Source: Malacoraja senta
Taxonomy: Eukaryota
Direction of reading: 5' to 3'
NCBI GenBank assembly: GCA_038087875.1
Contig: CM075998.1
Location: 1,364,001 to 1,428,000 of the forward strand
DNA: 64,000 bases
The notes under the pieces are model-generated. The model saw only the letters and a program-made list of their open reading frames with translations, did no database searches and was not told the origin of the DNA. Positions 1 through 64,000 of this stretch are shown one piece after another. Numbering within the stretch: the first letter of the stretch is position 1; every line of letters begins with the position of its first letter. Made by a program: the position numbers and the translations under genes.

Positions 1-24878: not shown

Positions 24879-27073
24879 ATGGCGTTATAGAGCCCCACGC
24901 CACAGAAACAGGCCTTTGGGTCCACCATGTCCATAACAACTGCTGTACTTATCTAAACGAGATTGTTGTTCCGTATAAAATCCCTCCCACATTTATCTGC
25001 ATGACAAAGGTTTGGGAAAAAATTGGGGCTGTTCTTGCATAGAGAAGATGGGTTATTCAGCAAGTGAGTTAAAGGTTATAAGGCGATGTCACAGAGAATA
25101 GTTTAAAGGGTCTGGAACAAGCTGGCACATTTATAACTTAAAATAATTTAGTGGAGAGAGCAGGCAAACTTTTACATACTGAAGATCCTGAGGATGTGGA
25201 ATGCATTGTCAGATGTAATGACAGGCAATAAACACATTGTGATTAAAAATAAGTGGGATAATTGATTTAAGAGATAAGGGAACAAAGTGGATACATGGGA
25301 TTTGGATGACTGCATGTACAGGGGATAAATACAGATGTGAAATAAATGGTCTGTCTCAATATTGCAATGTCTATGTGATGGTCATTTCACATTGTACTCT
25401 CATTTCACTCTAAATTAAGTGCTATCTCTGGGAGTTGTAAAGAGCTGGTATAGAAGTGCATATCTTGTGTAAATACAGTTTGCTGTGATAGTTTATACTT
25501 GCAAATCTCATTGATTCTCAGCACTAGTTTGAATGTGTATCTCAGGGTGTGACTGTCACGGTAGGACAAGACATGTTGATGTCCAAATACCTCATGGACT
25601 GATGTTCAAGCACTCGTCTTGTTGCTCTCTGTAGTAGAATGCAAACTTCAGTGGACTTTTTGGGAAGAGCTGGGTAAAAATGAGGGCAAGCAGTTTTTGT
25701 TGCTATAATCAGCTTGGAAACGGGTGTCTCCACCACCTCTGCAGTATTATACACTAAATTGTTGTCCTGTGACGTTGACAGGTCACACCCAGTGAAAGGG
25801 TTTGCAAGATATTGAGCAGCACCTATAAATAATTGCAATAGTCACCGTTTCCAGTGAAACCAACTGAGTCAATAAAGCAGCCAGTATTAATGCAAGTCAG
25901 CCAGCATGTTCAGGGTTCAAAGTGATTTGCCACTTGTTGTGAATCTCTAGAAGGGGCCATTCTTTGGAAAGTGAACCAACTGTCACACACGTGACCAGAA
26001 GTCATCATATAAAGTAATACATTAAAACATTCTTGTAAGAGATTAATCTTATTCATTGCTATTTTCCTACCCACAGAACTATAATGCATGTCTGCTAAAG
26101 ATATGAACATTCTAGTTTTTTTTTTAATTCACAGAGTTTGTAAGATAAAACAGTTATGGAAAAAAGTGCTTCCATGTGAGGTCACACACGTGACCGGCCC
26201 TATTTGACCTCTGACCCTAAACAAACATTGTCAGCATGACATAAAAATGTCACTTGATAAACTTTGAAAAAAAATATGAATCATATATACAGCACACAAA
26301 ACAATATACCTGTAATGCTTTCAGAATTAGAAGATGTATTCCACAATTTTTCATATTTTTGGTCACTCACGTGACCAAGAATGGGCCAGAGCCCTACCCA
26401 GCTCTTTTATTTATCATCATATCCTTAGCTTTCCGGTTACGTGTAAACACTAGCCACAAGGAACTGCTGATGCTGGTTTACAAAAAAAAAAGACTGCTTG
26501 CTGTGACAGTTTATTCCTGCAAATTTTGTTGATTCTCAGCACCAGTTTGGTAACTCAGTGGGTCCCATTGAGTTACTCCAGCATTTTGTGTCTTTTAAAA
26601 AAATGCAGAAGCACTTCCTAGTTCCTCTCTTCATGGCTTATAAAGTTGAGGCTTTTGATTTAAATCAAAAAGCCTCAATGGATTTAAAGGCTTAAATCCC
26701 TTAAAGTTAAGTTGAAGCTCGTAATTAATCATATAAGTACTCTCTTAATAGTCATCTTAATACGCGTCAATCAATTTTTCCAATTCATAAGCGTAATTGA
26801 AACGATTGAGTTTCATCTCGGCAAGAATTGTTGCAGTTTTAACATTTTGGTTTTGACTTTTTTTAGTTTCCTCTCTGTCCCAATACCATCGTACTCTTAC
26901 TCAATTTATCCTTCTTTTCTCTCCATATTTTTCTTTCTCTTTCTGAGTTGTCTCTGATTCACTCACTTACGCCATCATTCCTATATTTCTTTGTCAATCC
27001 TTAAATCTCATTAGTCGAGGATATAGACAGTTGGTTCTATCATTCACTAAAGTCTCAGTTGCCCCCCCACAAT

Positions 27074-27167
27074 CAGTCTGAAGAAGTGTCCTGACACGAA
27101 ACAACAGATATCCATGTTCTCCATAGATGCTGCCTGACCTGCTGAGTTATCCCAGCACTTTGTATCT
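27074..27167 (+). mobile_element. Penelope-derived repeat with variant stem II
   Basis: CTGAAGA-A-GTGT(CCTG)ACAC-GAAAC. Confidence 0.75.
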
Positions 27168-28273
27168 GATCATGAGATGGCTTGCTCCAGTAACATTAGG
27201 TCCAATGTGCTTCTGGCTGATTTACTGCAAAAGAAATAAACACTGTATTATAAGCAGCTTAAACATTAAGAAATAAACATTTCAATCTGTTATTGTGGGT
27301 TTTAAAAAAAAGCAAATACTCTTCTATTTATTTCATTGGCTTTCAATCTGTTGTACTGTTTTTGCCAATGAAATGCTTCTGTTGGCAATGACGATATTGC
27401 GAGTGCATCTTGTGAAATCACTTACCTGGCTCCTGGAATGTGGCTAATATTTTTCACGTGTTACATACAAGGTCATATTAAAAGTTAACACCCAAGACAT
27501 TAGGACATAAACAGGCCTTGAATTTCTGACATTTCTCAATTTAATCTTGAGCTCCACTTAGTGTTTGTAGTACCAAGTGCCAACCATATGGACTCTATTA
27601 ATATTCAGCACTGATAGAACCGTTGTTAAGAATAATGAAATGTAGACAATTCTCTCTCCACCAGAACTTACGGGGGCTTCATTTTCATTGCACTGGCACT
27701 GATTAATGCGTTGTTTTAAAAGTATATTGTGTCCTATTTTAAAACAGTGTTTTATGCCAACAGATTAAAATCATCAGTGACCCAATGGGGCAGTGTAGTG
27801 AGCTGAACATTGTCCTTTCATCTGGAGCCCAAACCCAATGCAGACAGTAGAGGTGGAATTCTCTTCTGTCCATGGATGTGTACAAAGGAGTCTAGCATGA
27901 GGCAGCAGTATTGCCATGCCAAAATAATTAAGCAGTTTAAGGTCATGTGCATATGTGTACTTAACGAGCCCCCCCAAAAGTGGTTAAATTAAAGTTTCTG
28001 CACACATCTCTGCTTCTGTCTGCAACAATTCATATGAAGTGACTGTGCATCTCAACCCATTTTGCAATGGGTTTGAACTTCATAGTAAAATAGATCGAAT
28101 GAGGCCCAACCTTGGATGTGGCTCTTCGATAAGTATAAGTGTAGCTAATGATGAAATCAGAAACCAGGTCAGTTGAATGTTACTTCAATGGTGACAGCTT
28201 CAGTGGCACTTCTTGATTACATTGGCCCTTTGTCTCTCCTCAGGGATTTGCATTTCCATACATCTTTCTGTCA

Positions 28274-28460
28274 AAAAGACACAAAGTGCTGCAGTAACTC
28301 AGCGGGTCAGGCAGCATCTCTGGAAAACATGGACAGGTGACATTGAAAGTTGGAGCCCTTCTTCAATCTGAAGAGCTTGAAATGTCACCTGTCCATGTTC
28401 TCCAGAGATGCCGCCTGACCCGCTGAGTTCCACTAGCACCTGCCGTTCCTTGTGTCTACA
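28274..28460. mobile_element. Penelope-derived fold-back repeat
   Basis: Inverted arms cagcgggtcaggcagcatctctgg...ccagagatgccgcctgacccgctgag. Confidence 0.8.
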
Positions 28461-29194
28461 TTTTTCTGCTGTGCGTGTTGGACTAAGAGTTAGCGTGCAA
28501 ATAATAAAGGGAAATGAGCTGCCAGTCCTGCATGAGCCAGAAGGGATTACTCACTCAGGGAGTGTTCTTTTTCTCGTTATTTTATCAGTTGGCCAATTTT
28601 GTTTTGCATATACCTTTCCATCTATTTTACTGTGAAAATCAAAATGCAAAGATCTTGGAGCTCCTGGTAGTATATTTACATATGAACAGGTCATCAACCT
28701 TGGTTTGCAAAATCATGGCTAAAAATTAGATTGAGAAGCCCTTTCAACGTAATGAATGTAAGCATTTCGAAAAGGAGTACTCTATCCTCACAATGAATTG
28801 TAGCAAATTAAGGATGAAATTGTGACATTCCCAGCCAGAAATAACTTGCCTCCCCACCAAAAGTTTTCATCGTTAAATCATTGCTCAGGATGAATATTGT
28901 GCACCTGGAATACTCGAGTGGGAAAGGATGGGTGCTTGGAAAAAGTGAGTGTGGTGTTCTAACCCGAGGGACAAGAAACAACTGGGGAGCTCAAGTTCCT
29001 CAGCTGTTGCACTGATGTGGTAATGATGATAATTTCATACTGCAGGTGACTTGATACCCTCGCCTTGCTTATTCCCACCACCCCACCTTCCAAATTGATC
29101 AGTGCCTTTACATATCCAGATCCAGCAGAATGGCAGCCATTGTTCCTGCTTGCACGGACATGCAAATTAGTAGCTAGAGTAGGTCACTCAACCA

Positions 29195-29525
29195 CAGAGT
29201 CATAGAGCTGAACAACATGAAAACAGGTATAGCATTGTCATTGCCGCCCAGGTTGGCTTACTGGGTTGGTCCCATTTGTCTGCTTGTGGCACATACCCCT
29301 CGAAACCTTTCCTATCCATATATCTGTCCAAATGTCTTTAAAAGCCATCATTGTATCTACTTTTACAACTTCTTCTGCTAGCTCATTCAAGATATGGACT
29401 ACCCTCTGAGTGAAAATGAAGCCTCCAAAGTCCCTCTTAAATCTCTCCCCTCTCACCTTAAACTATGCCCTTTAGAATTCTCTACCGTGGGAAAAGGACT
29501 GTGAGCATTCACTTTATCCATGCCA
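29195..29525 (-). mobile_element. CR1 LINE 3' fragment
   Basis: RGERFKRD..FTQRVV. Confidence 0.85.
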
Positions 29526-30352
29526 AAGCTGCTCCGCCATTTCAGTTCTGAACCAGTTCGAAACCATAGCATGGTTTAAAAGCTGGTTAAAGATCCATAC
29601 ATTTTCCCCAATCTTATTTGTTACAGAGAGACACTTTCTCTATTTACTGCATTGGGTGCCTTGTGGTCTCTTGAAGTGAGATTGTTGATCTACAAAAATC
29701 AATACAACATTTATAGCACCTTGCAAAAAAATTAAATCGCCCCATCATATCCACTCCTGAAGAACGATCATTGACCTGAAATGGAATCGGTTTCTCTCTC
29801 CACAGTCTGATCTGTTGGGAGTTTCCAGTGTTTTTCGGGGTTTTTTTACATGCTGTTTCCACTCCTGCTTAAACCTCGCGTCAGCAAACATTCAAATTAT
29901 ATTGCTTTAACTAAAAAGAAAAAAAGTTGGGCAAATTGATCCCGGGACTGTAAAAGACTTTCAGTTTTCAGTGACTGGGTTAAGGTCCAGTTCAAAGGCA
30001 GGGCCCACATGCCTTCTGTGAACCATTATGTTCCATTCCAGAGTTTCTCTGTTGCTTTTGCCTTTCTCCTGCAATTGGTTCCCGCCTCTCCTGAAGTTGC
30101 AGAGTCTTGCAGAGGATCAGGTCCAGGCAACTTCCTCAGCAATCCATTCCCCAGCATAAATATTCCTGCAGGCCATAAGCACAAACTCGTCAGGTCCCCT
30201 CTCCACTCCATGTGTTCACAGAGACAAACCATTCAGCCTGACTGCTCCTTGCTATCATTTATGCTCCATGCAAGCTTCCTCTTCACCTCACTTTATCAAA
30301 TTATTTCTTCATTACGTGTTTAAGTTTCTTTAAATTAATATTGTTGTATTTA

Positions 30353-30495
30353 ATGTTTCGGATCGGGACCATTCTTCAAACTGATCAGTCTGAAGAAAGG
30401 TTCCAACCCGAAACGTCACCTCCAGAGATGCTACCTGACTTGTTGAGTTACTCCAGCACTTTGTGAACCAACATCTGCAGTTCCTTGCATCTCTC
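30353..30495. mobile_element. Penelope-derived repeat with head-to-head hammerhead remnants
   Basis: ...ttcttcaaactgatcagtctgaagaa... junction. Confidence 0.7.
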
Positions 30496-32700
30496 ATTGC
30501 TCATTGTTTTAGTTAGCATTTGAAATTCACATGTTATATGCAATTAGGATTGGCCTTCAAATGTTTCAACAGATGATATAAAGTAGCATGCCGTTAACAA
30601 AAGAAAAAAAAAGCTGGAAATCTAAAACAACGGCATAACATGGTAGATAAAGCAGCCCAGTTAGTATTTGAGGGAGAGAGATATTCATGGTCAGAATGAG
30701 AATATGCATCTGTATGAGCAACAGGTAGAGACGTCAAATTTGAATCTTTTCAGATGCTGATTGATTTGCGGCATTGCTTTACGAGCATTTTCTGTTTTTA
30801 GTTCATGTTTAATCATTCAGTACACAGCTAGATCACTGATCACCAAATACAAGTGGGATAGCTTTATAAGCAAACCGTGCACAGAGGAAACCATCAGTCT
30901 GGGTAGTCACCTCATTTCTTTTGTTCAGCAGTTCATCCATGAAGGTTTTATACTTAACATGATTAATAAACAATGCAGATACATGGGACACTATTAATTC
31001 AATACTGTAATTAGTATGAATTAGTGTCATTCCAGAACCAGTGTCTTGTTACAGACAGTTTCAATTTGATGCAGATGTAATCCTTTGGATAATTAATGAA
31101 TCATTAACATAACAGTCAACACAGGGAACTTTCTATGTAGCTTGTTCCAGGATTCAGACATAAGGACCTCTCTTCCGTGAATTTTTCTTGCTTTTTTTCG
31201 CTTCTGTAAAGTACCTTGGGGTATACATGCACATTACAAGTGCAAAGTAAATGCAAGTTGTTCACGCTGTTTTGCTAACTAAGATAATCACAAGCCATTT
31301 TTGGCACTCGAAGGACAATTTTTCAATTTCCATGATCGCTACCTCCTCCACTAATGGTCCCATGCCAGTATCAGCTCGAATTCTGCTAATTCCGTCAGAC
31401 TTTCCTTCCGTTGTTTCCTGAATACGCTGACTGACGCGAGGGTCCAGTTCAATGCATGCCACACAGCCGCAGCAATTTACACACACTGCCACGCTTCAAG
31501 TGTGGCGTACACCGACGAGGAGGAGAAACCCAACCTGTCCGCACTCAACGTCCACACACGGGGATCACTCAGTCGTGGTCGGGACTGCGACTCTGCCTGA
31601 TTTTAAAAATCACCTTCCTTGCTGCCAAATGATAATGCTGCCCACAATGTAAACAACTAACTCACCATGGATTGGACAGGTTTAGAGGGATATGGGCCTG
31701 CAGGGAGGACTAGTGTAAGATGGAGCATGTTGGTCGGAGTGGGCAAGTTGGGCTGAAGGGCCTGTTTCTACGCTGTGTGACTCTGTGACCATAGACTATG
31801 GATGGAACTTGGGAGTTTTTACTCTATACATGGGGGGCAAGTCTCACAAATGATGGTTTTATTTGTGGGACATTTCATTGTTGTCTTAATGTGATTAAGC
31901 TATAAGTGTTTTTGTACATCTCAACCAGTGGGATAAAGTAGATTGATGGTTAATTTTAATCGGTGGCTTATAAATTATGAGATAGCAGTGTAACATGATC
32001 AGATCTTGATGAGTTTAAGCATTCTCAGTTACTTTACCTGTGAAAAATCAATTTCAAGATGATTTCCTGACTTTGTACACTTCCATTTTGGTCATAAGAC
32101 TTTTTCCCAACAGTTGGTTTCTCATGTTATTTAATTTTATGTAATGCAAAGTGACACTTTCCTTTATCCAGCAGTTTAATTAACCCAATTTACTGCAGAC
32201 TAAAACTCTAACTCTTCCTTTCTTACATTTACGGCAGTGTGATAAGATGACTCTTAGTAAATTGACAGCTGTGGTAACAAGGGCAGCTGAAAGCACTTTA
32301 CTGTAAGGCAACAAAGCATAAATCACGTCAGAGATAGCATTTTTCCATCAAAGTAGCAATAAAGTATTCTTATGTCACTTTTTTTACAATGTGCATATCT
32401 TTGATCTGACAACAGTTCCTTTGTAGTTAAAAGAAAAATATCAATAATCAAGGACTCCAACCTGCTGTAAGAAATTCCATCAACTGAGGCAAAATGAATT
32501 TGTAATCCATTATCTATTATGATCTTTGTTCCCATGGTCACATTTATACCATGCAGGCTAACGAAAAGGAACAACTTGCATTTATATAGCTCCATGTTGA
32601 ATGTCGCTTGGCGCTTCATGGGGAACTTATTAAATAAGATTTGGTGCCTAGTAATAAAAAGAGTTATTGGAACAATACACTTCGTCAAAAAGATTGGTTT

Positions 32701-32793
32701 TAAGAAGGGTCTTGACCCGAAACGTCACCCATTCCTTCTCTCCAGAGATGCTGCCTGTCCCGCTGAGTTTCTCCAGCATTTTGTGTCGATCTT
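32701..32793 (+). mobile_element. Penelope-derived monomer
   Basis: Consensus match; flanked by GGTTTTAAG on both sides. Confidence 0.8.
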
Positions 32794-34194
32794 AGGTTTT
32801 AAGGAACAGGTTAAATGAAAAGAGAAGGGATCAGATATTTGGGGAGGGAATTTCAGAGCTCGGGGCCCAGACAGCTGAAGGTGTGCACTCCTATGGAGGA
32901 CTAATGGTTATTAAGGATGTACAAGAAGCCAGAATTGAGGAAGTACTGGGAGGCACTGTGTAGATACTTGTGGCTGACCACATATTGCTGTTTTAATTCT
33001 ACAAAGTCCCACTTCTTTCTGGTTACTTCGCACTTCAGCAGGACATACACTTCAAGTATCGAGAGATCTTTTGACATCCACCTGAACCGCTGAAAGGGAA
33101 TTAGGTTCAATCTCTGAGAGATGGCTTATTTGAAAAGGATAGATAGAAGAATGCATCCTTGCAGTGACGGAAATCGCTATCAAAATATGGACACAATTTC
33201 TTGGCGGCCGCTCGCGCATGCCCATATGAGCTGGTGCCCATAGGCTGAGAATCAGGGTTAGTGGTCAGCTTGGCGATGAGGTAATTGCCAGGTAGTTGGG
33301 GAAAACTGTCATCATGAACAAGGGTGGAGGATTGGGCCTTGGCTGATTTTGAAAAGGGTGGGGGCAGAATATGTTCATGGGCCTTTTTGCTAAATGGAGT
33401 TGAAGGATGTAGTTGGCAGGGATATCAGAGGGTTGGGCCAAGGTTTGTAAGTGTCTTGTCCATGTTCAATGAATTAGGTCGAAGATGAATGGGTTAAATG
33501 GGAGATCAGTGGTTTGGGAGCTACAGGGATAGTCTGTGTCACGCAGAGGGCGAGTCAAAAGATCAGAAGTGAACATGGAACATACGGTGGTTCGGTCCCA
33601 GTTTCTTAGAGTGCTGTGAAGACCTAGGTATCCTGGGAGTGTCCAGCAAAACTCATTCCAGGGACAGCTTGGTCTCATTTATCCACAAGGCTCCAAAAAG
33701 TGCATTGCACGTAGAAGCCAAAAGGTCTTTGAAAGATGTCGGTTGAAGACATAATTGGAGAAAAAAGGTGCAGATGCTGGAATCCAAAACAAAAACAACA
33801 TGCTGGAGGAGCTCAGCAGGTCCGGCAGTTATATCTTCAATCAGTTTTATCTTCCAGCATTTTCAGTTTTTCTTGAAGATATAACATTAAAAATCTGTGT
33901 ATCTCCTTGTTGAGAATGAATCTGGGCTTCTTCCAGTAGATTGCATTGTGAGGAAAAGCCTTTTGAATGAAGTGTGGGTAGCTGCCTGGATTAGGTATAA
34001 GAACTGTAACCTTCCATTAAGTCTGCATATCACTCAATTGAATCATATTTCCTTGGTACATCATGAGATATTTGGATTTATTTTCCCCCTCCCCTCCCTA
34101 TCTGTAGCTGTTGCACCACATCTAAACTGCAGAGACCAACCCCTCCCTCCATTATTGAGCACCACTCAGGAACTAGTTGGGTGGATAGATCCAT

Positions 34195-34428
34195 GCAACA
34201 TGGGAACAAGCCCTTCTGCCCACCAAGTCCGTGCCGACCATCACAATCATTTATACCCATTTACACTAATCTTACAGTATTCTCTTCACGTTTCCATTCA
34301 ATACTAATGGGGTAACTTACAGCAGGCAGTTAACCTACAAAGTGCATGGCTTTAAGGAAACCAGAGCACCCAGAAGGAAACCCACACAAAAGCCACCGGG
34401 AGAACGTGCAAACTCCACACAGAGAACG
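34195..34428 (-). mobile_element. HE1-like SINE
   Basis: Reverse match. Confidence 0.7.
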
Positions 34429-36099
34429 TTACAGGATGTGTGGGCAGAATTAGTCCCTGTGATATTCTCGTGAGGTGAGGGTGAGATCAATAACTAATCT
34501 TGCTGTGAACTTTATCCCTTTGCAACGCTGTGTCTTTCAGTTCCATCTGCCACTCGCTGACTTTTCAGTGCATATTTTTAATCAACATGAAGCATCCTGT
34601 TCCTCATGAATTCTCGTCAGGGAAAATAAACTACTTGTCACAGATGGGGCAGAAGAGTAAGTGACTTTCCCTTTAAGATAATATTTTAACCACCGTACCA
34701 GACTATAAAAATGAGGAAGTAACACATGGTGACAAATTAACCACATGTACGTGCTGTGATCAGTACAGTTAAGTTGGCGCCAGTTCCTACCATTGTCCAG
34801 ACCAGTATCTACGAGTGGAATCTCCTTCCCAGATGAACAACATTGAAAAGAACTAATTTATGAATGAGAGCTCAACTGAAGAGAAGACAACAAAAGAATG
34901 AATGTCAGCAAGACAACGGAAGCAATATAGAATTATGGCACAGAATTAGGGCATTTGGCCCATTAAATCTATGCTGGCCCCCCATGGATTGATCTCATCA
35001 TCCCCATTCCTCTGCACTTCCCAACCACCTTGTCAATTATTTTTCCTCAAGTGCTGATCCAGTTCCCTTTTGCTCCATTTCCACACCTTCTTTACACACA
35101 GTGAGTTCCACACCATCGCTGCCTTCTGCATAAAAATGTTTTCCCTCATATCCCCATTGTCATAATTTGGTGGAGGTGAAATCAAAGAGATTCATCTGGC
35201 AGTGTTAGCAAAAAGACCAGGAGGCATTCACACAGTGAAAGGGCAATGGGTGTGGGCCAGTCAATGCTAGGAATCCAGGCCTGAGAACCAGGGTGGGATG
35301 TGACAATGAGCTCAATGATCTCACAAGAATGGTCAAAGTCAGTCAATGGTTATTTAATAGGAGATGAACGAGAACTGTTTTTTTGTTTGTTTTTGTCTCT
35401 CTTTTCTCTCTATTCTCAGTTATCTCCTTTTATTTATATCTCCTCCAGATGAGCCTCAGTTAAAAAACCTTCACCATCCTCTTTCAGCTGGCACCAGCAC
35501 TTGTGCAACCTAACTCTAACCGTGTTTCATTCCTAACTTTATCCAGTCTAGATGAAAGATCATTAACCCAATATCTCTCTCTATGGATGCTGTCTGGCCT
35601 GCTGAGTATTTCCAGCATTTAATTGCATTTATCTCAAATGTCCTCAATAAGCAGTTTTTGCTTTTCTATCTTTGTGTGCTGTGGAACTAAATTTTTATCT
35701 TAAATCTGATTGGGTAATTTTGGGCCACAAGATGCATTTCTGCAAATTCAGGCTGACTGCTGAGTAACCTCCAAAACAATCCTCTTCTCTGTACCTTTTG
35801 CTCCTGGATACCAACTTGATGGCAGAAAACAGGCAATAACCTGTTGTTGCATGATGGCAAGAATGGATATTATCTGCTGAACCCTAAGGGAATCTTTCAT
35901 TTTCTTGCCCTCCATAAAATTAAACCCAAAGTCTTGCAATTGGCCTTTTTAAATCTGAATATTTCTGTCCATTTTTTTTTCTAGGCAGTTACCCTTTGGG
36001 GAAATTGCTTCTGAGGAACTTGACGTGATGGAGGTAGGTCTGACATTAATCGCTGATGCAATCATTTTTAATTTCAATTTATTGAAAGTTCTAATTCTT

Positions 36100-36415
36100 C
36101 AAGATTCAAGATTCAAGAGATTCAAGAGAGTTTATTGTCATAAATACAGAACAGAACTGATCAGTGTGACCATGTACCAATGAATATATATATATATATA
36201 TACACATAAATAAACAGATAAAGTGCAATGGGCTATTAATGATCATAGTTTTGTTTGAGTTGAGTTTAATAGCCTGATGGCTGTGGGGAAGTGGCTATTC
36301 CTGAACCTGGATGTTGCCGATTTCAGGCTCCTGTACCTTCTACCTGAAGGCAGCGGGGATATGAGTGAGTGGCCAGGATGGTGTGGGTCCTTGATGATGC
36401 TGGCAGCGACTGCGA
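36100..36415 (-). mobile_element. Rex1/Babar-type LINE 3' fragment
   Basis: Reverse gccagcatcatcaaggacccacaccatcctggcc; (TTCAAGA)n tail. Confidence 0.78.
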
Positions 36416-36460
36416 TAGATTCTTGAAAGTATTTTTATATCTTACATTGAAAGGAAATTT

Positions 36461-36593
36461 GTCTGAAGAAGGGTCTCGACCCGAAACATCACCCATTTCT
36501 TCTATCCAGAGATACTGCCTGTCCCGCTGAATTACTCCAGCATTTTGTGTCTATCTTCAGTGTACACCAGCATCTGCAGTTCCATTCTACACA
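36461..36593 (+). mobile_element. Penelope-derived short repeat
   Basis: gtctgaagaagggtctcgacccgaaacatc... Confidence 0.8.
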
Positions 36594-37829
36594 GGCAAAT
36601 TTCTAATTCTTGAAGGCAGTTTGTCTAATGGTCTGCCTTGTGTTCACTATATGAAGAAAAATACTTCTTCAAAGAATATTAAGGATGTTCCCTTGCTCAT
36701 TTTAGCAACATAGCAATCTTGGCAGTAATTTTCACTTTGGGTCATCACTAAGGTGATGATATTCAATTGCCTTCAAAGCATTGCTGCCAGTTTTGTGAAA
36801 ATGTGAACAAATGTAACAAGTCATGTGCCATTATTAATTATTTTTTTTGCTTTTGTTTTCTTATATATACTGAACTTTTGTTGTTGTCACGGTGTTTACA
36901 GAGTATCATGTCTTTGTGCTGCTGAAAATGAGAATGTCATTGTTCTGTTTCAGGACATGTGATAATAAAACCCTCTTGACTCTTTAGCTGAATATATAAA
37001 GCCCATTTTACACTATTAATCCAAGTTTAGAACGATTAACATTTAAGAAATTGTAAATACAAAGATTTAAGTATTTGGCATATATAATCTATAAGACCCT
37101 AAGACAAAGGAGCAGAATTAGGCCACTTGCTCCATCGAGTCTGCTCTGCTACTCGAACATGGCTGATCTATCTTTCCCTCTCAACGCCATTCTCTTGCCT
37201 TCTCCCCGTAACCTTTGACACCCTTACTAATCAAGTAAATCCTTTAATCATTGAAGGAGTAAGTTGGCACATTATCCTTTCCTTACTAGGTCCAGCCTTG
37301 ACTCCGGCCAACTGCTTGAATCAAAGACCTGGGAGGACTCCCTGGTGAAATACGTTGAAGGGCTAGGTTTCTTACTCTAATTGGGATCTCTTTGATTCCA
37401 GGTCTGCAAGCCAATAACTGTCCACAAGTTGACACTGAATGTGCAGTTGCATATTAAAAAGCTACAAGGGCAGCCGGTTGGGGAAGAGACGCACAAAATG
37501 AACAGAATGAAACACACACTCCTGCTGTAGCGTTGTTAAAGGTGTCTGTTATCTGTCAGTGAGATACGAAGCTCAGTCCCTGTCGACCCAAGCCACAGGC
37601 CTTCTAGCCATTAAATTGCTCCAGTATCATAGTTTTGAGTGTTTTTATTTTTAATGTTCCTGAATGACTAAGTAGGGTGTGGTGAGAGATGAAGGAACGG
37701 CACCTGGTTCCAAAAGTGATGCTTGAGCGCAGACCTTTGTGATTTTTGGGTGAAGTATAAAAGAGATACCACACTATAACAAAATAGCCAGGTTTCTGGC
37801 GATTGCGTGTAATGATGAAGAGCCAGAGA

Positions 37830-38099
37830 AAAGAATGACTCGAAAATGAAAAGAGAACAAGCCCTTCCTGTTCCACTGACGTTATTGTTGGTTGATACTA
37901 CCACTGGGAAAGTCCCGTTGAAACCAGAAGTCAGCCTGTGTGTTACTAATAGACTCTGAACAAAAGTAGCAGAATTAACATGTTGGACAGCGAGCTGCAG
38001 TGAGAGGGGACAATTTCAAGACAACTGATTTTTTTTTTTGCCAGTCAGGAGATGCCAGGAAAAGCCAGTAAGTTTGTGAAATTAACTGCATCGGTGAGC
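37830..38099 (+). promoter_or_regulatory. Candidate promoter and non-coding first exon of the TANK-like gene
   Basis: GGGAAAGTCCC kB site 37906-37916, GAAAATGAAA IRF-E 37842-37851, TGACGT half-CRE 37877, CTTCCTG ETS core. Followed by two donor motifs (CCA|gtaagt at 38068, TCG|gtgagc at 38094). Confidence 0.45.
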
Positions 38100-38289
38100 T
38101 TTTTGTTTATAAATGCTTTATATGTGATGACTTTGAACAAAGCAATATCTGGCAACAAGAGATCTAAGGACCTATTCTGCCGTCATTTAAAAAAACTGAA
38201 TACTGGAGAATACAAGGATAAAAGGTTCACGAGCAAGAAAATCAAACTGGTGACAAATCTCCGCCTATGTTGCTCTGAAACCAACAAGA

Positions 38290-38765
38290 TGGAGGTGTGT
38301 GGAAGGAATGTCGTTCAGAAAGCCATGTGTCTTTGGAACGCTCTCTCTCAAAGGGTGGTGGAAGTTGTCATAGAGAGTCATACAGCACAGAAACAGGCCC
38401 TTCGGCCCAACTCGTGCATGCTGACCAAAACGCTCCATCTGAGCTAGTTCCATTTGCCCGCATTTGGCCCATATCCTTCTAAACCTTTCCTTTCCATGTA
38501 CCTGTCCAAGTGTATTTTAAATGTTGTTATTATACCAGGCTCAACTACCTCCTCTGGCAGCTCGTTCCATACACCCACTACCCTCTAAGTGGAAACGTCT
38601 TTGAAGTCTTTAATGCAGAGGTAGATAGATTCTTGATGAGCAAGGGGGTGAAAGGTAACTACAGGCAGAGGGGAATTGAGTTACAATCAGGTTAGCTATG
38701 ATCTTATTAAATGCAGGAGCAGGCTCGAGGGGCTGAGTGGTATCCTCTTGCTCCAAGTTTGTATG
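38290..38765. mobile_element. - strand CR1 3' end (~38367-38590) inserted in an older + strand CR1 3' end
   Basis: Two opposite-orientation CR1 tails. Confidence 0.75.
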
Positions 38766-40707
38766 CATGTTTGCACATGAATCCCCCCTCTCTCTACCTT
38801 TTCAGTAGACTATCTAATGTGAGCAAGTGTACTTCACAGAATACATTTAACAAGAAAGTTTATTTTAAGATGATTTGTTTTATTAAGGTGGTTACTTGGC
38901 AAAACATAGCTGGTTTAATTTCTGTTGATGTTTTCTATTGGTGCCCCTTTGAATAAAATCCACTCTGTGTTACTTTACAATGGGTTAAAATAGGCAGTGG
39001 ATTTTCTTCTATTCATTCAGATTAGGTAAACATCACTGACAAGGCTAGTGTTTACTGCTCCTCCCTAATTGTTCATCGCTGGTTATTTCTTCAACTGATT
39101 GATTTATTAGGCCATTTCAGACAGCAATTAAGAGTCAACCAAATGGTGGTAGTTTCGAGTCACATATAGGCCAGACTGGATAAGGATGATTAATTATCTT
39201 CCATTTGTGACTCAGATGGGTTTTTAGAGCCAATCCAATGGCTTCATACTAGATCTACAAATTCCAAATGAATATAAATATTTGGCATCAAATTTAATTT
39301 GAATGTAAATCCTCCAGCTTCTAGGCACTGCTTTAAGCAGCGTGCAACCATCTCTTTGTTTATGTTTATGTATTAGGAGTTATGCAAATTATTAAAAAAT
39401 TATCAATGCCCTCCTTGCAAAAATCAGCATTGCAGTGTGAGTTAGGCCTCGTGCTCTCTGCTGGTATTGGCAGACTGGTGCAGATGAATCGCTCGGAGTG
39501 AGCTCGGCCTTCTCCGGGCCGCTGATGGTTCTCCCACCCAAACTTTCCTCCCGCAGCAACCCGACCGGGAGATCGTCCGGCTCAGATTGGAGCATGAAAT
39601 TTGATTGAAACTTGACATAAGGCAGAAGGCTTCTTGCATGTTAGGAAAAGGAATGACTTATCCACTCCATGCCTGCTGCCAGAACCGACTGGGTCTTTGT
39701 AGAAAAAAAGACATAGTGTGGGAGTAACACAGCGGGGCAGGCAGCATCTATGGAGATCAATGGGGAGCACCTATGAAGATCCGTGGAGACTTTTCGGGTC
39801 GAGACACTACTTCAGACTGTATCTTTGCTATTGTAGATGGGGATAAAAATTGCCCTCCAAAGCAGTAATAATCCCACTGTGAAAACTATGTCCTGTAAAC
39901 AAAAGGCAGCGTTTTACAGTTGCCATGAATGCTCGGACAACCCCATCTCCTTGCTTCCTCACACTCTACAGTGACCAGAATGCACCATCTCCAGAGACAT
40001 TGCAGCTGTTCAAGAAGAGAGCTCGCCATCGCCTCTACTAGGGCAGCGAGGGATGGTTGACAGATTCTGGCCTTGCCAATGAAGGTTAGATATCAAAAAA
40101 TGAATAAATAAAAACTTGAATGGACAGTTGTGGAGTGGGGTTAAGATCATTAGAAATACCAGGGATGTGTCTAGCAATCGCACTTCTTCAGGGACCTCTG
40201 TGATTTATCAGAAAAGGCCCCGATGTGCTGAATCAAAAATTAAATAAGGAAAACTGGCATTCACCAGGGAGCCAAGAGGGATGGTGATCTATTAATAATA
40301 ATTAAACAGGCTGCAGTCATTTTTAAAACTAGGGCATGTCACAGTGACTAGAACAGAGATGCAGGATCTAGATGTTAGCAAACTGCATTACAGGGGTTTC
40401 GTAGAACACAAGGAGCAGTCGTGGGTTAAAGGAACAGAGCGATCCCCACTAGTGGACACATTTACATAGAATTGTACAAATTATGCATGAAGGAAAATGG
40501 CCATTCAGCCCATTGAATTACTTCTGCTATCTTGCAAGGGCAATTTAGTCAGCCTCATTTCCCAACATTTCTTTGGTATCTTATGAGATACCACAATAAT
40601 TTATTTTTTAGGCGGCACAAGATAAAGTAAGCCAAGAATCAGCTCACAGTTGGCAAGATCTTTAAACAACTGGGGAGTCTGTGAATTGTTAGAATATGTT
40701 AATCACA

Positions 40708-40927
40708 GGGCAAAAAACAAACTAATGGAGGAACTCAGTGGGTCAAGCAGGATCTGTGGAGGTAGCGAGATGGTCGAGGTTTTGAATCGAGACCCTGCAT
40801 CAGAGTATAATCTCAGTCTTGATGCAGGGTTTCAACATGAAATATCAACCATCCCTCTGCCTCCACAGATGCTGCCTGACCTGCTGAGTTCCTCCAGCAG
40901 CTTATTTCTAGCTTAACATTCCAGCAT
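40708..40927. mobile_element. Older fold-back repeat of a related subfamily
   Basis: Inverted arms around ccctgcatca...tgatgcaggg. Confidence 0.7.
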
Positions 40928-41263
40928 AAGTTCATAAATTATAGGAGAAGAATACGGCCATTTAGCCCATTCAATCACGGCTGATCTATCTTTCCCTCTC
41001 AACCCCATTCTCCTGCCTTCTCGCCATAAACCCCTGGCATCTATAATATTTTGTGTTACATGAAAACCACAGGGATTTTGATATCAAGAACGATCAGGGA
41101 AGGAGAACAGTGAGAGTTGTTTCATTGTGTTTATCAGGAATCACTTTTTAACACATGCATTGTAAAGCGAATATTCTGGCATTTCTGGAGAGACTCAATG
41201 TGGTGGTCAAGTCATCACTTTGACAATTCACTTCTTCCAGAAATGAGTTCTAATGATTCTTGT

Positions 41264-41439
41264 TTAAGAAAGAACTGCAGATGCTGGAACAATCGAAGGT
41301 GGGCAAAAGTGCTGGAGGAACTCAGCGGGTGAGGCAGCATCTATGGAGTGAAGAAGGGTCTCGACCCAAAACGTCACCCATTCCTTCGCCCCATAGATGC
41401 TGCCTCACCCGCTGAGTTTCTCCAGCATTTTTGTCTACC
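41264..41439. mobile_element. Penelope-derived fold-back insertion with 16-bp TSD
   Basis: TTCTAATGATTCTTGT at 41248-41263 and 41440-41455; inverted arms. Confidence 0.85.
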
Positions 41440-42164
41440 TTCTAATGATTCTTGTGTCATTACAATGCATGGAGATCAAATAACAAACTATCTTTTTGGG
41501 AAGCACCCCCATCAATTCTTTATACTCAAACCAGAAGAACCTCAGTGCAGAACAGTGCATGCTCCAGCTGCTCTTCCTGAAGGGTCAATGTTTCTCCCTG
41601 TACTCCACAAATGCTGTCAAATCTGCTGGCAACCCAGAACAGTTTTATTTTAGATTTTCAGCATCTGCAGTTTTGTTTTGCTTTTCATGCACCAGCTGGT
41701 GCAAGGCTGCTAGCAAGCAGTTGGCTATCCTGTTGTGGATGGCGGGGAGTGTTAACCTGTGGCAAAGGTTAGATTTTTTTCCTCCCGCATAGATTAATAC
41801 CTAACTCTGGAGTCTGGTCTCAGGTCTAACAACACTTATAGCAGAGAGGGAAATAAGTCTAACCAAATACACCCCAGCAACCAACAGCAAAACCTGCTCA
41901 AGTCACCACGTCCTCTTTCAGATTTATTGTGTTGCCGTTGACTGGCATATATTCAGTTCCATATGGTTTGAGCTGGACCTATTTGACAGGCAGTGAAGTA
42001 TTGTTTAAAGGATGATTTAGCTGTGTAAATAATCATTCACTTTTGTAAGTATGCTTAGTTTGAAGCTGGAGTTCACCTCTTTAGTTTTCCGATGGAGCCT
42101 CCTGTTTTCTGCTGGAGTCACTTATTTTAAGATATTTATTTATTGTAAAGGATCATCTATTTTT

Positions 42165-42258
42165 GTCTGAAGAAGGGTTTCGACCCGAAACGTTGCCTTT
42201 CTCCTTCGCTCCATAAATGCTACCTCACCCGCTGAGTTTCTCCAGCATTTTTGTCTAC
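42165..42258 (+). mobile_element. 94-bp hammerhead-bearing Penelope-derived monomer with 11-bp TSD
   Basis: CATCTATTTTT at 42154-42164 and 42259-42269. Core CTGAAGA-A-GGGT(TTCG)ACCC-GAAACGTT. Confidence 0.85.
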
Positions 42259-42820
42259 CATCTATTTTTAAATGTATTTGATTCATGTTAAGGAGATATC
42301 AGCTGTAAGGTGGAGTCTCCTGTTTGGTATGTACATATTGTAGGTTGAATTTGTTTGTTTTTAAGTTTTTGGGTGGAGTCGTTTGCTTTATTTATCAAAT
42401 GGATTCATTTGTGTAAGGATTTACATTACCCCCCCCCCCCACCCCCCCACCCCCCCCACCCCCCCAAGGCTGAATTATTTGCCTTGACTGGATATGGTTA
42501 GTTTTGGGGCATATTTTGTTGTGTTCTCAGTTGGATTTAGTCCATGCTAAGTTGGATTTATTTGTTTTTGGCCCATTAATTTATTTGAAGATTGAACAAT
42601 TTGACTTGCAATAGTTGGTTGACTTACTTTCAGGTGGATTCAGCTGTTTTAAGATGGATTCTCGTCTTAAAGTGGAATGGCTTGTTTTAACTTGGCTTTC
42701 TCAATTTTTGATTGGAGTCTCCTGTTTTTAGTGAACATCATCGTTTTCTAATTGGGTTGCTTGTGTTAAGGTGGCTTTGTTTATTCTAAGTTGGCTTTAT
42801 CTACTTAAAGATAGCTTCAC

Positions 42821-42920
42821 TCTGAAGAAGGGGTCTCGACCCGAAATGTTATTCATTCCTTCTATCCAGAGATGCTGCCTGTCCCATTGAGTTACTCCAG
42901 CATTTTGTGCCTATCTTCAC
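42821..42920 (+). mobile_element. Penelope-derived monomer
   Basis: Consensus match. Confidence 0.78.
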
Positions 42921-44249
42921 GTTGTCTGATGGATTCACATCTCAGAGTGAATTTGCATGTTTTCAGGTAGATTTGCTTCTCTGAAATTAGGTTTATCTAT
43001 CGCTGGGAGGGTTCAAACTATTTTCTTTTTAATATTTAAAAAAATTATTAGAGGCATCTGCATATCATAGTCCAAACCAGTACATACTTTGTTTAGTCAA
43101 ACTATTTTTTTGATTGTAATTTTTTCAGGAGAATTCAATTTAAAGGAAATATTTAGGGTCATATATCTTTTAGGAAGCGGACACTTCTTTTATAAGTGGA
43201 GACCATTATTTAAAATGGTCCAGAGGATGGGTCCTGACTCAAAACATCAACCATCCATTTCCCTCCACGGATGCTGCTCGACCCGCTGAGTTCCTCCAGC
43301 ACTTTGTTTTTTGTTTAATTATTTTACATTTTTGAGATTCAGTAAAATTCTCTTTGTTTTTCAAGTAGGTCCACAGCTTTGTTTTAAGATGGATTTAGTT
43401 CTTTTAAGATGAATTCAGTTTATTTTCAGATGGGTGGGATGTTAAAGTGGACACATTTTTAAACAAGATATTTGTTTTTGATTATGATTGAATTAAAATA
43501 ATGACTTGTTTTAAAGTTGATTCACCTGCTTTAAGGTGCACCTTTTCATGCAACTTTTTATTCATTCAATTTTTACTAGGATCTGGGTTTCATTGTTACG
43601 GTCAATCATTTATTGCCCATCCGCAATGCTCATTGACTGATGCTTGACTTCAGTTAGATTGTCGAGTTTTTGAATGCTTTTGGCTCTTTAGTTTTAAAGT
43701 AGATATGCTTATTTTTAAGGCAGAGTCATTATTTTTCATTTCGAATTATTCTAAGCCATTTGAGGTGATTTTACTTTCAAAATCTTCTTTAAAAAATTGA
43801 ATAGTATTTGAGTGGATGCCTTTGTTTTTAGTGGACATTTTTGTGTTAAGGTCTTAAACCTTTAAGGTGAATTTATTTAATTGAAGTTGGTTTCATTTAT
43901 TTAAAAAATGCCATTACATGCTTTACATGGCTTGCTTAATTTTAGATTTATGTGTTTTAATATGAAGCTTGAAGTTGTGCAATTAATTTGTGTTTCTCTG
44001 CCTTGGGTTGGTGTAGTGCTGACTTATCAACTTATCAGGAGCATTGCAGGAAGGAAAAAGTAAAGATGGCTGCACACAGATAAACAGTACGTCTTCCTTT
44101 CTCTGTGGTGATAACAAAGGTTATAACAAAGGTTATAACAAAGTCCCTTGTACATTTTGTTGATTAACTTCTTTCAATTGATTTGTTTTTGGATGGGTTC
44201 AGTTGCCTTTGAATCCAAAACAGATCTGTTTTTAGCTGAAATGTAAAAA

Positions 44250-44632
44250 CATGGAACTGCAGATACACAAAGGGACACAAAGTGCTGGAGTAACTCAGCG
44301 GGTCAGGCAGCATCTCTGGCGAACATGGCTAGGGTCGGCTAGGTGATGTTTTGGGTCAAAACTCTTCCTCTGACCAAATACACCCAGGAGAAAGCTGGAA
44401 GAGGAGGGGCCAGGACAAAACTTGCGAGTGATAGATGGATACAGGTGAGGGGGGGAGGTTGATAGGCAGATGGTTGGACAAAATGGCCGAGATAAATAGA
44501 CAAAAGGTGTGAGATAAGTATAGAAGTGCGATTTATGAAGCCAGAGGAAGGAACGTAGGTGGAAAGGGGGGGAAATGGGTGCACATCCAGGTGGGGCACA
44601 GGGAAGAGAAGGGAGGGTTGGAGAAGGAGGGG
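44250..44632 (-). mobile_element. Penelope-like 3' UTR/terminal repeat
   Basis: Reverse copy of the terminal repeat plus a purine-rich UTR complement. Confidence 0.65.
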
Positions 44633-44944
44633 ATGGTTTGGAGAGGTACATGGATAGGAAAGGTTTAGAAGAATATGGGCCAGGTGGGACTAGTGTAGAT
44701 GGGGCATCTTGGTCGGCGTGGGGAAGTTGGGCCGAAGGGCCTATTTGCATGCGGTATGACGCAATGAATTTATCATCTAGGGCCCCATAAATGACAGGGC
44801 TAATCTAAATGCAGTTATTCAGAGCAGGGACCTCCCAGATCTGAATAGCTCTGCATTTAGACTAACACTGTCATTTATGGGGACGGCCTTTGAGTGGACC
44901 AGCTAAACCTGGCTCCTTCAATGTTAATTTGTAAACATGTTCAG

Positions 44945-45412
44945 AAATCATGCAGACACTCGAACGCCCAGGAATTAAGTAGATTACAAAAAGTGGTGGA
45001 CACTACCCCACCATCGAAGGGAGCTATAGGAGTCTCTGCCTCAAAAACGGCAGCCAGCATCATCAAAGACCCACACCACCTTGGCCACACTTTCATTTCA
45101 CTCCTGCCATTGAGGAGAAGGTATAGGAGTCTCAAAACCATGACCTTCAGGTTCAGGAACAGCTTCTTCACAACAACCATTAGTCTATTGAACACTACAA
45201 ACACCAATTAAACTTCGCACTACGAACTGTCTTGGTTGCACTCGGGACTTTGGACTTTTGTTTTTCACTATATTGGGGTTTATTATTCATTGAGTTTTTT
45301 TGTTTATTTTTTATATTATCTACTGAGTACTCGGTTTACAAACCTGTTGTGCTGTTACCAGAATTTCATTGTTCAGTTTTGCTACACATGACAAAGACTC
45401 TTGACTTGAGGT
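44945..45412 (+). mobile_element. Rex1/Babar-type LINE 3' fragment
   Basis: LQKVVDT...AASIIKDPHHLGH..SLLP..RRYRSL...RFRNSFF. Confidence 0.8.
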
Positions 45413-45477
45413 TTTGACGACTTTACCAACTGATGCTACTTTTAAACTGTTTCTTCTTTCCATCCAGAGATAAAGAA

Positions 45478-45589
45478 ATGGAAGAGGCATTTGGACTGCT
45501 GACCGAGGAGTTCAGAAGGTTGAAAATTGTGTGTGTGAGGCAGGCAGAACTAATTAAAGAGTTGACTGAGAAGAGGGAACTAACTGTTG
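45478..45589 (+). CDS. TANK: TANK-like adaptor, coding exon 1 (TBK1/IKKe-binding-like helix); exon begins at 45468; orthology to TANK not established
   Basis: Acceptor ttcttctttccatccag|A, donor G|gtgagt. Translates (DKE)MEEAFGLLTEEFRRLKIVCVRQAELIKELTEKRELTV, resembling the TANK TBD (human IEKTFWDLKEEFHKICMLAKAQKDHL, from memory). ATG at 45478 has G at -3 and G at +4. Phase-1 end joins the next exon in frame. Start codon is inferred. Confidence 0.8.
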
Positions 45590-47177
45590 GTGAGTAAAGG
45601 CAACGTTCTCATTGTCAGACACCGCTCTACTGAGGTGATGTAAAGGATGTTCATCTTTATTTATAACAAGAAGCATTTACGGTCGTGTGTGACAGAAACA
45701 TGAGGGGGAAATAAGCATGACTTTTAGAGAAAATACATGCAGGACTTAGAGTGGGTCACGGATTGGAGTCTGTACTTTCTGGGGTGAAATACAGGAATTG
45801 AAAAGAGACCAACAAAATGACTGTGTTGCTAAACCGAATAGCTTAATTTGCCATACACAATAGGCTTTTACTGAGGGATATAAGAACAGGAACAGGTCAT
45901 TCAGCCCCTCAATGGTGTTCCACTAAGAAGTTGTTATTGCAGAGCAGTACCTTGTCCCCATTTTCCAAACCACTTCTTATTTCTTGATGCCCTTGCCGAA
46001 CAAACATCAGGTCTAAAGTAGGGCCCTGTCGAGAAACGTCACATATCCATGTTCTCCAGAGATGCTGCCTGACCTGCTGAGTTACTCCAGAACTTTTTTT
46101 CTTTTTTTGTTAAACCAGCATCTTCATTTTCTTGTGTCTCTCAATCATCAGCCTATCTTGGTCTATCTTATTTCTGTGCTGCACCTTTTCTGTGATTCCA
46201 TGAACCACAGAGCTCACAAGTGCTAGTGAGTTGAGATGCCTTGTGTGGAATCAAATCCTGTACAACCAGTGTAGTATATTTAGAGCATTCCATGCTATAG
46301 TCTCACTGCAGGCGGGGTCAAGTGAAGGAACATTTGCTCTGGGGTGTTAGCTTTGGCTTAATGGGAGCGGTCTCGTCTCTGAGTCAGAAGATGACAAGTC
46401 CCAGCCTTGCTCCATGACTTGGCTTAAAACAAATAATTTAGTGAAATACCCCTGCATTGTTGCATGTCCCATTCTAAACCGTTGTCATTGGGGAGAAAGT
46501 TGTTGATGTCCATTATCCTTGGTTTGAAAATGGGCTCTGTAATTTCACTTTGGCACGATCTTGCTGCCCAGCACCCAGTTTATTCTGGATCCTCCTGTTT
46601 GAACTATTGCTTCATCCACTTGTTCAGACAAAGTCCCAAGTTAGAGAGGTCTCCTGGTATTCTGCTCAAGCCCCTCCCAACAGCCACCACAGGCAAAGAC
46701 CAATTGGCAGTTCTTCCAGTTAGCTGGTGGGGGCAATGGTAAGGGTTGTAGTGAGTCACAGTTGGCTCATAGTTTTGGAGAAAAAATTGGTCTTGAACAT
46801 TACCTAAGAACCTTCCCCTGGAGAGTGTATGTCAGATGTCGATGGAAGCAAGCTGGTACTGATAACCCTGTCAAGCCTCCTACATGAATAATGGAACTCG
46901 AGCAAGGTATCACAGGCTACTCAGCTCCCTGACAGGAATTAATGGCCAAATAGTCAATCACTTGCTCTCTCTCGGACATCAATCTTCAAATCAGGCAACT
47001 GAACCATCCTACCACAACCCGAGAGCAGTCCTGAACTATTATCTACCTCATCGGGGACCCTCAGACTATCTTTGATCGGACTTTGCTGGCTTTACCTTGC
47101 ACTAGACGTTATTCCCTTATCATGTATCTGTACACTGCGAATGGCTCGATTGTAATCATGTATTCTCTTTCCGCTGA

Positions 47178-47266
47178 AGATAGACAAAAAAAGCTGGAGT
47201 AACTCAGCAGTCAGACAGCATCTCTGGAGAAAAGGAATAGGTGACGTTTTGGGTTGAGACCCTTCT
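47178..47266 (-). mobile_element. Penelope-derived monomer with 12-bp TSD, nested in a LINE 3' end
   Basis: TCTTTCCGCTGA at 47166-47177 and 47267-47278. Confidence 0.8.
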
Positions 47267-47451
47267 TCTTTCCGCTGACTGGTTAGCACGCAACAAAGGC
47301 TTTTCACTGTACCTCGGTACACATGACAATAAACTGAACGGAGCTGACCTGAAACAGTTGTTCCAAGATGTATTAATACTCTGTACGTGGTGTTGCAAGA
47401 TACAAAAGACATGTTAATCAAAACCTCCCACTTTTGACTGTTTTCTTTCAG

Positions 47452-48038
47452 ATCTGCCCTTCACTGTGCCAATACAATGCACGGATGCTGGAAAGCTTGA
47501 CCAGTCAGAAGGACCCTTTCTCAGACCGCAGCAGAAGAAAGTCCTCCAGGGAGCTGCCTGCAATGCACTTGCTGATTCGCGAGAGGTTATGGGGGACATG
47601 AGCCAAGACGTGGAGTTGGAGTACTGCCCTAAACTTGACATCAAATTTCCGTCCTCCAACAAAAATTATGACTTTTCGATGAATGCAAATGAAAAATCAC
47701 TTCACCTGAAAACTGCTGATTTATTGGAAGCTCCAACTGTAGAAAGTGCGGAAGGTTCTGTCAGTAACTTGTACGATGACTACAGAAACACCTTTAGCTT
47801 TGACAAAATCAGGAGTGTCTCGGAACAACCAAGTGCAAATATTCCTGAACCTTTCCTGGGTGGGCGAGTGGTGCTTTCAGGATCAGACTATCCCTTTAGG
47901 GAAAAGGAGTACTCCGAAACCTTCAGTGATTCTGAAGCTGCTCTTGTTCCGGGGAGCTTGGACTCAGCTGTTATTTATCGTTCCACAGAATGTGCATCTG
48001 TTATTTTCAATTCTCCAGGGATGAGTCGGCCGCCACAG
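47452..48038 (+). CDS. TANK: TANK-like adaptor, coding exon 2 (TRAF-binding PxQxT motif)
   Basis: Acceptor ttttctttcag|ATCTG, donor CAG|gtaggc. Open frame DLPFTVPIQCTDAGK...KLDIKFP...SPGMSRPPQ matches TANK landmarks SVPIQCTD, KFNVKFP and SPGK..RGPQQ. Confidence 0.9.
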
Positions 48039-48239
48039 GTAGGCAGCAGTTATGTTGTGAGATGGAGTCACCTTGGAATCCGTACATTATAGGATTTAGT
48101 GCTTTTCAAGAACTCCAGTATCTGAAGTACAGAGGCTTGTTACACATGTCCTACACATCTGGTTAAGGGCTAAAATCCAACCAGAATAGTAGGTTGACAA
48201 TCTACCCCATCTGCTAAATATTTGTTTCAATTTTAAATT

Positions 48240-48478
48240 GATTGATTGAAAAACACAGCACGGAAGTAGGCTCTTCGGCCTACCGAGTCCACGCAACCAT
48301 CAATCACTTGTTCACACTAATTCTATGTTATTCCACTTTTACATCCTTCAGGGGTGGGGGGCAATCTACAGCGGGCCAATTAATCTACAAACCCGCACGA
48401 CTTTGGGATGTGGGAGGAAACCGGAGCACCAATGCGGTCACAGGGAGAACATGCAAACTCCACACAGACAGCACCAGA
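48240..48478 (-). mobile_element. HE1-like SINE
   Basis: Reverse match. Confidence 0.78.
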
Positions 48479-49162
48479 CAGACACTCTGCCACCAAGATG
48501 ATTTGGGACTATTTTAAACACAAGCACTGGTGGGTGCCAGCTATCCCTAAAACACTGCTGCAGTCATTTCATTCAGTAGCCAACTTGCATATTTCAGGCA
48601 CATGCACCTTGAGTGTTAATTGGCAAAGGATCCCGTGCATAGCTTATGTCATACCCTCACCAGGGAGTCCTTGATACTGACATTCAATTGAAAGGCATTT
48701 CATTTGCCATCGCTGACTCACAACCATATACTGAAACTTCAACAAAATGTAATAACCCTTTGTTTAAAATGAAGCACATGGAAATCCTCTTGCACGTTTA
48801 ATGGTTATACCAGTGTGATTCAAGTGTTGAATGGTTCAACATTGGCACACATAATGGGGAGGGGTGGGGAGAACGCTACTGAGGCCGAACAACAATGTCA
48901 TTCAGAATACAAAACGGGACCAAAGTAAATTCCATGAAATTCTGTGTTGGAAAGCACTGCAGATGCTGACACGGCAGATAGACGCGGGACAGACAGCATC
49001 TCTGGAGATAAGGAATGACTGAGTCATTTTCCTTGATCATCGTGTGTTTTCACACCTTACCCTTCCATATCTCTATGTCTCCCTCGCTCCTGACTCTCAG
49101 TCTGAAGAGGGGTCTAGACCCGAAACGTCACCCATTCCTTCTCTCCAGACCCACTGAGTTCC

Positions 49163-49548
49163 CTGAAACATATAAGTTTGTTAAGGGTTTGGACACGCTA
49201 GAGGCAGGAAACATGTTCCCGATGTTGGGGCAGTCCAGAACCAGGGGCCACAGTTTAAGAATAAGGAATAAGCCATTTAGAACGGAGATGAGGAAACACT
49301 TTTTCTCACAGAGAGGGGTGAGTCTGTGGAATTCTCTGCCTCAGAGGGCGGTGGAGGCCGGTTCTCTGGATGCTTTCAAGAGAGAGCTAGATAGGGCTCT
49401 TAAAAATAGCGGAGTCAGGGGATATGGGGAGAAGGCAGGAACGGGGTACTGATTGGGGATGATCAGCCGTGATCACATTGAATGGCGGTGCTGGCTCGAA
49501 GGGCCGAATGGCCGACTCCTGCACCTATTGTCTATTGTCTATTGTCTA
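49163..49548 (+). mobile_element. Young CR1 LINE 3' end inserted in a Penelope-derived repeat
   Basis: Open frame ETYKFVKGLD...SRTRGHSLRI...FFSQR; tail (CTATTGT)n. Confidence 0.92.
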
Positions 49549-49759
49549 GTGACTCAGGCAGGGTTCTCTGCCTGACCCACTGAGTTACTCCAGTATTTTG
49601 TGTCTAACTTTGTTGTCTTTTGGAGAGTAGCTCGTTGATCCCAAAGCTCCTCTAGTATCTTTGGTTGATCCCGTCCCGACTGCAGAGCCTGTCTCTGCTG
49701 ACACCTACTGGTGAATGATCAGTTCATCCCTGGTGACTGCATTCACTGACTGGAGAGTC

Positions 49760-50392
49760 ATAGAAACACAGAAACATAAAAAATAGGTGCAGGGGTAAGC
49801 CATTCGGCCCTTCAAGCCAGCACCACCATTCAATATGATCATGGCTGATCATCCAAAATCAGTACCCCGTTCCTGCCTTCTCCCCATATCCCTTGGTTCC
49901 TTTGGCCCTAAGAGCTATATCTAACTCTCTCTTGAATGCATCCAGTGAATTGCTCTCCACTGCCTTCTGTGGCAGAGAATTCCACAGATTCACTACGTGA
50001 AAATGTTTTTCCTCATCTCAGTCCTAAATGGCCTACCCCTTATTCTTAAACTGTAACCCCTGGTTCTGGACTCCGCCAACATCGGGAAAATCTTTCCTGC
50101 ATCTAGCCAGTCCAATCCCTTAAGAAATTGATACATTTCTATACGATCTCTCATCCTTCTAAATTCCAGTGAATATAAGCCCAGTCGATCCATTCTTTCA
50201 TCATATGTCAGTCCCGCCATCCCGGGAAATAACCTGGTGAACCTACGATGCACTCCCTCAATAGTAAGAATGTACTTCCTCAAATGAGGAGATCAAAAAC
50301 CACACACAATACTCCAGGTGTGGTCTCACCAGGGCCCTGTACAACTGCAGTAGGATCTCCATGCTCCTATACTCAAATCCTCTGGCTATGAT
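49760..50392 (-). mobile_element. CR1 LINE 3' fragment
   Basis: LLQLYRALVRPHLEYCV; EGVHRRFTRLFPGMAGLTYDERMDRLGLYSLEFRRMR. Confidence 0.92.
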
Positions 50393-50990
50393 GAGAGTCT
50401 TACTTTCATGGTCAAATCTACCTGTCACAAGTAACACAAAGTTTGATCTCATACTGTTTCCGTGCTCCCGCTCCCCTCTTGTCCTAAGCAAACCGTGCTT
50501 CTGATTCTTCCCCTCTGGTATACGTGTCATTTATTTGATCCAACATTTGAATGTTCCAAGGTCATTGTTTCTCAAGTATATTGCAGCAAGCAAGAATTTC
50601 AATGTTCTGTTACCAGAACATATGGCAATTGCCTCTTAACTCTCTCGATCAAATACAATTTCAGTGGTCAAAATGCTGCACGTTTCAGGTTAGAGAGTGA
50701 AAGCTTTAAACTTTTCACACCTGCGTTCTGCTGCTGTTGAGCCAAGCTAATCCTGTGCCATGTTTACTTAAACAACTCCTGCGTGCCAGTATTTCTAAAG
50801 CTTTAAAATAAAATTAAGGCATGAGGAGCATCTATTTCGGAGTGGCATTGTGAATATTATTTGTGGATAATCAAAACCAACAGGATGTCAGGCATCTGAC
50901 ACTTGTTTTTTTTTCTCTCTCTCTATTTCACACACACACACACTGTCACACAGCTGTTCTCACAGCTTGTACATCCTGAGAACCTGGACT

Positions 50991-51280
50991 CTGAACAAGG
51001 GTCCCAACCTGAAACGTCACTGATCCATGTTCTCCAGCGATGCTGCCTGACCTGCTGAATTACTTCGTGTTTAAGAAGGAACTGCAGATGCTGGAAAATC
51101 GAAGGTAGACAAAAATGCTGGAGAAGGGTCTCGACCCGAAACGTTGCCTATTTCCTTCGCTCCATAGATGCTGCCTCACCCGCTGAGTTTCTCCAGCATT
51201 TTTGTCTACCTGCTGAATTACTTCAGTACTTTATCTTTTTTTTTGTAAACCAGCATCGGCAGTTCCTTCTATTTCATCTC
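50991..51280. mobile_element. Nested Penelope-derived repeats (younger fold-back inside an older copy)
   Basis: 17-bp duplication ACCTGCTGAATTACTTC at 51050-51066 and 51208-51224. Confidence 0.8.
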
Positions 51281-52074
51281 TCTCTGTCTGTCAGGACATG
51301 ATGGGAGTGATAGAGCTATACAGCATGGGAGGAACAGGCCGCTCTGCCCATTTTGTCCATGCCGACCAAGTTGGCATTCCGGGCTCGTCTCATTTGCCTG
51401 CATTTGGTCCCTATCCCTCTCAACCCTAGCGGCACCTCCCGGTCATTTTCTGTATTGTGGAGCCAAACACCTGACTACACAGCCGTCCAGCCCGACTACT
51501 GCAGGTACAGTCAGCCATTCTTCCCGCTGGTATCCCTACTGAATTGCAACATTTCCAAGGCACCTCACAGTCCCGCTTCCCTGTATTGCAAAGAAGCAGG
51601 AATCCATCCCTACCCTTGTATGTTTTGCAAACCTCATGTATGGTTTCCTCAGCCTTAAAAAGGATTAATGAAGCAGATGGATACTTCTAAATGAATGACT
51701 ATTCTTTAATAAACCTGGAATAATCAAGGTCACTAGTTATTACCTTTTGATTAAATTTCATAATTTACTACTTTGATTCCAAAAAAATGTAATGGCCAAT
51801 TGTACTTTTATTGACACGTGTGCAAACACACAGTGAACTTATTTTCTTATATACTGTCCCGTAAAGTATTACTTTTTGATTGTGCTTCAGAATGCAGAGT
51901 GCAAACAAATAAACATTTCAGTGACTCAGTCATTAATGGTGACCAAGAGTACATTTTGTATTCTATGCAATAATATAAACTTGTGAAATAGTGCCATGGT
52001 ATGAAAGATCCGCCAATGGCACAAACTGTTCCGTGTACGTGAACAATGCTGACCGTGTTTCTGATTGACCACAG

Positions 52075-52254
52075 AGCCCGTGGAGCCCTCATCATTTGCC
52101 TGAAGATTGCTGTGCAGGACATGAAGCCACATTGAACTCGGAATCAAGCCTCACTTCCCGAGTCTGTGAATTCTGCCAGGCCGTGTTTCCAGCCGGAGCG
52201 GCAACCCGAGGTGATTACTTGGTGCACCTCACTGGACATATTGAATGCGATTAA
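52075..52254 (+). CDS. TANK: TANK-like adaptor, last coding exon (UBZ-type C2H2 zinc finger)
   Basis: Acceptor ...gaccacag|AGC, phase 0. Translates SPWSPHH...SRVCEFCQAVFPAGAATRGDYLVHLTGHIECD*, matching the TANK C-terminus RVCEFCQAVFP..RGD.L.HL..H. Not listed in the ORF track. Confidence 0.92.
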   Translation, partial: SPWSPHHLPEDCCAGHEATLNSESSLTSRVCEFCQAVFPAGAATRGDYLVHLTGHIECD

Positions 52255-52789
52255 CCCCTGTGGCCACATCTTGGGGCATCTTGCTAACTAACCACTGCAA
52301 GAACAATGAGCAGAGCAGAACTGGGATTAAGATGCACACTGGCCGTGTGTGGTGAAGCTGCGCAATAGTTGGGATGCAAGATGCTCAAACTGAACATAAA
52401 GCATGACACCGGCAGATGGGGCTGGAAGTGGGGGAAGAGGTAATTAAACTATGTGAGATGAACAGAATTTGCTTTGCACAAGGCCACTTTATACTCTTAG
52501 GTATTGCAGAGAACAGATGGCTGGAAGAGCGTGCTCCATAGAATAATTTGCAGCAGGAGTGTGTTACCAGGCAGTGACTCATCAGGGAGGGTTCACATTA
52601 CACTGTCAACAAAAAGAGTAGCTTTTCTGTTTCAGACAGATAAACCTGGAGACATGTAAAATGAACCACCATGACATTATATTATATTCCATTTGACCTC
52701 CGCTGCAGTAATATATATTGTCATGTTCACTACTATATTATCTTAGATCAGAGAATAAGATAGTACAGATGGGGGCCATTTAACAGATT

Positions 52790-53015
52790 AAAAAGACACA
52801 AAGTGCTGGAATCATTTAGCGGGTCAGGCAGTATCTCTGGAGAACATGGATAGGTGACGTTTCAGGTCAGGACCACTCTCCAGTTTGAAGAATGGTCCCG
52901 ACCCAAATCGTCACCTATCCATGTTCTCGAGGGATGCTGTCTGATTCGCTGAGTTATTCCAGCACTTTGTGTCTTTTTTTTGTAAACCAGCATTTGCAGT
53001 TCCTTGTGTTTGTCA
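52790..53015. mobile_element. Penelope-derived fold-back repeat
   Basis: aaaagacacaaagtgctggaat...attccagcactttgtgtctttt inverted arms. Confidence 0.8.
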
Positions 53016-53764
53016 TTTAACACATGATGGTTGCATTGGCTCCCTTTAAGGGCTATCCATTCAGTTTCCTTTTCCTTTATTTCTGCACCTTGTCGCATTT
53101 CAAGAATTTATCTGATTCTCATTTTGAAAATTATTATTGTATCTGCTTGGACCATTTTTTTAAAAAGAAATGACAGTCAAATTCTAACAAATTCCTATCT
53201 ATTTCTTTTGCTGCTTTTTTTTGCCAATTATGTTGAAAATGTTACCTTTCCATTGCTGACACTGTTGGTGAAAATACCGTCATCTTATGTAATGCAGCCA
53301 AAACCTTCACGACTAAGATCGCGTTTTTAAAATGAACTCATTAGATCTGTGCGTCTGACAAGGCCAACATTTATTGCCCCTCTAATTGCCCTCTTCAGTG
53401 GATAACCAGCATCTGCAGTTCCTTTCTATACCTTCTATATAATCTGGGAAGGAAATGCAGATTGATATTCCTGCATAACAAGGAGGAAGCAAAAGCTGCA
53501 CGTTTTTGCTGTCAAATGGCCGGAGAGAAGGTTGCTTCTCATCAAAAGCAGCCCTTGTACCTTGTGCGATTGAAGTTGATTCAATCGCGATTGTGCGATG
53601 AAGTTGCCTAATTGGGGGCCAGGTATCCACAGTGGCAATGAGTCTTCTCGCGCCACTGATACTGGGCACGCCTGATTTTTTTAGATTGGCTCGTGGCTGG
53701 CAGCAACACGATGCCTGCTCGCTACAAGCGCATGGGCTGTCCCTGTGTGGTCACTTTACATCTT

Positions 53765-54095
53765 CAGGTTACGCTCTAACTTCTGAGTCAAAAGTCCTGC
53801 TTGAGAGCCTTGAACACAATGACCACAGCTTATAGTATGTTCCGAATGCAAACTGCGATCCCACAGCACTACTGCAAAGAAGCATGGGGAATTCACCTTG
53901 GTGTCTTGCGGTTAATATTTTTCAATCGACCAATATCATTAAATTGGTTGTTTGGTTGCTGCTTGCTGCAGGTTGGAGCTTGCTGTACGCAAATTAGCTG
54001 CTGTGCCTTGTACATTACAACAGTGACAACATTAAAGGTTCTTCAACGGCTATACGACATGAACAGTGGCTGCAAAAAGCGCAACAGCAATACAA
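53765..54095 (+). mobile_element. Ancient Deu-domain (SacSINE1-like) SINE
   Basis: ttgctgtacgcaaattagctgctgtgcc...tacattacaacagtgac resembles the Deu domain (recalled consensus). Confidence 0.6.
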
Positions 54096-55384
54096 CGTAT
54101 TTTGGCTATCTATCTGTATAGCTATTGGTTTACATGGAACCTCCTGCTGCTCCATATACTTGCTCAGCACAGAACAAGTTCAGGCTTTGCTTGTTTTGCT
54201 TTTTGGTCCCAGAAGATGTTCTACGATCATCCACTAACAATTTCTAATAATGTTATATTCTGCACTCTGGTATTCATCTCTTTGCACAACCTGCTGTAAT
54301 TGTGTGAGGTTTGATTGTACTCGTGTATAGTATCATTTGACTGGATCGCACACAGAAAAGGCTGCCCGCTGTATGTCAGCACTCGTGGCAATAGTAAACC
54401 AATACCACCACTAAAGTCAAGTTTATTGTCACATGCACAAATACAGTGAGTTATAGGTTCAATTAAAATCTTGCTCGCAGCAGCATCAGAGTCAGACAAC
54501 ACACAAAAACATAAATTACAAAAAGAAACAAATATATCTGGCAAAAACAAGACATTAGTGCAAAATAGATAACTGAGCATATTTCTACTTTATGCTCAAT
54601 CTGCCACGCTGCAGCCCAGTCATCCAGCTTATCTTTATCCCTCTGAAGCCTCTTTGCATCTTTACCACTACTCACATTTTCCTAGTTTTGTATCATCAGC
54701 AAACTCAGAAATATGACACAGCAAACTCAGAAATATGACATTTTTTGTAAATAGCTGGGCCTCCCAGCCCTGAGTTCCTTCACACCTTGGACAAACACCG
54801 CAATCTTCCAGTACTTGATGTTGTGAGGTTCATCCGTCTGGAGGCTGCACATTGGGGCTCTAATACTCTCACGTGGGGGTGGGTTTATGGTATTCCTCTC
54901 GGACCTCTCCTCTACTTGGCTAATACCGGTCCCTGATCTATGCTGCCCCCTTGTCACAATTGTGTTCCCTTCCCATGTCAGTTTTCCCTCTCCTCCTGAT
55001 ACCGATCTACGACGGGTGATCCCTTCTCCTGCTGTTCCCCTGATCGTACCAGTGAACTTCCAACTTCTACACCAGCCTCCATTACAGAGCTACAATATAA
55101 AAAGTACCGTGACAGCAATTTAGCACTTCCTTTGCGGTCTCTTGAGGCACCCTCTCCATGTATGTCACCTTCTGCATTAAGAGTGTTAGTGAGCTGACTG
55201 GGTCCCTCTGTCTGCCTGCGTGTTGGAGAAGGAGACTCCGAAGGTTTAACCTGAGTCCAGTGCTTCCACTGCCAGGTCTACACACAGTGGCCCGTATTGG
55301 TCAGGAGCACTAGCATTTGGTCTTGTTCGCCTTAACCTGTCAGAGACCTCCCTTACCATCACGTGGTCAACTAGGTGAAGGATG

Positions 55385-55848
55385 ATTATCTTCTCACACT
55401 CTCTGTTTCACTCTGGGTAACAGTGACCACTGCTCAGGGTGTCTCCACTCTAGTATAGAGTGGCCAGTGCCCACAGTATCCCACTCTGGTGATGCAGTGG
55501 CCACTGGGTATCCCACTTTGAGAGAGGGTAGACAAAAGTGCTGGAGAAACTCAGCGGGTGCAGCAGCATCTAAGGAGCGAAGAAAATAGGCAACGTTTCG
55601 GCCCGAAACGTTGCCTATTTCCTTCGCTCCTTAGATGATGCTGCACTCGCTGATTTTCTCCAGCACTTTTGTCTACCTTCGATTTTCCAGCATCTGCAGT
55701 TCCTTCTTAACCACTTTGAGAGAGGTTGACCAGCATCCAGGTCATCCCACTGCAGGACAGTGACCAGTTCCTTGGACATCCTTCCCTGGAACAGAGTGAC
55801 CACTGCCCAGGATATCCCAGTCTAGAACAGAATGGCTACTGCCCAGGA
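55385..55848. repeat. Degenerate ~35-bp minisatellite interrupted by a fold-back insertion
   Basis: Recurring cactct...agtg(a/g)ccactgcccag..tatcc. Confidence 0.65.
55528..55710. mobile_element. Penelope-derived near-perfect fold-back insertion with 15-bp TSD
   Basis: CCACTTTGAGAGAGG at 55513-55527 and 55711-55725; arms centred on CAACGTTTCGGCCCGAAACGTTG. Confidence 0.87.
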
Positions 55849-55854
55849 CACGGA

Positions 55855-56030
55855 CCTTTGCTGTTTGTGATACATGCAGTGTATAAATGACCTGCGCGTA
55901 AATGTAGACGCGTTGTTGAGTAAGTTTGCTGACGACACCAAAATTGGAGGAGTTGCAGACAGTGAGGAAGGCTATCGGAAGATACAGCGAGATATAGATC
56001 AGCTGCAGAAACGGGCAGAGAAATGGCAGT
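55855..56030 (+). mobile_element. CR1 RT fragment
   Basis: INDL...SKFADDTKIGGVADSEEG. Confidence 0.85.
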
Positions 56031-56439
56031 CCTCGCTGATGAAAGACAGCGGAGGAAGGTCAGCAGTCGACTCTCAACTGGAGCCATAAGGCAGCATCGG
56101 TATAACAGGTATGAAATGTTATTGAATAGGTATTTGTGTAAGTTAAGTTGTTTTTCCTCTGAACTGAATATGATGACTAAATTTTGCAAATTACTGCCTG
56201 ATAAATAAATATATTCTTTTTTTGGCTATACTGTCTGCATTGTGTTGCATTTTTTTGACAAATTCATCCTTCATCTATAAGATTGATTCCACTTCCCATG
56301 TGTTAACCAATTGTTATAGCACATGTTGGCTCTGGCACTTAGATTCGTAGAGTTATGCAGCACGGAAACAGGCCCTTCGGCGCAACTTGTCCCTGCTGAC
56401 CAAATTGCCGAGTCCCACTAGTTTCACCATGTAGAAATT

Positions 56440-57055
56440 ACAGCAGTGTTTATACACAATCCTTCCATGTCAGGGCACCATAATGTTTGGGACACAGCAA
56501 TGTAATGTATATTAAAGTAGTCATGTTTAGTATTTTATTGCAGATCCTTTGCATTCAATGACTGCTTGAAGTCTGCGATTCATGGACATCACCAGTTGCT
56601 GGGTGTCTTCTCTGGTGATGCTCTGCCAGGCCTGTATTGCAGCCATCTTTAGCTTACGCTTGTTTTGGGGGCTAGTACCCTTCAGTTTTCTCTTCAGCAT
56701 ATAAAAGGCATGCTCAATTGGGTTTAGATCGGGTGATTGACTTGGCCACTCAAGAATTGACCATTTTTTAGCTTTGAAAAAATCCTTTGTTGCTTTAGCA
56801 GTATGTTTGGGATCATTGTCTTGCTGTAGAATGAACCGCCGGCCAATGAGTTTTGAGGCATTTGTTTGAACTTGAGCAGATTGGATGTGTCTATCATTAT
56901 GCTACTACCATCAGCAGTTGTATCATCAATAAAGATAAGTGAGCCAGTACCTTCAGCAGCCATTCATGGCCAGGCCATAACACTCCCACCACTGTTTCAC
57001 AGATGAGATGGTATGCTTTGGATCTTGGGCAGTTCCTTCTCTCCTCCATACTTTG
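56440..57055 (-). mobile_element. Tc1/mariner transposase remnant
   Basis: - strand FILQQDNDPKHTAK...WPSQSPDLNPIEH...MNRRLQAVIECKG; deleted and frameshifted upstream. Confidence 0.9.
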
Positions 57056-57057
57056 CT

Positions 57058-57770
57058 CAGCCATGATCACATCGAATGGCGGTGCTGGCTCGAAGGGCCG
57101 AATGTCCCACTACTGCACCTATTGTCTATTGTCTATTGTCTATAACACCATGACCGATGAAGCCAAGTGTGCCAAACACCTTCTTCACCACTCTGTCCTC
57201 CTGTGTTGCTGCTTTCACAGAACTGTATACCTGTATCCCAACAATACACTTCCCAAGGCTCGACCATTTACTGTGTAAGTCCTATCCTGGTTTGTCCTAC
57301 CAATATGCAACATTTTACATTTATTTGAATTAAACTTCATCTGCCATTGCTCAGCCCATTTTACCAATTGATCAAGATCCTGTTGTAATTTTAGATAACT
57401 TTCTTCATTTTACCAACAATTTTAGCGTCATCTGCAAACTTCCTAACCATGCCACCTACATTCACATGCAAATTGTTAATATAAATACCAAAGGACAGTG
57501 GACCCAACACCAATCCCTGTGGTATACACCTCGTTACCGGCCTCCTTTCTGTGAAACAACTCTACCACCACCCTGTCTCCTACCTTCAAGACAATTTTGT
57601 ATCCTAGTGGCTAGCTTGCCCTGGATCCCGTGTGATCAAACTTTCCAAACCAGGCTACCAAACATCTCAACTGTGGCACGAATTTCTGCCTCCCCCAGCC
57701 TTTCACAGAATGTGTTCCAGACCCCAGCCACACTTTAGGTGAAAGAAAAAAGTATTCTCATCTTCCCTCC
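57058..57770. mobile_element. CR1 tail (+, to ~57140) followed by - strand CR1 fragments
   Basis: (CTATTGT)n tail; reverse KFADDAK motif near 57430. Confidence 0.75.
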
Positions 57771-58904
57771 CACCCTTCTTCCTTTTCCTCTGATTTACTT
57801 CTTCAAATTAAATTATTTTTGTAACTGTGAGCACCATCCCTAAAATGTCCAACTTTATTTTTAGATGGCTGGATCGCACTTTTATGAAGAATACTCAGCA
57901 GCTCTCTGGGAAGATTTTGTGTCTTTCTCCTTCTTCCCATTCTTGACAAGCTTTAGAATATTTGCAGAACATCTTGCCATCTGCCCCATGTACAGTAAGT
58001 GTTCTCACTGCATAGTTTAGTTTGCTCGCTCTGTGCAAGATATATAAATCCTGTTTTAACATTTCAATTGTGACCTTATTACTAAGTTGAAAAGGAGTCC
58101 TCACTTTTGATTCGGTTTAATTTGCGACAACTAAACCAGATTTAGTTACACAATTACTATTAATTACACAAGAGGGCAGCAGAGTTCTTTATTAGAGGTT
58201 GTGAAGAGAGAGATTTGAAATTGTAGATCAGAAATTAATTTAATGCAAAGTAATAGTTTTGTTATAGTCAAATAAACTAAGAGCCATTAGAAGTTATTTA
58301 AGTCAAACGAACTGCGTCCTTAAAAATGCACTGTTTTTTTCTGTCTTGTCTTTAAAAATAATCCACTGCAGGGCTGTTATACCAAGGTTTTGAATTGAGG
58401 CTGAGAATTTTAAAAATGCTGGAAATCTGAAATAAAAACAGAAAATGCTGGAAACACACAGTAGGTTGGTTCTGCTCTAGCAAAGAGTTCTGGACCTGAA
58501 ACATAACTGTTTTTCGCACCACACACGCTGCTTGACCTGCTGAGTGTTTCCAACAATTCCTGTTTTTAATTTTAAAGTGTAGCTTTCACGGACAAAAGGA
58601 CAGAATCTGAGCATGTGATTTTCTCCAAACGTTGCTGCAGATCCTGGAAACATGGCAGGGTATGAATGATTTTATCTATTTTACACACTGCACCTAGCTT
58701 TTGTACGTCTCTCTCGTGTATGATCAAGAGAGCGTCTAACTATGTTTTGTGGGAATGTTTTTGGTTTGAGGATTGTTGCAGATGGATTGAAGTGTTTGTG
58801 AGCAACTATGCATCTTTTCTTTTATTGGAATATATTGTTTTGGACTCTTTTTACGTTACTTGTGGTAATGTACCGATTTAACCTGAAAGGTGAGACCTCT
58901 GTTT

Positions 58905-59215
58905 GGTTTAGTTCAGTTTAGAGATACAGCACCAAACCAGGCCCTTCGGCCCACAAGTCCACGCCGACCAGCGATCCCCACACATTAACACTATCCTACA
59001 CACACTTGGGACAAATTACAATTATATCCAGTCAATTAACCTACAAACCTGTATGTCTTTGGAGTGTGGATGGAAACCGGAGCACCCGGAGAAAACGCAA
59101 GCGGTCACGGGGAGAACATACAAACTCTGGACAGACAAGCACCCGTAGTCAGGATCGAACCAGGGTCTCTGGCGATGTGACGCAGCACTCTACTGCTGTG
59201 CCACCGTGCCGCCCC
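58905..59215 (-). mobile_element. HE1-like SINE
   Basis: Reverse full-length match to 23660-24008. Confidence 0.85.
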
Positions 59216-59515
59216 TCTGCTTAAGCTTCACATTATTCCATCGACGTGAAAACTTCTCTGCTGCCTTCAAAGGCCATTTCAATTTTATTTCAAATGTATT
59301 TCTTTGCATGATTCAGAGGGAGCGCAGTGTTCCTTTTGCTTTGGGAGCCTGGCTTCACACTGGGATTCAGTTAAACTCTGCCAGTGGTATCACACCTTCT
59401 AGCTTCTGAGTCATCTCTCAAGAGCACTATACGTATGAAACTGCTTATTTTTAATGCAAAGCTGATAAATTCAGGTACCCACAAATGATCAGTATCCAAC
59501 TCCAGTAGATTGTTG

Positions 59516-59607
59516 GTACACAAAAATGCTGGAGAAACTCAGCGGGTGCAGCAGCATCTATGGAGCGAAGGAAATAGGTAACGTTCCGGGCCGAAACCCT
59601 TCTTCAG
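59516..59607 (-). mobile_element. ~92-bp hammerhead-bearing monomer with 17-bp TSD
   Basis: ACTCCAGTAGATTGTTG at 59499-59515 and 59608-59624. Core has GGAA instead of GAAA. Confidence 0.85.
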
Positions 59608-60211
59608 ACTCCAGTAGATTGTTGCTTTGAAACAGAGCAAAAAATCTACTTTTCATTTTTATTGCTATGTAGGAACAGTATTTACTGAGAGAAAATGCTT
59701 TTAAACCAGATCCTGTCAGTTACACAGGGATTCAGGCGGAGTGACAGATGTAGAATCCCTGCATATCATGGAAACTGGGAGTGCCTGGTTTAAAAGGGCT
59801 GTCAGCAAATACTGTTATTACGGAGAAATAAAAGCAGAAGAGGATTTTTTTGGTTTCAAAGCAAAGCGTACTGGAATTGGCTATTTGTCATTCATGAGCC
59901 CTTTTCTTGATCAGAGTGGGCATAACTGAAAAACAGTGAAAGCCTTCAACGTGTAAGCTTAAAATATTTTTAAATATTATGAATTTATAAGCTATTCCAG
60001 TGAGTCATTCAAGTAACAAAGTCATGATATTGTCAGAGACTTGATTATAAAGGCCAAGGTTAGACTGATGCTATTGTTTAAGGAATGTGGGAGGAAACCG
60101 GAGCCCCCAGAGAAAGCCCATGCGGTCACAGGAAGAACGTACAAACTCCACACAGATAGTATCCGTAGTCAGGATCGAACAAGTAACTTTACCGCTGCCC
60201 CACGTGCCGCC

Positions 60212-60528
60212 TATGGAATGAATGGTGGGGAGTGTGGTCTGTGTGATGGACTGGGCTACATCTACAATGGTGGGGAGTGTGGTCTGTGTGATGGACTGGG
60301 CTACATCTACAATGGTGGGGAGTGTGGTCCGTGTGATGGACTGGGCCACATCTACAATGGTGGGGAGTGTGGTCTGTGTGATGGACTGGGCTACATCTAC
60401 ACCTCTCTGCAATTTCTTGCGGTCTTGGGCAGAGTTGTTCCCAAACCAAGCTGTGATGTATCCCGACAGTATGCTTTCTGTGGTGCATCTGAAGAAGTTT
60501 GTAAGGGTCATTGGAGACATGCCAAACG
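60212..60528 (-). mobile_element. Rex1/Babar-type RT C-terminal fragment
   Basis: FFRCTTESILSGYITAWFGNNSAQDRKKLQR. Confidence 0.8.
60221..60400. repeat. 4 x 45-bp tandem repeat
   Basis: Unit aatggtggggagtgtggtctgtgtgatggactgggctacatctac; copy 3 has two substitutions. Confidence 0.97.
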
Positions 60529-60529
60529 T

Positions 60530-60955
60530 TTCAGTTATGAAGAGAGTCTGGTTAGGCTGGGCTTTTCCTTGCAGTGTAGGAGATTGAGGGGTTCCTGCTT
60601 GAGGAATACACAATTTTGAGGGACGTAGCTAGAGTAGACAGTAGGAAACGTTCACCATCGCAGAGGTATCTAAAACCAGATGGCAGAGGTTTAGGGTGAG
60701 CAGTAAGAGCTGTAGAGGGAATCTGAGGGAGAATACTTTCATCTGGAGTGTGATTGGTATCTGGAACACGCTGCCTGAGGAAATGGTGGAGGCAGAGACT
60801 CTCGTGACTCTTAAGAAGTAGCCAGATTGGGACTTGGATTGCCAAGATGTTAAAGGCATGGGTCCATGGCTGCAAAATATGCTTAGTATAGATGAGTACT
60901 CAATGGCCAGCGTGGCCATGATGGGCCAAAGAGCCAGTTTCTGTTCTGTACATAG
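60530..60955 (+). mobile_element. CR1 LINE 3' fragment
   Basis: FSYEESLVRLGFSLQCRRLRG and a CR1-type tail. Confidence 0.8.
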
Positions 60956-62007
60956 AGTGAAATGTAGAACATCACCTCCCAAATACATGACCTTTACCAC
61001 CTCATGGGACAAGGGCAACTGGTGCATGGGAAAACCATTCCTGCAGGCTCCCCTCTAAGACGCCCCCTTTCCCGAGTTAGAAACAGGTCGCCCATCCTTC
61101 ATCATCACTGGTTCTGAATCCTGGAACTACCCCCCCCCCCTCCCCGCCAACAGCATTGGCTGGAAGGGCTGAAGGGTTGAAGAAGTCAGCTGACCTCCAC
61201 CTTCTCTGGGACAGTTAGGGATGGTTGATAAATATTTGCCTTGCCAGTGATACCCATATCCTGGGTATGATTTAGTTTTGTAAAAAGGTATTTTTAAACA
61301 TTTAAGTCGGGTGCGGAGAGGCCGTTTAATTAGTCTGCATTGCTGTTTTTTTGCTTAAAGACTTGAGGGATGCGGTGCAGTGTTTTCAGAGCTGTAAATA
61401 AATGGAGCTGTGCCCCATCTGGTGGATGGAAATGAAGAGATAATTTCAGTGCTGCCCTTCACTTGTCCTTGTTCTTGTGCTGCGAGCTGTCACCGGTAGC
61501 AATCGCTCCACTGGAAAGAATAAAACCGTTGCCTCTGTCTCCAATGATATCAGAAATTTCTGAAAGGTCTCTGTCTTCATTTGGTGGTCTCGTGCAGCTT
61601 TCCCAGCTTATTTAAAACAAAATCTTACATTTTCATAAATGTCTTATTACATCTCTGTGAAGTCCCAATGCACTTTACAATCAATGGGCATATAATGTAA
61701 ATTCATTATATTCATGAATGTTTTATTTATACATTGTTAACGTTGTTGGACTGTTTCCAGTTTCTGGGAACATTTCATTTTACTGAAGCTCAGTGTAAAC
61801 TGAATAGATCTGCAGGTGATGCCAGACTGCGTAGGGCAGAGCTGAATCTGTGGGAGAGGCTCAGCCAATGCACATACAACTCAGAGGCCAAACGTGGTAC
61901 GAATCACACTCCAGGAGAAGTGGTCAGAATATATGGTACTCTGGTCAATTCGATAAATTAGACTGAAGGAAGACAAAACATCAGACTCCATTACAAACGC
62001 CTCAGTT

Positions 62008-62310
62008 TTGATTGACTGATCGACAGATACAGCATGGAAACAGGCCCTTTGGCCCACCGAGTCCACAGATCATCAATCACCTGTTCACACAAGTTCTGTG
62101 TTATCCCACTTTTGCATCCATTCTTTACACACTATGGGCAATTTATAGTGGCCAATTAACCTACAAACCTGGGATGTGGAAAGAAACCGGAGTTCCCGGA
62201 GGAAACCCAAGCAGGCACAGGAGAACGTACAAAGTCCATACCCACGATGTCAGGATTGAACCCTGGTCTCTGAGGCAGTGGCTCTACATGCTACACCACT
62301 GTGCTACCCT
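62008..62310 (-). mobile_element. HE1-like SINE
   Basis: Reverse match. Confidence 0.78.
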
Positions 62311-62674
62311 GTGGTACTGTGTGCTTTTGTGGGATGCACACCATAGGAAGGATAGGCAGGCTTTCAAGAAGGTTTAATATAGATTCAGAAGGATTTTACC
62401 AGAAATACATATTTGAGAAAAGACAAAGTTTTGCACTTTTTACAATAACAACGCTATGATTTAAAATCCTGAAATGTTGGTTTAGAGTAGACAGAGGCAG
62501 CTTGTATCCAGTACTTCAGAGGTGAGGAACAAGTGGTCTTGGATGCAGAATTAAATGTAAGACTTCAACCAGACAACAGGATCTTCACTCCGAGAGTTGT
62601 GGAGTTCACAGTGGTTGACACAGACATTATTCAAAATTAGATTTAATTGAATGTTAAAGGAACAGGGAATACAT

Positions 62675-63010
62675 ACATACACTGATCTCACTATCTTCCA
62701 TGTCCATCTCCTTGGTGAATACTGATGTAAAATGCTTGTTTAGTACGTCACCTACATCCTTTGACTCCACGCATAAATTCCCTTCTTGATCCATAAGTGG
62801 TCCTACCCTCTCCCTAGCTATCTTCTTGTTTTTAATGTATGTATAAAATACATTGAGATTCTCTTTCATCTGACTTTCCAATGACAATTCATGGCCCCTT
62901 CTGGCCTTCCTAATTTCCTGCTTCAGTTCTTTCCTGCTTTCTTGATATTCCTCAAAGGTCCTGTCTGATGTCATCTTCCTGATCCTTATATATGCTTCCT
63001 CTTATTATTT
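62675..63010 (-). mobile_element. CR1 LINE ORF2 linker fragment
   Basis: RKELKQEIRKARRGHE...FYTYIKNKK...LNKHFTSVFTKE. Confidence 0.88.
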
Positions 63011-64000
63011 TTACTTCTGGTTAGGGATTTATGCTGAGATCCCATGTGGGCATGAAATTGCCTGGATGTGCTTAATATGAGAACTCTATATAACATAGCT
63101 CTGTATCTGGTATTCAGACTTACAGTAATTATCTGCACATCTTTTCAATTGTCATTTACCGGATAATCTATAATGTGATTCTTATATATTTTGCAGTGTA
63201 GTATCGTGCCATCCATTGTGGCATTGCGCTGTCAATTGAGGCGTGGTTTTGATTTATTACATGTGGCACAGTGCCATCCATTATGGTGTGATGTAGTGCT
63301 ATTACCTACCTCTGCCTGGCAATCTTCATTCCAGTATGGTGTAGTGCCATAACTGATACCATTGTTTACATGAAAATTGTTTGGCAAACCTTTGTTTATA
63401 GGGTAGGGAAGATGGTTGAGGGGGGGGGGGGGGGTGAGGGGGAAAGAAAAGAACCTGTGAAAGCCACACATCATTTTTGCAGCAGTTACTATACATTGCA
63501 CGCAAGTAATGGAATGCAATATGATTTGATCTGATCACTGCCATTGTTTGATCTTCAAGCACATTATAATGAAAATTGGGTTTTTCCAGGATTCATTGAT
63601 AAAGAAAAGTAATTATTTTATTGATTAAATCTTGACGTCATTTGTCTTATCAAGTGAAATCTGTAAACTGCATTAGGTACTGAAAAACAGATGTTAATTT
63701 AATTTAATCTAATGTGGCTAGACATTCAAAGTAATGATCTTACCTCTGGACTTGCTTTGAAATATATAGGATCTGTCTGTTAATTTACCAAATTTAATGT
63801 CCAGCTAGCCTTTCTGCTTCAGTAGTGAAAACAGTTGAGGCATTGTTCCCCAAAGCTCTCTTGCTGTTGAGAAATAAAATAAAAGCTCTCACCCACAAAT
63901 TTCACTGTTCAGTTCCTAAACTCAAGATAAGAATCTGCAATAAAAACAGTGTCCAAATACTAAGCAGATTTAGGCAGCATCTGTGGAGATAGAAACGGAG

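Follow-up and report, generated by a model that had tools for sequence, protein, structure and literature searches.

With a probability of about 85%, the skate locus analysed here is the ortholog of an old, short vertebrate paralog of TANK, listed by NCBI as 'TANK-like' or 'zgc:113184', and is an intact four-exon gene (a non-coding 5′ exon and three coding exons) distinct from canonical TANK. The gene lies on the plus strand of a 64-kb window of the Malacoraja senta genome, the whole stretch of DNA that was analysed. Work on TBK1 signalling counts three TBD adaptors, namely TANK, NAP1 and SINTBAD (PMC3169550, PMC11883510). Non-amniote vertebrates would possess a fourth conserved TBD adaptor under purifying selection, which is in effect TANK minus the N-terminal coiled coil. 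As such, the short gene would offer a natural separation-of-function experiment on the contribution of the coiled coil, and is a candidate for further control of interferon and NF-kB signalling in the immune systems of amphibians and of fishes such as zebrafish.

Coding exon A (45468-45589) follows an AG at 45466-67, itself preceded by a polypyrimidine tract, and is followed by a GT at 45590. It encodes the TBD helix, and its coding content comprises residues 1-37 and one base of codon 38. Coding exon B (47452-48038), flanked by AG and GT, spans residues 38-233 and contains PIQCTD, SEGPF and LDIKFP motifs together with a long disordered middle. Coding exon C (52075-52254), preceded by AG, encodes a C2H2 (UBZ-like) finger and ends with a TAA codon at 52252-54, downstream of which lies the 3′ UTR. 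An earlier note on this DNA had proposed that three exons join in frame from an ATG at 45478 to encode 292 residues, and this is borne out: joined from this ATG, they amount to 879 nt, or 292 codons and a stop, with no internal stops and with AG/GT at all splice sites. The strong start context ascribed to this ATG is also present, with G at both −3 and +4. Amblyraja and Pristis have the same exon boundaries, and both species retain the acceptor context of exon A. An Rfam scan of the 64-kb window returned no matches.

A block at 37827-38067 on the plus strand probably contains the 5′ exon and the proximal promoter, with the exon ending at 38067 and a donor GT at 38068-69. The block aligns with exon 1 of a Stegostoma tigrinum RefSeq model (L006 9777-10058) at 68% identity over 295 bp (E 1e-22), and the donor GTAAG is in register between the two. 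By homology with the RefSeq models available for other species, the exon would be spliced from 38067 to 45468 and the gene would be expressed. In the main frame it contains a stop upstream of 45478 with no ATG between; the skate 5′ exon is non-coding in that frame, and it is without coiled-coil coding capacity. An upstream ATG (38052-38067 from ATG to exon end, plus strand) does not share the frame of the main ORF in skates; splicing to 45468 would give it a uORF of 16 codons, which runs past the main ATG and stops at 45502. The distance from this ATG to the donor is 16 nt in the window and in Amblyraja, compared with 17 nt in Stegostoma, where it is in frame (MEGKIH...). Sharks such as Stegostoma and Chiloscyllium add 9-12 N-terminal residues through the in-frame upstream ATG.

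The 5′ exon was found only via the Stegostoma locus. Searching by pattern for short exons with an ATG and a donor produced an excess of candidates. Amblyraja and Pristis were rejected for finding conserved non-coding blocks, because their introns align with the window at 93-95% and 70-80%, respectively, and conservation does not discriminate at such levels.

The window protein is 98% identical to the annotated 292-aa 'TANK-like' protein of Amblyraja radiata. Over 30 species have annotated short orthologs, which range from 171 to 309 aa among sharks, rays, amphibians, coelacanth, sturgeon, paddlefish, bichir and teleosts, with the teleost members being shorter (171-217 aa). The zgc:113184/'TANK-like' proteins of Amblyraja radiata, Pristis pectinata, Latimeria, Polyodon and Etheostoma have the same architecture and align over their full length, and in alignment A1 the start methionine is common to 14 of 14 orthologs, two of which have a 9-12-residue extension before it. 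The skate gene clusters with these annotated short paralogs, sharing the start methionine, three coding exons and the same splice phases; it shows no substantive difference from the family and is one more ortholog. The ESM Atlas places 78 members in a cluster under the zgc:113184/'TANK-like' name. The gene family is already in catalogues and is seemingly unstudied, and a search of the literature on zgc:113184 or 'TANK-like' together with TBK1 found no papers, two seeming matches being mere coincidences of PMC identifiers; the skate result gives the gene its correct annotation and is not a discovery.

Canonical TANK (I-TRAF) is collinear with the short protein from approximately residue 200 to its end (E 5e-24), such that the short protein matches the last ~280 residues of TANK. 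Both share the TBD helix, PIQCTD, an LDIKFPP block and a CEFCQAVFP...H-x3-H finger, and the two genes begin their TBD exon at equivalent points. In contrast, the short protein is missing the N-terminal coiled-coil region (~200 residues), for which TANK shows weak matches to coiled-coil families, and overall identity is only ~27%. Full-length TANK (426-498 aa) is also present in six elasmobranchs that have the short gene (Heterodontus, Stegostoma, Chiloscyllium, Narcine, Pristis and Pristiophorus) and in the frog Rhinophrynus; in every case with a recorded contig, TANK is on another, much larger one than the short gene. In a maximum-likelihood tree, the branch between the short proteins and TANK has support of 100/100, with cartilaginous and bony vertebrates on both sides. 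The skate gene is not canonical TANK: its protein starts at the TBD and falls opposite all 18 TANK sequences in the tree.

The three coding exons could nevertheless be the last three of an ordinary full-length TANK, with its coiled-coil exons lying beyond the window or in unreadable sequence. The good acceptor site before 45468 means that an upstream exon must exist, and runs of N at 829-1166, 9236-9435 and 10428-11273, all far upstream of the gene, could hide such exons. Against this, the upstream exon ending at 38067 has a main-frame stop, no ATG and no capacity to encode a coiled coil, and in over 15 species the RefSeq models begin at this same methionine or 9-12 residues earlier. A tblastn search of the 64-kb window with 16 full-length TANK proteins matched exons B and C only and left TANK residues 1-200 unmatched, which agrees with the failure of the earlier note to find an upstream exon resembling the TANK N-terminus; a composition-based search for coiled-coil-like open frames upstream also gave nothing convincing. 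With TANK residing on other chromosomes in related species and the tree dividing at 100/100, a full-length TANK at this locus is very improbable and already largely refuted. Recurrent weak minus-strand matches of the TANK queries at 53447-53704 were set aside as chance, since their translation has no finger motif.

It has also to be asked whether the gene is a decaying partial duplicate of TANK that keeps an open frame by chance, as it looks truncated relative to TANK, and annotated isoforms in Narcine are without the zinc finger. However, dN/dS is 0.16 against Amblyraja and 0.24 against Pristis (overall range 0.16-0.29), indicating purifying selection on a working gene, and every splice site is retained. 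The same architecture extends from sharks to frogs and teleosts, and the TBD, PIQCT and finger ligands are invariant, leaving a pseudogene very improbable. The earlier note had suggested a separate paralog, and had held that coiled-coil exons spliced onto 45468, or a sole TANK locus in canonical synteny, would speak against one. As the 5′ exon carries no coiled coil and related species have a separate TANK, neither applies, and the maximum-likelihood tree keeps the short genes and TANK apart.

All three modules previously attributed to the 292-aa protein, a TBD-like helix, PIQCT and a zinc finger, are present. Exon A alone matches the Pfam TBD profile (PF12845) at 19.9 bits (E 6.7e-4), residues 1-49 of the 98%-identical Amblyraja protein (P0023) score 31.2 bits against a gathering score of 27, and other members of the short family score 30.7-43.9 bits, above the gathering score. 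By profile, the short protein thus contains a TBD, and binding to TBK1/IKK-epsilon is predicted. PIQCTD, encoded at the start of exon B just after the TBD, conforms to the PxQxT TRAF-binding motif, with predicted TRAF binding; its P, Q, C and T residues are invariant in 14 of 14 family members and align with PIQCTD in TANK. The TBD had been described as far more diverged than the finger. This holds against batoid TANK, with ~24% identity in the helix compared with ~59% in the finger, but not against the Pfam TBD profile, where short proteins score 31-44 bits and TANK 28-43.

The zinc finger ligands Cys264, Cys267, His284 and His288 (C-x2-C...H-x3-H) are invariant in the family alignment. An AlphaFold2 model contains a helix at residues 2-32 and a beta-beta-alpha finger at residues 262-290 (pLDDT 73-79), with the remainder disordered. 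The finger thereby combines a C2H2 ligand pattern with a beta-beta-alpha fold, and is a putative ubiquitin-binding domain of the UBZ kind. The Pfam Zn-C2H2_12 profile gave no match to the short proteins and only weak matches to TANK. Top Foldseek rows included TAX1BP1 UBZ2 and NDP52 ZF2 at TM 0.69-0.74 by target, but with non-significant E values of 2-7. Such values are expected for a domain of ~30 residues, and the query model is mostly disordered.

The TBD is common to the short protein, NAP1/AZI2 and SINTBAD/TBKBP1, and the QAELL-x-KL core of the short-protein helix resembles the AZI2 fragment in PDB entry 5ep6, to which a PDB profile search gave a weak match (E 0.19). Matches to decorin-binding protein in the same search were spurious. 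Neither NAP1/AZI2 nor SINTBAD/TBKBP1 is known to have a PIQCT motif or a C-terminal finger. The N-terminal coiled coils of NAP1 and SINTBAD are homologous and bind NDP52/TAX1BP1 (PMC11883510).

Two putative regulatory motifs lie ahead of the 5′ exon, in the block that contains it. A kB-type site, GGGAAAGTCCC (37906-37916, plus strand), occurs once in the 64 kb compared with 0.02 copies expected, and sits at the homologous place in loci L001 and L006 inside a perfectly conserved 14-nt run. It is common to skate and zebra shark and is putatively functional. An IRF/ISRE-like core, GAAAATGAAAAGAGAA (37842-37857, plus strand), is a low-information motif notable for its conservation only, and lies inside a 17-nt run that is identical in the window and Stegostoma within the 68%-identical block. 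The conservation of both motifs is that between two lineages, skate and Stegostoma.

TANK, NAP1 and SINTBAD all bind coiled-coil 2 of TBK1 through the TBD and compete for the site (PMC3169550). Lacking the N-terminal module, the short protein would link or sequester TBK1/IKK-epsilon on platforms formed by TRAFs and ubiquitin, and, in view of the kB and IRF-like motifs conserved at its promoter, its most likely role would be that of an infection-inducible competitor or feedback modulator. The earlier proposal of a protein that may bind TRAFs and ubiquitin without dimerising, and so act as a decoy or modulator, is plausible and is reasonably drawn from the modules that are retained and missing. 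The same gene could instead encode an adaptor that works positively and on its own, recruiting TBK1/IKK-epsilon to TRAF, NEMO or ubiquitin platforms and activating them there; it would then not be a decoy, and the coiled coil would be dispensable. The protein keeps every mapped partner module of the C-terminal two thirds of TANK, and for elephant-shark TANK itself a short product starting at the TBD exon is on record (P0015), so a short version may be an ordinary functional form. Conversely, with three known adaptors competing for one TBK1 site, an additional adaptor is bound to compete too. A positive role is a genuine possibility, though less likely than not, and the sequence evidence would fit activation and inhibition alike.

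The broadest account is tentative and, taken as a whole, less likely than not: the short gene would be a fourth vertebrate TBD adaptor derived from the early genome duplications, kept in cartilaginous and ray-finned fishes, coelacanth and amphibians and lost in amniotes, which serves as an NF-kB/IRF-inducible, coiled-coil-less feedback competitor for the TBK1/IKK-epsilon site. Synteny was compared in two species. In Danionella, the neighbours of the short gene are DGK, OB-fold SSB-like, CNPY-type DUF3456, NAB and DnaJ+Jiv90 genes, and the paddlefish neighbours comprise a zf-U11-48K gene and a Band-3-type bicarbonate transporter; exons of these neighbours were not found in the 64-kb skate window. 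We take all of them to have relatives at human 12q13, and TANK presumably lies at HOXD-linked human 2q24. On these positions, the short gene would fall in the HOXC-linked paralogon opposite the HOXD-linked location of TANK.

The short gene comprises three plus-strand coding exons within 45300–52400, where inspection of the sequence found canonical splice signals. Exon A (45468–45589) has a polypyrimidine tract and AG ahead of it and GTGAGT behind it, exon B (47452–48038) has AG and GT at its borders, and exon C (52075–52254) follows an AG and ends in TAA. The reading in the earlier note of three exons joining into a 292-aa ORF is confirmed: the exons translate in one frame, and the coding sequence from ATG 45478 (G at −3, G at +4) spans 879 nt, corresponding to 292 codons and a stop. 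An Rfam scan of the whole window returned no match. Runs of N occur at 829–1166, 9236–9435 and 10428–11273 (338, 200 and 846 bases); the 5′ exon lies more than 26 kb downstream of them.

The acceptor at 45467 calls for a further exon upstream, and the RefSeq models of Stegostoma, Chiloscyllium and Pristiophorus carry 9–12 additional N-terminal residues that must derive from it. Exon 1 of Stegostoma (locus L006) ends in ATG-GAA-GGG-AAA-ATC-CA, followed by GTAAG, and its block aligns with window positions 37827–38108 (E about 1e-22) with the donor in register, which places the 3′ end of the window's 5′ exon at 38067. Between the upstream ATG (38052) and the donor there are 13 nt in the window and in Amblyraja, versus 14 in Stegostoma, so this ATG falls out of frame in the skates. 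After splicing to 45468, a 16-codon uORF would run from it across the main ATG and end at 45502. Because ATG 38052 is out of frame, and the main frame of the 5′ exon contains a stop and no ATG, the predicted translation start is ATG 45478, as in the Amblyraja annotation. The earlier note had proposed a search for upstream exons; the 5′ exon now located adds no coiled coil.

Exon A alone matches the TBK1-binding domain (TBD; Pfam PF12845) with an E-value of 6.7e-4, and the Amblyraja radiata protein (292 aa, 98% identical to the window product) matches it from residue 1 at 31.2 bits, against a gathering score of 27. So high an identity marks the source of the window as a skate closely related to Amblyraja. 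The exon B product begins with PIQCTD, a TRAF-binding motif of the PxQxT type, and that of exon C holds CEFCQAVFP...HLTGH, a C-x2-C/H-x3-H finger. An AlphaFold2 model, with the family alignment as input, comprises a confident helix (residues 2–32) and a beta-beta-alpha finger (262–290; pLDDT 73–79), with disorder throughout between them. Foldseek gave no significant match to this model; among its top rows, none significant, are UBZ fingers from TAX1BP1 and NDP52 in the ubiquitin-bound state, and assignment of the modelled C-terminal finger to the UBZ type is therefore consistent but not proven.

A separate paralog, as the earlier note had suspected, is supported by the co-occurrence of both genes. 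A search with elephant-shark TANK recovered full-length TANK (426–498 aa) in species that also have the short gene, namely the elasmobranchs Heterodontus, Stegostoma, Chiloscyllium, Narcine, Pristis and Pristiophorus; the frog Rhinophrynus likewise has both. In the species with recorded contigs, that of TANK measures 100–320 Mb and that of the short gene is smaller in each case (16–38 Mb; 103 Mb in Narcine). In an unrooted maximum-likelihood tree of 41 sequences, one branch (100/100) divides the short proteins from TANK, with chondrichthyan and osteichthyan subclades on both sides, ordered roughly as in the species tree. With the root placed on that branch, the duplication would be older than the jawed-vertebrate radiation.

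The short protein aligns from end to end with residues 202–476 of Narcine TANK and retains the helix, PIQCTD, the LDIKFPP/YDFL block and the finger; the N-terminal 200 residues of TANK have no counterpart in it. Those 200 residues gave only weak coiled-coil family matches. When 16 full-length TANKs were searched by tblastn against all 64 kb, matches fell at exons B and C only and residues 1–200 matched nowhere, in agreement with the earlier failure to find an exon resembling the TANK N-terminus.

The TBD-to-end format is also made by the canonical gene. Callorhinchus milii TANK (P0013 and P0015 among its records) has three recorded products: a full-length protein of 471 aa; one of 299 aa, in which an alternative head of 11 residues precedes sequence matching TANK from the TBD exon on, bar one residue near the C-terminus; and the 205-aa 'LOC121849405', which is the N-terminal coiled-coil part only. 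The family searches gave no short paralog from Callorhinchus.

Exhaustive phmmer with exon B recovered short annotated proteins with the same start methionine in electric ray, whale shark and caecilian, named 'TANK-like' or uncharacterised at source, and full-length elephant-shark TANK as a weak match only. Two further searches placed the family in nine elasmobranch genera, including Amblyraja, and in frogs, caecilians, newts, coelacanth, sturgeon, paddlefish, bichir and teleosts; no amniote member was among the database matches of the second of these, a non-exhaustive search. The start methionine, TBD helix, PIQCT, SEGPF and four zinc ligands are common to all 14 aligned short proteins. Several members bear the NCBI name 'uncharacterized protein zgc:113184', after the zebrafish gene, and a 78-member ESM Atlas cluster is named zgc:113184. 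In Danionella cerebrum, homology to the short gene within locus L004 (10001–26676) is limited to 25334–26673; the 461-aa model P0071 also runs across other genes, which lie on the opposite strand, and is probably a chimera.

The family is present in RefSeq and UniRef names, and a literature search for zgc:113184 / TANK-like found no paper. Several poly I:C-induced 'TANK' paralogues were described in carp and left unresolved there (PMC13355688). The outcome is a sound annotation of a gene that is catalogued but apparently unstudied, rather than the discovery of a new kind of system.

Compared with the orthologues in Amblyraja (locus L001) and Pristis (locus L002), all splice sites are kept, and dN/dS is 0.16 and 0.24, respectively, while intron identity looks neutral. 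By these sequence comparisons, the gene is intact and under purifying selection, not a relic.

Neighbours in Danionella are diacylglycerol kinase, OB-fold SSB-like, DUF3456/CNPY-type, NAB-type and DnaJ+Jiv90 genes; in paddlefish, a zf-U11-48K gene and a Band-3/HCO3 transporter flank the short gene. Each of these families presumably has a member at human 12q13, and we take the human TANK region, 2q24, to hold paralogs of some of them. This synteny, from two species, would be consistent with a gene that arose in the early vertebrate genome duplications and was later lost from amniotes.

The block just upstream of the 5′ exon contains runs perfectly conserved between the window and Stegostoma. 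These include a classical kB-type site, GGGAAAGTCCC (37906–37916, plus strand; single copy in the window versus 0.02 expected), and an IRF/ISRE-like element, GAAAATGAAAAGAGAA (37842–37857, plus strand). Their conservation in two lineages suggests control by NF-kB and IRF. A near-consensus ISRE, GAAAAGGAAACTGAA (53060–53074, minus strand), lies about 800 bp past the stop codon and is the sole window match to GAAANNGAAANNGAA, versus 0.1 expected.

The known TBD adaptors compete for one site on TBK1, in coiled-coil 2 (PMC3169550), and TANK binds NEMO directly (PMC11576971). The short-protein helix would bind TBK1/IKK-epsilon, while PIQCT and the finger would dock onto TRAFs and ubiquitin chains. 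The protein could then be a competitor of the other adaptors and would probably serve as an inducible modulator, with a net effect either inhibitory or activating.

Read-through past the exon B donor (48039–48095, plus strand) gives a short in-frame tail (VGSSYVVRW...) and a stop, and may yield a finger-less isoform. The annotated Narcine isoform P0008, which lacks the zinc finger, has a similar C-terminal tail (VGNCYVLRW...) from a retained intron. Six copies of a short interspersed repeat (core GACCCGAAACGT) lie at 15513, 24764, 32714, 42182, 49117 and 51133, and two of these fall within the intron that separates exon B from exon C. The repeat's translation (KKGLDPKRHPFLLS...) is contained in many spurious ORFs. 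A 140-aa minus-strand ORF at 24003–24425 (YYKPIDSHNYLDYT...SCKDS...) presumably resembles a retroelement fragment.
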